Below are positions 1-64,000 of a stretch of DNA of 64,000 bases, in pieces. This DNA is from Escherichia phage S143_2, in sequence record MZ189261.1. The stretch is one strand, 5' to 3'. How positions within the stretch are numbered: the first letter of the stretch is position 1; each line of letters starts with the position of its first letter. Below the pieces are notes generated by a model, which worked only from the letters and a program-made list of their open reading frames with translations, did not search any database and had not been told where the DNA came from. The position numbers were made by a program, and so were the translations under genes.

Positions 1-154
1 TATCGAAATATTTCGTAGCCTGACTTTCCGGACAATGAGCAAACAGTGATGGTTTATATTCTACTTCACGAGTACGTTCACGGCCATTAGAATCGATGTA
101 ACGTTCAAAAATTGAATCACCAATCTGTTCAACCGTTAAGTAAAATTCTTTCAT
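1..154 (-). CDS. 43: DNA polymerase gp43, N-terminal fragment (gene continues past window start)
   Basis: ATG at 154 on minus strand; translation MKEFYLTVEQIGDSIFERYIDSNGRERTREVEYKPSLFAHCPESQATKYFD matches recalled RB69-type B-family polymerase N-terminus. Confidence 0.85.
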   Translation of the reverse strand, partial: MKEFYLTVEQIGDSIFERYIDSNGRERTREVEYKPSLFAHCPESQATKYFD

Positions 155-213
155 TTAATTTCCTTTAGACGAGTTATTGTCTTTTGTTTGTTGATGAACT
201 TATTATACTCCAA

Positions 214-231
214 ATGGGACCGAAGTCCCAT
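214..231 (-). other. stable stem-loop with UUCG tetraloop (AUGGGAC-UUCG-GUCCCAU) just 3' of regA
   Basis: perfect 7-bp inverted repeat around a cgaa/uucg loop, 5 nt after regA stop; no U-run. Confidence 0.4.
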
Positions 232-235
232 TGCT

Positions 236-604
236 TTAATTACCAATTGTATATTTTGCTTTCAAAGTCCAGTCATCTTTCTGTTTAAAAGAGATAACAC
301 GGAAGTTATTAGTCAGGCTAAATAGATCTTCACGAGCAGAGTCTTCAATAACAATCAATCCCCAGTCTTCAAGCAACTGGGCAATCGAATCACGTCGCTG
401 ATAGTCTTCACCATCAATATCAACCTGACGCCCGTCCATACGCAGCATTTCTTTAAAGTGGACGATATAGTACTTACCTTGCTTTTGGAGGATATGACAA
501 GACTGGTAAAGGACTTTATCCTTGTTATTAGCGATGCCCATACGGGTCAAAGTCTCTTTGACTTTCAGAAAATCTTCAGGGTTCTTCAATTTAATTTCAA
601 TCAT
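236..604 (-). CDS. regA: RegA translational repressor
   Basis: 122-aa product MIEIKLKNPEDFLKVKETLTRMGIANNKDKVLYQSCHILQK resembles T4 RegA; synteny 62-regA-43; track start at 613 is 3 codons upstream. Confidence 0.85.
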   Translation of the reverse strand: MIEIKLKNPEDFLKVKETLTRMGIANNKDKVLYQSCHILQKQGKYYIVHFKEMLRMDGRQVDIDGEDYQRRDSIAQLLEDWGLIVIEDSAREDLFSLTNNFRVISFKQKDDWTLKAKYTIGN

Positions 605-606
605 TT

Positions 607-1170
607 TTACCATTCCAATGCTAATTTTTTAAATTGTTTTTGTTCTTTCACATTTTTTGTAACTTCTTTGAGAAACTCATCAGTGACCATGGCCTTCAGT
701 TCTTTAAGGACTATTGGCAACTTGTTATTTTTTTCAAGGAGCCTCTTATACTCGGTAGCATCATTCATGTTGATTGTGTAATGTTTCATCAACAGTTTGA
801 TAACTAGTAACTCTGAAGTGTCTTCGACTAGTTTAGCCCATTTAGAGAATCGACGTCCACGCGGAATTGCAGCCATCATATAGTTGAAGTGCGCTTCATC
901 ACTTAATTCAGAACCGACTAAGTTCATCATGTAAACGGCTGGCATACATTCTGGGAACTGGGATAATGAGTTCTCAACCATAAATTTTGAGTAGTCGACC
1001 TGAGCAATTGACATAGATTTCTTTTCATTAATAGCATTAATGATTTTAAAGAATTCATTCTCAGGTTTTTCTTTAAACATATCAGCACATTTTTGAATCG
1101 CATCGGCGTCATTAGACTTCCATGCAATTTGGTGCTCGTTAAGCCGGACGTCATCATCGAATAAGTTCAT
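607..1170 (-). CDS. 62: clamp loader small subunit gp62
   Basis: 187 aa, same size as T4 gp62; located between gp44 and regA. Confidence 0.8.
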
Positions 1171-1171
1171 A

Positions 1172-2134
1172 TTATTTCCAAGTCAGTTCGCAGGTCAGTT
1201 GAAGAAGCATATACATAACATGTAATTCAATATTACTTGCTAATCCATGAAACTTATTGTTTTCGCCTGCAATTTCATAAAGCGAAATAATACTTTTACC
1301 AGGTGCAACTTGGTCATAACATTCTGAAACTAATTTATCGATGAACCATGAATAATCTGCGGCATATTTTGGAGCTAATGCACGAAGCTGTTTGATATCT
1401 TTGTTCTTCATTGCTTCGATAACATCAGAGACTGTGCCACGGTCATTAGTTACGATAGACAGAATACCTGCATCAAGAACACCTTTAGACGAGTACTGGT
1501 CTAATTGTCCAATTGTACGACGAAAGTCCGGGAAGTTCTTTTTAACCAGAGCTGCAACAACTTTCATATCAGCGATTTCGATATTTTCGTTCTTACAGAT
1601 TTCAACCATACGATGAATCATTTTCTTCATCATCGAGATTTTATCTTCTTCGGTTGGACGTCCGAATTCGATAACTCGACAACGACTACGTAATGGTTCA
1701 ATAATTCCATCGATGTTGTTAGCAGTAATAATAATAGAACAGTTACTAGAGAATTCTTCCATAAACGTACGAAGGTGACGTTGTGATTCGGCGAGGCCAC
1801 TACGGTCAAATTCATCAATAACAATAACTTTAGGCTTGCCTTCCATTGAGACTGAACGAGCGAATGCAGTTAACGGACCACGCACAAAATCAATCTTACA
1901 ATCAGAACCGTTGACGAACATCATTTCGGCATTGATATCATTACATAATGCTTTTGCTACGGTTGTTTTACCTGTACCAGGAGAAGGAGAGTGCAAAATA
2001 ATATGAGGAAGTTTTCCTTTAGATACTAAAGACTTGAATGTTTCATGGTCATACGCAGGCAGAATACATTCGTCAATGGAAGAAGGACGATATTTCTGTT
2101 CTAGAATGTGTTCTTTGGAATTGATAGTAATCAT
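1172..2134 (-). CDS. 44: clamp loader ATPase gp44
   Basis: 320 aa; Walker A GTGKTT; AAA+ clamp-loader architecture; synteny. Confidence 0.9.
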
Positions 2135-2209
2135 GTAATTTTCCTCATTATCATTAAACTGGAGGATTTCTCCTCCATAATCGTATCACAATAAACGTAA
2201 AGCTTTGAC

Positions 2210-2896
2210 TTAGAAGTCGTGAGTAGAATCGGCTTCCATCGCAATAACATAACTTACTTGAGAGCTTTCAAACTTGGCTGCAACTTTATCACCAGCTCCC
2301 CACAACATTACTTTATAGTTACCTGGCTGGATTTTCATATTAGCCATATTGATTACGAAGTTAAAGTTGTTAGAACCATCATAATCGGTAAGAGTCAAAG
2401 AATACTTAGGACGAGTTAGTCCAGAATCTTCAACTTTATTATAGCCGTTGATAACAATTTTACCATCTTTATTTGTAATAGCAATTGTATCAATCTGAAG
2501 ACCACGTGAAACTCGAAGCAATTGTTGAAGGTCTTCAGCTTTAATTTCAGTAATCACAGAAGCCACTGGGAATTGAATTGGCTTATTAGGAAAAACAATG
2601 GTGCTCTTGTCAGCGGCAGGCCAATAAACCGTGGAACGTGTATCTGCAATTTTAATATTGCCATCGGTGTGCATTGAAATTTCAGCATCATCAGACACTA
2701 GACTCAAAATGCTTAAGAAGCTATTCAAATCATAAAGTGCTACGTCAAAATCAATTTCATCAGAGATATTTGCTTCCGCATAAGTGGTGCCATTAACTGC
2801 ACGAGTCATAATAAATTTACCTTGACTCAGCAGAATGCCTGAGTTAATAGAGGCAAAGTTTTTCAGAATAGCGATAGTATCTTTAGACAGTTTCAT
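2210..2896 (-). CDS. 45: sliding clamp gp45
   Basis: 228 aa from ATG at 2896 (MKLSKDTIAILKNFASINSGI...); track start 2911 is a TTG; matches T4 gp45 sequence and length. Confidence 0.9.
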   Translation of the reverse strand: MKLSKDTIAILKNFASINSGILLSQGKFIMTRAVNGTTYAEANISDEIDFDVALYDLNSFLSILSLVSDDAEISMHTDGNIKIADTRSTVYWPAADKSTIVFPNKPIQFPVASVITEIKAEDLQQLLRVSRGLQIDTIAITNKDGKIVINGYNKVEDSGLTRPKYSLTLTDYDGSNNFNFVINMANMKIQPGNYKVMLWGAGDKVAAKFESSQVSYVIAMEADSTHDF

Positions 2897-2938
2897 TTTA
2901 TTTCCTTTCAAGACAATTCAAAGTTTATAACAAATTTA

Positions 2939-3355
2939 TTATGCAGCAACCATCTGCTTTTTAATAGCTTCAGGCAGTGATTCAATATATTCTGGAATTT
3001 TAGAAGCAACAATTTCGCCAGCTGCAATTAGTTGTTCGTCGGCATCAACACAGTAGAAATCTTCCAGACGCTCAGAACCGTCTTTATCAAGAACGATTTT
3101 TCCGCCAGCTTCAATAGAATCTTTATAGTGCTTACGCATCAGATGAATCCACATATCAGATACATCGTTATCAATAAAACCATAAATCATAAAACGAGTT
3201 TCTTGTGGCAAAGATTGGAGTTTTTTAGCACTTGCGTCATCACAATGCAGGACCCATGCTTTACGAACACGATTATGGTTATGTGGGTTAGCGTCAGTAC
3301 GGATAGAAGTAACTTTCAGATCAGCAGCAGTGAAACCTTTAGCAGTAGTAAACAT
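2939..3355 (-). CDS. rpbA: RNA polymerase binding protein RpbA-like
   Basis: 138-aa ORF immediately upstream of gene 45 as in T4; assignment by position and size only. Confidence 0.55.
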   Translation of the reverse strand: MFTTAKGFTAADLKVTSIRTDANPHNHNRVRKAWVLHCDDASAKKLQSLPQETRFMIYGFIDNDVSDMWIHLMRKHYKDSIEAGGKIVLDKDGSERLEDFYCVDADEQLIAAGEIVASKIPEYIESLPEAIKKQMVAA

Positions 3356-3367
3356 ATTATTTCTCTC

Positions 3368-3568
3368 TTATTCGTAGAAGTCGGTAACTGTCCATGCGGA
3401 ATTGCGATTAGACATTATTTTATTATACTCATCTTTAAAAGCAGATTTGAGCATTTGTTCAGTAACAATATGTTCTTCACCTGAAAACGTATTGGTCAAA
3501 ACATATTTTTTAATTTCAGGGACAACAAGAAGATGTTGTCCGGTTGAATACTCCATGTTGTTCTCCAT
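3368..3568 (-). CDS. hypothetical protein (T4 45.2 position)
   Basis: 66-aa ORF between gene 46 and rpbA. Confidence 0.45.
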   Translation of the reverse strand: MENNMEYSTGQHLLVVPEIKKYVLTNTFSGEEHIVTEQMLKSAFKDEYNKIMSNRNSAWTVTDFYE

Positions 3569-3610
3569 TTAATTTGATGTGGTCATTATAACCACATCGT
3601 GTTAAAGCGT

Positions 3611-5299
3611 TTATGAAACAGTCATTACCGTAAATCGTCCAACTTTGCTCATCTGAAGATGTTGTCCATAACGTTGAGGGTCATGGTCTCGATGAGAGAT
3701 AATGAACACATTAGTATTTTGTAAACTTCCAAGAATGGTATCTATAGCCTTAACAGCCTCAGAATCGACAGCACCATCAAAAACCTCATCAAGAATCAGA
3801 GTGTTGATTTTAACACCAGAGACCTTTTCAGCAATATCTCGCCATGTAAACAACAATGCGATATCGATACGTGCCTTTTCACCTTGACTAAATGAAGCAT
3901 AACTAAAATCTTCACGACCACGTGATTTTATAGATTCATTGAATTCTTCGTCAATAGAAAACACGTAATCAGCTTCCATGATTTTAAGATAATAGTTAAT
4001 CTGCTTGTTGAACAGAGGCACATATTTTTTAATGATAGCACCTTTAATACCAGAATCTTTTAACATATCTGTGATAATACCACGATGGTATTTTTCAAGA
4101 ACGATATCAGATTTTGTTTTAATGATTTTATCAAGTTCTTTTTGAAGCAAAGCTATCTCATCAGCATGGTCGATAAATTCCGCCGAGGCTTGTTCTATTG
4201 CAGCTTTAACTTTCTTAGCTTTATCAATAGTGGCAATCATTGCTTGTTTTTTGGTACGAATATCAGATGCAAGGTCCTGTTTAGTCTTAACATTAGCTCT
4301 ATATTCGTCCACTAGGACACTCAGATTATCTCTGTGGCAGGTAAGTTGCTCGAATGAGTGATTACATTCATGAAGCTTATCGGTAATCTTAGAGACAATA
4401 GGATCACCCTGGTGCAACTGTGATGCACAAGTAGGACATGTACCACCATCATGATACATCTTAATAACTTTGTTATATGAGTCAATTTTAGATTTAATCA
4501 AGAATGCTTCTTGTCCGATCTTGTTGAACGCCTCAGTAGGGTCTTCGTCAAGAACGATATTAAGTAGACGCTCGTTAGCTTCTTCGATTTCTGCTTTTAA
4601 TGAACGAGCTTCTTTGGCTAGGTCGTCATACATATTCTGTAGACGCGCTACATTATCACCAGATAATTTCTTTTGACGTTCGATATTCTCGTTATAAATC
4701 TTAATTTGTTGGATAATACCATCTTTCTTGGCATCGAGAACTTGTCCCTGGGAATTAAGTTCTCGAACTTGAGACTTATTGATTTTATCCATTTCAGCGA
4801 GTGTGCCGACTTCTAAAAGGTCTTCGACAAGTTTTCTACGAGCAGGGGTGCTAAGAGCCATGAAAGGGGTATACCCTGCCGTCCCAAGCACAACGATTTG
4901 TTTAAAAGACGCGTATGACATTCCGATGCTACGTTCAAATTCTTCTTGGAAGTCACGACTGCTGGCAGATTCATCAAGACGAACACCGTCAACGGAGATT
5001 TCGAAAATATTGGGCTTTTGGCCACGTTTAATGAAGTATTTTTTACCATCGAATTCCATCCAAAGCTCAACTAAGAGCTCTTTCTTGTTCGTGCTATTAA
5101 TGATTTGCCCTTTCTTAACATCACGAAATGGTTTACCGAAAAGTCCGAAAGTAATGGCTTCTAACATCGTAGATTTACCACCACCATTTTTACCGGTGAT
5201 TAATGTCTTTTGGACTTTATCTAATTGGATATCAATAGGATTCCCACCTACCGACATGATGTTTTGATAACGAACACGATTTAATTTAAATGATTTCAT
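3611..5299 (-). CDS. 46: recombination nuclease ATPase subunit gp46 (Rad50/SbcC-like)
   Basis: 562 aa; Walker A GKNGGGKST; long coiled-coil middle; CxxC hook (CPTC); T4 gp46 is 560 aa. Confidence 0.9.
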   Translation of the reverse strand: MKSFKLNRVRYQNIMSVGGNPIDIQLDKVQKTLITGKNGGGKSTMLEAITFGLFGKPFRDVKKGQIINSTNKKELLVELWMEFDGKKYFIKRGQKPNIFEISVDGVRLDESASSRDFQEEFERSIGMSYASFKQIVVLGTAGYTPFMALSTPARRKLVEDLLEVGTLAEMDKINKSQVRELNSQGQVLDAKKDGIIQQIKIYNENIERQKKLSGDNVARLQNMYDDLAKEARSLKAEIEEANERLLNIVLDEDPTEAFNKIGQEAFLIKSKIDSYNKVIKMYHDGGTCPTCASQLHQGDPIVSKITDKLHECNHSFEQLTCHRDNLSVLVDEYRANVKTKQDLASDIRTKKQAMIATIDKAKKVKAAIEQASAEFIDHADEIALLQKELDKIIKTKSDIVLEKYHRGIITDMLKDSGIKGAIIKKYVPLFNKQINYYLKIMEADYVFSIDEEFNESIKSRGREDFSYASFSQGEKARIDIALLFTWRDIAEKVSGVKINTLILDEVFDGAVDSEAVKAIDTILGSLQNTNVFIISHRDHDPQRYGQHLQMSKVGRFTVMTVS

Positions 5300-5550
5300 A
5301 TGTATTCTCTTCGAATGAAGTCCTCTACATATTTTAACATGTCATCCCTATCAGCAAAATATTCATCTAGTTCTGCATACATAACAACACCTGGTGCGTA
5401 CTCACAGGTAACATACATTGTTCCAAAGAAACGAGGAGTTGATTCCTCGTAATTCTCAGTCCATTCAACGATACCAATATAACCGTCACCAATACTAAAT
5501 TCATGACGATGGATTTCATAATCAGTCTTCGTCATTATACGCGTCCTCAA
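5296..5550 (-). CDS. hypothetical protein (between 47 and 46)
   Basis: 84-aa ORF with ATGA-type overlap to gp46. Confidence 0.5.
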   Translation of the reverse strand: MRTRIMTKTDYEIHRHEFSIGDGYIGIVEWTENYEESTPRFFGTMYVTCEYAPGVVMYAELDEYFADRDDMLKYVEDFIRREYI

Positions 5551-5779
5551 TACATGCTTCAGCCATTTTAAGAATAGAGCCAGGAGTATCGTTGTCCATT
5601 ATATTAAAGCTAAATTCGATAGCCCAGTCGGTGCAGACATGAACTGCTTTAACTTCATTGCCTTCAATGCGTAATGGCTCAATCCAATACTTGATAGTGT
5701 TCTCGAATCCATCATCATCTTTAATGTCCATTTCAACTTCAAGCCTGAGTCCAGCATTGTTAAATTCATCTAAAGTCAT
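5522..5779 (-). CDS. hypothetical acidic protein (between 47 and 46)
   Basis: 85-aa ORF; overlaps gp47 stop. Confidence 0.5.
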   Translation of the reverse strand: MTLDEFNNAGLRLEVEMDIKDDDGFENTIKYWIEPLRIEGNEVKAVHVCTDWAIEFSFNIMDNDTPGSILKMAEACIEDAYNDED

Positions 5780-6795
5780 TGTGTTGCCTCAATATAAAGT
5801 TCGTTGGAATATTTGACCAGCGCTTCTCTGTCTTCGTCTGAGATATCTGGAATCGCGTCAATATATTCTTTAATGATATCTTGAAGTGATTTAATCTCGA
5901 TTTCCTGGTCGTCATCAGATTCAACACTGTTATCAACTTTAGAAACCATACGAAGAGAGTGAACTACTTTTTCAAGTTCAGATTCAAACTTAGTCAACTC
6001 TGAATCAATTTCTGATACTATAACACGTAAGGCTAGATTAGTATAATCAGAATAATTGATTTTGCCTTTAAACGGATAAGTGATTCGTCGATGCCATGTT
6101 GTTTCATTAGGAATAAATTCCATACGTTCAACATCAGTGTCAAATACCCAGAATCCGCGCGGGTCGTTCTCATCGCCTGCAGTAAGGGTCCATGGTGTCC
6201 CAATATATTTGACGTTAGCAGCTTCAGAGATTGTGTGGAAGTGGCCGGACCAGACTTGTTTATAGGTCTTTAAGAAATCAGGTTCAAGCCCATGAGACTT
6301 CATTCCTTTATAGAAATAAAAGCCATTCAGTTCCCAGTGCCCAACACAATAAGCGGCAGAAGAAGTCTTGATGTGCTCTAAGATTTCACCTGTATTTTCT
6401 TCACACATCCATGGAACGATATCAATCAGACATCCGTCAAAATCTACAGTAGTTGGATGCTCGTAAATAGTAAAGTTTTCAAATTGAGTTAACAATTCAG
6501 AAACAGTGTTAGGTGTTATTGTATTCTTAAACGCCATGTCATGATTTCCTATCGTGACATGAACGTGAATGCCTGCTTTAGAAATCATATCAACGATTTC
6601 ACGATTGAATTCCATTGTACGATGTGTTATTGCTTTACGGACGTCAAACCAATCACCGTACTGAATCCAAGTTTTAATCCCGTGTTTCTTAGAGTATTCA
6701 ATTGCTTGACGAATACCATCACGTTGAATATCTTGAACCCATGGGTCATCTTGTTTGACTCCGATATGGAAGTCGCCTAAGTGCAAAATTTTCAT
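5776..6795 (-). CDS. 47: recombination nuclease subunit gp47 (Mre11/SbcD-like)
   Basis: 339 aa, same as T4 gp47; phosphoesterase motifs (LHLGDFH, GNHD). Confidence 0.9.
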   Translation of the reverse strand: MKILHLGDFHIGVKQDDPWVQDIQRDGIRQAIEYSKKHGIKTWIQYGDWFDVRKAITHRTMEFNREIVDMISKAGIHVHVTIGNHDMAFKNTITPNTVSELLTQFENFTIYEHPTTVDFDGCLIDIVPWMCEENTGEILEHIKTSSAAYCVGHWELNGFYFYKGMKSHGLEPDFLKTYKQVWSGHFHTISEAANVKYIGTPWTLTAGDENDPRGFWVFDTDVERMEFIPNETTWHRRITYPFKGKINYSDYTNLALRVIVSEIDSELTKFESELEKVVHSLRMVSKVDNSVESDDDQEIEIKSLQDIIKEYIDAIPDISDEDREALVKYSNELYIEATQ

Positions 6796-6841
6796 ATTAT
6801 TTCCTCATTAGTTAATTCATTCTATCATCCGTTTATAAAGC

Positions 6842-6873
6842 AAAAAAAAAAAAAGGAACTCCGAAGAGTTCCT
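6842..6873 (-). terminator. rho-independent terminator (minus strand)
   Basis: 8-bp stem GGAACUC/GAGUUCC type with 4-nt loop, followed on minus strand by a 13-nt U run (plus-strand A13 at 6842-6854). Confidence 0.7.
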
Positions 6874-7045
6874 ATCCACATAGTACACCGTACAGAGGCT
6901 CATTTGAACTTTTAAATCGAATGGGCTTGTATGTAATAGTTCCTTCGGCTTTAGCTTTATCATAAGACTCTTTAAAACGTCTCATTCTTTCTGCTTTGCC
7001 TTTACGGATTTTATCGAAATTTTCAGAGGTCAGGTCGTTCGTCAT
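6872..7045 (-). CDS. hypothetical small basic protein (57 aa)
   Basis: ATG at 7045; MTNDLTSENFDKIRKGKAERMRRFKESYDKAKAEG...; below track cutoff; stop overlaps terminator stem. Confidence 0.35.
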   Translation of the reverse strand: MTNDLTSENFDKIRKGKAERMRRFKESYDKAKAEGTITYKPIRFKSSNEPLYGVLCG

Positions 7046-7087
7046 GCATAATCACCTCTCAGAAAATACCTAAATCGATTTCTCTCA

Positions 7088-7306
7088 TCATTTCCACCAT
7101 TTCTTAACTTGAAATGAATCAACCCATACGAGTTGTTTTGGGTCTGCCTTTACAATAGGTGGACAAATTTCTGTAATAGAACCGTCGTGATATTCCTTTT
7201 CAGAGATTTTAACACAAAGAGGACCTCCCAATTTAAGGGTGAACCCTGCGTTCAGCTTCAGACGTTTAAACTTTGTTTGAACTAGCGCCATTAATGATGT
7301 CCTCAA
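7088..7306 (-). CDS. hypothetical protein
   Basis: 72-aa ORF in the interval where T4 carries alpha-glucosyltransferase. Confidence 0.4.
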   Translation of the reverse strand: MRTSLMALVQTKFKRLKLNAGFTLKLGGPLCVKISEKEYHDGSITEICPPIVKADPKQLVWVDSFQVKKWWK

Positions 7307-7589
7307 TAGCCTGACGAGTAGTAACCCACTGGATTTTAATTAACTTGTCATTATATGGTTGTCGTAGAATATCCCGAGATTTCTTAATAGCATATTCGTA
7401 AGCTTCGAAGTTGTTTTGAATTGCTGCTTCTTGAGCATGAGCATAAAGACGGTTTAGTTCAAAACGATTCTTTTTAAGAATCTTTTCGGATTTTTTACGT
7501 GCTTCAGCTTCATTTTTCTTTTGGATTTCTTGTAGCATTTTAGCTACTGCATCTTCTGCTTCTTTATTTTCAATAATCTCGGTAGTCAT
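7266..7589 (-). CDS. hypothetical protein
   Basis: 107-aa ORF downstream of gene 55. Confidence 0.45.
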   Translation of the reverse strand: MTTEIIENKEAEDAVAKMLQEIQKKNEAEARKKSEKILKKNRFELNRLYAHAQEAAIQNNFEAYEYAIKKSRDILRQPYNDKLIKIQWVTTRQAIEDIINGASSNKV

Positions 7590-7590
7590 A

Positions 7591-7806
7591 TTATCTCATT
7601 AAATTAAAATAAAAACGTCCATCCTCTTCAATACAGAACTCATACTCAACCGGAGTCCCATTTATTGAAAATGACACGTCATGTGGGTTCAAAGGGTCGA
7701 TGTCAAAATTAATTTTAAATTCACGACCCAACAGTTTTACCAAATAAGGGATTGCTTCGTCAAAAGGTTCTTCTAAGTAGTTAGAGATGTCAATTGTCAT
7801 CCTCAT
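7591..7806 (-). CDS. hypothetical protein (start uncertain)
   Basis: track ORF 7591..7884 overlaps gene 55 by 95 nt; internal Met ([10 protein letters not shown]) more plausible. Confidence 0.35.
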
Positions 7807-8347
7807 ATAAAAAATCCAAACTAGGCGAATCGCTAACAACTTCCTTCTTTTCAGCCCCAGGAGCTTTATAAGCGGATTCTTCATAATGCGTCATTTTATC
7901 GTAGATGTCTTGAATAAACGTTTCATCTACCAACGCTACCATATCATCGTCATGACTGTCGTAGACATTATGAACGAAGTAACTATATTTCTTTGCAACT
8001 TCCTTACGTTCTTTTTTGATACGTTGGACAAAAGCATTAAAACAAGCTCGAGTTATGTATGCATGTGGGTTATTGTACTTAGTTTCGTCGAAATTATGAA
8101 GTCCCTTAATAGAGGCTTCAATCCCATCTGCAATCATCTCCTGCTTCCAAGACTGGGTATATCCTGAAAAGTTGAAACGTTTGGACAGGCCTTCGGCGAT
8201 AAGCATAATTGCTAAACCGATGGTATCATTCTGACGAATAATTTTGTTTGGGTCTTTATTATTTAAGAGCTCCTTTTTCCACTCGATTATAGCGGCGAGA
8301 AGCTCTTTATTATTCACATAGTTATTTTTAGGTTTTTGTTCAGTCAT
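7790..8347 (-). CDS. 55: late-transcription sigma factor gp55
   Basis: 185 aa, same as T4 gp55; sequence NYVNNKELL...[40 protein letters not shown] matches T4 gp55. Confidence 0.9.
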
Positions 8348-8419
8348 AAGTACCTCTTAGCTCAATTCATAGGTCTATTATATCATAATATTTAGAGACC
8401 TATCTTAAAGCACGAGATA

Positions 8420-8689
8420 CTATCGGAGCAAACAATAAGCCTGAAACACTTTTTCCATTAAACGTTTGAACTCATGGATATCGATATAAAGCTCAGTAAG
8501 ACCGGCATTATAAAGAAAATCTAAAAAGTTCTCATGTGTTTCGTTATAGTCGCCTTCGTTTAATTGAGATACATGAGTTTCCCAAAAACCAACACCTTTA
8601 ACGAATGGAAAATACGTGACTTTCATGTATTCGTCAACATAAAATTCGCCCAGCTTTTCTTCAGTTATACTGATTCGAGTTAATTTCAT
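8420..8689 (-). CDS. hypothetical protein
   Basis: 89-aa ORF. Confidence 0.45.
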   Translation of the reverse strand: MKLTRISITEEKLGEFYVDEYMKVTYFPFVKGVGFWETHVSQLNEGDYNETHENFLDFLYNAGLTELYIDIHEFKRLMEKVFQAYCLLR

Positions 8690-8913
8690 TCTAGTTCCTT
8701 TGCTGCTTCAAGAGCAGCATCCAGCGAATCAAATTGGTCAACGAAATCAATATTCAACGCATCGTCAACCGTAGCATATAACCACCATTGTTTGAATTCG
8801 TATTCTAGAATAAATCCAGGACCTTCAATCTGAGGAAGACCTAGACTATTTGTACCAACTTCGTAACCAGCTAGACGCAGGTCATTAATCAAAGTTTCTG
8901 TTAATACGCTCAT
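8686..8913 (-). CDS. hypothetical acidic protein
   Basis: 75-aa ORF, ATGA overlap with downstream gene. Confidence 0.45.
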   Translation of the reverse strand: MSVLTETLINDLRLAGYEVGTNSLGLPQIEGPGFILEYEFKQWWLYATVDDALNIDFVDQFDSLDAALEAAKELE

Positions 8914-8937
8914 TTTACCGCCTTAACAATTTTAAGG

Positions 8938-9243
8938 TCAACGAATTTTTTTCTTACGTTGATTTTTCATACGACGGATAGTCTTTTCAGAGATTTCATG
9001 TTTCTGATAAGCTTTAGATTCAACACCAAATGCAGCAACGTCAAATTCAGAAAGAATATATTGTACTAGAATTTCACGAATAGAATTACGTCCAATTTTC
9101 TGGTCGTGTTTTTGCATGATTTCATAAAGACGGAATTCCCACGCGTCAAGAACTTGAGGAGTAACAATATTGCCGGATTCCAGAAGAGCAACAACTTTAT
9201 CGAAAGCGAAAGAATTAACTACGTTTTTGATTTTAGTAGACAT
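8938..9243 (-). CDS. hypothetical protein (start corrected to internal ATG)
   Basis: track start 9291 lies inside promoter element; ATG at 9243 preceded by GAGGA. Confidence 0.4.
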   Translation of the reverse strand: MSTKIKNVVNSFAFDKVVALLESGNIVTPQVLDAWEFRLYEIMQKHDQKIGRNSIREILVQYILSEFDVAAFGVESKAYQKHEISEKTIRRMKNQRKKKIR

Positions 9244-9274
9244 ATTATTTTCCTCGGTTATTTTATTATCCAAC

Positions 9275-9310
9275 GAGAGAATTATACTCATCTCTCAAGA
9301 GTTTGTATAT
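9275..9310 (-). promoter_or_regulatory. sigma70-type early promoter with palindrome flanking -10 (module family B)
   Basis: minus strand reads caaactcttGAGAGAtgagTATAATTCTCTCgttggataataaa; near-identical copy at 39872-39906. Confidence 0.5.
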
Positions 9311-9549
9311 TATTTTTTAAGCATGAAAAGTAAGTAATTTGTATCACGTGGAGTAATATCAACACCCATATCAAAGATGCCTTTATAGATTGGGTATTTG
9401 TTTTCGGTTGTATCGAAGCTGAAACTATTTCCATCACAACTAACAGTAATAGCATCTGTTAAAATGTCATACTCAATCCTAACAATTGAATCCCCAATTT
9501 TAACGTCGAGGTGTTTTTTGAATTTGATAAAATCTAATTCTTGGGCCAT
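9310..9549 (-). CDS. hypothetical protein
   Basis: 79-aa ORF. Confidence 0.45.
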   Translation of the reverse strand: MAQELDFIKFKKHLDVKIGDSIVRIEYDILTDAITVSCDGNSFSFDTTENKYPIYKGIFDMGVDITPRDTNYLLFMLKK

Positions 9550-9612
9550 GATATTTTACTCATTTTAAGACGATAGGAAGATAATAACATGTCTTCCTAT
9601 CGTTGTACATTA

Positions 9613-9825
9613 TTAACCGAACTTTTTAGCGCCTTTCCAGCCTTCGTACATAACTGCACAAGTCAATAGTACAGCGTGCTGGCATTCTTTGTATTTGTAA
9701 ACCCAGAACCAGCGTAAGAAGTCTTCATCCTCAACGCCGTTGAGTTTCATATTGGCAAAGAATTCTGCACGTTCTTCACGAAGCTTTTGCGATAACATAG
9801 ATTCAGGATTCATTTTGTGTTCCAC
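9613..9825 (-). CDS. hypothetical protein
   Basis: 70-aa ORF. Confidence 0.4.
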   Translation of the reverse strand: MEHKMNPESMLSQKLREERAEFFANMKLNGVEDEDFLRWFWVYKYKECQHAVLLTCAVMYEGWKGAKKFG

Positions 9826-10037
9826 GCCCCATTTTCATCGATGAACTTAATCCAGTCATTTACAGACCATTTAGTTGTATCACCCTTTGGATTAACATTT
9901 AAAGTGTATAATCCCTGCTTAAAAAGCATTCGTTTGATATTCATAATTTCCTCAACTGTAACGATAACATTCGTTAGCTTTACGTTTGGCTTCAGTATGA
10001 GAAGTATTATAATCATACTCTTCTTTACTGTAAACAT
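9810..10037 (-). CDS. hypothetical protein
   Basis: 75-aa ORF. Confidence 0.4.
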   Translation of the reverse strand: MFTVKKSMIIILLILKPNVKLTNVIVTVEEIMNIKRMLFKQGLYTLNVNPKGDTTKWSVNDWIKFIDENGAWNTK

Positions 10038-10272
10038 CTTTTTTCAACTTACGAACTTCTTTGCGGAGTTGTCGATTCATTTCGTTCTTGACTTCAGAAT
10101 CAACGCCTTTCATACGTTTCCATTTATCTGAGCGGAAGATGTTTTCAACCATGTCTTTGTGGCTAACACCGTCAGGAGCTTTACGCTTACCAAAATAGTC
10201 ATAATCACGAACTTTCAAATCTTTACGACGATATGTTTTACCCATAAGTACCTCAGAGGTTGATCGATACAA
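9952..10272 (-). CDS. hypothetical basic protein (start uncertain)
   Basis: 106-aa Lys/Arg-rich ORF; overlaps neighbour so start probably internal. Confidence 0.35.
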   Translation of the reverse strand: MYRSTSEVLMGKTYRRKDLKVRDYDYFGKRKAPDGVSHKDMVENIFRSDKWKRMKGVDSEVKNEMNRQLRKEVRKLKKDVYSKEEYDYNTSHTEAKRKANECYRYS

Positions 10273-10501
10273 CGCGTTTGATAAAATTCACTTCACTTAC
10301 TGAAAGGTCTTTAAGACCGATTGATTCTAAACGCTGAGTAAGCGTCAACATCGGGATATAATCCCAATGAGTTTTATTTGCTTGATAAGTACGAACGCCA
10401 TTAGCAATTTCAACATGCAAATCGGAAATGGTAATGAATACCGGATGCTCGTCATTAACTTTAAGGGTTAGAACAACCTTCTTTGAATCTAAACTAATCA
10501 T
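10253..10501 (-). CDS. hypothetical protein
   Basis: 82-aa ORF. Confidence 0.4.
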   Translation of the reverse strand: MISLDSKKVVLTLKVNDEHPVFITISDLHVEIANGVRTYQANKTHWDYIPMLTLTQRLESIGLKDLSVSEVNFIKRVVSINL

Positions 10502-10680
10502 GGCTTAATTTCCTTCGCAATTGAACAGAAGATACTACGGTCACAAAGCATTTCACCAATTTCTGGATATTTGATTGAACGGTACCAAACATCCAGGCTT
10601 GAAATTCTGGTTATCCGTACTGCATTACCATTGACAGAATAATACCGGTCAACCTTAATTTCTTTATCTTCAATTGTCAT
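10498..10680 (-). CDS. hypothetical protein (start corrected)
   Basis: ATG at 10680 (MTIEDKEIKV...); region 10681-10846 upstream is non-coding promoter/terminator sequence. Confidence 0.4.
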   Translation of the reverse strand: MTIEDKEIKVDRYYSVNGNAVRITRISSLDVWYRSIKYPEIGEMLCDRSIFCSIAKEIKP

Positions 10681-10809
10681 TTTGTTTTCCTCTATAGCAG
10701 ATGGTTTAATCTTAACATATCTATCGAGGATGTAAACTGTTTTATGAAAAATATTTTTGATTTGAGAGGGGCACAAGGAGATAGTGAAGTGAAGATTCCA
10801 ATGGTTTAT

Positions 10810-10847
10810 ATTAGAAATGAGATAAAGAAGACCAGGCGGCACCTGGT
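10810..10847 (-). terminator. rho-independent terminator after nrdH-like gene
   Basis: 6-bp stem ACCAGG/CCUGGU with 5-nt loop directly after stop codon, followed by U-rich tract on minus strand. Confidence 0.5.
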
Positions 10848-11170
10848 CAATCTTCTATGATATCAGAGTCGTATCCTAATGAAATCAAGGACTTTTTAAA
10901 CTCTGCAATATTCTTTTGTTTCTTATCATTTAAAAATATGACAGGATAACGAATATTAAGTGAAGTGAATCCTGCACGTTTAGCAAGAGATACGATTAAA
11001 GGACGGTCGTATTCAATCTTACCATTATTAGTGAGGACTTTATAAAATGTATAAGGAGCATTGAGCTCCTTTAAAAGTTTTGTAACAGCATAACATCCTG
11101 GACAACGTCCTACTTCTTCAGGGATGCCATAGATTTCAATCTTGTTCTTTAAGTTCGAGTTTTGTTCCAC
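10847..11170 (-). CDS. nrdH: NrdH-like glutaredoxin (start uncertain, possibly GTG at 11170)
   Basis: KIEIYGIPEEVGRCPGCYAVTKLL: beta-strand then CPGC redox motif typical of glutaredoxin fold; no in-frame ATG near domain start. Confidence 0.5.
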   Translation of the reverse strand: MEQNSNLKNKIEIYGIPEEVGRCPGCYAVTKLLKELNAPYTFYKVLTNNGKIEYDRPLIVSLAKRAGFTSLNIRYPVIFLNDKKQKNIAEFKKSLISLGYDSDIIED

Positions 11171-11453
11171 GAGAAATAATTCCTTGGTAAGCCCAATAAG
11201 GAGGATTAACAGAATCCTCACCAGAGTTTTCTTCAGGAAAATAAACCTGGATAACGAAGCCGGATTCATCAAATGTAAAATAAACTGTAGGCAGTTCACC
11301 TAACAATTCGACACGAGCATTAATTTCTTCGAGATCTCGTTCACGTCCAGCCCAAAAACTAGGATTTAGATTACATTCGTAAAAATAATAGTCATTACCG
11401 AACATATCAAACCCCTTCCAACTCTCTACCACGTACCGCTCAAAACTAATCAT
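11136..11453 (-). CDS. hypothetical protein
   Basis: 105-aa ORF immediately upstream of and overlapping the glutaredoxin-like frame. Confidence 0.4.
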   Translation of the reverse strand: MISFERYVVESWKGFDMFGNDYYFYECNLNPSFWAGRERDLEEINARVELLGELPTVYFTFDESGFVIQVYFPEENSGEDSVNPPYWAYQGIISRGTKLELKEQD

Positions 11454-11455
11454 AA

Positions 11456-11671
11456 TTAAGCCTTTTTATCAAGAACAGAATTCAGTTTGTTAGTAATTTT
11501 GTCCAGACGCTCATTGAACTCACTAGAAGATAAACCCTTTTCTGGAGAAATTAAACTAATCACGAAAAATACACCAGTAAAAGGAATAAGAAAAATAGCT
11601 CCAACTGCCATAAACAAAAAGAACGTTACAGTTGTAAGAAAATCAGCTAAACCTTTACGAAATTTGTACAT
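11456..11671 (-). CDS. small membrane protein
   Basis: 71 aa with two hydrophobic helices (FLTTVTFFLFMAVGAIFLIPFTGVFFVISLI). Confidence 0.45.
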   Translation of the reverse strand: MYKFRKGLADFLTTVTFFLFMAVGAIFLIPFTGVFFVISLISPEKGLSSSEFNERLDKITNKLNSVLDKKA

Positions 11672-11781
11672 ATTTACCCTTAATTAACTAAGCATTGATA
11701 ATCATTAAACTATATTGCGAATAAAATTCTGGACCAAAACGAAAAATCATATCATTTATAGTATCCATAATGTAATTCAAT

Positions 11782-12252
11782 TTAATCATGTTTCCACACC
11801 CCATCGGTATTTGACCAAAGTCGCTGATTATCTGATCCTCGCCACAGCTTTTTAGTCGGAAGATTTTTCTCATACTTCCCATCAATAATAACATCAACAT
11901 ATTTAAGCATTTCTAGTTGTTTAATATCTTCAAACTTATATCCTGTCCACAACCAAATGCTTTTATTGGGATAAAGATTTTTTACTGTTTGAGCAATGCG
12001 ATGAATAACATCTCGGTTATCAGGATAGAGAGGGTCTCCTCCGGTTATAGTTAATCCTTCTATATAATCATTATTCAAACATTCAATCAATTGTTCTAGT
12101 GTTTCACCAGTGAATGGAATACCATTTCTAGCATTCCATGTTGATTTATTATAACACCCTTCGCATTTATGCAAACAACCCGTAACGAAAAGAACGACCC
12201 TGCAACCAGGGCCATTCACAAAATCGCAAGGATAAAATCTATCATAATTCAT
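11782..12252 (-). CDS. nrdG: anaerobic ribonucleotide reductase activating protein NrdG
   Basis: 156 aa; radical-SAM CxxxCxxC (CLHKCEGC); directly downstream of nrdD. Confidence 0.9.
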   Translation of the reverse strand: MNYDRFYPCDFVNGPGCRVVLFVTGCLHKCEGCYNKSTWNARNGIPFTGETLEQLIECLNNDYIEGLTITGGDPLYPDNRDVIHRIAQTVKNLYPNKSIWLWTGYKFEDIKQLEMLKYVDVIIDGKYEKNLPTKKLWRGSDNQRLWSNTDGVWKHD

Positions 12253-14066
12253 TGGTGTTTAACCCTATGCATGATTTCTTTATTTTTGCCGAGATTAAAT
12301 CCGCGTTCGTTCGGATTTCCCAAATAACCACAAGTTCTTCTTATTGTGTTCATCTTTTTAGGGTCAGTTTCTCCGCAAACTGAACAAACAAATCCGTTTT
12401 CAGTAGGAGTCATTTCATGGGTACTTCCACATGTAAAACATTTATCTACTGGCATATTAACACCAAAATAATCTAAATGTTGTGCGGCATAATCCCATAC
12501 AGCCTCAAGACCTTTTAAGTTATTTTTCATATCAGGAAGTTCAACATAAGAAATGTGTCCGCCAGTCGCAATGAAATGATATGGGGCTTCGCGAGAAATC
12601 TTTTCAAACGGAGTGATATTTTCTTCTACTGAAACATGGAAACTATTAGTGTACCAGCCTTTATCAGTAACATCCTTTACACTTCCATATTTTTCAGTAT
12701 CAAGTTTACAGAAGCGATAACAAAGGTTTTCAGCAGGTGTAGAATACAAACTAAAAGCAAAACCGGTTCTTTCAGTCCACTGTTTAAGATGAGCATTCAT
12801 TTTAGTTAAAATTTCTTGTCCAATATCACGACCGACAAGAATATTCAATTCGTGAATACCAATGTATCCTAGGGACACTGAACTTCTACCGTTTTTAAAT
12901 AACTCAATTATATCGTCATCAGGTTTAAGACGAACCCCGAATGCACCTTCTTGGTAAAGAATAGGAGCAACAGTCGCTTTAACTCCTTTTAAGGAACTAA
13001 TTCTACACATCAAAGCTTCAAAACACAAATCCATTCGTTCATTGAACAATTCGGCAAATTTCTGTTCATTGAATTGTGTTCCAATATAAGAATCTAACGC
13101 AATGCGAGGAAGATTCAGTGTTACAACACCAAGATTATTGCGTCCATCAAGAATTTCATTACCAGTCGAATCTTTCCATACACTCAAGAAACTACGGCAA
13201 CCCATTGGAGAAACTGGAACTGAAGAACCAGTAATAGCTTTATTATTCTTAACCGAAATAATGTCAGGATACATTCTTTTGCTTGCACATTCTAACGCAA
13301 GTTGTTTAATATCATAGTTCGGATCATCTTTATAAAGATTAACACCTTCTTCAACGAACATAACAAGCTTAGGGAAAATAGGAGTTATTCCATCACGACC
13401 AAGGCCTTTAATGCGGTTTTTAAGAATTGCTTTCTGAATCATTCGTTCAGTCCAGTCGGTTCCTGTACCAAATGTAATTGTTACAAAAGGAGTCTGTCCG
13501 TTTGAACTAAAGAGAGTATTTACTTCATATTCATAAGCTTGGAATGCATCGTATACGTCTTTTTCTGTTTTAGATTGAGCATAATTCAACGCATCAGCGA
13601 TTTGCCATTTTTCTGCATCTTCAACATGTTTAGCGTATGTGCGTTTAACATAAGGAGAAAGAACTTTATCGACATTCGCAAATGTAGTTCCGCCATATTG
13701 GTGTGAAGCAACTTGTGCGGTAATTTGTGCCATAATTGCAGTAGCAACGCCAATAGATTTAGGCGTTTCAATTTGAGCATTGCCTAATTTAAATCCATTC
13801 TCAAGCATCCCCTTTAAATCGACTAAACAGCAATTAGTAAATGGAAGAGCAGGAGAATAATCAATATCATGCATGTGAATGATTCCGCTTTCATGCGCAT
13901 TCATAATAAAAGACGGGACCATATTTTTGGCAATGTGCTTAGACACAATACCAGCCATAAGGTCCCGTTGAGTTGGAAAAACACGAGAATCTTTATTAGC
14001 ATTCTCGTTTAAAAGGTCTTTATTAGTTTTATGAATTAATCCTTCAATTTCTTTTTCAATTTTCAT
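12249..14066 (-). CDS. nrdD: anaerobic ribonucleoside-triphosphate reductase NrdD
   Basis: 605 aa uninterrupted; C-terminal glycyl-radical motif RTCGYLG and Zn-ribbon CFTCG...CSVCG. Confidence 0.95.
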   Translation of the reverse strand: MKIEKEIEGLIHKTNKDLLNENANKDSRVFPTQRDLMAGIVSKHIAKNMVPSFIMNAHESGIIHMHDIDYSPALPFTNCCLVDLKGMLENGFKLGNAQIETPKSIGVATAIMAQITAQVASHQYGGTTFANVDKVLSPYVKRTYAKHVEDAEKWQIADALNYAQSKTEKDVYDAFQAYEYEVNTLFSSNGQTPFVTITFGTGTDWTERMIQKAILKNRIKGLGRDGITPIFPKLVMFVEEGVNLYKDDPNYDIKQLALECASKRMYPDIISVKNNKAITGSSVPVSPMGCRSFLSVWKDSTGNEILDGRNNLGVVTLNLPRIALDSYIGTQFNEQKFAELFNERMDLCFEALMCRISSLKGVKATVAPILYQEGAFGVRLKPDDDIIELFKNGRSSVSLGYIGIHELNILVGRDIGQEILTKMNAHLKQWTERTGFAFSLYSTPAENLCYRFCKLDTEKYGSVKDVTDKGWYTNSFHVSVEENITPFEKISREAPYHFIATGGHISYVELPDMKNNLKGLEAVWDYAAQHLDYFGVNMPVDKCFTCGSTHEMTPTENGFVCSVCGETDPKKMNTIRRTCGYLGNPNERGFNLGKNKEIMHRVKHQ

Positions 14067-14536
14067 TTTAAACTCTTTCTAAGCTGCTTTTTGAATGAAG
14101 CTATTAATTGTGTTTTAGTATCTGATTCATTATATTCAAATCCTCTTTGAAGCATCTCGGTCATCATTTCCTCTTTACCTAGTCTTGAGAACTCTTTAGT
14201 TTTGTCTGGAACAAAATTAGGATGGATATTATTATCAGAATAATCTTGTTTCAAATAAGCGAGAAGAGCTTCAAGCCATTCTAGGTAGTCGACATCACGG
14301 CCTTTAAGACCAGAACGGTTGAACTTATGCTTCATTTGACCTTCTGCTGCGTTGCACAGATTACAGAGTAATCCACGAACTCTACCGGCTTTTGGCCCGT
14401 TTAATTCATGGTCGTGGTCAAGATGGTTACCTTGAACATCAGGGTCTAATTCACGGTGGCAAATAGGACACTTACCGTTCTGTGCATCATAAAATTTTTG
14501 TTTTTCTTCTTTATATTTTGCGCCTGATAATAACAT
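14063..14536 (-). CDS. 49: endonuclease VII (Holliday junction resolvase) gp49
   Basis: 157 aa; near-identical to T4 endo VII (GKCPICHREL...HLDHDHELNGPKAG...CNLCNAAEG). Confidence 0.9.
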   Translation of the reverse strand: MLLSGAKYKEEKQKFYDAQNGKCPICHRELDPDVQGNHLDHDHELNGPKAGRVRGLLCNLCNAAEGQMKHKFNRSGLKGRDVDYLEWLEALLAYLKQDYSDNNIHPNFVPDKTKEFSRLGKEEMMTEMLQRGFEYNESDTKTQLIASFKKQLRKSLK

Positions 14537-14571
14537 GATAAACCCTTACCTTAAATAGATAAGGGTATTTA

Positions 14572-14985
14572 TTAACTTAAACGTCTTTCTAAATATTCAA
14601 TGTATTCTGCGGCTGCTTGCATCAGGTTACCTTCATAGCCGTCGTTATTTTCTTGTCCGGCTAATTTAGCTAAAGCATAAGAAATACGTTCACCTTCGAA
14701 TTCGCCAAGTCCACCATCACAAACTACTTGGTCAATTTCTTCGAGTTCATCTATTGAATGGGATTCCCAGAAGCACCAAAGAGAAGTATCACGGTCATAG
14801 ATGCAAAGTTTCTCACCTGTGTTCAACATCACTTCGATAATGCCATGGTCGCCATAACCATCTTCGGTAGTAGTACCAATTACCTTGATGATCGTATCTT
14901 TCTTTAATTCAGGAAACTTGACTTGTAGTTCTTCATCTTCTTTAACAATCTTGAACCATTTACCGCGAGTTTCAGAAATATTCAT
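14572..14985 (-). CDS. hypothetical acidic protein (start corrected to ATG 14985)
   Basis: 137 aa from MNISETRGKW...; track start 15123 lies in preceding frame. Confidence 0.4.
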   Translation of the reverse strand: MNISETRGKWFKIVKEDEELQVKFPELKKDTIIKVIGTTTEDGYGDHGIIEVMLNTGEKLCIYDRDTSLWCFWESHSIDELEEIDQVVCDGGLGEFEGERISYALAKLAGQENNDGYEGNLMQAAAEYIEYLERRLS

Positions 14986-15285
14986 ATCAATATTCTCTAT
15001 AAAAGTTACGATGAGAACGTTTAGCTTTGCGAAGCTGACGTTTAGTAGGACGAACTGTAAATGGTTGTCCAGAGAAAAAATTCGGATCGGTTTTAATAAG
15101 CAAATACCAATCATGTTTGCCATTTTTTAATAAACGGTACAATAATTTAACTTGCATAATAATCTCTTCCCATTTCCATATCAATTAATTCATTTATTGA
15201 AGGTTCATCATAACACGTTTCTTCGTCGTTGTAAACTGTTTCAACGTCTGGCTCGACAGTCTCCCAACGAGCAGAATACCACGGT

Positions 15286-15642
15286 TTAACCCCGGAGTTT
15301 ATTGAGCTCTTCATAATCAATCCAGGATTCTAGCCCTGACGGTAGGTCACATTCAATGTTCCACAGAAGCTCTTCAATGGCTTGCAGGCGATTATATTCT
15401 TCAACGGTAATGGTAACCATTGGTGCAACCGGTTCTGCCTTTTTAACCATCATATCGTTCATCAGGACGTAAAGGTCATCACGAACGACAGTGTCGTTCC
15501 AACCCCATGATTTGGCTTCGTAAGCTAATGATGAAGGGAGCACATTTAAAACTTCAATAATAGTTGGAGCATCAGGACCAAGTTCATTGGCACAAACTTC
15601 GTATACATCTTGGAAATCTTTAAGATTTAATGAATATGTCAT
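15286..15642 (-). CDS. hypothetical protein
   Basis: 118-aa ORF. Confidence 0.45.
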   Translation of the reverse strand: MTYSLNLKDFQDVYEVCANELGPDAPTIIEVLNVLPSSLAYEAKSWGWNDTVVRDDLYVLMNDMMVKKAEPVAPMVTITVEEYNRLQAIEELLWNIECDLPSGLESWIDYEELNKLRG

Positions 15643-15902
15643 TTAAAATATTCTCGCAGTTGGTCAAATCCACCAATGTGACTTCCATCAGGAGCAAACA
15701 CTTGAGGCATAGTCAATCCGACTTGTGATTCACGTCCAAGCTTAACCAGAAGCTCAGCAATTTTCTCATCATCGAACACACCTTTTTCTGGCATAACATT
15801 AATGAATTCAAATGGCTGTTTCTTAACAGTCAGCAATCGTTTCGCATTATCACAATAAATGCATTTATGAATAGTAGAGTCGTACCCGTACACTTTAAAC
15901 AT
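15639..15902 (-). CDS. nrdC: thioredoxin/glutaredoxin NrdC
   Basis: 87 aa from ATG 15902: MFKVYGYDSTIHKCIYCDNAKRLL... with CxxC; matches T4 NrdC. Confidence 0.85.
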   Translation of the reverse strand: MFKVYGYDSTIHKCIYCDNAKRLLTVKKQPFEFINVMPEKGVFDDEKIAELLVKLGRESQVGLTMPQVFAPDGSHIGGFDQLREYFK

Positions 15903-16308
15903 TATTTTTCCTTTCATCGATTAAATATGCAATGCCAAATACAATACATGTAATAAAACCTGTGATACAGATAGAAACCAACAACACTGTACCAAAGAAC
16001 CAAATAAGGTTATCTTTAGTAGTTTGTTTGATATCCATCTCACGAATTTCTATAGCTATCGTATCACCTTTATTCAGAAGCGTATAAAACGATGGCGATA
16101 CACGCCTGTCAAAAACTCGTCCTTGCTCATCTTTATAGACTGCAATAAATTCTAATTTAGAATATTTTCCTGTAGATTGGCCTGAGATTAATTCCACTAC
16201 CTCCACAGGAATTACTTTAGTTTCCATGTAAGTATTCTGGCTGTTCCAAATGAACGGAACGATGGCAAAAACTAAAGCTGCAATAAAACAACGAAGGCTG
16301 TATCTCAT
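15895..16308 (-). CDS. membrane protein
   Basis: 137 aa; N-terminal and C-terminal hydrophobic helices. Confidence 0.5.
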   Translation of the reverse strand: MRYSLRCFIAALVFAIVPFIWNSQNTYMETKVIPVEVVELISGQSTGKYSKLEFIAVYKDEQGRVFDRRVSPSFYTLLNKGDTIAIEIREMDIKQTTKDNLIWFFGTVLLVSICITGFITCIVFGIAYLIDERKNNV

Positions 16309-16613
16309 TATAATGTTCTCTCAAATTTGTGGAAGCATTTACGGCATTTCAATTTCAAGTTATCGGTGGTCCAGTTAACCAGTTGGACTTGGATAGTTCC
16401 ACATTCCGGACATGGATGTTTTGCTGCCGATTTGGCAGCATTTTCACGTCGTTCAACCATTTTCATTATTTCGTTCCATGCCGGAGGAACGAACTCTTCT
16501 TCACCGTGGATTTTATCTCGCTGAACAAATTCAATCTTTGAACTATCGTCAATAAACTTAACCAAGCCATGATTAGTGCTCATATCAATATCCTCTAAAA
16601 GACGTAGTTTCAT
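16308..16613 (-). CDS. small Zn-ribbon protein
   Basis: 101 aa; CPECG...CRKC four-cysteine motif. Confidence 0.5.
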   Translation of the reverse strand: MKLRLLEDIDMSTNHGLVKFIDDSSKIEFVQRDKIHGEEEFVPPAWNEIMKMVERRENAAKSAAKHPCPECGTIQVQLVNWTTDNLKLKCRKCFHKFERTL

Positions 16614-17563
16614 TATAACACCTCAATGGCATTTCGTAAGCCATCCGCTTTCGCATTCAGAGCTTTTAACGATTTAGTTTGTTCTGCAATCTGGGCTTCG
16701 ACTTCTTTCAGACGAGATTTGAGATATTCGCGTTCTTCTCTTAAGTTATCAACTTTTTCTGCTTTAGGCTCTTTAATAGGCTTAGGTTTATACGTATTAG
16801 GGTTCTTCAGCTTAATTTGAATACGAGAACTGAATAACATTGAACCATTATCTTCAGTTTCGCTGAACATTTCAACAACATCCATAGTCTGTAACATCAT
16901 ACGAAGTTTATAAGACAGCGAACGAACGGTTTTGTTGCGCTTATTAATTTCTTCGGCTTTCATGGTACCGAGATTACGTGAGTAGTAATAAGGAACCTGG
17001 ATATCAATTGACAATGATGCGTTACCATTACCAGTTGGTTTGAATACTGCAGTAACCCAATCTTTAACATGAACTTTATTTGTACGACCATCACCGCCTG
17101 TGAATAATTTACGTGAATGTTTAAAAAGCATATTCACTTGGTTATTGAATTCACAAGCAAATTTATCAGCAAATTTAGTTTCAGGAATGGTAGATAACCA
17201 ATCAGCCAAATGAGTCTTTTTAACATCGTTAATAATAGTAAATTCAACTAAATCAGTTTTAGATGTCACAGATTTAATAAAGCTCGGCTTCATAAAGTTT
17301 TTAATGTTATCACGAGCTACAGTAGAAGATAATAAACGAGAACGTTTGAACCATTGAAGCAGTGTCCCTAATGAATGAGAATACGCATTCTGAGTATCTT
17401 TACAGATATGATTTTCTTGGCCTGTGTATGTACCAAAATCGCGAAGAATACCACTTACTACAACTCGGTGTGGAACATCAAATCCTAATGAACCAGAAGC
17501 ACGTTGGGCATGAACGTTAGCGATAAGACCTGCAAAATAATCAATGTAATGTGAACGTGTCAT
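16613..17563 (-). CDS. hypothetical protein with C-terminal coiled coil (316 aa)
   Basis: first of three tandem ~320-aa ORFs each with own promoter; heptad-rich C-terminus. Confidence 0.55.
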   Translation of the reverse strand: MTRSHYIDYFAGLIANVHAQRASGSLGFDVPHRVVVSGILRDFGTYTGQENHICKDTQNAYSHSLGTLLQWFKRSRLLSSTVARDNIKNFMKPSFIKSVTSKTDLVEFTIINDVKKTHLADWLSTIPETKFADKFACEFNNQVNMLFKHSRKLFTGGDGRTNKVHVKDWVTAVFKPTGNGNASLSIDIQVPYYYSRNLGTMKAEEINKRNKTVRSLSYKLRMMLQTMDVVEMFSETEDNGSMLFSSRIQIKLKNPNTYKPKPIKEPKAEKVDNLREEREYLKSRLKEVEAQIAEQTKSLKALNAKADGLRNAIEVL

Positions 17564-17591
17564 AATATTTTCCTCTCGTTAAGATAGAAAG

Positions 17592-17621
17592 ATTATACTC
17601 CAACCATCCTTGGTTGTAAAC
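17592..17621 (-). promoter_or_regulatory. sigma70-type early promoter with palindromic spacer (module family A)
   Basis: minus strand GTTTACA-accaaggatggttggag-TATAAT; spacer contains perfect palindrome CAACCATCCTTGGTTG. Confidence 0.55.
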
Positions 17622-17625
17622 TGAT

Positions 17626-18585
17626 TTATGATTTTAATGCATTCATTGCGTTAAAAAGTTTAGAGTACTGCAACTGGAGCTTGGTAACTACTTGTTGAGC
17701 ATCACGAAGCTTAGCTTGTGCTTTGTCAAGTTCAACAGACAGTTGGTCCACAGTGGCTTTAATTTGATTATAATAGTAATCTTCGGCCGGAAGAAGGTCA
17801 TTAGAAACATTTAGTTTTACTGCAGACAGTTTGCACACATTTGGCAAACCTTTAAACATTGATTTACCCGAAGTAGAATAAGCACTTAGGACTTCGGCCT
17901 GTTCAATTGGGGTCCCAGTAAGCGATGCTTCAAACAATGCATTTTCCTTTTTAAGATTTTGATAGTATTCAGAGTCTTTGTGCCACCATGGCGCAGGAAC
18001 CTTTTTACCAATAGATACACGAGCCTGGATAGCGATATGGCCCTTATTCTTGATAGGGTCGATAATATTAAGCTCACGAGAATAAATTGCTTTAATCTGG
18101 TGAATATTATCACCTAACACTTCCAACGCTCGGTGGAATACACGAGCAACGTTATCATTCTTAGGTTTATACGTAAGAGTGAACTCGTTCTCACTGATAA
18201 CCATGATTTCCAACTTATCGTAAGTATATTTCAAATGTTTCATGTTAATTGCTTGAGGACGAATACGAGAAGCAATGGCCATCAGATTGTTAAGGTTATT
18301 CCGGAACTGCTTAGCGAAATATTGTCCTTCACCACCAATACAAAAATTACGAAGTTTCTGTTTGGCTAATAAACGGCTGAACTCACCATTTTTAATGAAC
18401 TCTTTAACGGGTGTGTTAGTAACGCATTCAAATTGAGTAAACTTACGAGAAGTAATCCCATAATACGAACAGATTTCCTCAATCTCTTCAGGAGTCTTTA
18501 CAGGCATACGGATAGGATTAGGACCTGGGGTATATGCGTTCGAGGTAAATTCTTTGATAAGTTCTCTACGTGTAATAAAAGCCAT
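17626..18585 (-). CDS. hypothetical protein with C-terminal coiled coil (319 aa)
   Basis: second of tandem trio. Confidence 0.55.
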   Translation of the reverse strand: MAFITRRELIKEFTSNAYTPGPNPIRMPVKTPEEIEEICSYYGITSRKFTQFECVTNTPVKEFIKNGEFSRLLAKQKLRNFCIGGEGQYFAKQFRNNLNNLMAIASRIRPQAINMKHLKYTYDKLEIMVISENEFTLTYKPKNDNVARVFHRALEVLGDNIHQIKAIYSRELNIIDPIKNKGHIAIQARVSIGKKVPAPWWHKDSEYYQNLKKENALFEASLTGTPIEQAEVLSAYSTSGKSMFKGLPNVCKLSAVKLNVSNDLLPAEDYYYNQIKATVDQLSVELDKAQAKLRDAQQVVTKLQLQYSKLFNAMNALKS

Positions 18586-18612
18586 TTTATATTCCTCATG
18601 TTGAAAAATTTA

Positions 18613-18640
18613 TTATACTCCAACCATCCTTGGTTGTACA
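18613..18640 (-). promoter_or_regulatory. sigma70-type early promoter with palindromic spacer (module family A)
   Basis: minus strand TGTACA-accaaggatggttggag-TATAAT; same palindrome as 17601-17616. Confidence 0.5.
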
Positions 18641-19636
18641 TCATTCCTTAAGAAGTTTTACTACCTGAATAAGATTAGCTCGTTCTGTTTTATTTTTACC
18701 GTTTAAGCCTGCTAATCGTGAGATTTCATCGTCAGTCTGTTGAATAGTTACATTAAGTTCGTTAATCAAAGCTTCAAAGTATTTGATTTGCTCAGCATGT
18801 TTTGATTCAAATTTCTGAACTGGAATAACGTCTTGGTTTAGTTCATCAATAAGGTCTTTAAGAGCATCTTCTTGGTTGATATCATATTCAACTTCTTTTA
18901 TTTCTTCAACGAGCTCGTCTTTATATCTAACGTCTTTTAGTCCTGGTGCTGGTCCTGAAATCTCTTCTTTAAGAGTACAAACATATCCAATACGATATCC
19001 AATGCCGTCTCGCTTGATATCAACTTCGTCAATAAATCCACAATGTTTAAGACCAGAGCCGATTAAGTCAAAATATCCTTGACGTCGTCCTTCAAACGTT
19101 ACACGAACTACTAAGACAGTTTTACCTGCAACCTTTTGAAGCTCACATTTATAAAAGTCTGTTGAACCTGAATAACGTGGATGAGTTTTAAAGTTCATCT
19201 GACGATCTAGGCCCATTTGTAAGCGTGCTGATACGGCCATAAAACGTGTTTGGTTCTCGTTAAGATGAGCAACAATCCATTTCAAAGGCATTTTACACTG
19301 TTCACGACCGAACAAATCAGTATATCCTAGATTACGCAGAATGTTGTTAGAGTTAATCATCGACAGAACGTTAAGTTTATTCAGCGCGCTGAAGATTCCA
19401 TCGGCCATTGATTTTCCGTAACCTTTACACGCTTTAATAAGCGCTCGCGGTAGATTAGTATAGATTTCAGACGGCATATGAAAATCAAATTTACTAGTCA
19501 GTAATTGATGAACTTGGATAGCAATTTGCTCATAATTAAGCGCTCTGCGATCATTATGGTCTTTAAACCACACTTTAATCTGTGAAGCACATAAACCGTT
19601 AATTTCATGTTTTACCGCATCAGATGTAATGCTCAT
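18641..19636 (-). CDS. hypothetical protein with C-terminal coiled coil (331 aa)
   Basis: third of tandem trio. Confidence 0.55.
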   Translation of the reverse strand: MSITSDAVKHEINGLCASQIKVWFKDHNDRRALNYEQIAIQVHQLLTSKFDFHMPSEIYTNLPRALIKACKGYGKSMADGIFSALNKLNVLSMINSNNILRNLGYTDLFGREQCKMPLKWIVAHLNENQTRFMAVSARLQMGLDRQMNFKTHPRYSGSTDFYKCELQKVAGKTVLVVRVTFEGRRQGYFDLIGSGLKHCGFIDEVDIKRDGIGYRIGYVCTLKEEISGPAPGLKDVRYKDELVEEIKEVEYDINQEDALKDLIDELNQDVIPVQKFESKHAEQIKYFEALINELNVTIQQTDDEISRLAGLNGKNKTERANLIQVVKLLKE

Positions 19637-19671
19637 AACTATTTCCTCAGATTGAATTGGAACTCAAAACC

Positions 19672-19695
19672 ATTATAACCCTTCCTTGGGTAAAG
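19672..19695 (-). promoter_or_regulatory. sigma70-type early promoter (related to family A)
   Basis: minus strand CTTTAC-ccaaggaagggt-TATAAT upstream of ORF starting 19636. Confidence 0.45.
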
Positions 19696-19698
19696 CGT

Positions 19699-20226
19699 TT
19701 ATGCGTGAACCGTCTTTAAACGTTCTTCAAATTTCCGAAGAGTACTAATACGTTCTGCTTTCTGTTTTGTATAGTTTGCAATACGTTCTGAAGTGAGAGC
19801 GTATCGTTCGTTTACTGTTTCTTTCATGAAGTCAGGGATTTCACGAGAAGCTTTAATTTCATCAAACTTATCGAGTACTGCCTGGTCTTCAGCGATTAAA
19901 TTTTCGTACATCTCGATATCTTTCTTGATAAACTCGATATCTTCCTGGGTTACTTTGGATAAACGAGATGCTTTATCCTTTTTGTACTGCTCGTTAGTTT
20001 CACGAGACCAGAATAATGTACGTTTTTTGTTAGTGTTTTTGTAGACTTCCACAATTCCAACTGAATCGATGATAGCAATCCAATTCCAGCGAGATTTGAA
20101 AATCTGACCTCCGTCCACGGTAATCTCGTTACCATAAGCAACGTCATTAAAGAACTTGCTTTGTGCTTCAGATTTAAATTTACCGTCGTTATAATTTACC
20201 AGGTTGAAAATATCTTTAGCGTTCAT
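19699..20226 (-). CDS. hypothetical protein
   Basis: 175-aa ORF. Confidence 0.5.
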   Translation of the reverse strand: MNAKDIFNLVNYNDGKFKSEAQSKFFNDVAYGNEITVDGGQIFKSRWNWIAIIDSVGIVEVYKNTNKKRTLFWSRETNEQYKKDKASRLSKVTQEDIEFIKKDIEMYENLIAEDQAVLDKFDEIKASREIPDFMKETVNERYALTSERIANYTKQKAERISTLRKFEERLKTVHA

Positions 20227-20239
20227 GTTTTACCTCCAG

Positions 20240-20282
20240 TAGTTGATAGGTCTATAATAACATAACCATAGACCTTGTAAAC
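20240..20282 (-). promoter_or_regulatory. early promoter plus stem-loop module (family C)
   Basis: minus strand GTTTACA-17nt-TATTAT-AGACCTATCAAC; inverted repeat AGGTCTAT/ATAGACCT flanks -10. Confidence 0.5.
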
Positions 20283-20284
20283 AA

Positions 20285-20572
20285 CTAAAAGAAACTTTTT
20301 TCGGTATTTTTTCCACTGAACCAAACAGACTTCGGGATTTTTTGTAATTTTTCAGATTTAAGTTTCTCTTCCTGTTCTTTCTTATATACACTCTTGTCGT
20401 ACTGGAGCATCTCTATGGCATTCTTTTGCAAATGATCTAAGGTAATTAAGGCTTTAGTTTTTCCTTTCAAGGAAGAGTCCTGGCGAACTTCCTCGCTATA
20501 TTGCATCGTAGAACTAACCATACGATGTGCATACAGTTCGACTGCGGCTTTGATTTTTTGCATAAAATCCAT
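20285..20572 (-). CDS. hypothetical protein
   Basis: 95-aa ORF. Confidence 0.4.
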   Translation of the reverse strand: MDFMQKIKAAVELYAHRMVSSTMQYSEEVRQDSSLKGKTKALITLDHLQKNAIEMLQYDKSVYKKEQEEKLKSEKLQKIPKSVWFSGKNTEKSFF

Positions 20573-20710
20573 AACATATCCTCTTTGATTTGTACATCAT
20601 TATTTTTAAATATTTCTATGCCCTCAGTAAGTTCCTAGTGTCCTTCTTTGAGGTAAGCCATATGATTATTCATCTTTATGGCTTTTGTTACCTCAGGACT
20701 TCCTGTAAGC

Positions 20711-21712
20711 TTATTTCAGTAAAGTTACTTCAGAGATTTCCTCCCAACCATCTTTATCAGTTGAAATAAAATCTGCCACATAAAGAGCCGTACGTAATGA
20801 TACATTGCGAAGACGAGATACGTTAGCCTTCATCCAGGACAATGCTTTGTACGTTTCAGCATCAGTCAGACCACGTTTCTGCATCATGTCAGTAGATAAT
20901 ATTACATCTTCAACTCGAACCATAATCTCTTCATTAGAGTGTACTCCAAGATCGAGATATACTGAACGAGATACTAAAGCTTGAAGGTGAGGAGCAAGTT
21001 TCGAACCACGTTCTAACTCTTTATCAATATCAACGTTTGTAATGAAAACGATAGTACCTTCAAACTCAAATTCTTTATCAATACCCTTATCATCGAGATA
21101 AGATGACGCAGTGCTCCAACAAACTTTGCGTTTATCACCGGTATCTAATGCTGCTTTAAGAAGGTTCAAGATGTCCATATCCGAGAATACGTCAACGTCG
21201 TCGATTAAGAGAACGCTGTCTGCATCACGGTTGAGCCAAAGTTGTTCGTAAAGGCCAATACCAGAGATTTTACCATTAATACTTTTGTATTTGATGAAAC
21301 CATTATCATTAGCATTATTAAGTGCTTTATCCAGAGAATACGTCTTACCAATACCTGCTGCACCTGAAATAATGAGTGAACGAATTTTGCCATCGATAAT
21401 ACCATTCGTCATCATGTTCATTACTTTAAAGCGTTTGTTGATACGAGTTTTCATATCTTCAGTGCTTTCAACAACTGCAACTGGTGACGTCTCAACTCCT
21501 TCCATTACGATGTCTGATTTGAAGACCCATACTCCACGTTCAGAACCGTCAATCATAACGAAAATTTTACCATCACCTAAGTGGGAACATTCAGGATTAA
21601 GCTTTGCCGGGAACCAGGTCTTTGTGGCAACATAAGAACCAGAGATTTCGTTATTACGATAGATACCTTTTTTGATTTGAACGTTGAACATTTTATTCTC
21701 CAATTTACTCAT
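20711..21712 (-). CDS. P-loop ATPase (AAA-like)
   Basis: 333 aa; Walker A GAAGIGKT and Walker B LLIDDVD. Confidence 0.6.
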   Translation of the reverse strand: MSKLENKMFNVQIKKGIYRNNEISGSYVATKTWFPAKLNPECSHLGDGKIFVMIDGSERGVWVFKSDIVMEGVETSPVAVVESTEDMKTRINKRFKVMNMMTNGIIDGKIRSLIISGAAGIGKTYSLDKALNNANDNGFIKYKSINGKISGIGLYEQLWLNRDADSVLLIDDVDVFSDMDILNLLKAALDTGDKRKVCWSTASSYLDDKGIDKEFEFEGTIVFITNVDIDKELERGSKLAPHLQALVSRSVYLDLGVHSNEEIMVRVEDVILSTDMMQKRGLTDAETYKALSWMKANVSRLRNVSLRTALYVADFISTDKDGWEEISEVTLLK

Positions 21713-21720
21713 TTCGTTTC

Positions 21721-21758
21721 GATAGGTCTATAATAACATGTTTAAAGCAAAAGTAAAC
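21721..21758 (-). promoter_or_regulatory. early promoter module (family C)
   Basis: minus strand GTTTAC-17nt-TATTAT-AGACCTATC directly upstream of ATPase gene. Confidence 0.45.
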
Positions 21759-21760
21759 AA

Positions 21761-21979
21761 TTATTTGCGACGAGATTTTTTGGTAAGAGGTTGAAAGAAC
21801 ACTGCTTTACCGGCTGGGGTTAAGGTGACTCGTAATGCATTACCGATTCCTAAGGATGCTTTAACTAGACCTTTAGCTTTCAGTTCACCGAATGCTTGAC
21901 GTTGGTCTGCGTCACGAGTGTTAACCATAAGACCTTTATCACCTGCTTCACGAATCATTTCTAACATTTTGGTTTTCAT
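21761..21979 (-). CDS. hypothetical protein (start corrected to ATG 21979)
   Basis: 72 aa MKTKMLEMIREAGDKG...; track start 22036 lies in promoter module. Confidence 0.4.
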   Translation of the reverse strand: MKTKMLEMIREAGDKGLMVNTRDADQRQAFGELKAKGLVKASLGIGNALRVTLTPAGKAVFFQPLTKKSRRK

Positions 21980-22066
21980 TTTGTTCTCCTCTTGTTTTGA
22001 TAGGTCTATAGTATCATATCCTAAAAGCATGTACACTACTTTTTAAAAATATTTTAACCCCCTAAA

Positions 22067-22082
22067 GGGACCCGAAGGTCCC
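22067..22082 (-). other. stable stem-loop with UUCG tetraloop (GGGACC-UUCG-GGUCCC)
   Basis: perfect 6-bp stem; located 5 nt after stop of gene 22088..22369. Confidence 0.45.
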
Positions 22083-22087
22083 CACAT

Positions 22088-22369
22088 TTACTTATCGCAC
22101 TTAGCAACATAATTAGGCATATCACAGAATACGGAGCGAGTAACTACTCGGCCCTTTGACCATGCTTCAGTTGCTTGTCCGGCCGTGCTATTAATATAGC
22201 TTGATCTAATGTTCTCAATACCCTGAGAATGTGATGCATTTACCGAACCATTAGAAGGCCCAGAAGACTGGTTACCACCAGCTCCTGCACTACCACCAGC
22301 AGCACCCGTGGTAGCACCAACAGAGAATGCCATCATTACTGCGAATAAACCAATTACTAATTTTTTCAT
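22088..22369 (-). CDS. secreted Gly/Ser-rich protein
   Basis: 93 aa; N-terminal signal peptide MKKLVIGLFAVMMAFSVGA; low-complexity G/S/A linker; two C-terminal Cys. Confidence 0.5.
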   Translation of the reverse strand: MKKLVIGLFAVMMAFSVGATTGAAGGSAGAGGNQSSGPSNGSVNASHSQGIENIRSSYINSTAGQATEAWSKGRVVTRSVFCDMPNYVAKCDK

Positions 22370-22400
22370 ATTTACCTCAAGTTAATGGTTATTTATCTAC

Positions 22401-23390
22401 TTATTTATAGTAAGAATTATGATTTTCGAGATAGACTTGTTCAAGGAAGTCATCCCAGAAACTCATATCTACTTTTTGTTGCATACCGTTCTTGGCAGCT
22501 TGTTCTGACGCATGTTCAACTTGGTCAACGATATCTTCTAGGAATTCTTGTACAGTTTTAAAAGTATGTTTACCAAGCTTAACATCGAGAATAAATGGAG
22601 CATCCTGAAGTGGGTAAACCAGGTCGCCTGTTTTGTAAATTTCCAATAATTGAAGTCCACCACGGCATGCATGACTCAATGCTTTCCAGTCAATACCTTC
22701 GTTAGCTTCTGCTTTACGAGCACGTTCGCCATAGTTCTCTTCTAGTTTAACAAGGATGGCATTGAACTCTTTATTGGTTAACGTGTCTTGGAATTTACGG
22801 TCTAACAGATTATAGAATGTTTGCTTACCTGTTTTCTCGTTTTCGGTTTCAACCCATGAAGCAAATTCACCTACAGGCAGAACATTCTTCATATGTGATA
22901 AACGAATTACTGCACCATTATCAAAGTATTGTCCCCATTCATTAGAACGTTTAAGGGCTTGACGAAGAACAGCCAGTCGAGAACCCTTGACACCGTATTT
23001 AGAAGCTTGCTTACGGACATACCCTAAATAAGATTTCATGTTAGTGGTATAGAAACGAGACCTGTTATCTTGAATATACTTCCATACATCAGGCAAATCA
23101 GATTTAACTACTAGACTTGGTGGAGTGTGAAGCATATCTAATGCGACGGTTTCACCATCCGCAGCTAGTTTAAAGAAATATTTGAGACTATACAACTCAT
23201 GGTCCACGTCGTCTTTTGTGTTCTTAGAAGATGTGTTATTCGTGTTCTTGCTCATATGTTCTTTAACGTTACCGGTCAAAATATCACGAGCATGAGGGAC
23301 ATAAATTTCTTTAAAATCGACGTCAGATTCAGGAGTAGACGTTCCATAAAGGTGGCTACCAAAGTAGCCTTTCATAATTGTTTTCATCAT
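22401..23390 (-). CDS. nucleotidyltransferase-fold protein (pol-beta-like NTase)
   Basis: 329 aa; N-terminal GSHLYGTSTPESDVDF (G[SG]-x9-13-DxD) followed by helical C-terminal region. Confidence 0.5.
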   Translation of the reverse strand: MMKTIMKGYFGSHLYGTSTPESDVDFKEIYVPHARDILTGNVKEHMSKNTNNTSSKNTKDDVDHELYSLKYFFKLAADGETVALDMLHTPPSLVVKSDLPDVWKYIQDNRSRFYTTNMKSYLGYVRKQASKYGVKGSRLAVLRQALKRSNEWGQYFDNGAVIRLSHMKNVLPVGEFASWVETENEKTGKQTFYNLLDRKFQDTLTNKEFNAILVKLEENYGERARKAEANEGIDWKALSHACRGGLQLLEIYKTGDLVYPLQDAPFILDVKLGKHTFKTVQEFLEDIVDQVEHASEQAAKNGMQQKVDMSFWDDFLEQVYLENHNSYYK

Positions 23391-23860
23391 TTAGCCTTAT
23401 ATTCAAGAGTAGGACAGACTTTTTCTTTACGAGCTTTAAGGTATTCACCTATTAATGATTTCTTACGTTCAATAGGCCCAAGTCCATTTTTAATTCGTTC
23501 TTGGTTTTGCGCAATGAGCTCAATTTCTTTATAATATTTTCTGTCGTTATATTTGTCTAACAGCCAAGACGGACCAATTATCAATCCGGCAGAAATAAAA
23601 GCCATGACTGCTACCATTAAAATGCCTACACCAATTGAGGCCGGAACTAATGTCCATAGACTGCTAAAAACAAAGAATTTAGTTAAAATTTCCTGGCCAA
23701 TGATTGTGACTGCTGCTAAAATCGCAAATACAATAATTGAAACAGCCAATACAGGGATTAACGTTTTCCAAAAATAAGCACACAACGTTTTCGGACGATT
23801 CCATGTACTATTGAACGCGGCATAAATTTTAAAGTGCCAAGAGTTTTCATTGATAATCAT
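23387..23860 (-). CDS. membrane protein
   Basis: 157 aa; three predicted TM helices. Confidence 0.5.
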   Translation of the reverse strand: MIINENSWHFKIYAAFNSTWNRPKTLCAYFWKTLIPVLAVSIIVFAILAAVTIIGQEILTKFFVFSSLWTLVPASIGVGILMVAVMAFISAGLIIGPSWLLDKYNDRKYYKEIELIAQNQERIKNGLGPIERKKSLIGEYLKARKEKVCPTLEYKAK

Positions 23861-23869
23861 AATAATTCC

Positions 23870-24400
23870 TTATTTCAAAGTTGGGATAATGGAATCGAGA
23901 TAAGCTTTAAGAGCTACAGCTTCGTCTTTGGTAAATGTAGTAACATGTGAACGTAAATCATCATTTTGGCGAATAGTTACGACATCACCATCTTCATAAG
24001 AATTCATGACTGCCAAAGTCGTGGTATAGTTTGGAGCTATTGGATTAATAATGTAAGCACCACGACTGATACCCCATTTAAGTTTAGCCTTTTCAGGTGG
24101 TTCGGATTCCAAGAATTCTTTCACCTTAGCAACGAATGTTTTCCAGTTATCGATAGAAAGGCATTTGTCTTCAGTTTCGATATTAGCACCGTTATAAAGC
24201 CCATGATAAAAACGAGCCTGAAGGTCTCCACCAATATTAATTGCCGATGCATGACCAGGCGGATTGAGTTTCAAAATCTCGTCTAGTTCCATAGGACAAA
24301 TAGTAATACCATCATCTTCCTGAGTCAGAACGTATACATTACCACGTTTTTCGATAGTCAAATCACCGAACAGTTCGGTTGTTTCAATTACAGTTTTCAT
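23870..24400 (-). CDS. hypothetical protein (start corrected to ATG 24400)
   Basis: 176 aa from MKTVIETTELF...; track start 24412 is TTG. Confidence 0.5.
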   Translation of the reverse strand: MKTVIETTELFGDLTIEKRGNVYVLTQEDDGITICPMELDEILKLNPPGHASAINIGGDLQARFYHGLYNGANIETEDKCLSIDNWKTFVAKVKEFLESEPPEKAKLKWGISRGAYIINPIAPNYTTTLAVMNSYEDGDVVTIRQNDDLRSHVTTFTKDEAVALKAYLDSIIPTLK

Positions 24401-24401
24401 A

Positions 24402-24581
24402 TTATTCACCAATTAAAGTTTCAACAAAATTCACCAAATCATTCTGACGAGAATCAACTTGTTTTTCATAAAAGTCTCCACAGTCATTTACTGCATGATA
24501 AGCTACATCATTTAAATCTGAATCAGCTTCACGTAAGTCATGGATAAGGTCCATCAATTTATTAGCTTGTTCACGGGTCAT
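24402..24581 (-). CDS. hypothetical small acidic protein (59 aa)
   Basis: ATG at 24581; MTREQANKLMDLIHDLREADSDLNDVAYHAVNDCGDFYEK...; below track cutoff. Confidence 0.3.
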   Translation of the reverse strand: MTREQANKLMDLIHDLREADSDLNDVAYHAVNDCGDFYEKQVDSRQNDLVNFVETLIGE

Positions 24582-24704
24582 TTTACCATACTCGTTTCAA
24601 TAAGATTCACTATGCCGTTTACCATGTTATAAGTAAACATCGGATAATTGTATTGTACTACAACATAAGCGATAAGCAAAAGTTTCATTTTGTTCTCCGT
24701 TTGT

Positions 24705-24736
24705 TTTGATAGGACTACTATAACATAGTCCTACCA
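24705..24736 (-). promoter_or_regulatory. early promoter plus stem-loop module (family C)
   Basis: minus strand GTTTAC-atcttggTAGGACTATgtTATAGTAGTCCTATCAAAAC. Confidence 0.5.
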
Positions 24737-24745
24737 AGATGTAAA

Positions 24746-24982
24746 CTACCGATTGTGTTTTAAATGTTGATAAAGTTCTTCAACTTGTTTAGGGTCCAAA
24801 ACAATTAGGTCATTTTCTTGGCGAAGATAAATCCATCCCTTATCCCCAGGACCATTTTTACAAAACATCACCGTCGTCATATCGTCATCTTCAGCGCTTT
24901 CAGGTAAAAGTTCAAGTACACCGTCTTCAGATTTTCCAGTATAATCGTAAAGCATAATATCCTCACATAATCTCGTTAACAT
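24746..24982 (-). CDS. hypothetical protein
   Basis: 78-aa ORF. Confidence 0.4.
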   Translation of the reverse strand: MLTRLCEDIMLYDYTGKSEDGVLELLPESAEDDDMTTVMFCKNGPGDKGWIYLRQENDLIVLDPKQVEELYQHLKHNR

Positions 24983-25142
24983 ACATTTGCAATTCGGAGT
25001 GGGCTTCGGCCATCTTTTTCATAGCTCTGTTAATGTCGATGTCTCCATCTTCGCAACCATGAGCATTTTCCCAATCAGATACCGCATTAGCGTACTCTTC
25101 AATCAAAAACATTAACTTAGAAATTTTTTCTTTACGTGACAT
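24963..25142 (-). CDS. hypothetical protein (start corrected to ATG 25142)
   Basis: 59 aa MSRKEKISKL...; preceded by GAGGAG. Confidence 0.4.
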   Translation of the reverse strand: MSRKEKISKLMFLIEEYANAVSDWENAHGCEDGDIDINRAMKKMAEAHSELQMYVNEIM

Positions 25143-25148
25143 AACGTT

Positions 25149-25198
25149 CTCCTCTAGTAAGTAAGGACTACTATAACACAACCTGAGGAGAAGTAAAC
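25149..25198 (-). promoter_or_regulatory. early promoter module with SD-complementary upstream arm
   Basis: minus strand GTTTAC-ttCTCCTCaggttgtgt-TATAGT-...-GAGGAG-aacgttATG; CTCCTC can pair with SD GAGGAG. Confidence 0.5.
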
Positions 25199-25243
25199 TG
25201 ATAGATGCCAAAAAGCCCCAACCATAAGGAAGGGGCTAGTAAA

Positions 25244-25546
25244 TTAGATAGATGTAGGCTCTAATTTTATTTTCATGAACTCGGCAAATTGTCTGGCAGT
25301 TTTTATGCCTTGTTCATGACATTCAAATGCATCATCACAGGGGCTATTTTTGTAATGCTTTGCCATATACTTATAGAATTTTTCAGAATTCTCTACATTT
25401 TGAATTTCAAACAAAGTATATACGTTTTTAATCCCTGATTCCATAAAGTTATCAAAATATGGGTCGGTGTACGCAGTACCAACGATAGGAGTTGTTGCTG
25501 CAAAAAACCCCAGCATCGCCATGACAGCTATCGCTCTTAAGGCCAT
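25244..25546 (-). CDS. rI: lysis inhibition regulator rI (periplasmic antiholin-binding)
   Basis: 100 aa; signal-anchor then DPYFDNFMESGIKNVYTLFE... closely resembles T4 RI. Confidence 0.8.
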   Translation of the reverse strand: MALRAIAVMAMLGFFAATTPIVGTAYTDPYFDNFMESGIKNVYTLFEIQNVENSEKFYKYMAKHYKNSPCDDAFECHEQGIKTARQFAEFMKIKLEPTSI

Positions 25547-25558
25547 ATAGGCCTCCTG

Positions 25559-25771
25559 TTAATTTTGGCCAGTATTTATTTTTCGCCTTTGGACGGCCTT
25601 AACATCTGTGAGGTATTTTTCCAGCTTGCGCTTGCGTGTATAATCAGCTTTAGAACCAGTTTGACGGATATCCTCGTTTAAATGAGAAATAGAATGTCCT
25701 AATTCTCTTCGGATTTCATCCAATTGGGCTACAGTAAGATTACGAAGTTGTCTTTCGTTTAATTGCTGCAT
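25559..25771 (-). CDS. hypothetical protein
   Basis: 70-aa ORF between tk and rI. Confidence 0.4.
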
Positions 25772-25798
25772 ATATACCTCTTGGTTAGATATTAGTAT

Positions 25799-26380
25799 TT
25801 ATAACAACCCTGTCAAATCATTCCAATGCTTCCGGCATAATGACACATATCTATCAGTATCACCAATTTCAATTTGACTGCCATCTGTAATTGGAAGTCC
25901 GTCTTCCGTGACTCTAGCTACCATTGTGGCCTTTTTACCACAATGACAGACACCTTTAAGTTCAACAAGCTTATCGGCAATAGCCATTAATGCTTGAGAA
26001 CCTTCAAATAGATTACCTTTAAAATCTGTTCGTAGTCCATATGCCATTACCGGCACATTGTATACGTCAACAATACGACTAAGTTGATACACCTTTTCAG
26101 TAGTTAAGAATTGAGCTTCGTCAACAAATACACAATGAATATCCTTTTGTGCTGCAGCCCATTTATAGAATTCAAAGATATCCATGTCTTTTGTAATTAT
26201 ATTGGCGTCCTGACGAATACCAATACGAGAGACTATTTCACCTTTTGAATCGCGAGTATCAATAGCCGGTTTAAGAACTAATACACCCATGCCACGTTCT
26301 TTATAGTTATGAGCGGCAGTAAGTAATGAAGCAGACTTACCAGCGTTCATAGCGGCATATGTAAAAATTAAACTAGCCAT
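25799..26380 (-). CDS. tk: thymidine kinase
   Basis: 193 aa; P-loop NAGKSASLL; C-terminal Zn cluster CHCG...C; T4 Tk same length. Confidence 0.9.
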   Translation of the reverse strand: MASLIFTYAAMNAGKSASLLTAAHNYKERGMGVLVLKPAIDTRDSKGEIVSRIGIRQDANIITKDMDIFEFYKWAAAQKDIHCVFVDEAQFLTTEKVYQLSRIVDVYNVPVMAYGLRTDFKGNLFEGSQALMAIADKLVELKGVCHCGKKATMVARVTEDGLPITDGSQIEIGDTDRYVSLCRKHWNDLTGLL

Positions 26381-26570
26381 AAGAGTCCTTAGTTAAATTT
26401 TCTAAATATGTTTCTAAATCATTTTCAGCTTTATCGATAGATTTTACTAATTCGTAGTATGTTTCAGCATCTCCATAATCCGAAGCCAATTCAAAAGATA
26501 AATCTCGTTCTAAACTAATAATTTCGCTGATTAAAAATCGTATTTCATTCTTTTGTTCGCGAGTAATCAT
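26373..26570 (-). CDS. hypothetical protein
   Basis: 65-aa ORF. Confidence 0.4.
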   Translation of the reverse strand: MITREQKNEIRFLISEIISLERDLSFELASDYGDAETYYELVKSIDKAENDLETYLENLTKDSYG

Positions 26571-26773
26571 AAGGAATTTATATAATCAATAAGTTCTTGT
26601 TCTTTATCGTCGAAATCTTTACACAGTTCTTCGTATTCGTCGGTATTAAAAGGACCGCATTCATCGCAAACTTTTTCCAATTCACTATTTTTATCCATAA
26701 CTTCGTGAATAAGAGAAAATAGTATGTCTTTTTGTTCTTTACTTAAACTCATAACCATGTAACCTTTAAGCAA
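26567..26773 (-). CDS. hypothetical acidic protein
   Basis: 68-aa ORF. Confidence 0.4.
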   Translation of the reverse strand: MLKGYMVMSLSKEQKDILFSLIHEVMDKNSELEKVCDECGPFNTDEYEELCKDFDDKEQELIDYINSL

Positions 26774-26976
26774 TATTCTTCTACATGTTGTTTACGACCT
26801 TTCTTATCAATAAAGGTATATTCAACGAATGTTCCGATGTAGTCTTTATCTACATCATGTGGACTATTAATTGGACATTTAGTACGACAAATGCGTTCCC
26901 ATTGACGAATAATTACTGCTTTATTTTTAGGATCAAACGGATGTGGGTAATGCACATTCATAATAATGGTTCCCAA
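26749..26976 (-). CDS. hypothetical protein
   Basis: 75-aa ORF. Confidence 0.4.
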   Translation of the reverse strand: MGTIIMNVHYPHPFDPKNKAVIIRQWERICRTKCPINSPHDVDKDYIGTFVEYTFIDKKGRKQHVEEYCLKVTWL

Positions 26977-27455
26977 TCAACAATCACAATTTCTAGTTTA
27001 GTGGAATATGTATCAAGAATTTCTTCAATGATATCCCAGTTTCCACCACCTATACCTGCACCAATTCTTGGCATATAAATTACAGGCTTTGTTATCTTAT
27101 TTTTTCCGAATTCATTTAATTCTATTATACAATTCGTTAAAGCATAGTACTCAAAATTAGGTCCCGGCTCAAACTGTGTATAAAGATTAAAGCAATAAGC
27201 TTTATGGGTCTTAAAATATTTTTCATAAACCGAATAAGTCCCGAGTTTAGACTCGTCTCCGAATTCGGTTTGAAGTTTATCGGCTTCTAGAATTTTTGGA
27301 TAAGCCTTTGCTAATTGTCCTGCCACACCGGCGCCCATTGTATGAAAACAATTACACCCATGAGCTATATTATTACCTTTAGAAAACAGGGCGACAATAT
27401 CGCCCTTGATATAGTTTTTAATCACTTGCTGCAAGTCCTCTAGTATAAGAGTCAA
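26958..27455 (-). CDS. macro-domain protein (ADP-ribose binding/hydrolase fold)
   Basis: 165 aa; GDIVALFSKGNNIAHGCNC...MGAGVAGQLAKA resembles macro-domain Gly-rich diphosphate-binding loop (compare viral X-domain GGGVAGAL). Confidence 0.55.
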   Translation of the reverse strand: MTLILEDLQQVIKNYIKGDIVALFSKGNNIAHGCNCFHTMGAGVAGQLAKAYPKILEADKLQTEFGDESKLGTYSVYEKYFKTHKAYCFNLYTQFEPGPNFEYYALTNCIIELNEFGKNKITKPVIYMPRIGAGIGGGNWDIIEEILDTYSTKLEIVIVDWEPLL

Positions 27456-27765
27456 CTAGACGGTCCACCATAGAATTGCATGCTGCCTTATCTTTAGGTT
27501 CCGCCACCGAGCATTCTAATATTTGCCATTTTTTATAGTATCTTTTAATTAAGGTAGACGCCTTGAACCTACTAGACGCCCCATCTTTTTCTCCGTCTTT
27601 ATACGCATATAACAATTTTTGTGAAAAATCTACTTTACACTCTTGACTTTTACCACAATAATCAGACGCCGTTCTGTTTGTATACTCCGTTACATCAGTA
27701 TATGTAGTATTAGCAAGAGCGCTAAATGAAACCAAGCCAACTATTAAAGCCAACATTTTGGTCAT
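27418..27765 (-). CDS. secreted Cys-containing protein (115 aa; occupies T4 vs position)
   Basis: N-terminal signal peptide MTKMLALIVGLVSFSALA; 5 Cys. Confidence 0.5.
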   Translation of the reverse strand: MTKMLALIVGLVSFSALANTTYTDVTEYTNRTASDYCGKSQECKVDFSQKLLYAYKDGEKDGASSRFKASTLIKRYYKKWQILECSVAEPKDKAACNSMVDRLVDSYTRGLAASD

Positions 27766-28304
27766 TCTTTTATTTCCAGTAGTTTATTTGATTTAAGGTA
27801 ATTAGCCTTTTCTAGGACTTCAGAAGCATATTTACTTCCAGCACTTGTCTTCCATCCCGCATTATATGAGGATATAGCTTTTCTTATATCCCCGTTATGT
27901 ATATTTAACCAATAAGAAAATTCGATATAAGCCCATCTGGCTGAATTAGACCGCTTAGATAGCATTTTCTTAATTTGGGCATCAGTCATATTATAACCAA
28001 GCTGGTTAATTCTTGCCCTCATTGTTGGTAGATAATTTTGGAACATTCCATACGCATGGTGACCTTTCTTATTTTTAAGATTAATACCGGCAGATGATTC
28101 CTGCCATAGTATTGCGGCCATTATGTATCCAAGTCCTTTCTTATGCATATTTTCATGCGTTTTAAATTTTCCATCCTTAGAAAACTGTTCCCCAAACTGA
28201 TAAGCATAATTCAAGTTATCGAGTTGGACATTACTAAAAGTATGCTCGGAGCTATGTGCTGATAACGAAAGAGCAAATAGACCAGCGAGTAGTGCTTTTC
28301 TCAT
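27762..28304 (-). CDS. secreted lytic transglycosylase (SLT domain)
   Basis: 180 aa; signal peptide; SLT family motifs ILWQESSAG (catalytic ES), GMFQ, SYNAGW. Confidence 0.6.
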   Translation of the reverse strand: MRKALLAGLFALSLSAHSSEHTFSNVQLDNLNYAYQFGEQFSKDGKFKTHENMHKKGLGYIMAAILWQESSAGINLKNKKGHHAYGMFQNYLPTMRARINQLGYNMTDAQIKKMLSKRSNSARWAYIEFSYWLNIHNGDIRKAISSYNAGWKTSAGSKYASEVLEKANYLKSNKLLEIKE

Positions 28305-28312
28305 GTTTACCT

Positions 28313-28771
28313 CTAGATTTTAATCACTGCTTTAGAAGCTTTTCCTGGTAGTCGTTTACTGTTAATAATAGCCATTCTGCATTGAAGAGTCTTCATTTTG
28401 AATGCTGGATTTTCGCGACAAACTGTAAGTCCTAACCAAAGATTTCCATCAGTTATTTCTAAACGGCCTGGACGATATTCGACACCTTCGACAAAATCTT
28501 CATCAACATCTGGACGTGCCGGCATTGATAAAAATTCTGCAACTTCTTTAACATGATTTTTTACTTTACGAAATAATTCAAAAACGTAGTTCTCATCTAT
28601 TTCTCTCTGGATAGCACGATCTAAGAGATGTTGAGAATACTTGATATGAAAGCCTGGTAGTCCAAGAGACTTTGCAGCATCTTTTATACCGGCATTTATT
28701 TTGCGGAACTCCGTTTCAAAGATTCGACGGAGTTTATTACGGCGGATAAAAACGTCAGAATTGATAGTCAT
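28313..28771 (-). CDS. regB: RegB endoribonuclease
   Basis: 152 aa; MTINSDVFIRRNKLRR...KYSQHLLDRAIQREIDENYVFELF...GRLEITDGNLWLG matches T4 RegB. Confidence 0.85.
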   Translation of the reverse strand: MTINSDVFIRRNKLRRIFETEFRKINAGIKDAAKSLGLPGFHIKYSQHLLDRAIQREIDENYVFELFRKVKNHVKEVAEFLSMPARPDVDEDFVEGVEYRPGRLEITDGNLWLGLTVCRENPAFKMKTLQCRMAIINSKRLPGKASKAVIKI

Positions 28772-28779
28772 TTTGATTT

Positions 28780-28828
28780 CTCCTCTAGTTGACAGGTCTA
28801 TAGTAACACAACTAGAGGAGAAGTAAAC
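28780..28828 (-). promoter_or_regulatory. early promoter with 12-bp perfect inverted repeat sequestering regB SD
   Basis: minus strand GTTTAC-ttCTCCTCTAGTTGtgttactatagacctgtCAACTAGAGGAGaaatcaaaATG; arms 28780-28791 and 28809-28820. Confidence 0.6.
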
Positions 28829-28832
28829 TACT

Positions 28833-29048
28833 TTATTGATAAAATGGAGTTAAAGCCCAAGATTCTTTAGATACCATATCGGCGAAATGCCTCATCTCTT
28901 CGATTTGGCGACGACGCTGGTCAGCATAGTCTTCTTCGCCTTCTTCCTTACAATCTTCAAGGTCTTCTTCAAGATACTTTAAGTATTCACTACAAATTTT
29001 GTTGACCTTTTCTTGAAAGTCCAATAACCCAGTAATAGTAGAAGCCAT
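28833..29048 (-). CDS. hypothetical acidic protein
   Basis: 71-aa ORF. Confidence 0.4.
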   Translation of the reverse strand: MASTITGLLDFQEKVNKICSEYLKYLEEDLEDCKEEGEEDYADQRRRQIEEMRHFADMVSKESWALTPFYQ

Positions 29049-29314
29049 TAGTATTTTTCCTCAGGTCGAAATACTGCACGACATGCCCACATGCTGGCTT
29101 CTTTTAGATGTTGCTTAGCATACTTAAGAGCCTGCACTGCATCCATATCTTCTTTGGTTTGTTGCTCTGATTCATTTTCTTTCAAGATATATGCTTCTTC
29201 AATCAGAGCATCAAACATCAATCCAAGACGGACTTCTGCGTCTTTAATAGCGTTCACTTTACTGATTTTATCATCGGTATGTGGCTTGTAGCCTTTGATG
29301 TCTTCAATCGACAT
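29048..29314 (-). CDS. hypothetical protein (89 aa, start at internal ATG)
   Basis: track ORF 29048..29482 overlaps neighbour; MSIEDIKGYKPHTDD... from ATG 29314. Confidence 0.35.
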   Translation of the reverse strand: MSIEDIKGYKPHTDDKISKVNAIKDAEVRLGLMFDALIEEAYILKENESEQQTKEDMDAVQALKYAKQHLKEASMWACRAVFRPEEKY

Positions 29315-29528
29315 AAGGAATTTCCTCATCGGTGGCAAGGTCATATTCGACCAATTGGATAGGCTCATTAATACCATATCCGCGTACAGTGATATCGGTT
29401 GACGGATATTTTCCAGTAATATCACCCGTTCTAAATGCTTCAATGAATGATTGCTCGCCTGAGCAACTAAACCAGGCGGCAAAACATTTTAAAACATCTT
29501 CAGACCCTTCTATAATCAATTTAGCCAT
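29304..29528 (-). CDS. hypothetical protein
   Basis: 74-aa ORF. Confidence 0.4.
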   Translation of the reverse strand: MAKLIIEGSEDVLKCFAAWFSCSGEQSFIEAFRTGDITGKYPSTDITVRGYGINEPIQLVEYDLATDEEIPYVD

Positions 29529-29890
29529 TATAGACTCTCAGTAAAGGTACGAGCTATAACGTCGCGCTGCTGTTCTGGAGTCAGAGAGTTAAAGCGAACT
29601 GCATAACCGGATACACGGATGGTCAGCTGCGGATATTTTTCTGGATGCTTAACTGCATCTTCCAGAATTTCACGACGCAGAACGTTAACGTTCAGGTGTT
29701 GACCACCTTCAATTTTAACTTTAGGTTGATGTTCAATTTCAATTTCACGGGCATTCAAACCGTAGAAAATTTCCGGGTCTACAATAGCGTCTTCTTTAAA
29801 AGTCTTAGAGACGATAATCCGGGCTTGAGTACCGTCTTCAAAATAAATAGTGCCTTTATGTGCACCTTCAAGAATTTGATATGCTTTCAT
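29528..29890 (-). CDS. autonomous glycyl radical cofactor (GrcA/YfiD-like)
   Basis: 120 aa; C-terminal ~60 aa ([60 protein letters not shown]) nearly identical to E. coli GrcA glycyl-radical domain. Confidence 0.85.
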
Positions 29891-29896
29891 ATAACC

Positions 29897-30253
29897 TCAA
29901 TTAGAAAATAAATTTATCCAAGATTTTTCTTTAATCAAAAATGGGTCGGAATTAAACGCCATTAAACTTTGAGTGATTAATCCCTTAAATGGCCCATCAA
30001 TAAATTCCATTTTGAAATGCGGAATACTAGTCATCAACCGTGCATTAGGAGCAGTACAAAGAACCTGCTGCCCTGCGAACGGACCTTTAGTCAAACGATA
30101 TCGTTTAGGTTTAAAATGGTAAATCTCATAATTTTCTACAAGAGCCCTTTTATTGCATACTGGGCTGTTATAACAATACTCAAAAACTTCAATAGTGGTC
30201 ATCATTGCATTCCAATCACAAAAAATTGAGGACGAGCAATACCGCCGATGCAA
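29897..30253 (-). CDS. hypothetical protein (start uncertain)
   Basis: 118-aa ORF, overlaps upstream gene. Confidence 0.4.
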   Translation of the reverse strand: MHRRYCSSSIFCDWNAMMTTIEVFEYCYNSPVCNKRALVENYEIYHFKPKRYRLTKGPFAGQQVLCTAPNARLMTSIPHFKMEFIDGPFKGLITQSLMAFNSDPFLIKEKSWINLFSN

Positions 30254-30741
30254 TATTTGCTTTTGCAGCAGTGCTGTACTGATTTAATATGGACATTGTA
30301 AATCTTATCCATATCAGGAGCTTTAATAGGCTCGTCAATTATATACAGAATACGAGAAAGCGTTAATCCACGGAATTTAGAACCTTCATTACCAATAAAA
30401 CTACGGACAGAATCAGTAAATAAACGGAATCGAATATCATCGCTAGAATAACGAGAAAATTCTTTTTTAATGTTGCCAGCAGAAATTTTAGCATAAGCTG
30501 AAGTATTAGAAAGAACAATAACTGTTCCACCATCGAGCAGCCAATTAGCGGCAAAATTAGTTACTGCAGTTGATTTACCAGATTGTCTGCCACCATCTAA
30601 ACGAAGTGTACAGTACTGCTTGAGTACGTCTTCAAATGGTGGGGCATAACCGTTCTTACAAATTTCTTCTACTCTAGCATCAGAATGGTGTGTAAAAGCA
30701 TTCATCAGGGATAGATAAGGTCCAGTTAAAAATGTTCTCAT
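30202..30741 (-). CDS. small P-loop NTPase
   Basis: 179 aa; Walker A GGRQSGKST, Walker B-like LYIIDEP. Confidence 0.45.
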   Translation of the reverse strand: MRTFLTGPYLSLMNAFTHHSDARVEEICKNGYAPPFEDVLKQYCTLRLDGGRQSGKSTAVTNFAANWLLDGGTVIVLSNTSAYAKISAGNIKKEFSRYSSDDIRFRLFTDSVRSFIGNEGSKFRGLTLSRILYIIDEPIKAPDMDKIYNVHIKSVQHCCKSKYCIGGIARPQFFVIGMQ

Positions 30742-30914
30742 TTAGTTTCTCTTAAGGTTGGGGCCATTCCGTGGCACATGTTAGGTCCTTCGACTCGCTA
30801 TGTAAACCCATTACCGCACTTGGGCTCGACCTTATTACAGGTTGGAAAAGGTACATCACTCAGAGGACTCGACGTTCATAAGGAGAGGTTGCGTTTCCCT
30901 TTATTAGGCAAGAA

Positions 30915-31244
30915 TTATACTCTAGGCTTTTGAGCTTGTTTGGTATTGGATTCCCATGCGGCTTTGGTAATTTTGTTAGCGGCATAACCAAAGGCACTAG
31001 ATAGAACACCTTTAGAGTTGAATACATCCAATCCAATAAGTACACCGGCTGTGTTAAATTTAGGAGCAAAGTACGCATTAGTTTTAGAAAGAGCTTTTTT
31101 CAATTCAGGGTCTTGAACCAAGCCATCAAAAACGCCTTTACTATTTACTTTATATGTTACTTTGGGATTTTTAGCTTCTTCGATAGCAGCTTTCTGTTCC
31201 GCAGATAATGTAACTTCAGTGATAAACTCTTGATATGTTTTCAT
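30915..31244 (-). CDS. internal protein (CTS-bearing), IPII-like position
   Basis: 109 aa; N-terminal MKTYQEFITE capsid targeting sequence. Confidence 0.6.
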   Translation of the reverse strand: MKTYQEFITEVTLSAEQKAAIEEAKNPKVTYKVNSKGVFDGLVQDPELKKALSKTNAYFAPKFNTAGVLIGLDVFNSKGVLSSAFGYAANKITKAAWESNTKQAQKPRV

Positions 31245-31282
31245 ATGTTTCCTTTAAATGTAAATAGGCCTAAGTATCGGCC

Positions 31283-31861
31283 TTAATTACCACGGGCTGC
31301 ATTAGCAACGGCATAAGCGTACTGAACATTAGCGTCTTTAAACGTACCTTTAGAGGTATCTATTTCTGCCTTAAAGCCGCCTTTAGCCATAACATCGGCA
31401 AATTCTTTACGGAAGGCCATTGCATCAAGACCTTTCCATGATGATTTATGCTTGGCAAATTCAAGACCTGCGAAGTTGACAGCTTTAGCCAATTTATTAT
31501 CAATGACCCATTTACCGGCTTTAGGCACAAACTTCGGTCCTTTTTGTTTAGAGAACAGTTTTAAATTCCAGCGACGAAGATCACTGTCGGCTTTAACAAA
31601 AGCTGCGTCTAAGTTACTAGCAACAACATCTTCAATATGAGCAAATTTAAGTCCGTCAACTTCAATATTTAGATCGTTACGCCAGCGAAGTCCTTCCCAA
31701 GCGAAGGCTTTAAAATCAGAAGCCTTTGTGGCTAGATATCGTTCAATTGGAGCAGTTTTAGGGTCAAAGCCGTTTCCACCACGATAAGTCCACTCGTCCT
31801 TATTAATGCCTTGAGCTTTTCCTGCAAAGGCCTCGGCGATAAATTCTTTATACGTTTTCAT
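31283..31861 (-). CDS. ipIII: internal protein III-like (CTS-bearing)
   Basis: 192 aa (T4 IPIII 194 aa); N-terminal MKTYKEFIAE. Confidence 0.6.
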   Translation of the reverse strand: MKTYKEFIAEAFAGKAQGINKDEWTYRGGNGFDPKTAPIERYLATKASDFKAFAWEGLRWRNDLNIEVDGLKFAHIEDVVASNLDAAFVKADSDLRRWNLKLFSKQKGPKFVPKAGKWVIDNKLAKAVNFAGLEFAKHKSSWKGLDAMAFRKEFADVMAKGGFKAEIDTSKGTFKDANVQYAYAVANAARGN

Positions 31862-31887
31862 TTTTGTTCCTATTGTTTTAATTTATG

Positions 31888-32202
31888 TTATTCTTTAGGG
31901 AAGTTTTTAGAGTATGCGTCGTAAAGTTTATTGCCGATGCGACGGAAGACTTTAGCTGCAAAACGGTTTTCAGGGTTTTTAATCATGATTTGCATCATGT
32001 AAGTTCCTGCGTCCGAAAGAGCTTCTTCATAGTACCCATTAATTTCTTTAAGAGTCCTACGTTTACCACCAGGACCATCAACAGTAATTTTCCATTTACC
32101 TGTAGAAGTGCGGCTCGGTGGCTCAACTTGTTCAATCCAAATATAACCACCTTCAACGCGTTGGTTGGCTGATTCTGCAATAAATTCTTTATACGTTTTC
32201 AT
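31888..32202 (-). CDS. internal protein (CTS-bearing)
   Basis: 104 aa; MKTYKEFIAE leader. Confidence 0.6.
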   Translation of the reverse strand: MKTYKEFIAESANQRVEGGYIWIEQVEPPSRTSTGKWKITVDGPGGKRRTLKEINGYYEEALSDAGTYMMQIMIKNPENRFAAKVFRRIGNKLYDAYSKNFPKE

Positions 32203-32214
32203 TTTTTGTTTCCT

Positions 32215-32263
32215 TGTTTGTTTTGATAGAGTAATTATACCATATTAATACTTAAGCGTAAAC
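32215..32263 (-). promoter_or_regulatory. early promoter module (family C variant)
   Basis: minus strand GTTTAC-gcttaagtattaatatgg-TATAAT-tactctatcaaaac upstream of IP gene. Confidence 0.45.
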
Positions 32264-32266
32264 TGT

Positions 32267-32527
32267 TTAAGCTTTACCGCCAGAAATAATTCCGAAGTTG
32301 TTAAAATCGTATCCAATATCGTCAACATCTACTTTAGGGCTTGCTACAACATAAGCAATTTCACTACGTTTTGCATAGGTGTTGATTTCTTTACCATCGC
32401 CACCTAAGAAAAAATACCCATTACGTTTTAATGAGCCAAAGTCTTCCGCATCACCAATGAAAGCTTTAACTTTAAATTTGGGGCTTTTGGCATCTGCTTC
32501 AGAGATAAATTCTTGGTACATTTTCAT
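32267..32527 (-). CDS. internal protein (CTS-bearing)
   Basis: 86 aa; MKMYQEFISE leader. Confidence 0.55.
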   Translation of the reverse strand: MKMYQEFISEADAKSPKFKVKAFIGDAEDFGSLKRNGYFFLGGDGKEINTYAKRSEIAYVVASPKVDVDDIGYDFNNFGIISGGKA

Positions 32528-32533
32528 TTTTCC

Positions 32534-32947
32534 TTAGTAAATTGATTTACCATAGTATTTGTACCAAGTAGGGCGCTGAGCAATTTTTTCATCTAAGCGT
32601 GCTTGACTTATCGCAATGGACGCTTCGGACGGGACATAATTATTACGAAATTCGGCAGGGATGTCGGAAATATCCTGGACAGTCGTGTCCTTGATTTTGA
32701 AACCACGTTTCAAGCATTCAGCGATTAGCTCGATTTGTCGTAAACGTAAAAATTCAAGTTTGTCGTAAAAGAATGTTACGTGACCTGTGCCTAAGATAAA
32801 TGTTGGAGAGATTTTAAAATCCTTTACACGTTTACCGTTTTGAACATGTTTACGGACTGCACCAAATACGCGTGGTAATTCACGATACTCAGCCATAAGA
32901 TGTTGGTCGGTCAGTTCAGAAACAAGTGTTAAATTGATACGAGTCAT
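32534..32947 (-). CDS. denV: endonuclease V (pyrimidine dimer DNA glycosylase) DenV
   Basis: 138 aa from ATG 32947: [35 protein letters not shown]... matches T4 DenV. Confidence 0.9.
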
Positions 32948-33005
32948 AAGTTCCTCCAAGTAGTTGATGAATGTATAGTATCAAAGTCCTTGGAGGAAGT
33001 AAACA

Positions 33006-33287
33006 CTATTTTTCTGAAGCGCCTGAAATATATTTTTCAAGACGTTGTTTCATCAGCGAGCCGTTCTTAGCGATTTCTTCCGGTTTATCGCACATACGCA
33101 ACAAGGCTTCAAGCTTAACGATATCGCTGGTACGTTCAAATTTGCGAGTATCTATCTTACTAGCAAGTTCAGAAATACGTGCTAATAGACTTTCAGCTTC
33201 AACCAAAGCTGCACCTAGCTTAGTTGCAAATGTGTCAGTAGCTTCGTTAAGAATAGATTCTGATAAAAATTCACTATATGTTTTCAT
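33006..33287 (-). CDS. internal protein (CTS-bearing)
   Basis: 93 aa from ATG 33287; [10 protein letters not shown] leader. Confidence 0.55.
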
Positions 33288-33772
33288 ATATACGCTTTCC
33301 AAGTTCCTGTTTTAAATGTTGAGATTACGCGTTTCGCGCGATTAGGTGTCTGACGATACCATTTAGATTGGGCTAGATTTACTGCCGCTTCGTCCCAACG
33401 TTTCTGTTGAAGCATACGAAGAGAATTAGTAAAACCAGCGACGCCTGCTACACCCATTTGGAAGACCATATTGACCAATGCACATCGACGAACTGCATCT
33501 AAAGAATCGTATACCGGTTTAAGTTTAGCATTACCCAAGATTCCGCGAACAGCTTTATCAACGTCTTCATTAAATAACTTTTCAGCCTCATCAAGGGTAA
33601 TTGTACCGTTGCATTTACGTCCGATCATTCTGTCAAGTTCAGCTTTAGCTACGGCTAAAGACGGGTTCTTTGTTACTAAATGACCTATGCCAATCGTCCA
33701 AAAGCCTTCAGTGTCTTTGTATAAAGTCAGTCTAAGACCTTCGTCATTACGAAGCATTTCAAATATATTCAT
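33284..33772 (-). CDS. e: lysozyme (endolysin), gene e
   Basis: 162 aa from ATG 33772: [32 protein letters not shown]...; matches T4 lysozyme incl. catalytic E11/D20/T26 context. Confidence 0.9.
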
Positions 33773-33806
33773 AATACCTCCCACGTTTATAGGAGGTATT
33801 TATTAC

Positions 33807-34280
33807 TTATAGGATGGTAGTGAGCACCTTATATAATGATTTGCCCATTACATATTCCCATTGAGAAGGTTTAATTAAAGCGAATGCATCAAATTCAGGA
33901 ATCTGTCGTCCGTCTGGGAATGTATGATAGGAATTACAAACACTGTTTCTGAATTGCTCGTGCTCTACAGGGATGGTATATAGGAACAGATGAATATTCT
34001 TATTGTCTGAGTAATGATGTTCACCTAGGTCTTTCAGGAAGGCAGGGTCATATTGTGTAAACCCAGTTTCTTCTTCGCATTCACGAATAGCGGCTTCGAT
34101 AGGAGATTCGCCGGGCTCGACACGACCTTTAGGAATATCCCACCGATGAGCTAAAGAACCTTTAGGACGAGAACCAGTTACACGCCCCATGAATAATTCT
34201 TTATCTTCGGTAAGGAAAATAATACCAGCTGATAGTTCTTTCACTTTATTTTTCTTACTCATCATCTCAAATTCCTGCAT
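33807..34280 (-). CDS. nudE: Nudix hydrolase NudE
   Basis: Nudix box GRVEPGESPIEAAIRECEEETGF; start probably at internal MMSKKNK. Confidence 0.85.
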   Translation of the reverse strand: MQEFEMMSKKNKVKELSAGIIFLTEDKELFMGRVTGSRPKGSLAHRWDIPKGRVEPGESPIEAAIRECEEETGFTQYDPAFLKDLGEHHYSDNKNIHLFLYTIPVEHEQFRNSVCNSYHTFPDGRQIPEFDAFALIKPSQWEYVMGKSLYKVLTTIL

Positions 34281-34753
34281 TCGGTAATAAAACGTTCAAC
34301 TTCATTATTCTTGGCCTTTATCTTGTCTTTATGTTCTTGTAAACTACTTTTAATAAGATTAATAATGATGGCGGTGGTGCCGCCGCCAATGATGCCACCA
34401 ACAACACTTATGATAATAGATGCTAATAAGATAGCAATAATATCAACAAAACCTAAAGAACTCACCTTAGTACTGAAAAACCATATAGACGGTACAAATA
34501 TAATCCATCCTGTTATCCATTGGCACTTATTGAAAAACTTTTCAAGCTCAGCTTGAGTTGTTTGTATTACTTCATCGATAGGTTGATATCCATTAATGTA
34601 TCTGTTCACGATAATACCTGCTGGCTGGTCGATTTTAAATTCTTGGCAAATACGTTTCACTAAGTAGGATGGACAGGATGTCCAATCTACTGAATAGTAT
34701 GAAATACCTTCATTGCCATCGTCTATATTAGACCAATATGTTTTGTTAATCAT
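34262..34753 (-). CDS. membrane protein with C-terminal ERFITECR motif
   Basis: 163 aa; TM helices; Gly-rich stretch; C-terminus ...EVERFITECRNLR. Confidence 0.5.
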   Translation of the reverse strand: MINKTYWSNIDDGNEGISYYSVDWTSCPSYLVKRICQEFKIDQPAGIIVNRYINGYQPIDEVIQTTQAELEKFFNKCQWITGWIIFVPSIWFFSTKVSSLGFVDIIAILLASIIISVVGGIIGGGTTAIIINLIKSSLQEHKDKIKAKNNEVERFITECRNLR

Positions 34754-35439
34754 TACCAGCCTTCCATAGGGAATTCCAGATAAACTTGAGCATTGACACG
34801 AATTTCATTGGTAATCTTTTTAACTCGGTCTGTATTACGAGATACACGTCCGAACCAACGCCATCCATTACTAATTGCACGAGAACCAGTGTGCCATGTT
34901 TGCCAATCAAACTGAAGAAGAGTACGATCTGGAGCTTCCCATTTCTCTAGTTCACCTTTTTCAATTTTTTCGAGGACTTCTTTGTGCCACTGGCGATAGA
35001 TAAGTTCGCCATCAGGAATCTGACTGAACTCTGCAGTTCCTGTTGCAAAATGAGTAGGACACACATCAGCGTTAACAAGACCAAGAATATGTTCAGACAA
35101 ATAGCGAGGATTGTCATAATCAGGTTGTCCTGCAGTAATAAAGTGTTGACCGACTGGAATATCTGGGCGAGGAACATCATCATGGTGATATCCAGGAATA
35201 GCAGGATACCAACCGGGCATCAGCATGTGAACTCGTGAATCAAATACTACATCCGAGTCTTTCCAATCGTCAGGAAGATTTTGGATAAAGCTACGAGTAA
35301 TCGGGCCACCATTATCAAAAGCAAAATTCAAATCGCAGTTAAAGAACATAGGCTCGTTTTTAATCTGGTCGTTTTTAATCGCATGAGCAAAACCACCTAC
35401 TGCACGAGCTTGGCTATTAAACACTTTAGAACTATTCAT
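34753..35439 (-). CDS. hypothetical His/Asp-rich protein
   Basis: 228 aa; possible metal-binding residues (YHHDD, CPTHF); no confident family. Confidence 0.5.
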   Translation of the reverse strand: MNSSKVFNSQARAVGGFAHAIKNDQIKNEPMFFNCDLNFAFDNGGPITRSFIQNLPDDWKDSDVVFDSRVHMLMPGWYPAIPGYHHDDVPRPDIPVGQHFITAGQPDYDNPRYLSEHILGLVNADVCPTHFATGTAEFSQIPDGELIYRQWHKEVLEKIEKGELEKWEAPDRTLLQFDWQTWHTGSRAISNGWRWFGRVSRNTDRVKKITNEIRVNAQVYLEFPMEGW

Positions 35440-35440
35440 A

Positions 35441-35746
35441 TTATTTTCCTCGACATTCTTTAATGAAATTTTCTAGATTGGTAGATTCAATAGCTTTTTT
35501 ACGAGCTTCTGCGTGTTCTTCTTCAGACAATTTACATTTATAATTGACCCAGACATTATGGTCGAAACTAGTCGTGGCATATAATAACAATGCTCCAACG
35601 AATAGCAAAAACGGTGATAAGAATACGAAACCAGGAACACCATCCATATCGTAGGCCTTTTGTAATACTGCAACAGAAAGAGCTGCGTAAAAAGGTGATG
35701 CAAATATTGTTAAAAGACCGATTCGGTTGGTTTCTGTTAATTTCAT
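35441..35746 (-). CDS. membrane protein with C-terminal ENFIKECR motif
   Basis: 101 aa; two TM helices; C-terminus ...NLENFIKECRGK. Confidence 0.5.
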   Translation of the reverse strand: MKLTETNRIGLLTIFASPFYAALSVAVLQKAYDMDGVPGFVFLSPFLLFVGALLLYATTSFDHNVWVNYKCKLSEEEHAEARKKAIESTNLENFIKECRGK

Positions 35747-35764
35747 AATATTCTCCTCATGTTT

Positions 35765-35804
35765 TAATAGGACTACTATATCATAGTCCTATAATTGTGT
35801 AAAC
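35765..35804 (-). promoter_or_regulatory. early promoter plus stem-loop module (family C)
   Basis: minus strand GTTTAC-acaattaTAGGACTATgaTATAGTAGTCCTATTAAAAC. Confidence 0.5.
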
Positions 35805-35816
35805 AGTTTTGTGAAG

Positions 35817-36773
35817 TTATTTGAAAGGTTTTACCATATGGAAATTTTGTTTGAAACGTTTGACGTAATCATCATGTCCTAAGCTTTGGTACATACTTAC
35901 TACTTTGCTGTAGTTTTCCCAGGCATACTCACGGAACCAACCAGAGGTGATGCTTGTACAGACTTTTTCCAATGCCATCATAAAACTGGCTTCAGGGTTA
36001 ATTTTAAAGTCATTAGGAATTTGAGAACGTTCTAATGCTAGTACACATGATTCTTCGTATACACCGGCCAATTTGACCATTTCTGGTAACGATTCAAACT
36101 TCTCGCGTGAGGTCATGACTTCAGAACCGTCTTTCATATAAAATGTATACGCTGGACGGTCTGTTAGTGCAATGGCTTCATGAATAGTATCATGGTCATA
36201 CGTATAGATGTCATCTTTAAAGAACGCACTTTTAGAAGTGTCAAGAACTGGGTGAGCATAGTTCAAGGTTTCTTTCTGGCGTTTCAGCATAATTTCAGTA
36301 AGTTCATCGTTCAGTGTAACACCTTTACCACGAAGATACTGAATATGGTTCATAGTCTTTAAAAAGAATGGATTATTTTTCTTGAAACGATGAGACAACT
36401 TAATTGCAAGACATATCTCAGGAGTTGCCCAGTAAAACCCGTTCAAACGGTCTTTAGTCAAATTTTTCTTGGCGTATTTTAAAAGGTCATAAGAAGACGT
36501 GAAATCTTCAGGAGTGAGTTCACCTACTAATTCACGGACATTAGTGATTGCCGGAACAATATATGCTTCAAAATGAGTTTCGCGTCCATTATGGAAGCAT
36601 TTGAAAACTTGGACATCAGGGTTATCTTGATGAACATATACACCCATCATTTGATTTTTGAATGCATTCCAAGAACCTTGGTCTGCAATAAAGTCCCAGT
36701 CACTATTTTTGATAGCGTTAGAATCAATAAGACCATGATAGTGAAGTGCACGAGAACCAATAACTAACATCAT
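35817..36773 (-). CDS. nucleotidyltransferase-fold protein (second copy)
   Basis: 318 aa; N-terminal GSRALHYHGLIDSNAIKNSDWDF (G[SG]...DxD). Confidence 0.45.
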   Translation of the reverse strand: MMLVIGSRALHYHGLIDSNAIKNSDWDFIADQGSWNAFKNQMMGVYVHQDNPDVQVFKCFHNGRETHFEAYIVPAITNVRELVGELTPEDFTSSYDLLKYAKKNLTKDRLNGFYWATPEICLAIKLSHRFKKNNPFFLKTMNHIQYLRGKGVTLNDELTEIMLKRQKETLNYAHPVLDTSKSAFFKDDIYTYDHDTIHEAIALTDRPAYTFYMKDGSEVMTSREKFESLPEMVKLAGVYEESCVLALERSQIPNDFKINPEASFMMALEKVCTSITSGWFREYAWENYSKVVSMYQSLGHDDYVKRFKQNFHMVKPFK

Positions 36774-36801
36774 AATATTTTCCTCGGATTAATTCATTAA
36801 C

Positions 36802-37053
36802 TTAAATTTCACGACATGCGATATCATATTCATCCCAGAGGTCATCGTGTGAAGCCTCTACCAATGGAACGATTGTACCATTTATGTCTTCATTATAAGG
36901 GCAAATTGTACAGTGCGCATCTTCGAATCGGATACCTTTGTGTTCAGATTTTTTATAACGCATATCGAATATCTTTGCAAATTTTTCACGAGTAATGGTT
37001 TTACCAACCACTTTGGTTCCGATACTTTCGTAATAAATCATTGTGGACTCCAT
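36802..37053 (-). CDS. hypothetical protein
   Basis: 83-aa ORF. Confidence 0.4.
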   Translation of the reverse strand: MESTMIYYESIGTKVVGKTITREKFAKIFDMRYKKSEHKGIRFEDAHCTICPYNEDINGTIVPLVEASHDDLWDEYDIACREI

Positions 37054-37057
37054 TTAA

Positions 37058-37099
37058 TTTGATAGGACTACTATAACATAGCCCTATCTTGTTGTAAAC
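37058..37099 (-). promoter_or_regulatory. early promoter plus stem-loop module (family C)
   Basis: minus strand GTTTAC-aacaagaTAGGGCTATgtTATAGTAGTCCTATCAAAT. Confidence 0.5.
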
Positions 37100-37103
37100 T
37101 GTT

Positions 37104-37301
37104 TTAGCAAGAATAACTAGACGATACCCAGCCTTGAACAGTGATACTATTGTGGGATAATGAGATCGCGTCCTGGAGATTCAGACCTGCGTTATCTTCA
37201 ATCCATAACGTAACTTCTTCGCGTTCTTCTGTTGCAATTTGGAACAGGTTTTCCAGAGCAGCTACTGCCGTACGTACAGCACAATCTAATTCACGAGACA
37301 T
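37104..37301 (-). CDS. small protein ending W-V-SSSYSC (paralog C)
   Basis: 65 aa; C-terminus QGWVSSSYSC. Confidence 0.5.
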   Translation of the reverse strand: MSRELDCAVRTAVAALENLFQIATEEREEVTLWIEDNAGLNLQDAISLSHNSITVQGWVSSSYSC

Positions 37302-37310
37302 ATGGTTTCC

Positions 37311-37583
37311 TTAGCAAGTGTGAGAAGATGCGATCCAACCACCAGTTTCGAGGCTTAGGTTGTAGTCGTATTGGTAAACGTCGGCCCATTCAGCATAGCC
37401 GTTTTTTGTACAACGTTCAAGGTCGGCTTTAAGCTGTCCGGGTGAATGATATGTTCCACCCATACCATAAGCTGGATACAAGTCGAATGTTGTGTTTTGT
37501 TTATCAGCAATTTCTTTGGCAGCCTCAATAGCTGCATAGATTTTTGCTACAGCTTCAGCCAATTCGGTTTGTTCTTTAGACAT
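37311..37583 (-). CDS. small protein ending W-I-ASSHTC (paralog B)
   Basis: 90 aa; shares N-terminal helix and YG.G.TY core with 37593..37898. Confidence 0.5.
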   Translation of the reverse strand: MSKEQTELAEAVAKIYAAIEAAKEIADKQNTTFDLYPAYGMGGTYHSPGQLKADLERCTKNGYAEWADVYQYDYNLSLETGGWIASSHTC

Positions 37584-37592
37584 AGTGATTCC

Positions 37593-37898
37593 TTAGCACA
37601 ACGCAGAAGACGAAACCCAAGCACCTTCAGTAATAACGTAACCGTTACCTTCACGCTTAACATCGCCACCATTATTTTCAATTTCATCTTTCATCCACTG
37701 GGATACGATTTCACCCTTAGGATAATAAGTACGACCGCTACCATAATCACCTACAGAAAATGATACGGCATATTGGTCTGCGATCTTTGTTGCTTCTTCT
37801 TCGATACGTTCAGCTTGATTCAGAAGTTTATAAATTGCGTCTGAAGCGGATTTGGCATCATTAAACTCTGGTACTTTAATTTCAATAATCTTACTCAT
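37593..37898 (-). CDS. small protein ending W-V-SSSALC (paralog A)
   Basis: 101 aa; C-terminus EGAWVSSSALC. Confidence 0.5.
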   Translation of the reverse strand: MSKIIEIKVPEFNDAKSASDAIYKLLNQAERIEEEATKIADQYAVSFSVGDYGSGRTYYPKGEIVSQWMKDEIENNGGDVKREGNGYVITEGAWVSSSALC

Positions 37899-38254
37899 TT
37901 TCTACATTCCTTAATAAAGTTTTCGATTGTTTCATTTTCACGTCTAGCTAGGAGTTCATTATAACTAATCATTTGAGAAGCGTAAACCTTTTTATTTTTC
38001 TTGTTATGGTTTATAAAGTCGTAGTAAAAATAGACTACAGTACAAAAGGATGCGATGGATGCAAAGGCTTGGGTATACCGTAAGTCCTGCCATTGGTCTG
38101 TGAATCCACCAGTGTTCCCTATAAATCCTAACACAACGCCGTCAATAAGAAATCCAACTAATCCAAAGGCAAATCCCATGCCAATACTCATAATAAAAAT
38201 TAGAATGTTCTCACCAAGAGAAGGCCATACGGTTAAGAGTTGAGGCTTTTGCAT
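37895..38254 (-). CDS. membrane protein with C-terminal ENFIKECR motif
   Basis: 119 aa; multiple TM helices; C-terminus ...TIENFIKECRK. Confidence 0.5.
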   Translation of the reverse strand: MQKPQLLTVWPSLGENILIFIMSIGMGFAFGLVGFLIDGVVLGFIGNTGGFTDQWQDLRYTQAFASIASFCTVVYFYYDFINHNKKNKKVYASQMISYNELLARRENETIENFIKECRK

Positions 38255-38658
38255 CTTATTTCCTTAACGAATTCCATAGCTTCTTCATATTCATACTTTT
38301 TAACAGCTTCATCATACTGAGCTTGGGCTTTTGCGCACTGAACTTTCCATTCTCTTAATCGGGCTCTGTGATGACGGCCTTGGTGCCAATATCCTGCCCA
38401 ATTAATAGGCATTAATAAAAACGGTACAATAAGTGGTGCGACGAACATTAATGAAAACGCTGCATCAGACGATATAACTTTATTGGAATCTAAAACAGCT
38501 CCTATAATCATAAAGATTAAAAACGCTAAAGCTAAAATAGGGCCAAATAGTACTTCATTTGGGATTAATTTACGCTTGTATTCATACGCCCAGGGCTTAC
38601 TTGGCATGTATAGGGTTGGCTTTGACATATTCTCTACATTCCATAATAAATTGCTCAA
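38233..38658 (-). CDS. membrane protein with variant C-terminal motif (EFVKEIRC)
   Basis: 141 aa; two TM helices. Confidence 0.5.
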   Translation of the reverse strand: MSNLLWNVENMSKPTLYMPSKPWAYEYKRKLIPNEVLFGPILALAFLIFMIIGAVLDSNKVISSDAAFSLMFVAPLIVPFLLMPINWAGYWHQGRHHRARLREWKVQCAKAQAQYDEAVKKYEYEEAMEFVKEIRCKSLNS

Positions 38659-39214
38659 GGATTAAATTGTTAGTGAAATTAGGACTAACAACCATGGTTT
38701 CATAAAGCGCATCAATAGCACTTAAAGCATCAACTCTTTTAAGCAAAGGCTTGCCTTCATACATAGTTTCAGAATCGACGATTAAAGTGAAGTAGTATTT
38801 TTTATTATTGACCAGAACTTCTGTATCAATATAAAACATGTTAGACCTTAAAAGCTTGTCTCTAAAGCCTATGTAATCATCTGAACGTTCACTGATATAG
38901 TCCCATTCAGTGTTTAAACAACAAACAGACCACGTAGGAGCAACGAAATCAGTGAATCTAATATCATGGTCTGCAACTAGTTTAGCAATAGCTCCGATAT
39001 CATGAATCATAATACCTGGGGCTAATAAAGATTTTCGGTTATTTGCATATTCAGTTGTCTCATAAGAAGACGACCAGTACCATTTACGTCCAGTTGCAAC
39101 ATATCGTAATGAATCAACTAAAGACGTAGGTGGATTTACCTTATCTCGGAACTCTTCGAACATTGAGTCAATATCATTATTTTGGTTTCGCATGTTAACT
39201 CCTTTATTATCCAA
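38597..39214 (-). CDS. hypothetical protein with EQFIMECR motif near C-terminus (start uncertain)
   Basis: track ORF overlaps upstream gene; probable start MRNQNNDIDS. Confidence 0.4.
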   Translation of the reverse strand: MDNKGVNMRNQNNDIDSMFEEFRDKVNPPTSLVDSLRYVATGRKWYWSSSYETTEYANNRKSLLAPGIMIHDIGAIAKLVADHDIRFTDFVAPTWSVCCLNTEWDYISERSDDYIGFRDKLLRSNMFYIDTEVLVNNKKYYFTLIVDSETMYEGKPLLKRVDALSAIDALYETMVVSPNFTNNLILEQFIMECREYVKANPIHAK

Positions 39215-39242
39215 AAGGAGGACCGGAGTCCTCCGTATTATT

Positions 39243-39836
39243 TTATTTCAAAGAGTTAATATATTCTTGTACATCAGCAGAAGTGGTTTCGACACCAGCT
39301 GGAGTACCATTGAACGTTTCAACACGAGTCAGAGTGTCTTCGATATCAACCTTAGTCAGTGCAGCGATTTCAATTACATCATCAGCCGTAGAGATACCAA
39401 GGGCATTAGCTGCTCGAGTTTCACGAATGTATTCGAGTTTGATTGCCAGATTCTGACGAGCATCGTCAAGTTCAACAACCTTACGAGCAATTTCAATTCG
39501 CATAGCGGCATACCCGTCAGCTTTTGTATTAAGTTGTTCGGCAGTTCGACGATACAGAAGACCAAGCTTGGCATGCATGGTAACATCTTGTCCTTCAGCC
39601 AGGAGCTTACGAATTTCACGTTCCTTAGAAGCGGCTTGCTTATTCTTTTCAATAACAAGTTCGCGAATACGTTTTTCTTCATTAATAGATTTAACAGAAG
39701 CCGTTTTTAGTTCTTTGATTTGGGTAATCAACTTATCTGCAGCTGCGTTATACTGTTCTTCGACAGTCAGATTTTTAGCCATAGCAGTACCCAGTTTAGT
39801 GCGGATGAATTCAACAAGTTTCTTCAGTGTGTTCAT
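39243..39836 (-). CDS. coiled-coil protein, possibly PspA/IM30-like (tentative)
   Basis: 197 aa from ATG 39836; long amphipathic coiled coil; weak resemblance to PspA family. Confidence 0.35.
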
Positions 39837-39871
39837 ATTATTACCTTTCAATTGGTGGTTTATTATCCAAC

Positions 39872-39906
39872 GAGAGCATTATACTCTGCTCTCAAGAGTT
39901 TGTAAA
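39872..39906 (-). promoter_or_regulatory. sigma70-type early promoter with palindrome flanking -10 (module family B)
   Basis: minus strand TTTACA-aactcttGAGAGCagag-TATAAT-GCTCTCgttggataataaa; paralog of 9275-9310. Confidence 0.55.
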
Positions 39907-40134
39907 TTATTTTTTAATCAAATTGACATAAAACTCGGCGTCTTCCGGGTGCATGCCTTCGCAGTATTCTTCAACCATGAACTTCTTAACAGCTTCATAA
40001 GGACCACTCAGATTAAGCTCAGTTGTCCAGAACTTGGAATCTTGGACTGAATCGATACGAACTTCAGGGTGTCGGTTGCGAATAACTTCTTCGGTGTATT
40101 CATAATCAACGACATCAATACTAACTTTAGCCAT
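39907..40134 (-). CDS. hypothetical acidic protein
   Basis: 75-aa ORF. Confidence 0.4.
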   Translation of the reverse strand: MAKVSIDVVDYEYTEEVIRNRHPEVRIDSVQDSKFWTTELNLSGPYEAVKKFMVEEYCEGMHPEDAEFYVNLIKK

Positions 40135-40180
40135 TTTATTTTCCTCTTGATTTGATGTGATTACTATAACATAAACTTAC

Positions 40181-40345
40181 TTAGATGTAAATTATTTCAA
40201 CGTCACCTTTAGCTGCTTTATAACCTTCAGCCCAAGATACAACAGAGTTTTTATCCGAGGATTCAAATTCAGGCATTGGACTTTCACCAATATTCACACA
40301 GTATGTTTCTTCATTTTCGTCAAACCAAATAATTAAAGTAGTCAT
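40181..40345 (-). CDS. hypothetical small protein (54 aa)
   Basis: ATG at 40345; MTTLIIWFDENEETYCVNIGESPMPEF...; below track cutoff. Confidence 0.3.
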   Translation of the reverse strand: MTTLIIWFDENEETYCVNIGESPMPEFESSDKNSVVSWAEGYKAAKGDVEIIYI

Positions 40346-40412
40346 TTTGTTTACTCCACTGTAGTTGATAAGTCTATAGTATCACCATCCTTGGTGCTTG
40401 TACATCATTATT

Positions 40413-40718
40413 TTATTTTTTCCAACTTAACAACTTGTAGTGTCCTTCATTCATACGTGGTTTATCCCAAGAAATACTAATATACGATTCACTGTCAATA
40501 GAAGTCGCCGGGTTTTTCTCTACCGTAAGACCTTCACTTTCCAGCCATTCAATAGTATTTGCGCATAAATCTGAAGAACACCTCATCGGAAACCGGCAAG
40601 ATTTTTCACCTTTAGCTGCAGTGTTATACATCTTTTCTAAAATACGCTTTTGCACGTTTTTAAAAATAGTTTCAGCAGATTCTTCAGATTTTTTATTCAG
40701 TTCGGTATAAAGACTCAT
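40413..40718 (-). CDS. hypothetical protein
   Basis: 101-aa ORF. Confidence 0.45.
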   Translation of the reverse strand: MSLYTELNKKSEESAETIFKNVQKRILEKMYNTAAKGEKSCRFPMRCSSDLCANTIEWLESEGLTVEKNPATSIDSESYISISWDKPRMNEGHYKLLSWKK

Positions 40719-40804
40719 AACATTTTCCTCATGTTTTTATAGGTCTATAGTAACACATCTAGGGAAGAAGTAAACAACTTTTTCAGTAAGTTATAGACCC
40801 CCTA

Positions 40805-40824
40805 ATGGGGACCGAAGTCCCCAT
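40805..40824 (-). other. stable stem-loop with UUCG tetraloop (AUGGGGAC-UUCG-GUCCCCAU)
   Basis: perfect 8-bp stem 4 nt after stop of 40828..41454. Confidence 0.45.
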
Positions 40825-40827
40825 TCT

Positions 40828-41454
40828 TTACTTACGAGTTTTTGCATACTGAGCAGCGTCAGCAGCCAAACGACCTGCCTGACGAAGTTTTTCTTTAATC
40901 GCATCGTGAAGTGGTTGAGTATACTTCAAACCTTCGATAGTCAAATAAAGACGATAAAGGTCTGGGGTGTCAAGGTTGTTGATATGTTGGCCATTACGAA
41001 GAATATTGAATTCACGAACGAGTGAAGATGTATCAGATTCAATATCACGAACAAGCGAAGATAGTTGTTTATATTTTTTTTCCAGGCTAGAAGTATCAAA
41101 CTTAAGAGCAGGAGCTTTAGGAGTTGCTTTTACTTCCGGCTTAGGCTCAGGTTTTGCTACTGCTTTAGGGGTCGCAGGTTTAGGAGTGGTAGGAGCAGGT
41201 TTCACTTTAGGCGAACCCGATTTAGCAGAAACACCACCACTAACAATATCTTTGAATGCTTTAGAAGCTCTGTAATATTCTTTTTGGCTGGAAGTGTCGA
41301 TACCGTACATGGCTTGAACGTTTTTGAAAAACTCTGTACTAGTTTTTGTACCAGAAATAGCATCGTAAGCAGCTTGCCATTTCTCTTTTGTCATACGTAC
41401 ACCGGCTTCGGTGATTACTTCCGTTTCGGCTAAAAATTCATTAAAAGTATACAT
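40828..41454 (-). CDS. Pro/Lys-rich protein with degenerate CTS-like leader
   Basis: 208 aa; N-terminus MYTFNEFLAE resembles CTS; central PKPATPKAVAKPEPKPEVKATPKAP low-complexity linker. Confidence 0.5.
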   Translation of the reverse strand: MYTFNEFLAETEVITEAGVRMTKEKWQAAYDAISGTKTSTEFFKNVQAMYGIDTSSQKEYYRASKAFKDIVSGGVSAKSGSPKVKPAPTTPKPATPKAVAKPEPKPEVKATPKAPALKFDTSSLEKKYKQLSSLVRDIESDTSSLVREFNILRNGQHINNLDTPDLYRLYLTIEGLKYTQPLHDAIKEKLRQAGRLAADAAQYAKTRK

Positions 41455-41498
41455 TGATGGTCCTTAGAAAGTAGGTTTATTGTTTACTATATTTATAC

Positions 41499-41526
41499 AA
41501 AAAAGCCCCAACCTTTCGGAAGGGGC
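41499..41526 (-). terminator. rho-independent terminator (minus strand)
   Basis: interrupted GC-rich hairpin (GCCCC..CC-uuuc-GG..GGGGC) followed by U6 on minus strand. Confidence 0.55.
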
Positions 41527-41829
41527 TATATACCTTGTCGGGGTTCCACCTACTAAGGCAAGTGTTTGTACGAAACGCCGGGGTTCGAACCCGGTTATTA
41601 AGCAGTTGACGCTACTCAATATTTTTAAAAGGCCATATCTCGACCATATCCGAACGTTCCGTCAAAAACGCTACTCGGCTTACGGCAAAGATATTTCCTC
41701 GAATCGATAATTCGGTGCGCCGTTTCTGCTGTGGTGTAAGGGGATATTAACAAATCGTAAAGATTTATTAAGACCAGTCCTTACTCAGGGAACATCAGTC
41801 CGACGACTTACCGGTAGCGACCCGGCTTC

Positions 41830-42174
41830 TTATTTTGGCATATCATCAATTTGCTCTCGACGCCGACGCCATAGATTAATCGCTTCATTAACACATTCGG
41901 CGTTTGGTATATGACGGCAATAATATAATGATTCGCGTTTCTGGAACCGATGTTGCAATGGGATTTCGTTTAAAAGGTCTTTACGGTCAAAGTATTCAAA
42001 ACTAGTTAACCCGGAACGGTTTTTAATGAACTTCCAATGACCGAATTCATTTTGAACATAGATGTAATCTGCGTGTTGGTATAACAAATTAATCAATCGG
42101 TCTGAAATAACTGTATCATGTTCGTTAAAATAAAACGTTAAATCATGAACTACTAAGTAAACATTACCTTTCAT
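41830..42174 (-). CDS. hypothetical protein (start corrected to ATG 42174)
   Basis: 115 aa from MKGNVYLVVHD...; track start 42222 would overlap tRNA-Arg. Confidence 0.45.
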   Translation of the reverse strand: MKGNVYLVVHDLTFYFNEHDTVISDRLINLLYQHADYIYVQNEFGHWKFIKNRSGLTSFEYFDRKDLLNEIPLQHRFQKRESLYYCRHIPNAECVNEAINLWRRRREQIDDMPK

Positions 42175-42192
42175 ATTTTCCTCACTTAAAGT

Positions 42193-42269
<77 letters not shown>

Positions 42270-42273
42270 TATT

Positions 42274-42348
42274 TGGCGGACGTGATAGGATTCGAACCTA
42301 TAACCAATCGCTTAACAGGCGATCGCTCTGCCATTGAGCTACACATCC
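42274..42348 (-). tRNA. tRNA-Asn (anticodon GUU)
   Basis: 75-nt cloverleaf; anticodon stem ATCGC/GCGAT, loop CUGUUAA; T-arm GGTTCGAATCC; encoded CCA. Confidence 0.8.
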
Positions 42349-42352
42349 AAAT

Positions 42353-42439
42353 TGGTGGGGAGTGATGGAGTCGAACCACCCGAGTCGCAATGACAATGGA
42401 TTTACAGTCCACACCGCTACCTCTACGGGATAACTCCCC
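42353..42439 (-). tRNA. tRNA-Tyr (anticodon GUA)
   Basis: 87 nt with long variable arm; anticodon loop CUGUAAA; acceptor GGGGAGT/ACTCCCC; encoded CCA. Confidence 0.75.
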
Positions 42440-42451
42440 TAATTCATAATT

Positions 42452-42526
42452 TGGTGGCCCTGGGTGGAATTGAACCACCATCTGGCGATTATGAGTCGCT
42501 TGCTTGAACCTTCCAGCTACAGGGCC
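42452..42526 (-). tRNA. tRNA with CAU anticodon (Met or Ile2)
   Basis: 75-nt cloverleaf; anticodon loop CUCAUAA; position after Thr corresponds to T4 tRNA-Ile. Confidence 0.75.
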
Positions 42527-42527
42527 T

Positions 42528-42604
42528 TGGTGCTGATTGACGGAATCGAACCGCCGACCTTCTCATTACAAGTGAGTTGCTCTACCTACTGAGCTAAATC
42601 AGCA
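42528..42604 (-). tRNA. tRNA-Thr (anticodon UGU)
   Basis: 77-nt cloverleaf; anticodon loop CUUGUAA; T-arm GGTTCGATTCC. Confidence 0.8.
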
Positions 42605-42608
42605 AAAC

Positions 42609-42698
42609 TGGCGGAGGCGATAGGATTTGAACCTATGAGTCGCCGGAGCGACTGCCGGTTTTCAAGACCGGTGCATTAAACCACTCTGCCACGCCTCC
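42609..42698 (-). tRNA. tRNA-Ser (anticodon UGA)
   Basis: 90 nt with long variable arm; anticodon loop CUUGAAA; acceptor GGAGGCG/CGCCTCC. Confidence 0.8.
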
Positions 42699-42700
42699 AG

Positions 42701-42774
42701 TCTCCATACAAGGATTTGAACCTTGGGCCTCCTGATCCCAAATCAGGCGCTCTACCAAACTGAGCTACACGGAG
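42701..42774 (-). tRNA. tRNA-Pro (anticodon UGG)
   Basis: 74 nt; anticodon loop UUUGGGA; T-arm GGTTCAAATCC; CCA not encoded. Confidence 0.75.
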
Positions 42775-42784
42775 TAAATTAAAT

Positions 42785-42858
<74 letters not shown>

Positions 42859-42863
42859 AAATT

Positions 42864-42950
42864 TGGTGCGAGAAGTGGGACTCGAACCCACAAGGAAATC
42901 ATTCCGCAGCATTTTAAGTGCTGTGCCTTTACCAATTTGGCCATTCTCGC
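42864..42950 (-). tRNA. tRNA-Leu (anticodon UAA)
   Basis: 87 nt with long variable arm; anticodon loop CUUAAAA. Confidence 0.8.
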
Positions 42951-42951
42951 G

Positions 42952-43024
42952 CTGGGAATAAAGGACTCGAACCTTTGCATCCTGGAATCAAAATCCAGTG
43001 CCTTACCAACTTGGCTAATTCCCA
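42952..43024 (-). tRNA. tRNA-Gln (anticodon UUG)
   Basis: 73 nt; anticodon loop UUUUGAU; T-arm GGTTCGAGTCC; CCA not encoded. Confidence 0.75.
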
Positions 43025-43121
43025 ATTATTAACAAAGGCTCTCTAACAAGAACCCTTGATGATAGAGGGTATTAATCAGTGCGATATGAGTTAATAATAA
43101 CAAATAATTCTTAAAGCATAT

Positions 43122-43415
43122 TTACCATTTATGATAATACATATTTACGATGCAGTCAAGACCCAAAGGATTCTTGAAAATATCATATTCAAGAGGACCT
43201 TTTTCCGTTTCAATAAAGAAATCAAAATTTACTGTATTAAATTTACGGTCTTCCTTCACTAATTTAACTTGAGAAGATGAACGGTCAATGTAAACCTTTT
43301 CAACTTCAAAACATGTTAAAATGCCATAATCATCAATCAAGGCTTTAGCCGCGTCTTGATCATATTTATATCCATTTTCAATAGACGATACTTTAGCATA
43401 AAGAATCATTATCAA
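43122..43415 (-). CDS. hypothetical protein
   Basis: 97-aa ORF upstream of tRNA cluster. Confidence 0.45.
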   Translation of the reverse strand: MIMILYAKVSSIENGYKYDQDAAKALIDDYGILTCFEVEKVYIDRSSSQVKLVKEDRKFNTVNFDFFIETEKGPLEYDIFKNPLGLDCIVNMYYHKW

Positions 43416-43810
43416 CCTTCATCAACAATAGTATGAGTATGAGCATTTACAATTTGCCACCAATCAAAGCGATTAGAACCATACATCAGGTTGTTCTCAT
43501 TTTCTTTGATAATGTCACGGAGTTCATCTTCAGTAGCGGCTTTCGCTATTAAATCAGCATATCCACCGCGAGGATAATAATTATCACCTGCAAAAAGTAA
43601 AAAGTTCGGTTTAATATTATTGAACTCTTCAAGAGTAATAACTTTTCCTGTCGGTTGAACAATCTCTACATATTTATATCCTAATTTTTGAGCAGCATCT
43701 ACTGCTTCAAGCAAAGTATCATGAGCCCATCCAATTTGACAACCTGGCTTTTCAGATGGATTAGCCTGATAATCCGCGTACACTTTATACATTCTATTCA
43801 CCTTTTGCAA
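43412..43810 (-). CDS. hypothetical protein
   Basis: 132-aa ORF. Confidence 0.45.
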   Translation of the reverse strand: MQKVNRMYKVYADYQANPSEKPGCQIGWAHDTLLEAVDAAQKLGYKYVEIVQPTGKVITLEEFNNIKPNFLLFAGDNYYPRGGYADLIAKAATEDELRDIIKENENNLMYGSNRFDWWQIVNAHTHTIVDEG

Positions 43811-43979
43811 TTTTATCCATAACGATAGCGATTAAGCCGATTAGAAATGCTACTACCAATGAGATAGAATTTTCGGTTGTTGTCAGTAGTCCACAAATGA
43901 ATCCTACAAACATCGAAAAACTAAAAGCCATTGAAGCAATTACTACAGCAACATTACGAATCAGTTCAGCGCGTTTCAT
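43794..43979 (-). CDS. small membrane protein
   Basis: 61 aa, two hydrophobic helices. Confidence 0.45.
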   Translation of the reverse strand: MKRAELIRNVAVVIASMAFSFSMFVGFICGLLTTTENSISLVVAFLIGLIAIVMDKIAKGE

Positions 43980-44048
43980 TTTATTCTCCTCGGTAGTTGA
44001 TAGGGTAATAGTATCACTACCCTATCTAAAAGTAAACGGTTTTATAAA

Positions 44049-44357
44049 CTATTTTATTCCGCGTGATGCAATCGTATTCTGCCGTTTAACGCCAGTTTGT
44101 TTAAAGTTATGATTGTCAAGTTGATCGGTACGAGCAACTCCGAATGATGATTTAATCTTAGCTTTAGATCCTTTAGTTATAGAAATAAACATCTCGGGAG
44201 CCCCTTTCTTAAAGTCCGAAGCAATTACTTCAACACCGTTCTTAGCAAGTGACCTCAGAATTGCTTCCGCGTACTCATCATCAAGACCCGCTTGAGTATG
44301 AATAACGAATGTCTTTGGTGCAGCCGCTTCATTGATAAATTCTTTATAGGTTTTCAT
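44049..44357 (-). CDS. internal protein (CTS-bearing), IPI-locus
   Basis: 102 aa; MKTYKEFINE leader; early promoter module upstream. Confidence 0.6.
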   Translation of the reverse strand: MKTYKEFINEAAAPKTFVIHTQAGLDDEYAEAILRSLAKNGVEVIASDFKKGAPEMFISITKGSKAKIKSSFGVARTDQLDNHNFKQTGVKRQNTIASRGIK

Positions 44358-44417
44358 TTTATTTTCCTAATTAATTTTGATGAGATAATAATACCACAAC
44401 CCTATTTAAAAGTAAAC

Positions 44418-44690
44418 TCATTTTAAATAAATTGCGTATTTTTTATAACCCGCCGACTCATGACGAAGACCCTTATCATTAGCAAAACGCTCAATGTTGT
44501 TAATTTGATTCTGGTCAAGTTCAGAGATGTCAAACACGAAAAAGTTACGTTTGTTACCAACTGTTACATAGTCAGTTAAATCAATATCATATAGGTAATT
44601 GATGTCAGCAATCAAAGTCTTGACAGCTTTGCTAATTTTTACTTTTTCGTTAAAAGTAGCTTCATTGATAAATTCTTTATAGGTTTTCAT
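44418..44690 (-). CDS. internal protein (CTS-bearing), IPI-locus
   Basis: 90 aa; MKTYKEFINE leader. Confidence 0.6.
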   Translation of the reverse strand: MKTYKEFINEATFNEKVKISKAVKTLIADINYLYDIDLTDYVTVGNKRNFFVFDISELDQNQINNIERFANDKGLRHESAGYKKYAIYLK

Positions 44691-44704
44691 TTTATTTACT
44701 TGAG

Positions 44705-44754
44705 GTCGTTTATTTGATAGGACTACTATAACATAGTCCTACAGGTGTGTAAAC
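44705..44754 (-). promoter_or_regulatory. early promoter plus stem-loop module (family C)
   Basis: minus strand GTTTAC-acacctgTAGGACTatgt-TATAGT-AGTCCTATCAAATAAAC. Confidence 0.5.
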
Positions 44755-44767
44755 TGTTTTGTAAAAA

Positions 44768-45453
<686 letters not shown>

Positions 45454-45457
45454 TTTA

Positions 45458-46192
45458 TTACCTTAAGATTGTTTCAATTTTAGAATAAAGCTCTTCTAAA
45501 GAGCCGTCGTTTGTAATAACTAAATCGCCTTCTTCAATAGGCAACCCAGCTTCTGTAATATGTTTATCGGTGGATTCCGTACCAGAGCGAACCACATGAA
45601 TAACTGTAGCACCCATCGCTCTAGCGGTTTCCATTTCATGGACTTGGCGGGTATCGGTCACAACGTAGTAATCGAAATCGCTTCCAATATAATCCATATA
45701 GTTTAATGCAAAAAGTTTAACCCAATACATACGGTCAAATAAATTAACGACAACATCCGTACCGAGGGCTTGCATAAGACGGCGGATTGACCATGTGTCG
45801 TTGATATTATTTATAGCTTCGCGCAGGGCTTCATATGGTTTAATATCTAGATACGAATATCCACCTTCTAACGATGATAATACTTTAACATTATTAATTG
45901 GTAAATATTGACTTTGCAAATAAATTAGCGCTTCTTCCAATAATTCAATAACATCCAACTTATTGAGATTTAATGGTGTTTCACGGTCGTATCCAATGCC
46001 TTCAAAGTATTCGTATTTCAACTCTGTGAATACATCAGGATTTTCAGCATGCCTACGTTCCCAGGCTATTGCTAGAGCGTCTTTAATCGGATATGCCAAT
46101 TGATATTTTACTGATTTAAAGTTTGAATTGATGTAATCAGCAGTAGTATCTTTGCCACTACGTTTGATGCCACTTAAAAAGATTAGCTCCAT
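45458..46192 (-). CDS. 1: deoxynucleoside monophosphate kinase gp1
   Basis: 244 aa; P-loop GIKRSGKDT; T4 gp1 is 241 aa. Confidence 0.9.
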   Translation of the reverse strand: MELIFLSGIKRSGKDTTADYINSNFKSVKYQLAYPIKDALAIAWERRHAENPDVFTELKYEYFEGIGYDRETPLNLNKLDVIELLEEALIYLQSQYLPINNVKVLSSLEGGYSYLDIKPYEALREAINNINDTWSIRRLMQALGTDVVVNLFDRMYWVKLFALNYMDYIGSDFDYYVVTDTRQVHEMETARAMGATVIHVVRSGTESTDKHITEAGLPIEEGDLVITNDGSLEELYSKIETILR

Positions 46193-46245
46193 AGGTTTTC
46201 CTCATATAATTTATGAGTGATTATAACATACGGAGCTAGAAGCGA

Positions 46246-46830
46246 TTAACGCAAGGAAGGGTGCCTAGAAATGGATTTAGATTCGACAGCTTGGAGTGGT
46301 TGTTGAGATACAATGACTTCGCCATCCTTTTCTATCGTCATATACGCGTAGTGAATAGTTGCTACGCACGTAACGGCAGGATCAGAATCTTCAGTGTAAC
46401 TAAATTCAATTTCGCTCAAATCAGAAATCCATGGTTTATAGAAATTTGCCGTCAAAACGACTTCAGTCTTATTGTTGTTTAAAATGTGCAAAGTAACAAA
46501 CTCAGGACCATCGGAGTGGGCCGTATTATGCCCGGTTATATAGTTATTAGTGCTGAGCATCCATTTATACATGTTCATCCAGGACGTCATGTCTTCATCA
46601 ACTATAAATCGTACAATAAAAGGGTCATATTCAAATGTAGTGCCTGCGCGCATTGCACGTCCTAACCCCATTGTGCCTGTCACAGTTTCAACAACAGGAA
46701 TTCTCACACCAGGTAGTGGAGCCGTTTGGGCATTGAGCACAAAACCTGAAGTTCGTGTACTATCCGGGATATCCACAACAAAGTTTGTTATATTTGTTTG
46801 GTTAAAAATCTGTCTCGCTGGACGAGTCAT
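46246..46830 (-). CDS. 3: tail completion/sheath stabiliser gp3 (start at ATG 46830)
   Basis: synteny 4-2-3-1; track start 46836 is GTG; longer than T4 gp3 (176 aa) so C-terminal extension or different start possible. Confidence 0.7.
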   Translation of the reverse strand: MTRPARQIFNQTNITNFVVDIPDSTRTSGFVLNAQTAPLPGVRIPVVETVTGTMGLGRAMRAGTTFEYDPFIVRFIVDEDMTSWMNMYKWMLSTNNYITGHNTAHSDGPEFVTLHILNNNKTEVVLTANFYKPWISDLSEIEFSYTEDSDPAVTCVATIHYAYMTIEKDGEVIVSQQPLQAVESKSISRHPSLR

Positions 46831-46932
46831 AAGCACCTCAAAAACGCTTTAATAAAAATGCAGTATAATGGTTTTAGGTCTCTTCCATTAATCCGGTTCA
46901 ACAGAATACCAGAAGAACGGAAGAGAATAGAA

Positions 46933-47754
46933 TTAAGATTTCCAAACAGTATTCGCAGAGAAACGTTTTCCTTTTGACATAAACTGCTGAGTAGGTAACA
47001 TGATTATGTTAGCCCAGTCTTTAGGAGCGATTTCTGTTATTGTTCCTCTAATGTGGCCTGGCAGGTATGCTTTAATCATTTTGTCAGCACCTTGAAATCC
47101 TTTCACCTTGCTCCAGTCTATCTTCAACTTTGTGTTATTAGTAATAGTAGTTGTGCTAGCATATTGCTTCAGCAATTCTTCAAGAAACTGTTGTCGTGCT
47201 TTAGGTGGGATATAGTGCAAGTTTAACCCGTACATCAAATTATGTTTACCTAATCCTAAATAAATAATCAAAGGATATCGGTCCCAGTACGGCAGAGTAT
47301 CTTTATGTTTAGCATCATAAACGTAAGTATAAATTTTGCCTGGCGTAGGCTTGACTACTTTATGACCTTTTACACTTTTCTTAATTGTTTCAACGAACCA
47401 CTTAGATGATTTGTTGTTTACTGCTGCGCCTTCATTTCTAATCTTTTCTCGTATTGAACTGCGAAACGAGTTTATCATCAGAAGTTGACGTTCTTGCTTA
47501 TTGAGTTTATTTTTAGGTTTAGATTCAAGCGTTTCAATTTTCTGTGCAGTCTTAATAGATGATGCATATCTAGACATTGCAGATGTAAACGACGAGTATT
47601 TTATTCCTTTTGATTCTGCAAATGCTTTTGCAGTGATTCCTTTCTCTTTAGCTTTCTTGTATTCTAATCCTATCTCAATCCATTTTCTTTCATTCATAGA
47701 CTGAGCAATCTTAGGGGCTTGTACGCCTTCAGATATAATTTGGAATATGCTCAT
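46933..47754 (-). CDS. 2: DNA end protector gp2
   Basis: 273 aa (T4 gp2 274 aa); synteny. Confidence 0.85.
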
Positions 47755-47756
47755 AA

Positions 47757-48206
47757 TTACCCCTTGTATCCGAGTTTCCTAAGTCCGTCTTCGGTTAGAA
47801 CTCGAAATTTTATATTTCTCTTTTCTGCGACAGCAGAAGCAGCTTTCCATTTGTCGCAGTTCACAGACCAGGTGTATATTTCATTCATATAACGTTTCTT
47901 TGCTGCGGTAGTAAGATTTGCAGGCTTAATAGGTGGCTGAGTTTCTTTCTTTGGTTTTATTTCTACAAAGAACTCTTGACCTGATGCATCTTTCATCCAT
48001 ATGTCCATATAGTATCGACGTTTCTTACCTTCAGCATTACAAAAATATGGAATTACTGCCGTTTCGCTGCCCCATGCAATAATTTCTGGATTTTTATCCA
48101 ACCATTCGAAAAAGAATTTTTCCCAGTTTGAACGATACGTTATTTTGGTATGGTCTCCACGGTATTTTTTTAAATTTTTCGGGACCCATTTACCAGAGTA
48201 GGCCAT
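47757..48206 (-). CDS. 4: head completion protein gp4
   Basis: 150 aa from ATG 48206 ([11 protein letters not shown]...), preceded by AAGGAGG; T4 gp4 is 150 aa. Confidence 0.85.
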
Positions 48207-48217
48207 GTTGTCCTCCT

Positions 48218-48225
48218 TATAAATA
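48218..48225 (+). promoter_or_regulatory. late promoter TATAAATA (for gene 53 operon)
   Basis: exact T4 late consensus TATAAATA 43 nt upstream of gene 53 start. Confidence 0.6.
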
Positions 48226-48232
48226 GTATTAT

Positions 48233-48240
48233 TATTTATA
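48233..48240 (-). promoter_or_regulatory. late promoter TATAAATA (for gene 4)
   Basis: exact TATAAATA on minus strand 27 nt upstream of gene 4 ATG. Confidence 0.6.
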
Positions 48241-48267
48241 CCAATTTCATATTGGAAGGAGACTATT

Positions 48268-48843
48268 TTGTTATTTACATTCTTCGACCCAATAGGATAT
48301 AGTGCTAAAACAGTTGATAAGAATGCACCTACTATTCCTATGACAGACATATTTCGTAACTATAAAGAGTACTTTAAACGTGTTGCTGCCAATTATAGAT
48401 TACGTTCTTATTATATTAAAGGCTCTCCACGTCCTGAAGAACTAGCAAACATAATTTATGGCAACCCTCAATTATACTGGGTCCTTTTGATGTGTAATGA
48501 TAACTATGATCCGTATTATGGTTGGATTACATCTCAGGAAGCAGCGTATCAAGCTTCTATTCAGAAATATGCTAATGCTGGCGGAGACCAAGTTCTTTAT
48601 CATATTAATGAAAATCGTGAGAAATTTTACAATTTGGTTTCATATCCGGATGAGCCATTAGTATGGTATGATAAAGGCGATAAAGCTCGTAAGTATCCAC
48701 AATATAAAGGACCTTTAGCTGCAGTAGATACTTATGAAGCGGCAGTATTAGATAATGAAAAACTTCGTAAAATAAAAATTGTTGCAAAAGAAGATATAAA
48801 CTCGTTTATCACAGATTTGATTCGTGAGATGGAGATTGCATAA
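48268..48843 (+). CDS. 53: baseplate wedge protein gp53
   Basis: 191 aa; LFTFFDPIGYSAKTVDKNAPTIPMTDIFRNYK matches T4 gp53; initiator is TTG with AAGGAG 7 nt upstream. Confidence 0.9.
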   Translation: MLFTFFDPIGYSAKTVDKNAPTIPMTDIFRNYKEYFKRVAANYRLRSYYIKGSPRPEELANIIYGNPQLYWVLLMCNDNYDPYYGWITSQEAAYQASIQKYANAGGDQVLYHINENREKFYNLVSYPDEPLVWYDKGDKARKYPQYKGPLAAVDTYEAAVLDNEKLRKIKIVAKEDINSFITDLIREMEIA

Positions 48844-50576
48844 TGGAAATGATTAGCAGTAGCCTTAATTGGTTCGTTGGTGTTGTCGAGGACAGAATGG
48901 ACCCATTAAAACAAGGGCGAGTTCGAGTTCGAGTCGTTGGTCTTCATCCGGCGCAGAGAACACAAGGTGATGTACAAGGTATTCCTACAGAAAAACTTCC
49001 ATGGATGACTGTTATTCAACCTATTACGTCTGCATCAATGTCAGGTATTGGTGGTTCTGTTACAGGTCCTGTTGAAGGAACTCGAGTATATGGTCATTTC
49101 TTAGACAAATGGAAAACAAACGGGATTGTACTTGGTACATATGGCGGAATAGTACGTGAAAAGCCTAATAGACTTGAAGGTTTTTCAGACCCGACAGGTC
49201 AGTATCCGCGACGTTTAGGTAATGATACGAACGTATTAAACCAAGGTGGTGAAGCTGGTTATTATTCGAACTCTAACGTAATTCAAGATAACAACTTGGA
49301 TTACGGTATAAACCCAGATGATACAGATTTAGCAAATATTCCAGAAGATGACGACCCTAATTTTACAATAACAGAAATGTTACGTCGTGATGAAGGTCTT
49401 CGTGATAAAGTGTATTGGGACCATCTCGGGTATCCTACAGTAGGTATTGGACACCTTATCGTAATGGAAAAGACCCGAGATATGTCTCGAATTAATAAAT
49501 TGTTATCTGATCAAGTAGGGCGTGAAGTAACAGGAAATCCTGGAACTATTACATTAGAAGAAGCAACAGCGTTATTTGAGAAGGACCTTGCTAAGATGCA
49601 GAAAGACATTCGTTCTAATTCTAAAGTAGGTCCTGTTTATGCTAAAATGAACAGATCTCGTCAAATGGCATTAGAAAACATGTGCTTCCAGATGGGCGTT
49701 GGTGGTGTAGCAAAATTCAATACTATGCTTAAAGCAATGGCCACAGGTGATTGGAAAACCGCATACAAATCTGGACGCGATTCGTTATGGTTCCAACAGA
49801 CTAAAGGGCGTGCTTCACGTGTAACAACAATTATTTTAACTGGTAACATGGAATCATATGGCGTTCCTGTTAAAACACCACCTTCACCAGGAGTTGGTGC
49901 TGATTTAGTTACTAGAAATACCGATCCAGAAGACCCGGCTGGTCCTCCTGTTCCGTTAGATTCACGTATCCTTTTTAAAGAACCTGAATCAAGTTATCGT
50001 GGTGAATATCCATACGTTCATGCTATGGAAACAGAAAGCGGTCATATCCAAGAATTTGACGATACTCCAGGTAATGAACGTTATCGCTTAGTTCATCCAA
50101 CAGGGTCATATGAGGAAGTTTCTCCGTCTGGGCGTCGTACTCGTAAAACTGTAGAAGACCTTTTTGACATCACTAATGGCGATGGGAACTTCTTGATTTC
50201 TGGTGATAAACTTGTTAACGTTGGTGCTAATGAAATATATTATAACATGGCAGACCGCCTCCATCAAATAGACGGCAATGACACAATCTTTATTCGTGGT
50301 AACCAATCTAAAACTGTTGAAGGCGATGGAACTCTTTACGTTAAGGGTAATATCAAAATAGTTGTTGACGGAAATGCAGATATTCTTGTTAAAGGTGATG
50401 CTAAAACTCAGGTCGAAGGGAATCATGATTACACAGTCAACGGAAACGTTAAATGGACTGTTAATGGTAATGTTGATATGACTGTTGCCGGTGATTGGGC
50501 AGAAACAATGTCTACAATGAGCTCAGTAGCTTCAGGACAATACACTGTTGACGGATCTCGTATTGATATTGGGTAA
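48843..50576 (+). CDS. 5: baseplate hub and tail lysozyme gp5
   Basis: 577 aa; OB-fold N-term, lysozyme domain (EMLRRDEGLRDKVYWDHLGYPTVGIGHL), C-terminal VxGxxxxx beta-helix repeats. Confidence 0.95.
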   Translation: MEMISSSLNWFVGVVEDRMDPLKQGRVRVRVVGLHPAQRTQGDVQGIPTEKLPWMTVIQPITSASMSGIGGSVTGPVEGTRVYGHFLDKWKTNGIVLGTYGGIVREKPNRLEGFSDPTGQYPRRLGNDTNVLNQGGEAGYYSNSNVIQDNNLDYGINPDDTDLANIPEDDDPNFTITEMLRRDEGLRDKVYWDHLGYPTVGIGHLIVMEKTRDMSRINKLLSDQVGREVTGNPGTITLEEATALFEKDLAKMQKDIRSNSKVGPVYAKMNRSRQMALENMCFQMGVGGVAKFNTMLKAMATGDWKTAYKSGRDSLWFQQTKGRASRVTTIILTGNMESYGVPVKTPPSPGVGADLVTRNTDPEDPAGPPVPLDSRILFKEPESSYRGEYPYVHAMETESGHIQEFDDTPGNERYRLVHPTGSYEEVSPSGRRTRKTVEDLFDITNGDGNFLISGDKLVNVGANEIYYNMADRLHQIDGNDTIFIRGNQSKTVEGDGTLYVKGNIKIVVDGNADILVKGDAKTQVEGNHDYTVNGNVKWTVNGNVDMTVAGDWAETMSTMSSVASGQYTVDGSRIDIG

Positions 50577-50579
50577 TAT

Positions 50580-51095
50580 ATGGCACAAATACTTCCTTTA
50601 AATACCGACTTAGGAGAAGACATGGAAGGGGCGTCTATTGACGTCCTTTTTACTCCACAGTTAGAAACAACCGAAACTTTAGTGTCAATAAATATAACAG
50701 ATTATGAACCGACACAAGGCATTACGGTGGATGGTAACCGTTTATATGGAACATATGAAAGTGTGTTTAGCTTTTCTTCAGATGCATTGAAATACCGATT
50801 AAATGATGATTTTGAAACCGCATCTTCATGGGATGATTTACCAAAAGATGAATCTACACAGTTATATTTGTGGAGAGCTCCTCAGAATCTTCGTAAAGTG
50901 TTTAGTTATACGGTTGAAATGATTTATAACTACCAAGAAGAAAGTTCATCAGGCGGTTCTAGAAGTGACTCTGGTACAGAACCTCCACCGGCTCCAGTAC
51001 AAAAAACTCTTACTAAGGTTTATACAAAAACTATAGTAGGAAATTGGAGCAAATGGGCTCATCAATTACGAAACTATGTTTATGTGAGGCCGTGA
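50580..51095 (+). CDS. hypothetical protein (gene 5.1 position)
   Basis: 171-aa ORF between 5 and 5.4. Confidence 0.5.
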
Positions 51096-51097
51096 AA

Positions 51098-51391
51098 ATG
51101 TCAGGCTTAAGTTACGACAAGTGCGTTACAACAGGTCATGAAGCATGGCCTCCTACTGTAATAAATGCTTCCCAATCTAAAGTATTCACCGGCGGTATTC
51201 CTGTTCTTGTGGCAGGAGACCAAATAACACCCCATACAGAAATTAAAAAACCATACGAGACTCATGGAGGTGTTACTGAACCTCGTACATCTAAAGTATA
51301 CGTCACCGGTAAAAAGGCTGTTCAAATGGCTGACCCAATTTCATGCGGGGATACTGTTTCTCAGGCCTCGTCAAAAGTCTTTATAAAATAG
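51098..51391 (+). CDS. 5.4: PAAR-repeat spike tip protein gp5.4
   Basis: 97 aa from ATG 51098 ([19 protein letters not shown]...); size equals T4 gp5.4; track start 51044 extends upstream. Confidence 0.7.
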
Positions 51392-51399
51392 GAATTAAA

Positions 51400-53373
51400 A
51401 TGGCAAACACTCCTGTAAATTATCAATTAACCCGAACAGCGAATGCTATTCCCGAGATTTTTATCGGGGGCACATTTGCCGAAATCAAACAGAACATTAT
51501 TGAATGGCTCAATGGGCAGAATGAATTTCTTGATTATGATTTTGAAGGTTCACGCTTAAACGTATTGTGCGACCTTTTAGCATATAACACTCTTTACATC
51601 CAACAGTTCAGTAATAGTGCAGTGTATGAAAGTTTTATGCGTACTGCAAACTTGCGTAGTTCTGTTGTACAAGCGGCTCAAGATAACGGATATCTGCCTT
51701 CATCTAAATCAGCAGCACAAACAGAAATTATGCTCACATGTACGGATGCATTAAATAGAAACTATATCACCATTCCGCGTGGCACTCGTTTCTTAGCATA
51801 CGCTAAAGATACTTCTGTTAACCCGTATAACTTTGTTTCTACTGAAGATGTCATTGTAGTTAAAGACAAAAATAACCAATATTTCCCACGTCTTCGATTA
51901 GCTCAGGGACGTATTGTTCGTACTGAATTAACATTTGATAAATTAAAACCTATCATTATTCGTGATAAGAACATTGACCGTAATTTAGTTAAGTTGTACG
52001 TTGATGGAGCAGAATGGATTAACTGGACACGTAAGTCGATGGTTCACGCTGGTTCTACGTCAACGATCTATTATATGCGTGAAACAGTTGATGGGAACAC
52101 CGAATTTTATTTTGGTGAAGGCGAAATCTCTATTAACACGTCAGAAGGTGCGTTAACGTCTAACTATATTGGTGGCCTTAAACCTGTTCAGGGTTCTAAA
52201 ATCGTAATTGAGTATATTTCTACTAATGGCGCAGATGCTAACGGTGCTGTAGGATTTTCTTATGCTGATACATTAGCTAATATCACGGTAATCGATATTA
52301 ACGAGAACCCTAGCAATAACCCAGACTTTGTTGGGGCCGACGGCGGTGGTGACCCTGAAGATATTGAACGTATCCGCGAATTAGGCACAATTAAACGCGA
52401 AACTCAACAACGTTGTGTAACCGCTTCCGACTATGACACATTCGTCTCTGAGCGGTTTGGTTCTATTATTCAAGCAGTTCAAACATTCACAGATTCGTCT
52501 AAACCTGGGTATGCATACATTGCTGCTAAGCCTAAATCTGGATTGTATTTGACTTCTGTCCAACGTGATGATATCAAAAACTATTTGAATGATTATAACT
52601 TAGGGACTATTACACCTGTTGTTATTTCGCCTGATTATTTGTTTATCAAAATGAATATCAAAGTTACATACGCGTTGAATAAACTCCAAGAATCAGAACA
52701 ATATCTTGAAGGGCAGATTATTAATAAAATTGACCGTTATTATATTGAAGATGTAGAAATTTTTAACTCATCGTTTGCAAAATCTAAAATGCTAACTTAT
52801 GTCGATGATGCAGATATTTCTATTATTGGTTCTTCAGCTACTATTCAAATGGTTCGCGAAGTACAAAACTTCTATAAAACGCCTGAGGCCGGTATTAAAT
52901 ACAATAATCAGATTAAAGATAGATCGATGGAATCTAATATATTCTCGTTTGATTCGCACAGACCTAATCCAGAAAATGCAAACGAAACTATTAAATACGG
53001 TGTTCGCATAGTATCTTCCGACCGTAATGACCGTGGCATAGGTCAAGTTATTATTGGTCCATTTGCAGACGGTGATGTTGTTGAAAACGAAAATATACAA
53101 CCTTATACAGGTAATGATTTTAATAAACTTACTGTTACTGACGGACGAAACAAATACTATTCAATTGGTGAAGTGAATTATCCTGCCGATTCGATTTATT
53201 GGAACATTGCTAAAATTGACCTCACTTCAGACCGTTTTGAAGTTCAAACAATTGAACTTTATTCCGACCCTGCAGATGATATTATTTTTACAAAGGATGG
53301 TTCTTTAATCGTATTCGAAAATGACTTACGTCCTCAGTACTTAACTATAGATTTGGAGCCTATTTCACAATGA
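51400..53373 (+). CDS. 6: baseplate wedge protein gp6
   Basis: 657 aa from ATG 51400: MANTPVNYQLTRTANAIPEIFIGG matches T4 gp6. Confidence 0.95.
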   Translation: MANTPVNYQLTRTANAIPEIFIGGTFAEIKQNIIEWLNGQNEFLDYDFEGSRLNVLCDLLAYNTLYIQQFSNSAVYESFMRTANLRSSVVQAAQDNGYLPSSKSAAQTEIMLTCTDALNRNYITIPRGTRFLAYAKDTSVNPYNFVSTEDVIVVKDKNNQYFPRLRLAQGRIVRTELTFDKLKPIIIRDKNIDRNLVKLYVDGAEWINWTRKSMVHAGSTSTIYYMRETVDGNTEFYFGEGEISINTSEGALTSNYIGGLKPVQGSKIVIEYISTNGADANGAVGFSYADTLANITVIDINENPSNNPDFVGADGGGDPEDIERIRELGTIKRETQQRCVTASDYDTFVSERFGSIIQAVQTFTDSSKPGYAYIAAKPKSGLYLTSVQRDDIKNYLNDYNLGTITPVVISPDYLFIKMNIKVTYALNKLQESEQYLEGQIINKIDRYYIEDVEIFNSSFAKSKMLTYVDDADISIIGSSATIQMVREVQNFYKTPEAGIKYNNQIKDRSMESNIFSFDSHRPNPENANETIKYGVRIVSSDRNDRGIGQVIIGPFADGDVVENENIQPYTGNDFNKLTVTDGRNKYYSIGEVNYPADSIYWNIAKIDLTSDRFEVQTIELYSDPADDIIFTKDGSLIVFENDLRPQYLTIDLEPISQ

Positions 53374-56300
53374 CAGTAAAAGCGCCAGCAGTCACAAGTC
53401 TCAGAATATCCAAGTTGTCCGCTAACCAAGTTCAAATACGCTGGGATGACGTTGGTGCTAATTTCTACTATTTCGTAGAAATCGCTGAGACTAAAACGGC
53501 GGATGGGGAAATAATTCCACCTGCCAGCTACAGATGGATAAATTTAGGATATACTCCTAATAGCAACTGGTTCGAAAGTAGCTTAGACCCATTAACTTCT
53601 TATATTATTCGTGTATCAACTGCCGCCGAAGGCTTCGAGAGATCTGATTGGGTATATACCGAAATATTTGAATCATTTCAGACTAACGCGTATACATTTC
53701 AACATATGATTGAAATGCAATTGGCTAACACTTTTATTAGAGAAAAATTTACAAATAACAACACGGCTTATGTCGATTTTAATAAAGACACTATAATGGC
53801 AGCTCTAATGAATGAATCATTCCAATTTAGCCCTGCTTATGCGGATATTTCATCTATTAAAAATTTCATTATTGGCGAAAATGAGTATCATGAAATTCAA
53901 GGTTCTATTCAACAGGTGTGTCATGATATAAACCGTGTTTATTTGATGGAATCCGAAGGAATTCTTTATTTGTTTGAACGGTATCAGCCTGTGGTTAAAG
54001 TCTCTAATGATAAGGGACAAACCTGGAAATCGGTTAAATTGTTTAATGACCGTGTAGGGTACCCTGTATCAAGAACAGTGTATTACCAGACAGATTATAC
54101 CACGTATGTTCTTGGGTATGATAAATTATTTTACGGCCGTAAATCAACTGACGTTCGTTGGTCTGCTGATGATGTGAGATTTAGTTCTCAAGATATAACA
54201 TTTGCTAAAATTGGTGACCAGTTAAATTTAGGATTTGATGTAGAAATATTTGGTAACTACGCATCATTACCTGCTAACGTATCACGTATTGCAGAAGCTA
54301 TCGTTTGCAATGACGATTACGTATATGTTGCTGCTCGAGATAAAGTTCGGTTTATTAAAACTAGTAATGCCCCTATTGATTCAGACCCGTTATCTCCGAC
54401 ATATTCCGAACGTTTGTTTGAACAAGAAACATTTAACATCACAGGTAACCCTAAGGCAGTTTGCTATAAAATGGATTCTGTCGGTGGTAAAATATTTGCA
54501 CTGATTATCGGTGAAGTTGTTAATCTTAACGATGACCCGAGGACCACTCCTATTGTTGATTCTGCTGATAAAGGTGTTTACGTTCTAGACCATGATGCTG
54601 GCACATTTAAACGTGTGTTTGGTAATACTGAAGAAGAACGTCGCCGTATTGAACCAGGGTACACCAGTATGTCTACTGATGGTGTTGAGTTATCTATTTC
54701 ATCTAGTAATTTTAAATTTCTAGAATCGGATATTGTTGGTGACCCAAAAACACAAGTCAAGTATGGTTTAATCGGTGCTGTTAAATATGAGTATCCTCGT
54801 GAATGGCTGGCTGATAAACATTATCATATGATGGCATTTATTTCAACTGAAGACTCTCAATGGGAATCGTTCACTCCCCAACCAATGGAATACTATGCTG
54901 AGCCATTCTTTAGTTATTCTAGAAAGTCTGGTACTCGTTGTTGGATTAATAACTCAGACAAGGCCGTTGTAATTTATTCTGATTTACTTTACACTAAAGT
55001 TATTGAGAATCGTCCGCTTAGTTCTTCAGATCGAGAAGTTCATGAATATTGGAAGGATGGCGACTGTACAATAGTGATGCCTAACGTAGATTTCACCGGA
55101 TTTAAAAAATATGCATCCGGCATGATTTTCTATAAAGCATCAGGTGAGATTATTTCTTATTATGATTTTAGTTATCGTGTTAGAGATAACGTTTCTATAA
55201 TTTGGAAGCCTACTAATATATTCTTAACAGCATCGTTACAAAACCAAGAAAAAGATACCACATGGACTCCTGTAGAAGAGAACGGTATTGCAGACCCAGA
55301 TTTACGTCCATTGCTCACTACAATGATGCCAGAGTCTTATCTTTTAGATAATACAAACTTCGAAGCATTCTGCGAGGCTTATATTCAGTATCTTTCTGAC
55401 GGTTATGGGACCCATTATAACAACCTTTTGAATCTTATTAAAAATCAATATCCGCGAGAAGAACATGCGTGGGAATACTTATGGTCTGAGATTTATAAAC
55501 GAAACATTTACTTAAACGCCGAAAAACGCGATTTAGTGTCTCGTTTCTTTGAATCAAGAAGTTATGACTTCTATTCAACTAAAGGAACTGAAGCATCATA
55601 TAAATTCTTGTTTAAAGTGCTTTATAACGAAGATGTTGAAATTGAAATTGAATCTAGTTCCGGGACTGAATATGATATCATCATTGAATCTGATTCGTTG
55701 ACAGAAGATTTGGTCGGACAGACCATATACACCGCGACAGGACGTTGTAATGTGACGTATATCGAGAGAAGTTACTCTAAAGGTAAATTACAATGGACCG
55801 TAACAATTCACAACCTATTAGGTCGTTTAATCCAAGGACAGGAAGTTAAAGCTGAAAGACTCCCTGGTTTTGAAGGTGAAATTGTTCGTGGTATTAAAGG
55901 TAAGGAGCTTTCTCAGAACAACATCGATTACATAAATCGTGGTAGAGCATACTACGTAATGAAGATTAAATCTAAACTTCCATCATCTCGTTGGAAATCA
56001 GACGTATTACGTTTTGTTCATCCAGTTGGATTTGGATTTATCGCAATTACCCTTCTCACAATGTTTATTAACACCGGATTAACACTTAAACATGTTGAAA
56101 CCATTATTAATAAATACAAAAACTATAAGTGGGATTCTGGATTACCAACTAAATATGCAGACCGAGTGGCTAAATTAGACCCACAAGGAAATGTTGAGTT
56201 TAACCCTATTACAGGTGAAGCGATATATGAAATAGGCCCTATGGCTGGTCAAGATTATCCATTGCCTGAAGATTATAACGCTGAAAACAATAACTCCATA

Positions 56301-56468
56301 TTTCAAGGTCAACTTCCATCGGAACGACGTAAACTGATGAGCCCATTATTTGATGCGTCTGGAACAACATTCTCTAGATTTAGAGATTTGGTTGAACAGC
56401 GGTTAATCGATAATGTAGGAAATCCAAGAGACCCCGTGAATCCACCACAGGTTAAATTAGATGAATGA
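53370..56468 (+). CDS. 7: baseplate wedge protein gp7
   Basis: 1032 aa, identical length to T4 gp7; synteny. Confidence 0.95.
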   Translation: MTVKAPAVTSLRISKLSANQVQIRWDDVGANFYYFVEIAETKTADGEIIPPASYRWINLGYTPNSNWFESSLDPLTSYIIRVSTAAEGFERSDWVYTEIFESFQTNAYTFQHMIEMQLANTFIREKFTNNNTAYVDFNKDTIMAALMNESFQFSPAYADISSIKNFIIGENEYHEIQGSIQQVCHDINRVYLMESEGILYLFERYQPVVKVSNDKGQTWKSVKLFNDRVGYPVSRTVYYQTDYTTYVLGYDKLFYGRKSTDVRWSADDVRFSSQDITFAKIGDQLNLGFDVEIFGNYASLPANVSRIAEAIVCNDDYVYVAARDKVRFIKTSNAPIDSDPLSPTYSERLFEQETFNITGNPKAVCYKMDSVGGKIFALIIGEVVNLNDDPRTTPIVDSADKGVYVLDHDAGTFKRVFGNTEEERRRIEPGYTSMSTDGVELSISSSNFKFLESDIVGDPKTQVKYGLIGAVKYEYPREWLADKHYHMMAFISTEDSQWESFTPQPMEYYAEPFFSYSRKSGTRCWINNSDKAVVIYSDLLYTKVIENRPLSSSDREVHEYWKDGDCTIVMPNVDFTGFKKYASGMIFYKASGEIISYYDFSYRVRDNVSIIWKPTNIFLTASLQNQEKDTTWTPVEENGIADPDLRPLLTTMMPESYLLDNTNFEAFCEAYIQYLSDGYGTHYNNLLNLIKNQYPREEHAWEYLWSEIYKRNIYLNAEKRDLVSRFFESRSYDFYSTKGTEASYKFLFKVLYNEDVEIEIESSSGTEYDIIIESDSLTEDLVGQTIYTATGRCNVTYIERSYSKGKLQWTVTIHNLLGRLIQGQEVKAERLPGFEGEIVRGIKGKELSQNNIDYINRGRAYYVMKIKSKLPSSRWKSDVLRFVHPVGFGFIAITLLTMFINTGLTLKHVETIINKYKNYKWDSGLPTKYADRVAKLDPQGNVEFNPITGEAIYEIGPMAGQDYPLPEDYNAENNNSIFQGQLPSERRKLMSPLFDASGTTFSRFRDLVEQRLIDNVGNPRDPVNPPQVKLDE

Positions 56469-57465
56469 TTCAAGTGTTATCTATCGTGCAATAGTTACAT
56501 CAAAATTTAGAACAGAGAAAATGCTGAATTTTTATAATTCAGTTGGGGATGGAGATGATAAGAACTCCATTTATATTACGTTTGGACGTTCAGAGCCTTG
56601 GGCGTCAAATGAAAATGAGGTGGGCTTCGCCCCACCTTATCCTACAGATTCTGTTCTTGGTGTTACTGATATGTGGACCCATATGATGGGCACCGTTAAA
56701 GTTTTACCTTCAATGTTAGATTCTGTTATTCCTAGACGTGATTGGGGAGATGTGCGATATCCAGACCCTTACACGTTTAGAATTAACGATATAGTCGCAT
56801 GTAATACTGCTCCGTACAACGCGACAGAAGTTGGAGCTGGTTGGTTAATTTACCGTTGTTTAGATGTCCCTGACGTAGGGCTCTGTTCAATAGAATCTTT
56901 AGATAATAAAGATGAATGTCTTAAATTGGGTGGTAAATGGACTCCGTCTGTTCGTTCTATGTCTCCTCCTGAAGGCAGAGGCGATGCTAATGGGGTTATC
57001 GAAACCGGTGATGGATATATTTGGGAATATCTTTATGAGATTCCTGCTGATGTGTCAATTAACCGTTGCACTAACGAATATCTTGTAGTTCCATGGCCGG
57101 AAGAAATTAAAGAAGACCCCACCCGTTGGGGATATGAAAATAACTTAACTTGGCAACAAGATGACTACGGTTTGATTTACCGTGTTAAAGCTAATACGAT
57201 GCGGTTTAAAGCATATTTTGATTCTGTTTATTTCCCTGAGGCAGCTTTGCCTGGTAACAAGGGTTTTAGACAGATATCAATTATCGCAAACCCGTTAGAA
57301 GCTAAGAAAAATCCAAATGACCCTAATGTTAAAGCAGAAAAGGATTATTACGACCCTAGAGACCTGCAACGTCATTCCGGTGAAATGATTTATATGGAAA
57401 ACCGACCACCTGTTATTATGGCAATGGACCAAACAGAAGAAATTAACATTTTGTTTATGTTTTAA
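56461..57465 (+). CDS. 8: baseplate wedge protein gp8
   Basis: 334 aa, same as T4 gp8; 8-nt overlap with gene 7. Confidence 0.95.
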   Translation: MNDSSVIYRAIVTSKFRTEKMLNFYNSVGDGDDKNSIYITFGRSEPWASNENEVGFAPPYPTDSVLGVTDMWTHMMGTVKVLPSMLDSVIPRRDWGDVRYPDPYTFRINDIVACNTAPYNATEVGAGWLIYRCLDVPDVGLCSIESLDNKDECLKLGGKWTPSVRSMSPPEGRGDANGVIETGDGYIWEYLYEIPADVSINRCTNEYLVVPWPEEIKEDPTRWGYENNLTWQQDDYGLIYRVKANTMRFKAYFDSVYFPEAALPGNKGFRQISIIANPLEAKKNPNDPNVKAEKDYYDPRDLQRHSGEMIYMENRPPVIMAMDQTEEINILFMF

Positions 57466-57468
57466 TTA

Positions 57469-57493
57469 GGGAGCCTTCGGGCTCCCATTTTTG
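57469..57493 (+). terminator. rho-independent terminator after gene 8
   Basis: GGGAGCC-UUCG-GGCUCCC hairpin followed by AUUUUUG. Confidence 0.75.
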
Positions 57494-57497
57494 TATC

Positions 57498-57505
57498 TAT
57501 AAATA
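57498..57505 (+). promoter_or_regulatory. late promoter TATAAATA (for gene 9)
   Basis: exact late consensus 32 nt upstream of gene 9 ATG. Confidence 0.65.
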
Positions 57506-57537
57506 GAATATAATATCGGACAACAAAAGGCAGAATT

Positions 57538-58410
57538 ATGGCATTTTTTAAGCAAACTCCTAAACAATTAATCGATACCGGCGAAATTGGTAATGCCTCA
57601 ACAGGTGATATCTTATTCGACGGTGGTAATAAAATAAATGACGATATCAACGCTATTTACAATGCATTTGGCGATCAACGTAAAATGGCCGTAGCAGATG
57701 GAACCGGACCTACAGGTCAAACTATTCATGCCACAGGTTATTATCAAAAAGGAAAGGCGGTCGATTATCAAACTCCTATTAAACCAGGCACTATGCATGA
57801 TATTGATGCTTCTGACGGTGGTGTGATTGTTATTATTGACCGTCCTGAATTAGGTGACTCTGTAGAATTCATAAACTCTAATGGGTCTATTTCTGTTAAC
57901 AATCCTTTAAGTATCCAAGTAACCGATGGTTCGATTAAAGGTGTTCTTAATAATCTTGTTATTTCCACCCCTTATACTCATGTTGTTCTTCGTTGTGTTG
58001 AACTTAATGGGCAGACTTCAGTATGGAATTATTCTACTGATAGCATGTTTGGGCAGAAAGAATCTCCTGTCGATGGGACTTGGAGTCTTACAGGAAACAC
58101 AGTTTCTATTCCTCTGTTTTATCGCACAGATTATAACATGGCTAAATTGCTTGTTACATGTCAATCCGCTGACGGTAGAAAAATAAAAACATGTGAAATA
58201 AATATTCTAATAGATACAATTAACTCAGAAGTTCTTTCTACCGAATTTGCAGTAATGCGAGTTGGTAATGTAGATGAAACCGACGAGATTGCTAATATTA
58301 GCTTTAGTATTATTAACAACTTTGCTACTATGACGATTACATCCGATATTATTGGATTACGTTCGGCAGTTAAAATTATCTCAACTCAGAAAATTGGGGT
58401 CGCTCAATAA
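57538..58410 (+). CDS. 9: baseplate wedge tail-fibre connector gp9
   Basis: 290 aa (T4 gp9 288 aa); synteny. Confidence 0.95.
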   Translation: MAFFKQTPKQLIDTGEIGNASTGDILFDGGNKINDDINAIYNAFGDQRKMAVADGTGPTGQTIHATGYYQKGKAVDYQTPIKPGTMHDIDASDGGVIVIIDRPELGDSVEFINSNGSISVNNPLSIQVTDGSIKGVLNNLVISTPYTHVVLRCVELNGQTSVWNYSTDSMFGQKESPVDGTWSLTGNTVSIPLFYRTDYNMAKLLVTCQSADGRKIKTCEINILIDTINSEVLSTEFAVMRVGNVDETDEIANISFSIINNFATMTITSDIIGLRSAVKIISTQKIGVAQ

Positions 58411-60215
58411 TGAAACAAAATATTAAAATTGGTAACGTCGTTGATGACGGACAAGGCGATTACCTTCGTCGAGGTGGCGAAAAAATAAATGAGAACTTTG
58501 ACGAAATCTATTATGAATTAGGTGATGGTGAAGTTCCTTATGCCGCTGGTGCATGGAAGACTTATGATGCGGCTGATGGTCTTAATCTTAAGGCTGCTTG
58601 GGGTAAATCTTATGCAATTAATACTACTTCTGGGCGAGTTTCGGTAAATCTTCCTAAAGGGACAATTGCAGACTATAATAAAGTTATTCGTGCCCGTGAC
58701 GTATTTGCAACTTGGAACATTAACCCTGTTACTTTAATTCCGGCAAACGGAGACACGATTAAAGGTTCTTCATCTCCGGTGGAAATTAACGTTCAGTTCT
58801 CTGATTTAGAATTAGTTTATTGTGCTCCTGGACGTTGGGAATACATCAAGAACAAACAAATTGACAAAATAGTTAGCTCTGACATTAGTAACGTTGCTCG
58901 TAGAGAATATCTGGTTGAAACCCAAGGTCAGACCGATTTCATGGATGTTTTTAACGGGACCTCTTATAACGTTAACAACATTCGCGTAAAACATCGTGGC
59001 AACGAATTGTACTATGGTGATGTATTCAGTGATAACAGTGATTTTGGTTCTCCAGGCGCTAATCCTGGTGAACTGGTTGCACTTGATGGATTTAATATTA
59101 GATTACGCCAACCATGTAATGTTGGCGACACTGTACAAATTGAGACATTCTTAGATGGTGTTTCTCAGTGGCGTAGTTCATATACTCGTCGCCAAGTTCG
59201 CATTTTAGATAGTAAATTGACTGCTAAAAAATCTATTGACGGAAGTATTTACGTCACTGATTTGAGTACGTTCCGGTCTATTCCATTTACAGCATTTGGT
59301 ATTAATCCTACGGAACCACCTAACCCTAATTCGTTAGAAGTTCGCTTCAATGGTATTCTCCAAGAATTAGCTGGTACTGTTGGAACTCCTATTTTCCGTT
59401 GTGAAGGTGTGGATGCTGATTCTGAAGAGTCATGCGCTAATCTCGGTGGGACATGGACTCAATCATATACAGATTATGCGATTGAATATACTGATAATAT
59501 CCCTAGCGCAATTCTGTTTGACCGTCAATTTGAAGACCAAGACATTATTACCATCACATGGTTTAATAACGATTTAGGAACTCTTCTTGAAATGGACGAA
59601 ATCCTTGATGTCGCTGATGAGAAATATGTTTCTCAAGGGTCTAACATTGAAATTACTGGTGACGTTGCATTAACCGATTTCGATAAAATTGGATGGCCTA
59701 ATGTAGAACCTGTTCCTAAGTATGAACGTGAATTCTCGACTATCTCAGCAATATTTGATACAATTTATCCTGTCGGGACTATTTACGAAAATGCGGTTAA
59801 CCCTAATAATCCGGCCACTTATTTAGGTTTTGGTTCGTGGAAAATTTGGGGACAAGGCAAAGTATTAGCAGGTTGGAATGACGACGAGTCGGATCCTAAT
59901 TTTGCATTAAATAATAATGACCTTGACGTCAATGGTAACCCTACTCATACCGCAGGTGGGACCGTTGGTGTAACAACCATCACATTAGAAAATGCTGATT
60001 TACCAGCTACACAAACCGATGAAAAGGTTCTTATTTCTGATGATAATGGTACAGTAATTATAGGCGGTTGTCAATATGACCCAGATGAAGAAGGTCCTAT
60101 TTACACTAAATATCGTGAAGACCATGCAAAGACTAATGGATCTCATGTTCCAGCGCGTTCTATAACTAATATTCAGCCATCTATAACTGTATACCGTTGG
60201 GTAAGGATTGCATAA
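58410..60215 (+). CDS. 10: baseplate wedge/short-fibre attachment gp10
   Basis: 601 aa (T4 gp10 602 aa). Confidence 0.95.
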
Positions 60216-60874
60216 TGACTGTACTTAATACAAAGGCGGGAGTTATTTCCCGTCATGCTGATTTTTTGAATTACAGAAAAAATCCAGCTCAAATTGATGT
60301 TTTAAACAACCAAGCTGTAGGTTCCGTGACTATTTCTCAGTTAGCTCGCGGTTTTTATGATGCTAACGTAGAATCTGCAATAAACGATGTCCATAATATG
60401 GCACGAGCTGATATTGGTACTGTTGTCACAAACACTTCAGGCGTATCGCCTGAAGGTACAGCACAAGTTGATTATTGGACTTTTTCTGGTGATGTTCTCG
60501 ACGATACTTTGGCCCCTGGAACGCCGGTCGTTATTAACGTATTTGGACTTGCTGTTAAAGCAACAATTGGTATGACTGATAACGAATTAACGGCACAAGT
60601 TCGTATAGCTTTACAAGAAGCCATTGCTAATCAAATCGCTATTTCTTCTTATAAAGACCATCCGACCGAAGGTAATAAACTTCAGGTGACATATTTAGAT
60701 AACCAACGTCATGTGTTGCCAACATATGCTTCGTTTGGTGTAACAATTTCGCAAGAAATTTTGTCTGAAGCAAAATCCGGATACGGAACATGGAATTTAT
60801 TGGGTGCCCAAACGGTTACTCTTGATAACCATAGCACTCCTACCGTTTTCTACCACTTTGTGAGAGCCTCATGA
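60215..60874 (+). CDS. 11: baseplate wedge protein gp11
   Basis: 219 aa from ATG 60215 ([18 protein letters not shown]...), matches T4 gp11; track start 60197 is TTG. Confidence 0.9.
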
Positions 60875-62454
60875 GTAATAACAATACATACCAACACGTT
60901 TCAAACGAATCCATTTACGTTGAATTCGACCCTACGGGGTCGAATTTTCCAGATACAGTCACTAATGTCCAAGCCGCATTAGCTGCTATTTCTCCTTCAG
61001 GTGTTAATGGTGTACCGGAAGCAACAACTACTACACCAGGAATTATTCAAATAGCTACTCCACAAGAAGTTATTGATGGATTAGATAATAGTAAAGCTGT
61101 TACTCCGGCAACACTGAATGCTCGTCTACAATATCCTAATGCAACCGAAACTCAATATGGCTTAACTCGTTATGCGACTGAAGATGAAGCAGTAACCGGA
61201 GCTATTGACGATGCATCAATTACTCCGCTTAAATTAAATCAAAAAATAGACAATGTATTTCAGACAAAAGTGTCGACAGAAGCAACAAATGGTGTAATTA
61301 AAATTTCAACTTCTGCCGCGGCATTAGCTGGTTCTGACGATACAACGGCAATGACTCCGTTAAAAACGCAACAATTAGCAATTAAACTTATTTCGCAAAT
61401 TGCTCCAAATAATAGTGACGCCACCGAATCTATTACAGGTGTTGTTCGTTTGGCTACAGTTGCTCAAGCACAACAAGGCACCCTGCGTGAAGGCTATGCA
61501 ATTTCACCTTATACCTTTATGAATTCAGTAGCATCAGAAACTAATAAAGGTGTCGTTAAACTAGGGACACAGACTGAAGTAAATAGTAACAACTCTTCAG
61601 TTGTAGTGACCGGCGCAACATTAAACGGACGTGGGGCTACAACTTCTTTACGTGGAGTTGTTCGTTTAACTACACAAGCCGGTAGCCAATCAGGTGGTGA
61701 TGGTTCTTCTGCCCTTGCTTGGAATGCTGATGTTATCCACCAACGAGGTGGACAAACTATTAATGGCACGCTTCGCATTAATAATACGTTGACGGTTGGT
61801 TCTGGTGGAGCTAATATAACTGGTAATGTCAATATGACCGGTGGTTATATTCAAGGCAATCGTATTGTGACTCAAAATGAATTAGACCGAATTCTTCCAG
61901 TTGGCGCTATTACAATGTGGGCTGCAGATAGTTTACCGAGTTCTGACTGGCGCTTCTGTCATGGTGGGACCGTTTCTGCTTCAGAATGCCCGGTATATGC
62001 TTCCAGAATTGGGACACGATATGGTGGTAGTTCTTCTAACCCAGGCTTGCCTGATATGCGTGGATTATTTGTTCGCGGCTCAGGTCGTGGTAACCATTTA
62101 ACTAACCCTAATGTTAATGGTAATGACCAATTCGGTAAGCCTCGTCTGGCGGTAGGTTGTACCGGTGGATATGTTGGTGAAGTGCAAAAACAACAGATGT
62201 CATATCATAAGCATGCTGGTGGTTTTGGTGAATATGACGATTCCGGTGCATTTGGTAATACTCGTCGTTCAAACTTTGTTGGTACTCGTAAAGGACTTGA
62301 CTGGGATAACCGTTCGTATTTTACTAACGAGGGATATGAAATTGATCCGGCGTCTCAGCGTAACTCTAGATATACCATGAATCGTCCAGAATTAATTGGA
62401 AATGAAACTCGCCCATGGAATATTTCTTTAAACTATATCATTAAGGTAAAATAA
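60871..62454 (+). CDS. 12: short tail fibre gp12
   Basis: 527 aa, same length as T4 gp12. Confidence 0.95.
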
Positions 62455-63902
62455 TGACTGATATAACTCTGGTAGATTTACCATATGTTGACGGCCCGCC
62501 AGACGCGGGTCAGAGCCGTATTGAATGGATTAAAAACGATGAAGAAATAACAGGTGCTGACACAAAATACGGTTCTGAAGGTGTAATGAACCGTCCTATT
62601 GTTGAAGTTCAACGTAACGTAGAAGCGTTAGATGTTAATATTAAAACTATAGCATCTTCTTTGAATACGGCCAATGAAGATATCAAAGTTATTCAAGGTA
62701 TTTTAGATGTTTCCGGGGATGTTGATGCTCTTGCACAGATAGGCCAGAACACCCAAGATATCGATGTCATTAAAGTCACAGTTCAAACCCATGCTAGTGA
62801 ATTGAATGATTTGAATAAACATATTGATGCGAATACTGATGATATTGGCGTTTATAATCAGGAAACAGATTCAGTTTATAGAACTGTTCGTAACGACCTG
62901 CTTTGGATTAAAAATGAATTAGGACAATATACCGGTCAAGATATTAATGGGGTTCCTACTCCAGGAAATGATAGCACTGGTATGAAACGCCGTATTATGA
63001 CTAATAGCTCCGTGATTGTTGACCACGGTGTTCGATTAACTGATTTAGAAACTAAATTTGCTGATTCTGACGTCGGCTCTTTAACTAATGAAGTCGAACA
63101 CTTACGCGAAGAAATGGGGCCTCGCACTTCTTTCACTACTCCAGTATTTAGTCGTCTTTCCGGTATTGATTTAACTTTGTCGCGTCAAAATGCTGACTTA
63201 GATGGCATTAAACAGTCTATTGGGTATCCTAATACGACTTCTATTATTACTACAACTAATGCGAATAGTTCAGCAATAAACGACATTAATCTTGAGCTCA
63301 ATCAATCGGGTGGTATTAAACCTCGTTTGACCACAGTAGAAACTGCCATTGGCGCCGATGATTTGCCTACTACAATCCAAGGACGTATTAAACTCAATAC
63401 TGATGCTATCGGAGCATTGAACACTGTTGTCGGCTCTGATTCTTCGTCAGGATTGCGTTTTAATGTGTCATGGTTAAATAACGTAGTCGGTGTTGACGCT
63501 TCAGGTGGGAAACCGGAACCAGAAGGCTCTTTGCTTTATCGTACTAGAGCGCTTGAAGGATCTATCGGTGAGATGAGTAACGACATTCAGAACATTCAAA
63601 CTGATGTTGGGACTAATACCACAGGGGTTAAGGGTTCTGTAAACACATTAAATACTCTTATAAACGGCACCAACCCAAATGGTTCGACTGTTGAAGAACG
63701 TGGTATATTGCCTACAGTTAAAAGTCATGATACGACAATTAATGGTTTAACTTCTAGAATTGCTACTCTTGAAACTGATTTGGCCGCTGCAGAAGCTGAA
63801 ATCCAAACTCTTAAGGACGCTGGATATATTGAAGATGCTCCTTCAGACGGTAAATTCTATGTTCGCAAAGACGGTGCATGGGTTGAACTTCCTACAGCTT
63901 AA
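62454..63902 (+). CDS. wac: fibritin (whisker antigen control)
   Basis: 482 aa; coiled-coil repeats and C-terminal foldon GYIEDAPSDGKFYVRKDGAWVELPTA. Confidence 0.9.
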   Translation: MTDITLVDLPYVDGPPDAGQSRIEWIKNDEEITGADTKYGSEGVMNRPIVEVQRNVEALDVNIKTIASSLNTANEDIKVIQGILDVSGDVDALAQIGQNTQDIDVIKVTVQTHASELNDLNKHIDANTDDIGVYNQETDSVYRTVRNDLLWIKNELGQYTGQDINGVPTPGNDSTGMKRRIMTNSSVIVDHGVRLTDLETKFADSDVGSLTNEVEHLREEMGPRTSFTTPVFSRLSGIDLTLSRQNADLDGIKQSIGYPNTTSIITTTNANSSAINDINLELNQSGGIKPRLTTVETAIGADDLPTTIQGRIKLNTDAIGALNTVVGSDSSSGLRFNVSWLNNVVGVDASGGKPEPEGSLLYRTRALEGSIGEMSNDIQNIQTDVGTNTTGVKGSVNTLNTLINGTNPNGSTVEERGILPTVKSHDTTINGLTSRIATLETDLAAAEAEIQTLKDAGYIEDAPSDGKFYVRKDGAWVELPTA

Positions 63903-63908
63903 TGAAAA

Positions 63909-63922
63909 GGGCCTTCGGGCCC
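63909..63922 (+). other. stem-loop with UUCG tetraloop after wac (weak terminator)
   Basis: GGGCC-UUCG-GGCCC 7 nt after wac stop; no strong U-run. Confidence 0.45.
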
Positions 63923-63934
63923 TAAAGGATTTAT

Positions 63935-64000
63935 ATGTCAGGTTATAATGCACAAAACCCTAAAGAATTAAAGGATGTAATATTACGTCGTTTAGGCGCT
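63935..64000 (+). CDS. 13: neck protein gp13, N-terminal fragment (continues past window end)
   Basis: MSGYNAQNPKELKDVILRRLGA matches T4 gp13 N-terminus. Confidence 0.85.
   Translation, partial: MSGYNAQNPKELKDVILRRLGA

Follow-up and report, generated by a model that had tools for sequence, protein, structure and literature searches.

A stand-alone TARG1-class macrodomain of Escherichia phage S143_2, orthologous to T4 Tk.4, is a probable orphan antitoxin against DarTG2

The closest described counterpart of the gene considered here is tk.4 of phage T4. In a HIDEN-SEQ preprint of November 2025, a T4 transposon library was passed through DarTG2-expressing E. coli; tk.4 was the single significant match of this T4 screen, being depleted specifically with DarTG2, and a clean deletion of the gene sensitised T4 to DarTG2 (bioRxiv 10.1101/2025.11.20.689424). 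The same study renamed tk.4 as adfM (AdfM, for anti-DarT factor Macrodomain) and proposed, as something that "seems likely", that T4 AdfM removes ADP-ribose from DNA (10.1101/2025.11.20.689424). The anti-DarTG2 role of Tk.4 is, therefore, already known, having been published for T4 in 2025. The target of DarT2 is thymidine in single-stranded DNA, which becomes ADP-ribosylated, and the NADAR protein AdfN of T4 counters only the guanosine-specific DarT1 (PMC11825919).

Other members of the macrodomain superfamily have been characterized at the level of the reaction itself. Gp104 of phage PhiKZ (Cell Rep 2026), like Tk.4 a phage-encoded stand-alone macrodomain countering DarTG2, was shown in vitro to remove DarT2-made ADP-ribose from an oligonucleotide (PMC13309987). 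SCO6735 from Streptomyces coelicolor (PDB 5E3B) cleaves thymidine-linked ADP-ribose on DNA, an activity abolished in its Q85A and N27S variants, and the mechanism proposed for this enzyme has the Gln residue placing the distal ribose, with the reaction itself carried out by a water molecule that the backbone keeps in position (PMC9411070).

The window analyzed here (the entire 64,000-nucleotide stretch of Escherichia phage S143_2, record MZ189261.1) belongs to a Mosigvirus, an RB69-type T-even phage, and over a 2.8-kb stretch around the tk.4 gene it shares 98-99% identity with phages pEK20, SSE1 and phi25-307. The gene had been predicted from the raw sequence to encode a macrodomain protein between tk and regB, and these two genes do flank it: tk (thymidine kinase) occupies 25799-26380 and regB 28313-28771. 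The small open reading frames tk.1-tk.3 lie downstream of tk.4 on the tk side, while vs (valyl-tRNA synthetase modifier; 27418-27765, minus strand) and vs.1 (27762-28304) lie upstream, on the regB side. The resulting order regB-vs.1-vs-tk.4-tk.3-tk.2-tk.1-tk is identical in the window, in T4 and in the annotation of phi25-307. Around tk.4 the latter stays in exact base-by-base register with the window, and coordinates can be transferred from it there; the transfer fails at 34 kb and 44 kb, where the two are out of register, which points to indels relative to phi25-307 in the internal-protein and small-ORF region (~30000-64000). The neighborhood also recurs beyond these phages. Of 80 viral-contig loci that carry a homologue, 41 have a recognizable tk, 41 a vs.1 and 41 a regB, and these are the same 41 loci for all three.

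The protein itself is close to its T4 counterpart. T4 Tk.4 (NP_049723) and the window protein are identical at 130 of 155 residues (84%; E=4e-103), all 155 residues being aligned without gaps from the same start position. The differences amount to 25 substitutions, and every family-invariant residue is common to both. A dN/dS of 0.079 against T4 (with dS of ~1.2, nearly saturated) indicates that tk.4 is under strong purifying selection. The window gene is, therefore, the Mosigvirus (RB69-like) orthologue of T4 tk.4. The neighboring vs is far more diverged from T4 than tk.4 and carries indels; its dN/dS, tried as a control, was discarded as invalid owing to these internal indels and to a nucleotide identity of 34%. 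In T4, depletion in minimal medium was reported to be strongest for vs (10.1101/2025.11.20.689424).

The extent of the gene required some revision. In the ORF list of the window it appears as a minus-strand frame of 165 aa (26958..27455) opening with TTG, and HGCNC and MGAGVAGQLAKA stand at residues 32 and 40 of this translation. The original prediction had taken this entire frame as the macrodomain gene. The ORF and the motifs quoted from it are real, but the start of tk.4 is very probably GTG 27425 rather than TTG 27455. Relatives are annotated from GTG 27425, which is the exact counterpart of the T4 tk.4 ATG, and it is preceded at 10 nt by a Shine-Dalgarno-like GAGGA (27436..27440, minus strand, as read from the sequence) situated within the 3' end of vs, with an 8-nt overlap between tk.4 and the end of vs. 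A GAGGA precedes the T4 ATG at a similar distance, although in T4 the overlap with vs is 4 nt. The TTG was rejected as a start because homologues and annotations begin at the GTG/ATG position. The in-frame upstream extension from TTG 27455 (27426..27455, minus strand), with which the longest ORF begins and which overlaps the end of vs, corresponds to the first 10 codons of the 165-aa frame and is probably untranslated. The tk.4 (adfM) coding sequence, a stand-alone macrodomain, accordingly spans 26958..27425 on the minus strand, from the GTG start through 155 aa to a TGA stop at 26958-26960. All residue numbers given below refer to this 155-aa protein.

A scan for regulatory sites around tk.4 yielded 10 promoter-like sites (16.3 expected) and 4 terminator-like sites (2.6 expected), neither being above the shuffled controls, and hence no dedicated tk.4 promoter is claimed. 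An 8-bp hairpin (AGGGCGAT-ATT-GTCGCCCT) followed by a T-run was observed at 27388-27406 on the minus strand, inside codons 7-16 of tk.4. Its 19 nt are identical in T4, though the two tk.4 genes are only 80% identical overall. Given that the scan as a whole did not exceed the shuffled controls, this conservation may be a mere reflection of the conserved KGDIVAL peptide.

The assignment to the macro fold, which was the core of the original prediction, is borne out in agreement by sequence and profile searches, the predicted structure and fold comparison. The Pfam Macro family (PF01661) matched the window protein with 28.9 bits (cut-off 22, E=1.2e-6), the alignment spanning positions 2-117 of the 118-position model. 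Searching PDB sequences with the protein by itself retrieved BT1257 from Bacteroides thetaiotaomicron (1e-10), Poa1p, SCO6735, TARG1 and the DarG macrodomains; a profile of 63 homologues, searched against PDB, gave BT1257 (5e-18), TARG1 (5e-16), SCO6735 (3e-15), Poa1p (5e-14) and DarG (7e-13). The AlphaFold2 model built on the alignment of 63 homologues (pLDDT 95.7, pTM 0.91) has the three-layer alpha/beta/alpha architecture of macrodomains. Foldseek, a check that had been proposed along with the prediction itself, matched it in PDB solely to macrodomains and to designed proteins of similar fold, with TARG1, Poa1p, DarG, BT1257 and SCO6735 as the top matches, and returned no unrelated fold. 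The nearest relatives by both sequence and structure (TARG1, DarG, SCO6735, BT1257 and Poa1p) are all ALC1-like/TARG1-like. Since all of these tests converge, the 155 residues of the window protein are assigned to the TARG1/DarG/SCO6735 (ALC1-like) class as a single, stand-alone macrodomain.

This classification bears directly on the choice of substrate. SCO6735 and TARG1 accept ADP-ribosylated protein as well, and uracil-ADP-ribose in RNA is a substrate of TARG1, DarG and SCO6735, so one could imagine that Tk.4 reverses ADP-ribosylation of protein or RNA, whether the phage's own Alt/ModA/ModB marks or those of other host transferases. T4-type phages have three ADP-ribosyltransferases, and Alt, ModA and ModB modify arginine. 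TARG1-class macrodomains are not known to cleave the arginine-ADP-ribose linkage, which argues against this scenario, and we consider it very improbable. The original prediction had named tuning of the phage's own marks as one of two possible roles. No support was found for it: the nearest structural relatives are thymidine-ADP-ribose hydrolases of the TARG1/DarG/SCO6735 class, and the depletion of T4 tk.4 was specific to DarTG2. The other role, reversal of host ADP-ribosylation such as that by DarT, gains support from the 84%-identical T4 orthologue, the same gene order and the DarTG2 phenotype of tk.4, the link being orthology with a gene of known DarTG2 role. The phenotype as such has been demonstrated in T4 only, and its transfer to S143_2 is what we infer from this orthology.

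Membership in the same class does not make the protein a DarG. The NCBIfam DarG model NF048014, whose equivalog cut-off is 250, gave 30.1 bits, with the match confined to positions 4-146 of 338 (the macro part), and the PADLOC DarG model gave 32 bits. Gln84 stands where the DarG proteins from T. aquaticus and M. tuberculosis have Lys80 as catalytic residue (DarG structures: PDB 5M31, 5M3E, 5M3I and 7OMU), and the chain ends at residue 155, without the C-terminal DarT-binding domain. There is no darT gene adjacent to tk.4, whose neighbors are vs and tk.3. PhiKZ gp104, on the other hand, is of the Lys type and resembles DarG: it carries an FPTK motif and matches M. tuberculosis DarG with E=9e-25. 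BLASTP aligned gp104 with the window protein over only 23 residues (E=6e-4), a marginal similarity. The Lys-type site of gp104 and the shortness of this alignment show that the two AdfM proteins represent separate lineages of one class. The name AdfM was, in fact, given independently to T4 Tk.4 (Gln type, nearest to BT1257/SCO6735) and to PhiKZ gp104 (Lys type).

The residues expected to form the active site could be located with some precision. Asn25 and the first glycine loop are contained in residues 22-36 (HGCNCFHTMGAGVAG; 27318..27362, minus strand, from the translation), where the conserved Asn is followed by a GxG loop, M30-G-A-G33; the MGAG motif is thus the first glycine loop, beside the catalytic Asn. 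The second glycine-rich (diphosphate-binding) loop comprises residues 119-130 (PRIGAGIGGGNW; 27036..27071, minus strand, from the translation) and includes G122-A-G-I-G-G-G128. Between them, the NLYTQ motif ending in Gln84 (residues 80-84; 27174..27188, minus strand) was placed by profile alignments. A MAFFT alignment of seven references, in which the window protein was set against BT1257, TARG1, the two DarG macrodomains and PhiKZ gp104, had shifted the catalytic motif by at least one residue and was rejected; the profile alignments used instead are mutually consistent and match the published structural alignment. Among the 63 homologues, there is little or no variation at H22, G23, C24, N25, G31, G33 and A35 or in the M30-G33 and G122-G128 stretches, and P119, I121, G122, G124 and W130 are invariant. 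N25 is aligned with the Asn of HVCND/HICND in BT1257 and SCO6735; its counterparts are Asn27 of SCO6735, a conserved Asn of DarG and N23 of PhiKZ AdfM; the role of this Asn has been addressed for SCO6735 (PMC9411070) and for PhiKZ (PMC13309987). The PRIGAGIGGGNW loop corresponds in BT1257 to PRIGCGLAGGKW and in TARG1 to PRIGCGLDRLQW.

One refinement concerns Gln84. In the profile alignments it stands opposite Lys80 of DarG (NFPTK in both DarG structures) and Lys84 of TARG1 (YLITK), as well as opposite the Gln of BT1257 and Gln85 of SCO6735 (NMIGQ). Human TARG1/OARD1 (PDB 4J5S) operates with a Lys84/Asp125 dyad, whereas the window protein has Gln84 and a Gly within the GAGIGGG loop. The pattern NxY[TS]Q is present in all 120 database homologues and in nearly all of the 80 viral-contig loci. 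A single genuine exception was observed at locus L044 (3001-3450; IMG/VR UViG_2974573495, a 165-kb T4-like contig), whose Tk.4 homologue, ~46% identical and set in the same tk/vs.1/regB neighborhood, has NLYTK, i.e. Lys at the Gln84 position. The natural occurrence of Lys in a syntenic homologue shows that Gln and Lys can substitute for one another at the catalytic position.

By these features the window protein is most similar to SCO6735 (22% identity) and BT1257 (PDB 2FG1/2AFC, ~28-30% identity), both of which share with it the Gln at the Lys80/Lys84 position and the conserved Asn. They come from cellular hosts rather than from phages, and the resemblance is incomplete. The first loop reads MGAG, as in TARG1, in contrast to WGKG in SCO6735 and BT1257. 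The SCO6735-type trait of Val or Ile two residues before the Asn is replaced by the invariant Gly23, opposed to the Val25 singled out in SCO6735. A long mobile loop with two lysines, which in SCO6735 aid action on DNA, is absent from the window protein: the loop following Gln84 is FEPGPNFEY, with no Lys, and it is also shorter than that of BT1257, which has a six-residue insertion after the Gln relative to the Tk.4 profile.

Taken together with the T4 phenotype, these observations lead us to propose that the window protein is an orphan antitoxin that hydrolyses thymidine-linked ADP-ribose on phage DNA and thereby counters DarTG2, a reading to which we assign a probability of roughly 0.78. Upon infection of a DarTG2 host, DarT2 would ADP-ribosylate thymidines in single-stranded phage DNA and block its replication. 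AdfM would then use its two glycine loops to bind the ADP-ribose moiety and would hydrolyse the thymine-ribose bond, restoring unmodified DNA; the replication block imposed by DarT2 would be relieved, with AdfM serving as an orphan antitoxin of phage origin. Catalysis would involve Asn25 and Gln84 instead of a lysine. The presence of Gln84 in place of the catalytic Lys makes SCO6735-type chemistry likelier than the lysine mechanism; in that case, the distal ribose would be set in place by Gln and Asn, with a water molecule carrying out the reaction. Both the hydrolytic step and its thymidine substrate are deduced from characterized relatives. Points that speak against this reading include the missing catalytic lysine of DarG and the lack of any counterpart to the two mobile-loop lysines of SCO6735.

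An alternative is that the protein neutralises DarT2 mainly by binding, either inhibiting the toxin or shielding the modified DNA, and not by hydrolysis. Such a mode of action has a precedent in that DarT was inhibited in vitro by each of the catalytically dead variants SCO6735 Q85A, DarG K80A and TARG1 K84A, most strongly by SCO6735 (PMC9411070). On the other hand, Asn25, Gln84 and both glycine loops are invariant across homologues down to ~36% identity, as would be expected of an enzyme, and a protein of 155 aa, matching the DarG model over positions 4-146 of 338, does not have the DarT-binding domain that DarG carries at its C-terminus. Overall, we regard a role mainly through binding as unlikely.

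Hydrolysis of thymidine-linked ADP-ribose also has to be weighed against the activities implied by existing annotations. The T4 record states that the protein "contains A1pp phosphatase motif", several GenBank records have "macro domain protein", the family is labeled "phosphatase" in PHROG 335 and RefSeq, and other sources use "O-acetyl-ADP-ribose deacetylase". Read literally, the "phosphatase" label implies an ADP-ribose 1''-phosphate phosphatase clearing an RNA-repair by-product in the manner of yeast Poa1p (PDB 6LFQ), which is described as such an enzyme. However, the label is a historical domain name and not a tested activity: it is misleading in that it derives from A1pp, the old name for ADP-ribose 1''-phosphate processing, and not from an assay. 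Moreover, Poa1p is no closer to the window protein than BT1257, DarG or TARG1, and T4 tk.4 has a specific DarTG2 phenotype. A genuine phosphatase of this kind thus seems extremely improbable.

The "deacetylase" label, found in several sources, would instead suit a function on small ADP-ribose-derived molecules, such as immune signals, toxic metabolites or O-acetyl-ADP-ribose. A comparative-genomics survey, which recorded Macro domains in 41% of myoviruses, argued that the Macro, NADAR and Nudix domains of phages are mostly directed at low-molecular-weight ADP-ribose derivatives (PMC9503650). The wide spread of the family in phages may be read in the same direction: by tblastn, 2,798 (~5%) of 50,697 phage records, from many host genera, contain a relative. 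Yet the only phenotype demonstrated experimentally for the orthologue concerns a toxin that modifies DNA, and the nearest characterized relatives act on thymine- or uracil-linked ADP-ribose. Small molecules as the main targets are, in our assessment, highly unlikely. Elsewhere in the window, a 157-aa ORF (33807-34280, minus strand) contains a clear Nudix box (GRVEPGESPIEAAIRECEEETG) and, by its position, is probably the T-even Nudix hydrolase gene. In principle, its product might clear ADP-ribose set free by the macrodomain.

Hydrolysis of thymidine-linked ADP-ribose nevertheless may not be the whole story, as the breadth of the family (~2,800 of 50,697 phage records) may not be fully explained by a single defence system. 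That breadth, along with a lysine-free site for which a Lys variant exists at the L044 locus, leaves room for an unlikely but conceivable extension, in which Tk.4 is a distinct phage branch of TARG1-like macrodomains whose substrates are perhaps wider than DarT2-modified thymidine, DarTG2 being merely the first target noticed. If so, the range could include, for example, uracil-ADP-ribose on RNA or marks left by undiscovered ADP-ribosylating defences.

As the macro domain of T4 Tk.4 had been annotated for years, this analysis adds little new biology; it does illustrate that reading of the raw sequence alone was able to pick out a genuine anti-defence gene and to guess its target. Three points deserve to be retained: a Gln takes the place of the Lys, the label "phosphatase" misleads, and the name AdfM now covers two macrodomain lineages that look unrelated. 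With Gln in the position where DarG has its catalytic Lys, it is SCO6735, and not DarG, that would provide the template for active-site mutants and inhibitors of this protein.

Follow-up and report, generated by a model that had tools for sequence, protein, structure and literature searches.

Two overlapping genes of an RB69-like Mosigvirus are, judged by their sequences, orthologues of T4 vs.1 and vs, and the features of the second product, Vs, appear to fit poorly with the cytoplasmic location of valyl-tRNA synthetase (ValRS), the enzyme that it is annotated to modify in more than 1,200 phage records, where the label is often cut to 'valyl-tRNA synthetase'. As a gene pair, vs.1 and vs are already known, being ordinary, conserved, named and non-essential early genes of T-even phages; the main interest lies in an exported-looking Vs set against a cytoplasmic annotation. 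With the whole Vs family looking exported, an assignment that dates back 50 years may be wrong or incomplete, or may hide a dual localisation, and comparative data offer a concrete alternative, a periplasmic module of Vs with Vs.1. We regard it as a serious possibility, if one somewhat short of an even chance, that Vs is not, or not primarily, a cytoplasmic ValRS modifier, and is instead an exported, disulfide-stapled protein that acts together with Vs.1 in the periplasm and is lipid-anchored in some phages.

The window (the whole 64,000-nt stretch of DNA analysed) carries the two genes and their neighbours at the following positions:

27762..28304, minus strand: vs.1 orthologue (open reading frame; phrog_600), 180 aa, predicted exported GH23/SLT-like (lytic-transglycosylase-like) protein.
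27418..27765, minus strand: vs orthologue (phrog_1256), 115-aa precursor of a predicted exported four-helix, four-cysteine protein.
27762..27765, minus strand: ATGA, the 4-nt overlap of the vs start codon and the vs.1 stop codon, read from the sequence.
28313..28771, minus strand: regB (endoribonuclease), directly upstream of vs.1 on the coding strand (Pfam REGB_T4, E=8.8e-69).
26958..27425, minus strand: tk.4, a macro-domain gene directly downstream of vs (Pfam Macro, E=1.2e-6; SHSML-52-1 annotation).
25244-25546: rI, about 2 kb from vs/vs.1.

Both open reading frames lie where a preliminary description of this DNA had placed them, and full-length profile matches of Vs.1 to phrog_600 (E=1.8e-67, residues 1-178 of 180) and of Vs to phrog_1256 (E=3e-35) mark them as real genes; the possibility that the pair is a chance artefact was considered and rejected. 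Vs.1 is about 84% identical to the T4-type Vs.1 cluster (P0006), and shares with T4 Vs.1 (NP_049725; phrog_600) its length, its position between regB and vs, a signal peptide and SLT-like motifs. Vs is 68% identical to T4 Vs (NP_049724; phrog_1256; PF26829, a family present on Vs homologues), with equal length, the same four mature-domain cysteines and a common C-terminal motif, C-x-SMVDRLVDSY-x-RGL; T4 Vs differs in having a fifth cysteine, within its signal peptide, whose predicted cleavage site is ASA|D. This region is 98.8% identical in DNA to that of Shigella phage SHSML-52-1, and vs.1 sits between regB and vs alike in the window, SHSML-52-1, T4, VR26, Potts1 and 005. The start of tk.4 overlaps the end of vs. 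The genes regB-vs.1-vs-tk.4 form a tightly packed block on one strand and are early in T4; a scan for promoters and terminators gave a result no better than chance. The tk.4 gene corresponds to T4 AdfM, an anti-DarT2 protein (bioRxiv 10.1101/2025.11.20.689424). The preliminary description did not recognise the two genes as T4 vs.1 and vs, and thus missed both the ValRS-modifier annotation and the published SLT similarity of Vs.1, which is already in print for the T4 protein as a marginal match (Nolan 2006, PMC1524935).

Vs.1 is predicted to adopt a GH23/SLT-like, lysozyme-like fold. Against Pfam SLT (PF01464) the protein scores 20.0 bits (E=5e-4), below the gathering cutoff of 21.3, a miss that we consider marginal because many Vs.1 orthologues carry precomputed PF01464 matches. 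The SLT motifs ES, GMFQ and YNAG pointed out earlier are present as E69-S70, G86-M-F-Q89 and Y147-N-A-G150 and are essentially invariant in 75 relatives, with E69 and G86 each kept in 74/74 aligned IMG/VR relatives, Y-N-x-G in 75/75, and E69 also invariant in a separate Vs.1 alignment. Blackburn and Clarke (2001) are said to have defined family 1 of the lytic transglycosylases by motifs of this kind (the catalytic Glu in E-S, G-L/M-x-Q and A-Y-N-x-G). The codon of the putative catalytic residue lies as follows:

28098..28100, minus strand: Glu69 of the E-S motif, predicted catalytic acid on the basis of its invariance in alignments.

The AlphaFold2 (AF2) model of Vs.1 has a pLDDT of 90, low over the first 20 residues (60-62) and above 90 thereafter. 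Compared with the PDB by Foldseek, its top 13 matches were GH23 chitinase, MltD and Slt70, followed by phi6 P5 and T7 gp16, with probabilities of 0.98-1.0, yet with E-values of about 0.02 and TM-scores of 0.43-0.53. Family-1 transglycosylases and GH23 enzymes (Slt70, MltD, phi6 P5 and the SLT domain of T7 gp16) thus resemble Vs.1 in their lysozyme-like helical fold and in a single catalytic Glu in E-S followed by G-x-x-Q and A-Y-N-x-G, and the specialised transglycosylases of type III and type IV secretion systems (EtgA, VirB1) resemble it in being small, single-domain and Sec-exported, the last as predicted for Vs.1. Vs.1 differs from all of these in being very divergent, just under the Pfam threshold and with no significant sequence match in the PDB, and in being part of no virion or secretion machine as far as known. 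PDB sequence searches with Vs.1, Vs and the Vs.1 profile returned nothing significant, and an NCBIfam search returned no match. By its motifs and model, Vs.1 would be a GH23/SLT-type enzyme of small size, with a single domain and E69 as its one catalytic glutamate, and it most likely cuts the glycan strands of peptidoglycan as a lytic transglycosylase, a muralytic chemistry that we infer from this resemblance.

Both proteins begin with what would be cleavable signal peptides for export to the periplasm during infection:

28251..28304, minus strand: Vs.1 signal peptide, residues 1-18, MRKALLAGLFALSLSAHS, predicted cleavage AHS|S (from n, h and c regions and low pLDDT).
27712..27765, minus strand: Vs signal peptide, residues 1-18, MTKMLALIVGLVSFSALA, predicted cleavage ALA|N (from hydropathy).
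27421..27711, minus strand: mature Vs, 97 aa, 11.0 kDa, pI 8.3 (AF2 model; mass and pI computed).

Signal peptides were called by heuristics (a positive n-region, a hydrophobic h-region of 10-15 residues and a small-x-small site), and the successive n, h and c regions read MRK, ALLAGLFALSLS and AHS|S in Vs.1, and MTK, MLALIVGLVSFS and ALA|N in Vs. These calls agree with the clear signal peptides that had been claimed for the pair: among 20 neighbouring genes, a hydrophobic N-terminal core is confined to the products of vs, vs.1 and rI, with best 9-residue Kyte-Doolittle means of 3.07, 2.56 and 2.48, respectively, and values of at most 2.09 for all other neighbours. The signal is also a property of both families, held as a feature although its letters change. 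An equivalent hydrophobic N-terminus occurs in nearly all 75 Vs.1 relatives, and the N-terminal ~20 residues of Vs diverge freely while keeping their n/h/c shape, such that a hydrophobic N-terminus with a small-x-small site is shared by 38 homologues and by all 64 members from IMG/VR. One Karamvirus-like clade has a lipobox (LSGC) instead, and overall a Sec-type signal peptide or lipobox was present in all of the ~100 Vs family members examined; two homologues seemingly lacking a signal are annotated from an internal ATG. The N-terminus of Vs is positive-inside, an arrangement in which its main body would lie beyond the cytoplasm, and a membrane-anchored Vs with a cytoplasmic body was rejected on this ground. 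The T4 antiholin RI is likewise periplasmic, with an N-terminal signal-anchor-release (SAR) domain, and acts on the holin T. RI resembles Vs and Vs.1 as a small exported T-even early protein with a hydrophobic N-terminus, whereas Vs combines a short h-region with A-x-A at the cleavage site, as is usual in cleaved signals but not in a SAR anchor; no homology between RI and either protein was found.

Mature Vs is predicted to consist of four helices (residues 2-19, 23-46, 51-67 and 72-96; AF2 model of Vs with pLDDT 92.3 and pTM 0.83), and would be a bundle of ~11 kDa made of two helical hairpins. Vs has four cysteines (C37, C43, C85 and C96), not the five first counted, with codons at these positions:

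27655-27657, 27637-27639, 27511-27513 and 27478-27480, minus strand: cysteine codons of mature Vs.

In the AF2 model, the cysteine pairs flank both helix-hairpin turns, and each turn is probably held by a disulfide (C37-C43 and C85-C96). The four cysteines are invariant in type A Vs and retained in every full-length member of the superfamily, down to ~20% identity; all lie at one end of the bundle, where they could bind a metal instead. Full-length T4 Vs made in the E. coli cytoplasm was insoluble (PMC8076793), which, like the retained cysteines and their place at the hairpin turns, speaks for export. A fold search with Vs found no likeness to any solved structure, known lysozyme and transglycosylase inhibitors included, and in the BFVD the matches beyond its own family were weak ones to phage 'lipoproteins'. 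An exhaustive HMMER search of 1.84 billion representatives with mature Vs gave 7 matches, all of them phage Vs fragments or relatives except for one junk repeat protein, and no bacterial homologues.

How do these features bear on the existing annotation? Neidhardt and Earhart (1966), Marchin, Comer and Neidhardt (1972), McClain et al. (1975) and Mueller and Marchin (1977) reportedly tied the vs locus to a peptide of ~10 kDa on cytoplasmic ValRS, with consequences in vivo for valS(ts) hosts. On this account Vs is the tau peptide, which binds and stabilises host ValRS in the cytoplasm, its adjacency to vs.1 reflects nothing but T-even gene order, and its N-terminus is either unused for export or exports a fraction of the protein. 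The mass of tau (~10 kDa) and the altered growth of vs mutants on valS(ts) hosts count in its favour, as does the annotation of T4, hundreds of other records and phrog_1256 itself. It has to contend with a signal peptide in every one of ~100 members (a lipobox in one clade), with four cysteines retained down to ~20% identity, with an N-terminus whose charge would leave the body of Vs outside the cytoplasm, and with a very fast divergence into two types (~25% identity) in coliphages that all face a single, highly conserved ValRS. Phages that infect Acinetobacter, Shewanella and Pseudomonas carry the family as well, and there Vs is always accompanied by Vs.1. The reported tau mass is also nearer to that of signal-less Vs (11.05 kDa) than to that of the precursor (13.06 kDa), and a form of that size would have passed signal peptidase and lie on the periplasmic side. 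Our literature search, which stopped short of the primary papers, found no account of how the vs open reading frame came to be linked to tau and no mention of its signal peptide. Taken together, we consider it unlikely that Vs is simply the cytoplasmic tau peptide. If it is not, tau would be encoded elsewhere, or the association with ValRS would come from a non-exported fraction or form after cell breakage.

A Vs-family ORF was found in 64 of 75 Vs.1 loci; it abuts vs.1 in 56 of them (gaps of -8 to +7 nt) and is separated from it by 0.4-1.2 kb of unrelated genes in the remaining 8. Vs.1 occurs without any Vs in 11/75 loci (Aeromonas-phage and more distant lineages), and in the reverse test vs.1 lay directly upstream in 27/27 type-A Vs loci, with no case of Vs without Vs.1. 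Neither regB-vs.1 (50/75) nor vs-tk.4 (30/75) persists as well as the vs.1-vs junction, which is retained in Acinetobacter phages that have neither regB nor tk.4; in the Shewanella and Pseudomonas phages that carry the family, too, Vs.1 was always alongside. Adjacency alone is nevertheless weak evidence of a shared role, because T-even gene order is generally conserved, and tk.4, whose macro-domain product is cytoplasmic, is syntenic as well, which favours the assignment to ValRS insofar as synteny does not imply shared function. Within the 3' end of vs.1, most vs starts have a Shine-Dalgarno-like element of their own, and strict coupling of translation is therefore no necessity.

Sequence divergence within the block points in a different direction. 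Vs is encoded by the fastest-evolving gene of regB-vs.1-vs-tk.4 and evolves much faster than Vs.1, with 26% against 76% identity within one phage, for example. Among coliphages it occurs as types A and B, of ~25% identity, which do not follow the divergence of Vs.1; the family's two divergent branches are homologous (hhalign probability 99.1%). Such fast and independent change would not be expected if Vs were an obligate partner of an enzyme this conserved, and it raises the alternative that Vs is exported and acts independently of Vs.1, against a variable target in the host envelope or in a competing or superinfecting phage, by analogy perhaps with T4 Spackle or Imm. The export signals and cysteines would suit such a protein, as would the spread of type A and B alleles independently of Vs.1 similarity, the 8 loci in which vs is detached from vs.1 and the weak resemblance to phage 'lipoproteins'. 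We nonetheless think an independent role improbable, to about the same degree as an exclusive tie to ValRS, given that no Vs without Vs.1 was found, that their junction is the most persistent of the block and that vs and vs.1 share a fitness cost in an assay with no competitor phage.

That assay is a published transposon screen of T4 (HIDEN-SEQ, 2025), which provides the first clear phenotype for vs. In liquid LB, insertions averaged 26.6 counts per TA site in vs and 22.6 in vs.1, as against 178.6 for regB, 289.6 for tk.4 and 652 for vs.3, and solid LB gave a like pattern of depletion. In M9 relative to LB, vs insertions were depleted further (log2FC -2.19, adjusted p 0), vs.1 insertions less so (log2FC -0.87, p 0.0055, adjusted 0.155), and the genes flanking the pair were unchanged or enriched. 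Insertions in vs and vs.1 thus carry a common fitness cost that is absent from the flanking genes, although low counts in vs.1 could reflect polarity on the overlapping vs downstream. The screen used single-phage infections of a laboratory strain with no competitor phage added, making competition an unlikely explanation of the cost. The assignment to ValRS can draw on two aspects of these data, since the defect of T4 delta-vs, a deletion already constructed (bioRxiv 10.1101/2025.11.20.689424), is specific to minimal medium, in which aminoacylation might become limiting, and since the weaker M9 effect of vs.1 (-0.87 vs -2.19) is what partial polarity on vs would yield. If Vs is periplasmic, the same minimal-medium defect would be an envelope phenotype and not one of translation.

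The transposon data also bear on the suggestion, made in the preliminary description, that the small protein could be an inhibitor, which in the strongest version would silence a potentially lethal periplasmic Vs.1 until lysis in the manner of an antitoxin. Spackle-gp5 and Ivy-MltB show that lysozymes and transglycosylases can have inhibitors in the periplasm, and Vs would, like these inhibitors, be a small periplasmic protein with a signal peptide, functionally paired with a peptidoglycan-cleaving enzyme. Overlapping genes would favour coupled synthesis, and loss of vs is harmful. The insertions in vs.1, however, were themselves depleted, much like those in vs, and were neither neutral nor beneficial, which is not as expected from losing a toxic enzyme; were they polar on vs, they would amount to a double knock-out, which an inhibitor model predicts to be harmless. 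In these respects the data on both genes do not fit a pure inhibitor such as Spackle or Ivy. T4 Spackle, which is small and helical, targets the enzyme of an incoming phage and not a co-expressed one. Neither a sequence nor a fold relationship was detectable between Vs and the Spackle, Ivy, PliC, MliC or PliG inhibitors, Vs resembles no solved structure, these included, and many phages have Vs.1 without Vs. Of the roles proposed for the partner, inhibition is the least supported, and we regard it as very unlikely.

We instead put at nearly even the chance that exported Vs and Vs.1 act in a common periplasmic process. A partnership of this kind is plausible: Vs would join the process served by Vs.1, most probably by binding to the enzyme, either because Vs.1 requires it or so as to modulate or direct Vs.1; we do not favour a role purely as an antidote. 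The process could aid T-even growth, particularly in poor medium, through local remodelling of the wall, and both this purpose and a physical contact between the two proteins are conjectural. The original observation of an adjacent secreted pair, an SLT-type enzyme and a small cysteine-containing protein, holds and is strengthened by the comparative data; as a whole, with its cysteine count amended, it is partly confirmed, and the interpretation then attached to it is partly supported. Predicted Sec-exported SLT-like enzymes are not confined to this group; 2,060 records place them in many lineages of phages.

The coordinates that the preliminary description had assigned to a gene pair coincide exactly with two ORFs that meet at an ATGA, in which the start codon of the second overlaps the stop of the first. 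The region is shared at 98-99% DNA identity by ~150 Mosigvirus (RB69-like) phages, its best DNA match being Shigella phage SHSML-52-1 (98.8%), and the gene order in the window (regB - 180-aa ORF - 115-aa ORF - macro-domain gene - tk.3/2/1 - tk) matches the equivalent order in T4 (regB - vs.1 - vs - tk.4 - tk). The 180-aa protein, a phrog_600 hit (E=1.8e-67), has ~84% identity to the T4-type Vs.1 cluster (P0006), and the 115-aa protein, which hits phrog_1256 (E=3e-35; annotated 'valyl tRNA synthetase modifier'), shares 68% identity with T4 Vs. These family matches, T4 identities and T4 gene order thus identify the pair as the known vs.1 and vs, and since both genes are named and the resemblance of vs.1 to SLT has been published since at least 2006 (PMC1524935), the feature itself was already known.

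Features of the vs.1-vs region of the window
28304..27762, minus strand: ORF, vs.1 orthologue, 180 aa
27765..27418, minus strand: ORF, vs orthologue, 115 aa
26958-27425, minus strand: macro-domain gene, tk.4 orthologue, directly after vs
27388-27406, minus strand: terminator-like hairpin, 8-bp stem with 5 G-C pairs, then a T-run
25244-25546, minus strand: rI orthologue, hydrophobic N-terminus like T4 RI
29528-29890, minus strand: vs.6 orthologue, GrcA-like autonomous glycyl-radical cofactor (Pfam Gly_radical, E=1.8e-17)

The hairpin lies just beyond the vs stop, within the first tk.4 codons, and may mean nothing, the scan having found 2 terminator-like sites with 1.7 expected by chance. T4 tk.4 was recently named AdfM, an anti-DarT2 factor (bioRxiv 10.1101/2025.11.20.689424), and two distant phages without vs (L079, L083) carry a macro-domain gene directly 3' of their Vs.1-like gene.

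Window Vs.1 scores 20.0 bits against Pfam SLT, slightly below the 21.3 cutoff, and PF01464 is present on many of its orthologues. The motifs of family-1 lytic transglycosylases, reportedly set out by Blackburn & Clarke in 2001, are E-S, G-L-M-Q and A-Y-N-x-G. The SLT motifs first noticed in the 180-aa protein are borne out, being near-universal in alignments of its relatives: E69, S71, G86, Q89, N90, Y147, N148 and G150 are invariant in an 82-sequence alignment, and among 75 IMG/VR relatives, extending to ~21% identity, E69 was found in 74/74, G86 in 74/74 and Y-N-x-G in 75/75. Phage records with relatives number 2,060, some from lineages far outside the T-even group. Sequence searches of the PDB returned nothing significant for Vs.1, and the best PDB matches of its AlphaFold2 model (pLDDT 90, pTM 0.83, low confidence at residues 1-20 only) were all GH23 (Ralstonia GH23 chitinase, MltD, Slt70/LtgA, phi6 P5 and T7 gp16 core protein), with probabilities of 0.98-1.0 yet E ~0.02 and TM 0.43-0.53. 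Vs.1 is predicted to be a small GH23/SLT-type enzyme cleaving glycan strands.

The signal peptides proposed for both proteins are supported by a heuristic but consistent reading and are conserved across both families. Vs.1 begins MRK-ALLAGLFALSLS-AHS/S and Vs begins MTK-MLALIVGLVSFS-ALA/N (slashes, predicted signal ends), and among 20 neighbouring genes a hydrophobic N-terminal core occurs only in vs, vs.1 and rI, whose product is a known periplasmic protein. Nearly all Vs.1 relatives have a signal peptide, and all 64 IMG/VR Vs-family ORFs have a hydrophobic N-terminus of this kind, with a canonical lipobox, MKKLFVLLVV(F/V)ALSGC, in 5 of them. Two seemingly signal-less GenBank entries of the Vs family are annotated from internal ATGs:

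L006:2450-2779, Acinetobacter phage ZZ1: ZZ1p0140
L009:2510-2809, Morganella phage MP1: MP1 gp095

In-frame upstream ATGs by the vs.1 stop give these two proteins typical signals, MKLINIIAVFCMIISMPVYA/Q and MRLLALLFVPFLCFA/N, respectively. Some lineages may encode additional members of the exported module: a further ~130-145-aa signal-peptide protein follows vs in PKO111, ZZ1 and MP1 (L008:2809-3201, L006:2776-3207, L009:2806-3252), and in Aeromonas phages without vs, tk.4 is preceded by a gene for a 146-aa protein that bears a lipobox (YGC) (L007:2863-3303).

Relatives of Vs were few in an initial word-indexed search; HMMER, run exhaustively against 1.84 billion representatives, gave seven matches, all phage except one junk repeat protein, and a profile search gave 44 members. 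The first ~20 residues vary across 38 full-length sequences, and Y28, R31, T32, D35-Y36-C37, C43, F47, K56-D57, C85, C96 and a C-terminal S-M-V-x-R-x-x-D-x-Y-x-R-G-L are invariant; the cysteines of the window protein number four (C37, C43, C85, C96) rather than the five originally counted. A second, very divergent branch, found as 'Vs'-annotated small proteins 3' of vs.1 in Klebsiella phage PKO111, MP1 and ZZ1, holds 411 more records, and hhalign shows its homology to the first (probability 99.1%, E=1e-18). M1, the cysteines, G58 and G110 are the sole positions still fixed across the whole superfamily. Mature Vs is predicted with high confidence to form four helices (2-19, 23-46, 51-67, 72-96; pLDDT 92.3, pTM 0.83), in which the cysteine pairs bracket turns, one at helix 1-2 and the other at helix 3-4. 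Judged from sequence, an export signal together with four cysteines kept at ~20% identity is the signature of folding in an oxidising compartment; the cysteines may instead form a metal site. Decayed forms of Vs accompany an intact Vs.1 in Escherichia phage vB_EcoM_005 (L005:2893-3150; 85 aa, an internal deletion taking out the first cysteine pair) and in the L043 phage (truncated to 65 aa).

Adjacency of the two genes, as originally described, holds well beyond the window. A Vs-family ORF is present in 64 of the 75 IMG/VR loci encoding a Vs.1 relative, abutting vs.1 in 56 (gap -8 to +7 nt) and lying 0.4-1.2 kb 3' of it, with unrelated genes between, in 8 (176-180-kb phages); the other 11, without a Vs-family ORF, belong either to Aeromonas phages or to the Vs.1 relatives that diverge most. 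Vs.1 is directly upstream in 27/27 loci with type-A Vs, the branch of the window protein. As a control for general synteny in the same 75 loci, regB abuts vs.1 in 50 and tk.4 abuts vs in 30, and Acinetobacter phages keep vs.1-vs with regB and tk.4 absent. For most vs starts, an SD-like element lies within the end of vs.1. Vs diverges far faster than neighbouring genes, with identities to the window proteins at one related locus (L018) of 76% for Vs.1, 64% for RegB, 55% for Tk.4 and 26% for Vs. Types A and B, which share ~25% identity, alternate among IMG/VR phages (L010-L065) whose Vs.1 is 65-76% identical to that of the window, a pattern suggestive of allele replacement, or of episodes of fast evolution, confined to vs.

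In T4 insertion data from a 2025 preprint (10.1101/2025.11.20.689424), vs and vs.1 are non-essential (30/32 and 46/52 TA sites hit; Extended Data Table 6), with insertions per site several-fold below their neighbours: liquid LB means were 26.6 for vs and 22.6 for vs.1, against 178.6 for regB, 289.6 for tk.4, 652 for vs.3 and 767 for tk.3, and a solid-LB reference library gave a like pattern (vs 103, vs.1 76, tk.4 259, regB 230, vs.3 634). In M9-glucose relative to LB, vs is the most depleted T4 gene, dropping to 5.0 (log2FC -2.19, adjusted p 0), as delta-vs phage confirms, and vs.1 drops to 11.9 (log2FC -0.87, p 0.0055, adjusted 0.155), with no drop in the genes flanking the pair. Insertion counts being low in both genes, vs and vs.1 mutants therefore phenocopy each other, although polarity of vs.1 insertions on vs is another explanation of the common phenotype. 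For regB, the gene just upstream of vs.1, insertions were enriched in M9 relative to LB (log2FC +1.17, p 0.049, adjusted p 0.80), non-significantly after correction and in the direction opposite to vs and vs.1 (Extended Data Table 6, sheet S8, 10.1101/2025.11.20.689424).

In the best-supported reading, both proteins would be exported, and Vs would act in the same periplasmic process as Vs.1, most likely binding it as a required or modulating partner. An inhibitor had also been envisaged in the 115-aa protein; in its pure form, as an inhibitor or antitoxin of Vs.1, this is disfavoured because T4 vs.1 insertions are depleted, not neutral, and many phages carry Vs.1 alone. Vs may instead have an independent periplasmic role, as its fast evolution suggests, or its canonical cytoplasmic one.

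That canonical role derives from work (Neidhardt & Earhart 1966; Marchin, Comer & Neidhardt 1972; McClain et al. 1975; Mueller & Marchin 1977; Marchin 1980) in which T4 is reported to supplement the valyl-tRNA synthetase (ValRS) of its host with a ~10-kDa peptide, tau, an addition said to be lost in vs mutants, which map between rI and e. Evidence tying tau to the vs ORF in particular was not found in the searchable literature. The computed mass of T4 Vs is 13.06 kDa for the precursor and 11.05 kDa for the predicted mature form, so that tau, if truly the vs product, fits the processed form in reported size and would need to cross the membrane. Full-length His-tagged T4 Vs is insoluble when made in the E. 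coli cytoplasm (PMC8076793). Either the vs assignment is imprecise, or a cytoplasmic fraction of Vs exists, or both activities coexist. We regard it as plausible, if somewhat short of likely, that the vs ORF does not, or not primarily, encode a cytoplasmic ValRS modifier, its product being exported and acting with Vs.1 in the periplasm.

No discussion was found in the searchable literature of the export signature that runs uniformly through the Vs family, lipoprotein variants included, of the breadth of its second branch, or of the strict dependence of Vs on Vs.1; together, these render the textbook annotation of Vs questionable and testable. GenBank annotation has drifted, with Vs often labelled 'valyl-tRNA synthetase', the enzyme itself, and, in several records, Vs.1 homologues labelled 'endoribonuclease/RegB family' or 'C-type lysozyme/alpha-lactalbumin family protein'.

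Follow-up and report, generated by a model that had tools for sequence, protein, structure and literature searches.

The early promoter of regB in the phage studied here is interlaced with a perfect inverted repeat, one arm of which carries the gene's own Shine-Dalgarno (SD) sequence, and the question raised by this locus is whether that repeat acts on transcription, on the DNA or on the translation of regB. An answer at the level of transcription has existed since the T4 record X04567 (GenBank, 1986), which annotates inverted repeats A/A' to D/D' in the 58.3-65.5 kb region, each bracketing the putative -10 of ipIII, ipII, denV or ORF 61.9 (that is, regB), and labels all four 'put. stem-loop structure; pot. 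transcription terminator', i.e., of the upstream gene. D/D' is the T4 orthologue of the regB repeat examined here and C/C' that of the denV repeat. The ribosome-binding sites lie inside C' and D', and the T4 arms differ in sequence from ours by compensatory differences. Later, Arbiol et al. 2010 and Comeau et al. 2014 described promoter-early stem-loops (PeSLs), which they read as attenuators and recombination sites. In the commonest type reported by Arbiol et al. 2010 the stem-loop lies between -35 and -10 or overlaps the -10, and one PeSL stem-loop cut lacZ expression as much as rrnB T1; translation is not discussed in these two papers.

An answer at the level of translation is suggested by other T4 genes. 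Inhibitory hairpins at the initiation region are listed for e, soc, 49 and I-TevI, regB not being on the list given in the review PMC3014915, and the hairpin of gene e has been experimentally validated, lowering lysozyme synthesis 100-fold on early transcripts (PMC3014915). As to RegB itself, the same review, citing others, reports that in T4, and in those relatives that have been tested, RB69 among them, the enzyme cuts the GGAG of its own SD, so that the suggestion made in a preliminary description of this DNA, namely that RegB could act on its own leader, had already been published. RNA structure protects against RegB cleavage, and the early promoter of regB is shut off after 2-3 min.

The regB promoter and its inverted repeat

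The window, meaning the whole 64,000-nt stretch that was analyzed, comes from an RB69-like phage of the T4 type. At the regB locus its DNA is 99.3% identical to that of Escherichia phage 308Ecol101PP, of the genus Mosigvirus, and the genes of this region are all encoded on the minus strand. The features of the locus are the following:

28313..28771, minus strand: regB coding sequence from the list of open reading frames, 152 aa, ATG at 28771-28769
28778..28791, minus strand: 3' arm of the hairpin, sense CAACTAGAGGAGAA, pairing with the 5' arm in the minimum free energy (MFE) and centroid folds
28792..28808, minus strand: hairpin loop of 17 nt, sense TGT-TACTAT-AGACCTGT, read from the sequence
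28809..28822, minus strand: 5' arm of the hairpin (anti-SD), sense TTCTCCTCTAGTTG, its position relative to -35 and -10 read from the sequence
28823..28828, minus strand: -35 hexamer GTTTAC of the regB early promoter, the same in nearly all regB relatives
28833..29048, minus strand: upstream ORF of 71 aa with no Pfam match, stop codon TAA at 28835-28833

The identity of the gene is given by its product, which matches Pfam PF10715 REGB_T4 (E = 8.8e-69) and is 76.8% identical to T4 RegB. Its promoter, GTTTAC-N17-TACTAT with a TGT, fits the T4-type early consensus TTTACW-N17-TAYWAT (PMC4122927) and is preceded by an A/T-rich region; it is thus predicted to be an early promoter of the sigma-70 type. 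Four nucleotides (AGTA) separate its -35 from the TAA of the upstream ORF. The 5' arm makes up the first 14 nt of the 17-nt spacer, and the loop holds the TGn element, the -10 TACTAT (28805-28800) and the predicted transcription start at about 28793, the seventh nucleotide after the -10, a position predicted from the consensus. Both the SD GAGGAG (28785-28780) and the RegB motif GGAG fall inside the 3' arm, which is followed by six nucleotides (ATCAAA) and the ATG. Since the 5' arm sits between -35 and -10, it is absent from any transcript started at the regB promoter.

The preliminary description had placed a 12-bp perfect repeat at this point, with CTCCTCTAGTTG at 28780-28791 and CAACTAGAGGAG at 28809-28820 (plus strand). 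Both segments are where it put them and they do bracket the -10, which lies in the loop, but the true perfect arms are 14 bp long (28778-28791 and 28809-28822), and with mismatches allowed the arms extend to 19 nt at 89%. It had also taken one arm to be the SD of regB without stating the strand. This holds for the minus strand (28785-28780); because the genes are on that strand, the GAGGAG found on the plus strand at 28815-28820 is the complement of the anti-SD and not an SD.

A repeat of this kind is not expected by chance. When loops of 3-45 nt are allowed, the 64-kb window has a single perfect hairpin-type repeat of 14 bp or more, the one at regB, whereas 30 dinucleotide shuffles contain 0.03 on average, which rules out a chance origin. 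Together with the repeat at denV, the regB repeat heads the 13 inverted repeats returned for the window.

Predicted folding of long and short regB RNAs

The two RNAs that this geometry would produce are predicted to fold very differently. A 69-nt RNA with both arms reaches -21.7 kcal/mol (z = -3.75, none of 200 shuffles being equally stable), and the 14-bp helix is present both in the MFE fold and in the centroid of a 149-nt read-through RNA. In contrast, a 50-nt promoter-proximal RNA beginning just after the -10 reaches only -2.8 kcal/mol (z = +1.5), i.e., it is less structured than its shuffles. The same contrast between read-through and proximal RNA is seen for T4 regB. Translated into the predicted cost of opening the SD, the difference is 13.9 against 3.1 kcal/mol in the window, and 3.7-17.2 against 0.9-4.8 kcal/mol in 12 other lineages with an anti-SD in the spacer. 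The comparison of the two RNAs had been suggested in the preliminary description, whose claim that read-through transcripts fold the SD into a hairpin is thereby borne out in silico. Its companion claim, that transcripts started at the promoter would be translatable, stands as far as geometry removes the 5' arm from them and the predicted fold leaves them open; translatability itself is a prediction of the folding model.

One further measure was dropped as evidence. The probability that the SD pairs with nucleotides ahead of the transcription start is 0.84-1.0 in all 17 regB lineages described below, but shuffled upstream sequence already gives 0.2-0.85, so this quantity is unspecific.

The GGAG of regB is predicted to be single-stranded in the proximal RNA and in the stem in the read-through RNA. 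The consensus for a RegB/S1 site is GGAGAAUAAAA, an intergenic GGAG with an A-rich tract of 7 nt after it, in which positions 6, 8 and 11 are A and C is excluded. The site in the regB leader, GGAGAAAUCAA, carries A at 6 and at 11 but U at 8, and contains one C, its 3' context AAAUCAA deviating slightly from the consensus AAUAAAA; close relatives have GGAGAAAUAAA there.

Conservation of the pairing among regB relatives

If the pairing matters, its arms should change together. The comparative set consisted of 61 regB loci (viral and metagenomic contigs, plus T4), which reduce to 35 distinct combinations of promoter and leader and to 17 lineages. In 13 of these 17 the spacer begins with an anti-SD, whose complementary extension is specific to each lineage, as the following arms illustrate:

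T4: TTTTCCTCTTGACTG / CAGTTAAGAGGAGAA
L027: TTTCTCCTCTTTATG / CATAAAGAGGAGAAA
L030: ATCTCCTTTTAGT / ACTAAAAGGAGAT
L033: ATCTCCTGTAG / CTACAGGAGAT
L044: ATCCTCATTTG / CAAATGAGGAT
L048: CCTCCTTT / AAAGGAGG
L049: TCTCCTGTAAG / CTTACAGGAGA
L050: CTCCTCTTG / CAAGAGGAG
L072: ATCCTCTCTG / CAGAGAGGAT

The SD itself varies (GAGGAG, CAGGAG, AAGGAG, GAGGAT), and the spacer changes along with it. When the spacers and leaders of the 17 lineages were combined in all pairs, the cognate duplexes averaged -15.4 kcal/mol and the non-cognate ones -9.1 kcal/mol (permutation p < 1e-5), ten lineages being the best of both their own row and their own column. An alignment anchored at the CC/GG core, with 29 distinct rows of which nine lack a spacer anti-SD, gave a covariation score of 0.243, against 0.106 +/- 0.015 after shuffling (0 of 500 shuffles reached 0.243) and 0.06-0.14 in slid registers, and 54 of its cells were changed on both sides where 24.6 were expected. 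The pair adjoining the SD core is U-A in nine rows, G-C in eight and C-G in six. The rows of L044 and L072, shifted by MAFFT, were left out of this count of pairs, and both are additional compensatory cases.

Two of the lineages without a spacer anti-SD, L045 and L052, reach a similar result by another route, the -10 hexamer and discriminator pairing with the SD, the AUG and the first codons, so that the alternative 5' arm still lies upstream of the start site. Elsewhere the element is weak or missing: among the Aeromonas phages, 44RR (L060) has almost no pairing between spacer and leader and L058 keeps a weak stem over the SD, and Krischvirus and phage PspYZU05 have no regB promoter directly upstream, so that the absence of the hairpin there can be attributed to regB lacking an adjacent promoter of its own. 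As judged from the sequences compared, the complementarity between spacer and leader at regB is conserved and under selection. A part of the covariation must nonetheless be put down to module exchange and not to stepwise compensation, since whole cassettes move between genes.

Related cassettes in the window and in T4

The regB arrangement has counterparts elsewhere in the window, listed here together with a neighboring terminator and the hairpin of gene e, all of them on the minus strand:

25140..25198, minus strand: paralogous cassette before a DUF7438 gene; -35 at 25198-25193, -10 TATAGT at 25175-25170, ATG at 25142-25140
25210..25237, minus strand: intrinsic terminator AGCCCC...GGGGCT with a T run, after a rI-like gene and directly upstream of the preceding cassette (sequence and fold)
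32945..33004, minus strand: denV cassette; -35 at 33004-32999, -10 at 32980-32975, ATG at 32947-32945
10678..10737, minus strand: weaker cassette; 5' arm TCCTCgATAG at 10730-10721, 3' arm CTATaGAGGA at 10697-10688
33773-33800, minus strand: hairpin of gene e, with a stem of 12 bp in the predicted fold (14 bp at regB)

For the first of these, the preliminary description had reported the same arrangement at 25149-25198. It is real and stronger than described, since TTCTCCTCAGGT (25192-25181) and ACTAGAGGAGAA (25158-25147) form 11 of 12 pairs, with one G.U and one A.A, the final 12 nt of its 3' arm (ACTAGAGGAGAA) are common to the regB 3' arm, and the two cassettes share the exact 14-mer GTTTACTTCTCCTC. 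All the close relatives found to carry this cassette, three in number, have invariant arms and a variable loop, and for this reason it is uninformative on covariation.

The denV cassette, with arms TTCCTCCAAG (32998-32989) and CTTGGAGGAA (32960-32951), folds at -19.6 kcal/mol (z = -3.49). Among 32 distinct denV relatives, 23 form a duplex of -12 kcal/mol or lower between the SD and sequence ahead of the transcription start, using other arm sequences and taking the 5' arm either from the spacer or from the -10/discriminator region; denV in T4 has the design of the window denV. The fold of the 10737 cassette is weak (-9.5 kcal/mol, z = -1.1).

Over the 17 early promoter-gene units of the window, spacers pair better with their cognate leaders (-10.0 kcal/mol) than with non-cognate ones (-7.1 kcal/mol, p = 2e-5), and the pairing involves the SD in four of them, namely regB, 25198, denV (33004) and, weakly, 10737. 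In several others the spacer pairs with the sequence right after the -10 (TAGGACT/AGTCCTA and variants) and leaves the SD free. The promoter units of T4 give the same picture (p = 7e-4), with stems of the SD type at regB, denV and motB.2. Thus, a spacer that pairs with the SD is neither unique to regB nor universal, and the many early promoters with -10 stems that spare the SD indicate that some of the pressure for promoter stem-loops is independent of translation.

Terminator, exchange site or translational gate

This last observation is part of what speaks for the explanation that competes best with a translational role, i.e., that the regB hairpin is an attenuator or terminator of the PeSL type, which stops or dampens transcription from upstream so that regB is expressed only from its own promoter, the involvement of the SD being incidental. 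The resemblance to PeSLs is considerable, since regB too has an early promoter between genes, A/T-rich sequence ahead of it, an associated stem-loop, and then SD and ATG, and cassettes of the regB type are likewise repeated in the genome and found at mosaic junctions (the 25198 copy; L063, L028, L056). The 1986 label given to the T4 repeat and its three companions, and the lacZ result of Arbiol et al. 2010 with a stem-loop at the -35/-10, point in the same direction. However, the five published PeSL positions are all upstream of the transcription start, whereas the 3' arm at regB is the SD and lies downstream of the predicted start. The hairpin itself is also poorly built for termination: its loop has 17 nt, only 6 of its 14 pairs are G-C, the tail after the stem is AAAUCAAAAUG, and a scan for terminators did not call the site. 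A canonical intrinsic terminator, for which a U tract would also be needed, was rejected on these grounds. Moreover, in every lineage listed an A-rich sequence leading into the ATG follows the hairpin and no T run is present, while true terminators occur as separate GC-rich stems with a T run upstream of the promoter, as in the Aeromonas phages, where one precedes the regB promoter, and at 25210-25237 in the window. A terminator would account neither for the use of the SD as 3' arm in 13 lineages nor for the rebuilding of the helix over SD and AUG in L045 and L052. Taken together, these points make this explanation unlikely. A search of Rfam gave no match at the regB locus, its sole hit scoring 17.9 bits against a threshold of 208.

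A second explanation places the function in the DNA. The repeat would be a feature of a mobile promoter cassette, serving recombination or module exchange as a cruciform or hairpin DNA, or would simply be copied passively with the cassette. Such cassettes do move between genes. L063 carries the same regB and promoter behind another upstream gene, the sequences diverging at AGTAGTTTAC, exactly at the promoter; in many records the megablast coverage falls off upstream of regB; the cassette at 25198 nearly copies that of regB; and T4 denV and the regB of the L043 group have almost identical cassettes. Shuffling mediated by PeSLs has been documented as well (Arbiol 2010; Comeau 2014). Nor does a wobble test favor RNA, as internal G.U pairs and A.C mismatches in the regB helices number two each; with stems that are almost entirely Watson-Crick, this test does not separate an RNA hairpin from a DNA inverted repeat. 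What weighs against the DNA explanation is that homologous exchange needs similarity between cassettes and not complementarity within each of them, that arms which vary by lineage and yet stay complementary do not fit a sequence-specific protein site, and that it is without exception the translation initiation region that forms the 3' arm, the alternative geometries included. The complementarity of each module over its own initiation region would be left unexplained, and we consider a purely DNA-level role improbable.

No less improbable is translational coupling, in which a ribosome finishing the upstream ORF would melt the stem and so tie the translation of regB on long transcripts to the upstream gene: the upstream stop, which precedes the -35 by 4 nt here and by 0-4 nt in other lineages, is 8-13 nt from the first paired base, from where terminating ribosomes might partly open the stem, but at the 13 nt found in the window such a ribosome would barely reach the first of the 14 pairs, and the upstream gene differs between otherwise identical cassettes (the window and L063; L027 and L028), so that no specific coupling partner is conserved.

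A proposed translational gate around an early promoter

The reading that we prefer, with a probability of about 0.6, is that the regB element may be an SD-sequestering gate of the kind known for e, soc, 49 and I-TevI, set around an early promoter. It draws on the predicted folds and on the comparison of sequences, and it would require transcripts that enter regB from upstream. Such read-through is plausible. The scan found no terminator-like sites between the upstream promoters (30807, 32263, 33004) and regB, and the upstream ORF can be considered a source of read-through because no terminator intervenes before the regB -35. T4 regB (62279-62740) has a middle promoter upstream of it, Pvs.7, with its start at 64382; a search of the window with a strict MotA-box pattern found no middle promoter upstream of regB.

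In the proposed mechanism, the early promoter would have a dual use, in that the RNA copy of its spacer would serve as an anti-SD. Transcripts coming from upstream (early read-through and, later, middle-mode transcripts) would carry both arms, fold the 14-bp hairpin that buries the regB SD and, presumably by exclusion of the 30S subunit, go untranslated. They would also stay uncut at the regB GGAG, since RegB needs this motif single-stranded. Transcripts from the embedded promoter, on the other hand, would start 1-2 nt before the 3' arm with an open 22-nt leader, would be translated at once and would then lose their activity when RegB cuts their SD. RegB synthesis would thus be limited to the time when the embedded early promoter fires, the first few minutes. 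Self-cleavage by RegB, its inhibition by structure, the shut-off of the early promoter and the upstream middle promoter of T4 are taken from the literature, and we infer the read-through transcripts in the window phage, the 30S block in vivo and the start site.

This scheme shares with the e, soc, 49 and I-TevI systems the pairing of the initiation region with an upstream segment in long transcripts and a promoter in or next to the 5' arm, from which short, armless and translated transcripts arise, and the stem at regB is similar in size to that of e. It differs in that the embedded promoter is early and not of the late TATAAATA (gp55) type, and in that the promoter spacer supplies the 5' arm, with the -10 placed in the loop. 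The analogy with e, 49 and soc drawn in the preliminary description is therefore apt, and the hairpin of e is present in the window, but its temporal logic has to be reversed: with an early embedded promoter, the regB gate would restrict expression to the first minutes, where the late precedents postpone it. With respect to the published self-cleavage, the GGAG and the leader are the same, and that mechanism acts on open RNA; the hairpin would add a second population of mRNA in which the RegB site is protected.

Implications

Much of this was known, including the repeat structure (in T4 since 1986, under another interpretation), the PeSLs, the cleavage by RegB of its own mRNA and promoter-in-hairpin control. 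What is most likely new, as far as folding models and sequence comparison indicate, is regB as a promoter-in-hairpin case with an early promoter, and not a new mechanism. A translational reading of the regB hairpin was not found in the literature searched, although older papers may contain an earlier statement of it. The gain is incremental, as this principle has already been demonstrated with four late-expressed T4 genes.

The wider proposal, that T4-type phages may use promoter DNA as a switch against the ribosome-binding site on regB, denV, T4 motB.2 and the DUF7438 gene of the window, is more tentative, and we would put its chances at slightly less than even. If it is true, each of these genes would have a short mRNA form that is translated and sensitive to RegB and a long form that is silent and resistant to it, amounting to an 'immediate-early only' class of translation, which would have gone unrecognized because the stem-loops were taken for terminators; the 'terminators' of 1986 and the later PeSL attenuators would then have to be re-read as translational gates. 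The repeated reinvention of the helix, with a 5' arm taken from the spacer or from the -10/discriminator, would mark strong selection. As a design rule, the spacer of a promoter, otherwise free sequence, can encode an anti-SD, and this may be usable in synthetic constructs. For the phage itself, the meaning would lie in the nature of RegB, a toxin-like RNase that shapes the early-to-middle switch of T4 and whose synthesis is said to need tight control. A gate of this type would limit that synthesis to the first minutes of infection even though transcription keeps crossing the gene, and it would explain how some GGAG sites escape RegB.

Anti-SD cassettes at denV and motB.2

The promoter of denV shows the same anti-SD design as that of regB, with an inverted repeat that took the top rank among those returned for the window:

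32945-33007, minus strand: denV anti-SD cassette, TTCCTCCAAG/CTTGGAGGAA, 10 bp, perfect

If extended, the arms reach 24 nt (75%). The arms of T4 denV (TCTCCTGTAG/CTACAGGAGA) differ from those in the window, and a duplex covering the SD is kept at denV in 23 of 32 distinct relatives. In T4 itself, a further cassette was found:

L081 (T4 8218), upstream of motB.2: motB.2 promoter cassette

Here the leader CCATAGCTACTGAGGA pairs with the spacer TTCCTCGGTTAGTTGTGG (-23.1 kcal/mol). RegB cleavage at GGAU has been reported for only two sites, one of them being the GGAU of this T4 leader.

Stems bracketing the -10 and other inverted repeats

At many early promoters on the minus strand of the window, a second type of inverted repeat brackets the -10:

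24746, 35804, 44754, 37099, 44037 and 20282 (G of GTTTAC), minus strand: -10-bracketing stems

In these stems, a spacer TAGGnCT is paired with AGnCCTA immediately 3' of the -10, the variants being TAGGGCT/AGTCCTA (with one G.U), ATAGGGTA/TACCCTAT and AGGTCTAT/ATAGACCT. Because the stem ends upstream of the predicted start site and leaves the SD unpaired, they look like PeSL stem-loops. A typical PeSL of the RB49 type, whose stem lies over the -10, is found in Krischvirus G2248:

L078 (Krischvirus G2248 locus), 1-60: PeSL, GGGGGTA-GTAATA-TACCCCC

The gene 3' of it is annotated in the record as a second 'RegB', apparently wrongly; the record gives this name to three adjacent CDS.

Three other inverted repeats of the window are listed here:

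33773-33800, minus strand: known gene e hairpin, AAUACCUCCUAUAAACGUGGGAGGUAUU, 12-bp stem, ending one nt upstream of the e start codon at 33772
29157-29172 / 29201-29216: 16-nt repeat, 94% complementary, 28 nt between arms, inside the coding sequence of the second gene upstream of regB
9570-9581 / 9592-9603: 12-bp perfect repeat, ACGATAGGAAGA / TCTTCCTATCGT, 10-nt loop

Middle promoters and tRNA genes

A search of the whole window for a MotA-box-type middle-promoter pattern (TGCTTNA-N10-14-TANNNT) yielded 20 matches, an enrichment over the 5.95 expected, and none of 100 shuffles reached 20; no match to this pattern falls in the regB-denV interval. The window also carries a tRNA cluster:

42196-43024, minus strand: ten tRNA genes, of which that at 42358-42437 barely exceeds the Rfam threshold

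Apparent movement of promoter-leader cassettes

The denV promoter-leader cassette of T4 (L080, T4 65413) is nearly identical to the regB leaders of another phage group (L043 and L033), all sharing GTTTAC ATCTCCTGTAGG.ATGA TACTAT A.ACCTATCAACTACAGGAGA. Modules consisting of promoter, anti-SD and SD thus seem to transfer whole from gene to gene. In a metagenomic phage (L063), RegB is 99% identical to that of the window and the promoter is identical, whereas the gene upstream of regB differs, being T4 vs.3-like in L063. In the comparison with 28829-28900 of the window, the point of divergence is exactly AGTAGTTTAC, and junctions of this kind also occur in the pairs L027/L028 and L029/L056 of the collected loci.

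What the first reader, a model, noticed from the sequence alone, without database searches (positions are those of the whole stretch)
28833..29528. Run of three small genes at the T4 vs.3-vs.5 position, including a possible Acb2-like sponge
By synteny (regB upstream, GrcA-like downstream) the 71-, 89- and 74-aa ORFs correspond to T4 vs.3-vs.5. T4 Vs.4 is a cyclic-dinucleotide sponge (Acb2). I cannot confirm homology by eye, so this is a positional hypothesis only.
Basis: inference. Interest (0 to 1): 0.45.

Follow-up and report, generated by a model that had tools for sequence, protein, structure and literature searches.

The report
Known Acb2 sponge gene, two neighbours
The middle of the three small genes is an ordinary, already catalogued copy of the phage Acb2/Vs.4 protein that soaks up the bacterial cGAMP alarm signal; its neighbours are a shortened relative of a second known sponge (Vs.3/TadIV-1) and a conserved protein of unknown function (Vs.5).

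Summary
Three tightly packed minus-strand genes lie between regB and a GrcA-like gene in an RB69-like (Mosigvirus) T-even phage.

- **Middle gene (29048-29314, 88 aa):** a clear Vs.4/Acb2 orthologue. It is 64% identical to T4 Vs.4, matches PDB 7UQ2 at E 8e-30 and Pfam Acb2_Tad1_hairpin at E 8.5e-18. The cyclic-dinucleotide pocket residues are intact (Y9, K24, F82). The two cA3-site positions are Q61/Q68, so I expect no trinucleotide binding, as in T4. UniRef already names this exact protein as an Acb2/Tad1 hairpin protein.
- **71-aa gene:** a short-group homologue of T4 Vs.3, published in 2026 as TadIV-1, an N7-cADPR sponge against type IV Thoeris. It lacks the N-terminal loop that forms the pocket, and published short homologues fail to inhibit that system. 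It is nevertheless under strong purifying selection (dN/dS about 0.06), so its function is open.
- **74-aa gene:** an intact Vs.5 from a Straboviridae-restricted family with no recognisable fold relatives. T4's annotated 58-aa Vs.5 is a reference-sequence error.

Verdict: interpretation supported, already known, low interest.

The parts
29048..29314 (-). vs.4 / acb2: 88-aa anti-CBASS cyclic-dinucleotide sponge orthologue
   Evidence: 64% identity to T4 Vs.4. PDB 7uq2 E 7.9e-30. Pfam PF24729 E 8.5e-18, above the cut-off. Y9, K24, F82 and P84 are invariant in 25 homologues. The exact protein is named 'Acb2/Tad1 hairpin domain-containing protein' in UniRef.
28833..29048 (-). Short-group vs.3 / TadIV-1 homologue (71 aa): two-helix core only, N-terminal ligand loop absent
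   Evidence: 40% identity to the C-terminal 65 aa of T4 Vs.3. PDB 9wiw (UPEC07 TadIV-1) E 6.5e-10. Alignment A5 shows the residues equivalent to U07 3-32 are missing. An in-frame stop 5 codons upstream rules out a longer N-terminus. AF2 model has helices 4-36 and 39-60. dN/dS 0.06 against Edwardsiella phage PEi20.
29304..29528 (-). vs.5: 74-aa conserved acidic protein of unknown function, overlapping the vs.4 start by 11 nt
   Evidence: phrog_1986 E 2e-38. tblastn hits in 988 phage records, 983 near full length. 69% identity to resequenced T4 Vs.5. AF2 pLDDT 87, helix 10-33 plus a beta-hairpin. No PDB fold match; viral matches are only its own family. dN/dS 0.14.
29528..29890 (-). vs.6, GrcA-like glycyl-radical cofactor: first gene of the overlapping vs.6-vs.5-vs.4-vs.3 run (context)
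   Evidence: Pfam Gly_radical 1.8e-17. Its stop overlaps the vs.5 start (TAATG). Its 3' half is 96% identical in DNA to E. coli grcA.
28772..28832 (-). vs.3-regB intergenic region: 14-bp hairpin that sequesters the regB Shine-Dalgarno GGAG, with a T4-early-type promoter-like site inside it (marks the end of the run)
   Evidence: RNA fold -21.9 kcal/mol, z -3.75. The same hairpin is present in T4 with a different stem sequence. GTTTAC-17-TACTAT lies at 28827-28800.
28313..28771 (-). regB endoribonuclease (synteny anchor)
   Evidence: Pfam REGB_T4 8.8e-69; phrog_1323.

Best explanation
The run is the vs.5-vs.4-vs.3 segment of the vs.8-regB early region of an RB69-like T-even phage.

**vs.4.** Its middle gene encodes an Acb2 (Vs.4) orthologue. 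By homology with T4 Vs.4 and PaMx33 Acb2, I infer the following mechanism:
- The 88-aa helical-hairpin protein assembles into an interlocked hexamer.
- Each of three dimer-interface pockets is built from the invariant N-terminal segment (Y9 base stacking, K24 phosphate salt bridge) and C-terminal segment (F82, P84).
- Each pocket traps one cyclic dinucleotide, such as 3',3'-cGAMP.
- This keeps the CBASS second messenger away from its effector without degrading it.

It probably does not bind cyclic trinucleotides, because the two cA3-site positions are Q61 and Q68. It should also make the phage vulnerable to decoy-nucleotide guard systems such as Panoptes.

**vs.3.** The downstream, translationally coupled 71-aa gene is a short-group TadIV-1 (Vs.3) homologue. 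It keeps the dimer-forming two-helix core but lacks the basic N-terminal loop that binds N7-cADPR. It is most likely not an anti-type-IV-Thoeris sponge, yet it is maintained by selection for some other role.

**vs.5.** The upstream 74-aa Vs.5 is a conserved Straboviridae-only protein of unknown role.

Shown here: homology, residue conservation, gene organisation and selection. Inferred: oligomer state, ligand binding and in vivo anti-CBASS activity.
For: **Acb2**
- Searches give family, structure-sequence and pairwise matches.
- In alignment A2, residues 1-34 and 66-88 are nearly invariant across 25 T4-like homologues. This includes the equivalents of T4 Y8, K23 and F82. Y8A and F82C abolish function (PMC12657218). 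Y8 and K23 align with PaMx33 Y11 and K26, whose alanine mutants lose cyclic-dinucleotide binding (PMC10312549).
- N- and C-terminal segments are 85-87% identical to Yersinia phage PST, whose Vs.4 is T4-type, against 23% for residues 35-65.
- PaMx33 R67/T74 correspond to T4 D61/T68 and to window Q61/Q68. T4 Acb2 does not bind cA3.
- The 7UQ2 entry holds six chains.
- All 120 listed homologues carry PF24729.
- An Acb1 orthologue is also present in the window, as in T4.

**Vs.3 short form**
- Supported.
- PMC13243611 reports that short (~70 aa) homologues and a delta2-32 truncation fail to inhibit type IV Thoeris.
- The residues shown there to matter are U07 R18, R19, S21, S23, K34, K57 and K60. 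Here they are deleted or replaced: K34->T4, K57->E27, K60->L30. Only E58->E28 and H83->R53 persist.
- Net charge is -9.4 against -2.4 for T4 Vs.3.
- dN/dS is 0.06 with dS about 1.7.

**Operon**
- The junctions overlap: TAATG, an 11-nt overlap, then TAATG.
Against: - No binding, oligomerisation or infection data exist for this allele. I found no paper mentioning Acb2 together with RB69.
- The middle third of the protein (residues 35-65) is essentially unrelated in sequence to T4's (23% identity). Hexamer packing or a second-site specificity could therefore differ.
- Some Acb2 family members bind 3'cADPR instead of cGAMP (PMC12393519), so family membership alone does not fix the ligand.
- For the short Vs.3, the inactivity claim rests on a few tested homologues whose identities I could not check, because the supplements are not held.
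Confidence: 0.88

Rival explanations
1. The Vs.4 homologue is an Acb2-family protein with shifted ligand specificity, for example 3'cADPR, cyclic trinucleotides or a narrowed range that avoids decoy nucleotides. The hypervariable middle third would drive this change.
For: Residues 35-65 share only 23% identity with the T4-type protein, with pN 0.58. Acb2 homologues that bind 3'cADPR and not cGAMP exist. Decoy systems are expected to select for altered specificity.
Against: In every solved Acb2, ligand choice is set at the vertex pocket formed by the N- and C-termini. Those segments are invariant here. The 3'cADPR binder uses extra terminal beta-strands that this 88-aa protein has no room for. 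The cA3-site residues are both non-canonical (Q61, Q68).
Confidence: 0.08
2. The short Vs.3 homologue, Vs.5, or both are unrecognised counter-defence proteins with targets other than N7-cADPR. The vs.6-vs.3 run would then be a multi-gene anti-defence cassette. This is compatible with the main explanation for vs.4.
For: The short Vs.3 is more conserved than its neighbours between genera: 84% amino-acid identity and dN/dS 0.06, against 67% for Vs.4 and 62% for RegB. Vs.5 is found in about 980 phage records, always next to vs.4 and vs.6 in the loci examined. It is translationally coupled to acb2 and has an orphan fold. The TadIV-1 authors themselves suggest that the short group may target another system.
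Against: There is no positive evidence of any target. Both proteins are very acidic (pI 4.1-4.4), which is not what anionic-nucleotide sponges usually look like. T4 Vs.5 did not inhibit type IV Thoeris when tested singly. Small conserved T4 early genes often have host-takeover roles unrelated to defence.
Confidence: 0.3
3. The 71-aa short Vs.3 still works as an N7-cADPR sponge against type IV Thoeris.
For: It shares the helical core with TadIV-1. E58 and H83 have equivalents here, E28 and R53.
Against: The loop containing the required residues 19-32 is absent. An upstream in-frame stop forbids a longer form. K34, K57 and K60, and the alternative-pocket residues R46 and R86, are T, E, L, N and A here. 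Published short homologues and the delta2-32 truncation are inactive.
Confidence: 0.04

Closest known systems
T4 Vs.4 / Acb2 (PDB 7UQ2; Jenson et al. 2023, as cited in PMC10312549 and PMC12657218)
   Same: Same locus and same 88-aa length, with 64% identity. The N-terminal 34 and C-terminal 23 residues are nearly identical, including Y8/K23/F82 (Y9/K24/F82 here). The stop overlaps the vs.3 start by TAATG. The cA3-site arginine is lacking in both.
   Different: Residues 35-65 are about 23% identical. There is an extra Ser2 from a 3-nt insertion at the vs.5/vs.4 overlap. T4 T68 is Q68 here. No biochemical data exist for this allele.
Pseudomonas phage PaMx33 Acb2 (PDB 8H2J, 8IXZ)
   Same: Same Pfam family. 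Y11 and K26 align with Y9 and K24. It has the same helical-hairpin architecture and cyclic-dinucleotide pocket logic.
   Different: The relationship is detectable only with a profile (E 5e-4). PaMx33 R67/T74 bind cA3, whereas the window has Q61/Q68, so I predict no trinucleotide site.
T4 Vs.3 / TadIV-1 and UPEC07 TadIV-1 (PDB 9WIW; PMC13243611)
   Same: Same genomic slot immediately after vs.4. Homologous two-helix core (40-42% identity). Conserved motifs DFQE, Y..YL.ED, DC.EE and QR..Q.
   Different: It belongs to the short (~70 aa) group. The flexible N-terminal loop (U07 residues 3-32) is missing, and the basic residues K34, K57 and K60 are lost. Net charge is -9. The short group was reported unable to inhibit type IV Thoeris.
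T4 Vs.5 (73 aa in resequenced T4 genomes)
   Same: 69% identity over 72 aa. Same position between vs.6 and vs.4.
   Different: The widely used T4 reference annotation (58 aa) is frameshifted by one missing base and aligns only over 18 residues. No function is known for any member.

Membership tests
Acb2 (anti-CBASS 2 / Vs.4; Pfam PF24729 Acb2_Tad1_hairpin) | Significant match to the family profile, above the curated cut-off | tested here: met
   64.7 bits against a cut-off of 27, E 8.5e-18, covering residues 9-84.
Acb2 (anti-CBASS 2 / Vs.4; Pfam PF24729 Acb2_Tad1_hairpin) | Sequence homology to an experimentally characterised, structurally solved member | tested here: met
   7UQ2 (T4 Vs.4) E 7.9e-30, 64% identity. 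A profile reaches PaMx33 Acb2 at E 5e-4.
Acb2 (anti-CBASS 2 / Vs.4; Pfam PF24729 Acb2_Tad1_hairpin) | Cyclic-dinucleotide pocket residues: stacking Tyr (PaMx33 Y11 / T4 Y8), Lys (K26 / K23), C-terminal Phe (T4 F82) | tested here: met
   Y9, K24 and F82 are present and invariant in 25 homologues.
Acb2 (anti-CBASS 2 / Vs.4; Pfam PF24729 Acb2_Tad1_hairpin) | Interlocked homohexamer binding three cyclic dinucleotides | not testable with these tools
   Only monomer prediction is available. Inferred from 64% identity to the hexameric T4 protein (6 chains in 7UQ2).
Acb2 (anti-CBASS 2 / Vs.4; Pfam PF24729 Acb2_Tad1_hairpin) | Binds 3',3'-cGAMP and inhibits CBASS in vivo | not testable with these tools
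   Needs ITC or native gel assays and plaque assays.
Acb2 subgroup with a second, cyclic-trinucleotide site | Arg and Thr at the PaMx33 R67/T74 positions | tested here: not met
   The window has Q61 and Q68. T4 (D61/T68) does not bind cA3.
TadIV-1 (Vs.3) N7-cADPR sponge | Homologous two-helix core | tested here: met
   9wiw E 6.5e-10 and T4 Vs.3 E 9e-12. The AF2 model is a helix-turn-helix, 4-36 and 39-60. The Foldseek PDB search gave only generic hairpins.
TadIV-1 (Vs.3) N7-cADPR sponge | Flexible N-terminal loop carrying the ligand-binding residues (U07 R18, R19, S21, S23; T4 R17, R18), which is required for activity | tested here: not met
   About 30 residues are absent in alignment A5. An in-frame stop lies 5 codons upstream of the ATG. 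The requirement is stated in PMC13243611.
TadIV-1 (Vs.3) N7-cADPR sponge | Helix residues K34 and E58 and the basic patch K57/K60/H83 | tested here: not met
   T4, E28, E27, L30 and R53 respectively. Only two of the five are retained.
TadIV-1 (Vs.3) N7-cADPR sponge | Sequesters N7-cADPR and inhibits type IV Thoeris | not testable with these tools
   The literature reports short homologues as inactive. Which short homologues were tested could not be checked.
Vs.5 family (phrog_1986) | Full-length profile match, with conserved WFS.SGEQ and GYG..EPI..VEY motifs | tested here: met
   phrog_1986 E 2.1e-38 over 1-73. Motifs are conserved in the 43-sequence alignment.

The most novel reading that the evidence does not exclude
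The two neighbours of acb2 may be uncharacterised counter-defence proteins. The short TadIV-1-like protein has lost the N7-cADPR loop yet evolves under stronger constraint than Acb2 or RegB. Vs.5 is an orphan-fold acidic protein translationally coupled to acb2 in about a thousand T4-like phages. Together they would make vs.5-vs.4-vs.3 a three-gene anti-signalling cassette whose other two targets are unknown.
Probability: 0.3. Interest if true: 0.5.

Novelty: already known. Interest (0 to 1): 0.17.

Why it matters
There is little new here. Acb2 is a well-studied sponge, and this exact protein is already labelled as an Acb2/Tad1 hairpin protein in UniRef.

The practical points are these:
- RB69-like phages carry an intact cyclic-dinucleotide pocket together with Acb1. 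They should therefore evade cGAMP-type CBASS and be exposed to Panoptes-type guards.
- The adjacent Vs.3 is the short, loop-less form, so these phages are predicted to lack TadIV-1 protection against type IV Thoeris.
- The strong purifying selection on the short Vs.3, and the unknown role of Vs.5, are small open questions worth a defence-panel screen.

Tried and rejected
- **Vs.5 fold searches.** PDB gave no match with E<1. BFVD returned only uncharacterised members of its own family. afdb50 was unavailable.
- **Exhaustive HMMER search with Vs.5.** Besides small phage proteins, it returned large repeat proteins (cytochrome-c repeats, FG-GAP-like repeats, low-complexity repeats). Their scores are summed over 4-12 short stretches, and I treat them as noise.
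- **Vs.5-Acb2 fusions.** The 156-164-aa Vs.5 homologues are not fusions with Acb2. Their extensions are unrelated in sequence and carry no PF24729.
- **T4 Vs.5 as a real truncation or pseudogene.** Rejected. Only the three records derived from the old sequence lack the base, and resequenced T4 encodes 73 aa.
- **Foldseek of the short Vs.3 model against PDB.** It gave only generic helical hairpins (E about 1). 9WIW does not appear among the matches, so this is uninformative.
- **NCBIfam.** No hits for any of the three proteins.
- **Sigma-70 promoter scan.** Not above shuffled expectation (8 found against 8.8 expected). No promoter can be assigned inside the run.
- **Literature.** Searches for Vs.5 and for Acb2 with RB69 found nothing relevant.
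- **+ strand ORFs in the interval (31-70 aa).** They are antisense to conserved genes and were not pursued.

Full report
**Observation.** The interval 28833-29528 contains three minus-strand ORFs.
- 28833-29048 encodes 71 aa.
- 29048-29314 encodes 88 aa from its ATG.
- 29304-29528 encodes 74 aa.
- The 144-aa ORF listed is a mechanical extension into vs.5 and has no annotated counterpart.

The neighbours are as described. regB (28313-28771) matches Pfam REGB_T4 at 8.8e-69, and a GrcA-like gene (29528-29890) matches Gly_radical at 1.8e-17. All genes are on the minus strand, so the order of transcription is vs.6, vs.5, vs.4, vs.3, regB.

**Source of the window.** The 1.6-kb region is 98-99% identical to RB69 and many other Mosigvirus genomes. 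The RB69 record annotates the same genes as RB69ORF117c, vs.4, vs.5 and vs.6. T4 has vs.3, vs.4, vs.5 and vs.6 in the same order. Each of the three exact proteins is already in public databases on 72-87 contigs. One source is Shigella phage phi25-307, accessions AYD79318 to AYD79320.

**The middle gene is Acb2.**
- It is 64% identical to T4 Vs.4 (E 2e-37).
- It matches the sequence of the T4 Vs.4 crystal structure 7UQ2 at E 7.9e-30.
- It scores 64.7 bits on Pfam PF24729 Acb2_Tad1_hairpin, against a cut-off of 27.
- All 120 listed database relatives carry that domain.
- A profile of 25 of them reaches Pseudomonas phage PaMx33 Acb2 (8H2J/8IXZ) at E 5e-4. In that alignment the two key residues are in register.

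In that 25-sequence alignment, residues 1-34 and 66-88 are almost invariant and residues 35-65 are hypervariable. Against Yersinia phage PST, the three segments are 85%, 23% and 87% identical.

The residues known to form the cyclic-dinucleotide pocket lie in the invariant parts.
- T4 Y8 and F82: the mutations Y8A and F82C abolish function (PMC12657218).
- PaMx33 Y11 and K26, equivalent to T4 Y8 and K23 (PMC10312549).
- They correspond to Y9, K24 and F82 here.

The PaMx33 cA3-site residues R67 and T74 correspond to T4 D61 and T68, and to Q61 and Q68 here. T4 Acb2 does not bind cA3, so trinucleotide binding is not expected. UniRef already names this exact protein 'Acb2/Tad1 hairpin domain-containing protein'.

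**The 71-aa gene is a short Vs.3 (TadIV-1) homologue.**
- It aligns with the C-terminal 65 residues of T4 Vs.3 at 40% identity (E 9e-12).
- It matches PDB 9WIW at E 6.5e-10.
- T4 Vs.3 matches 9WIW end to end.

A 2026 paper (PMC13243611) shows the following.
- T4 Vs.3 is TadIV-1, a dimeric sponge that sequesters N7-cADPR (KD about 216 nM) and blocks type IV Thoeris.
- The pocket is formed by a flexible N-terminal loop plus helix alpha1.
- Homologues fall into a long (~90 aa) and a short (~70 aa) group.
- The short group and a delta2-32 truncation are inactive.

Alignment A5 places the window protein in the short group.
- After 'MA', about 30 residues are missing. These include U07 R18, R19, S21 and S23 (T4 R17, R18).
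- K34, K57 and K60 are T4, E27 and L30 in the window protein.
- The alternative-pocket residues R46 and R86 are N16 and A56.
- Only E58 (E28) and H83 (R53) are retained.
- An in-frame stop five codons upstream excludes a longer product.
- Net charge is -9.4, against -2.4 for T4 Vs.3.
- A single-sequence AF2 model gives the expected two helices, 4-36 and 39-60, with pLDDT 81.

The gene is not decaying. Against the orthologue in Edwardsiella phage PEi20, dS is about 1.7 and dN/dS is 0.06. Amino-acid identity is 84%, compared with 67% for Vs.4 and 62% for RegB. This allele type occurs in 74 phage records.

**The 74-aa gene is Vs.5.**
- It matches phrog_1986 end to end (E 2e-38).
- tblastn finds it in 988 phage records, 983 of them near full length.
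- Against the T4 reference annotation only 18 residues align. The reference sequence lacks one base.
- Only X04567, AF158101 and NC_000866 share that gap. Resequenced T4 genomes encode a 73-aa Vs.5 that is 69% identical to the window protein.
- A 43-sequence alignment gave an AF2 model with pLDDT 87: one long helix (10-33) followed by a beta-hairpin.
- Foldseek found no PDB match with E<1. Among viral models it found only uncharacterised relatives.
- dN/dS against PST is 0.14.
- No literature on its function was found. T4 Vs.5 expressed alone did not inhibit type IV Thoeris.

**Organisation.**
- The vs.6 stop overlaps the vs.5 start (TAATG).
- vs.5 overlaps vs.4 by 11 nt.
- The vs.4 stop overlaps the vs.3 start (TAATG).

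This points to one translationally coupled transcription unit. No promoter can be assigned inside it, because the scan was not above shuffled expectation. A 61-nt spacer with a strong hairpin separates vs.3 from regB.

**Mechanism.**
- Shown here: homology, conservation of the ligand-contacting residues, and gene linkage.
- Inferred from T4 and PaMx33 Acb2: hexamer assembly; three pockets at dimer interfaces that each trap one cyclic dinucleotide by Tyr/Phe stacking and Lys-phosphate contacts; and consequent silencing of CBASS effectors.
- Because Acb2 sequestration of 2',3'-c-di-AMP triggers Panoptes, this phage should be sensitive to that guard system.
- An Acb1 orthologue, 84% identical to T4 57B, lies at 44771-45226. 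The phage therefore has the same dual anti-CBASS equipment as T4.

**Verdict.** The Acb2 assignment is already in public annotation, so this is a known thing. What remains open is modest: the role of the loop-less but strongly conserved Vs.3 homologue, and the role of Vs.5.

Noticed in passing
L002 (T4 NC_000866) 3840-4058; compare window 29304-29528: The T4 reference annotation of Vs.5 (58 aa) results from one missing base. Only X04567, AF158101 and NC_000866 share it. Resequenced T4 genomes encode an intact 73-aa Vs.5.
   Followed up: yes
window 28772-28832 (minus strand): A perfect 14-bp hairpin sequesters the regB Shine-Dalgarno GGAG (dG -21.9 kcal/mol, z -3.75). The same structure exists in T4 with a different stem sequence. 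A T4-early-type promoter-like site, GTTTAC-17-TACTAT, lies inside it. Read-through transcripts would therefore hide the regB ribosome-binding site, and promoter-proximal transcripts would expose it.
   Followed up: partly
window 29528-29710 (3' half of vs.6, minus strand): The 3' 185 nt of the phage GrcA-like gene are 96% identical in DNA to chromosomal grcA in all 5426 complete E. coli genomes. Synonymous divergence of vs.6 between this phage and Yersinia phage PST is 0.28, against 1.6-2.1 for the flanking genes. This suggests recent or repeated exchange with the host gene.
   Followed up: partly
window 44771-45226 (minus strand): An orthologue of T4 57B / Acb1, the cyclic-oligonucleotide phosphodiesterase, at 84% identity over 152 aa. 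The phage carries both Acb1 and Acb2.
   Followed up: partly
window 29120-29212 (codons 35-65 of vs.4): The middle third of Acb2 is hypervariable among T4-like phages, at 23% identity where the termini are 85-87%. Length varies by up to about 17 residues. This could reflect relaxed constraint or diversifying selection on the helical-hairpin tip.
   Followed up: partly
window 30915-31244, 31283-31861, 31888-32202 (minus strand): Three consecutive ORFs begin with MKTY(Q/K)EFI(T/A)E. By my own knowledge this resembles the capsid-targeting leader of T4 internal head proteins. RB69 annotates neighbouring genes as internal head proteins. A canonical T4-early promoter, GTTTAC-18-TATAAT, lies at 32262-32234.
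   Followed up: no
P0137, P0141, P0142 (163-164 aa) and P0177 (156 aa), homologues of window 29304-29528: Some Vs.5 homologues carry an unrelated ~90-aa C-terminal extension. One is fused behind a Vs.7-like N-terminal part. None carries an Acb2 domain.
   Followed up: partly
window 26958-27455 (minus strand): A 165-aa Tk.4 homologue. RB69 and T4 annotate it as a macro-domain (A1pp) phosphatase, which could be relevant to ADP-ribose-based defence signalling.
   Followed up: no
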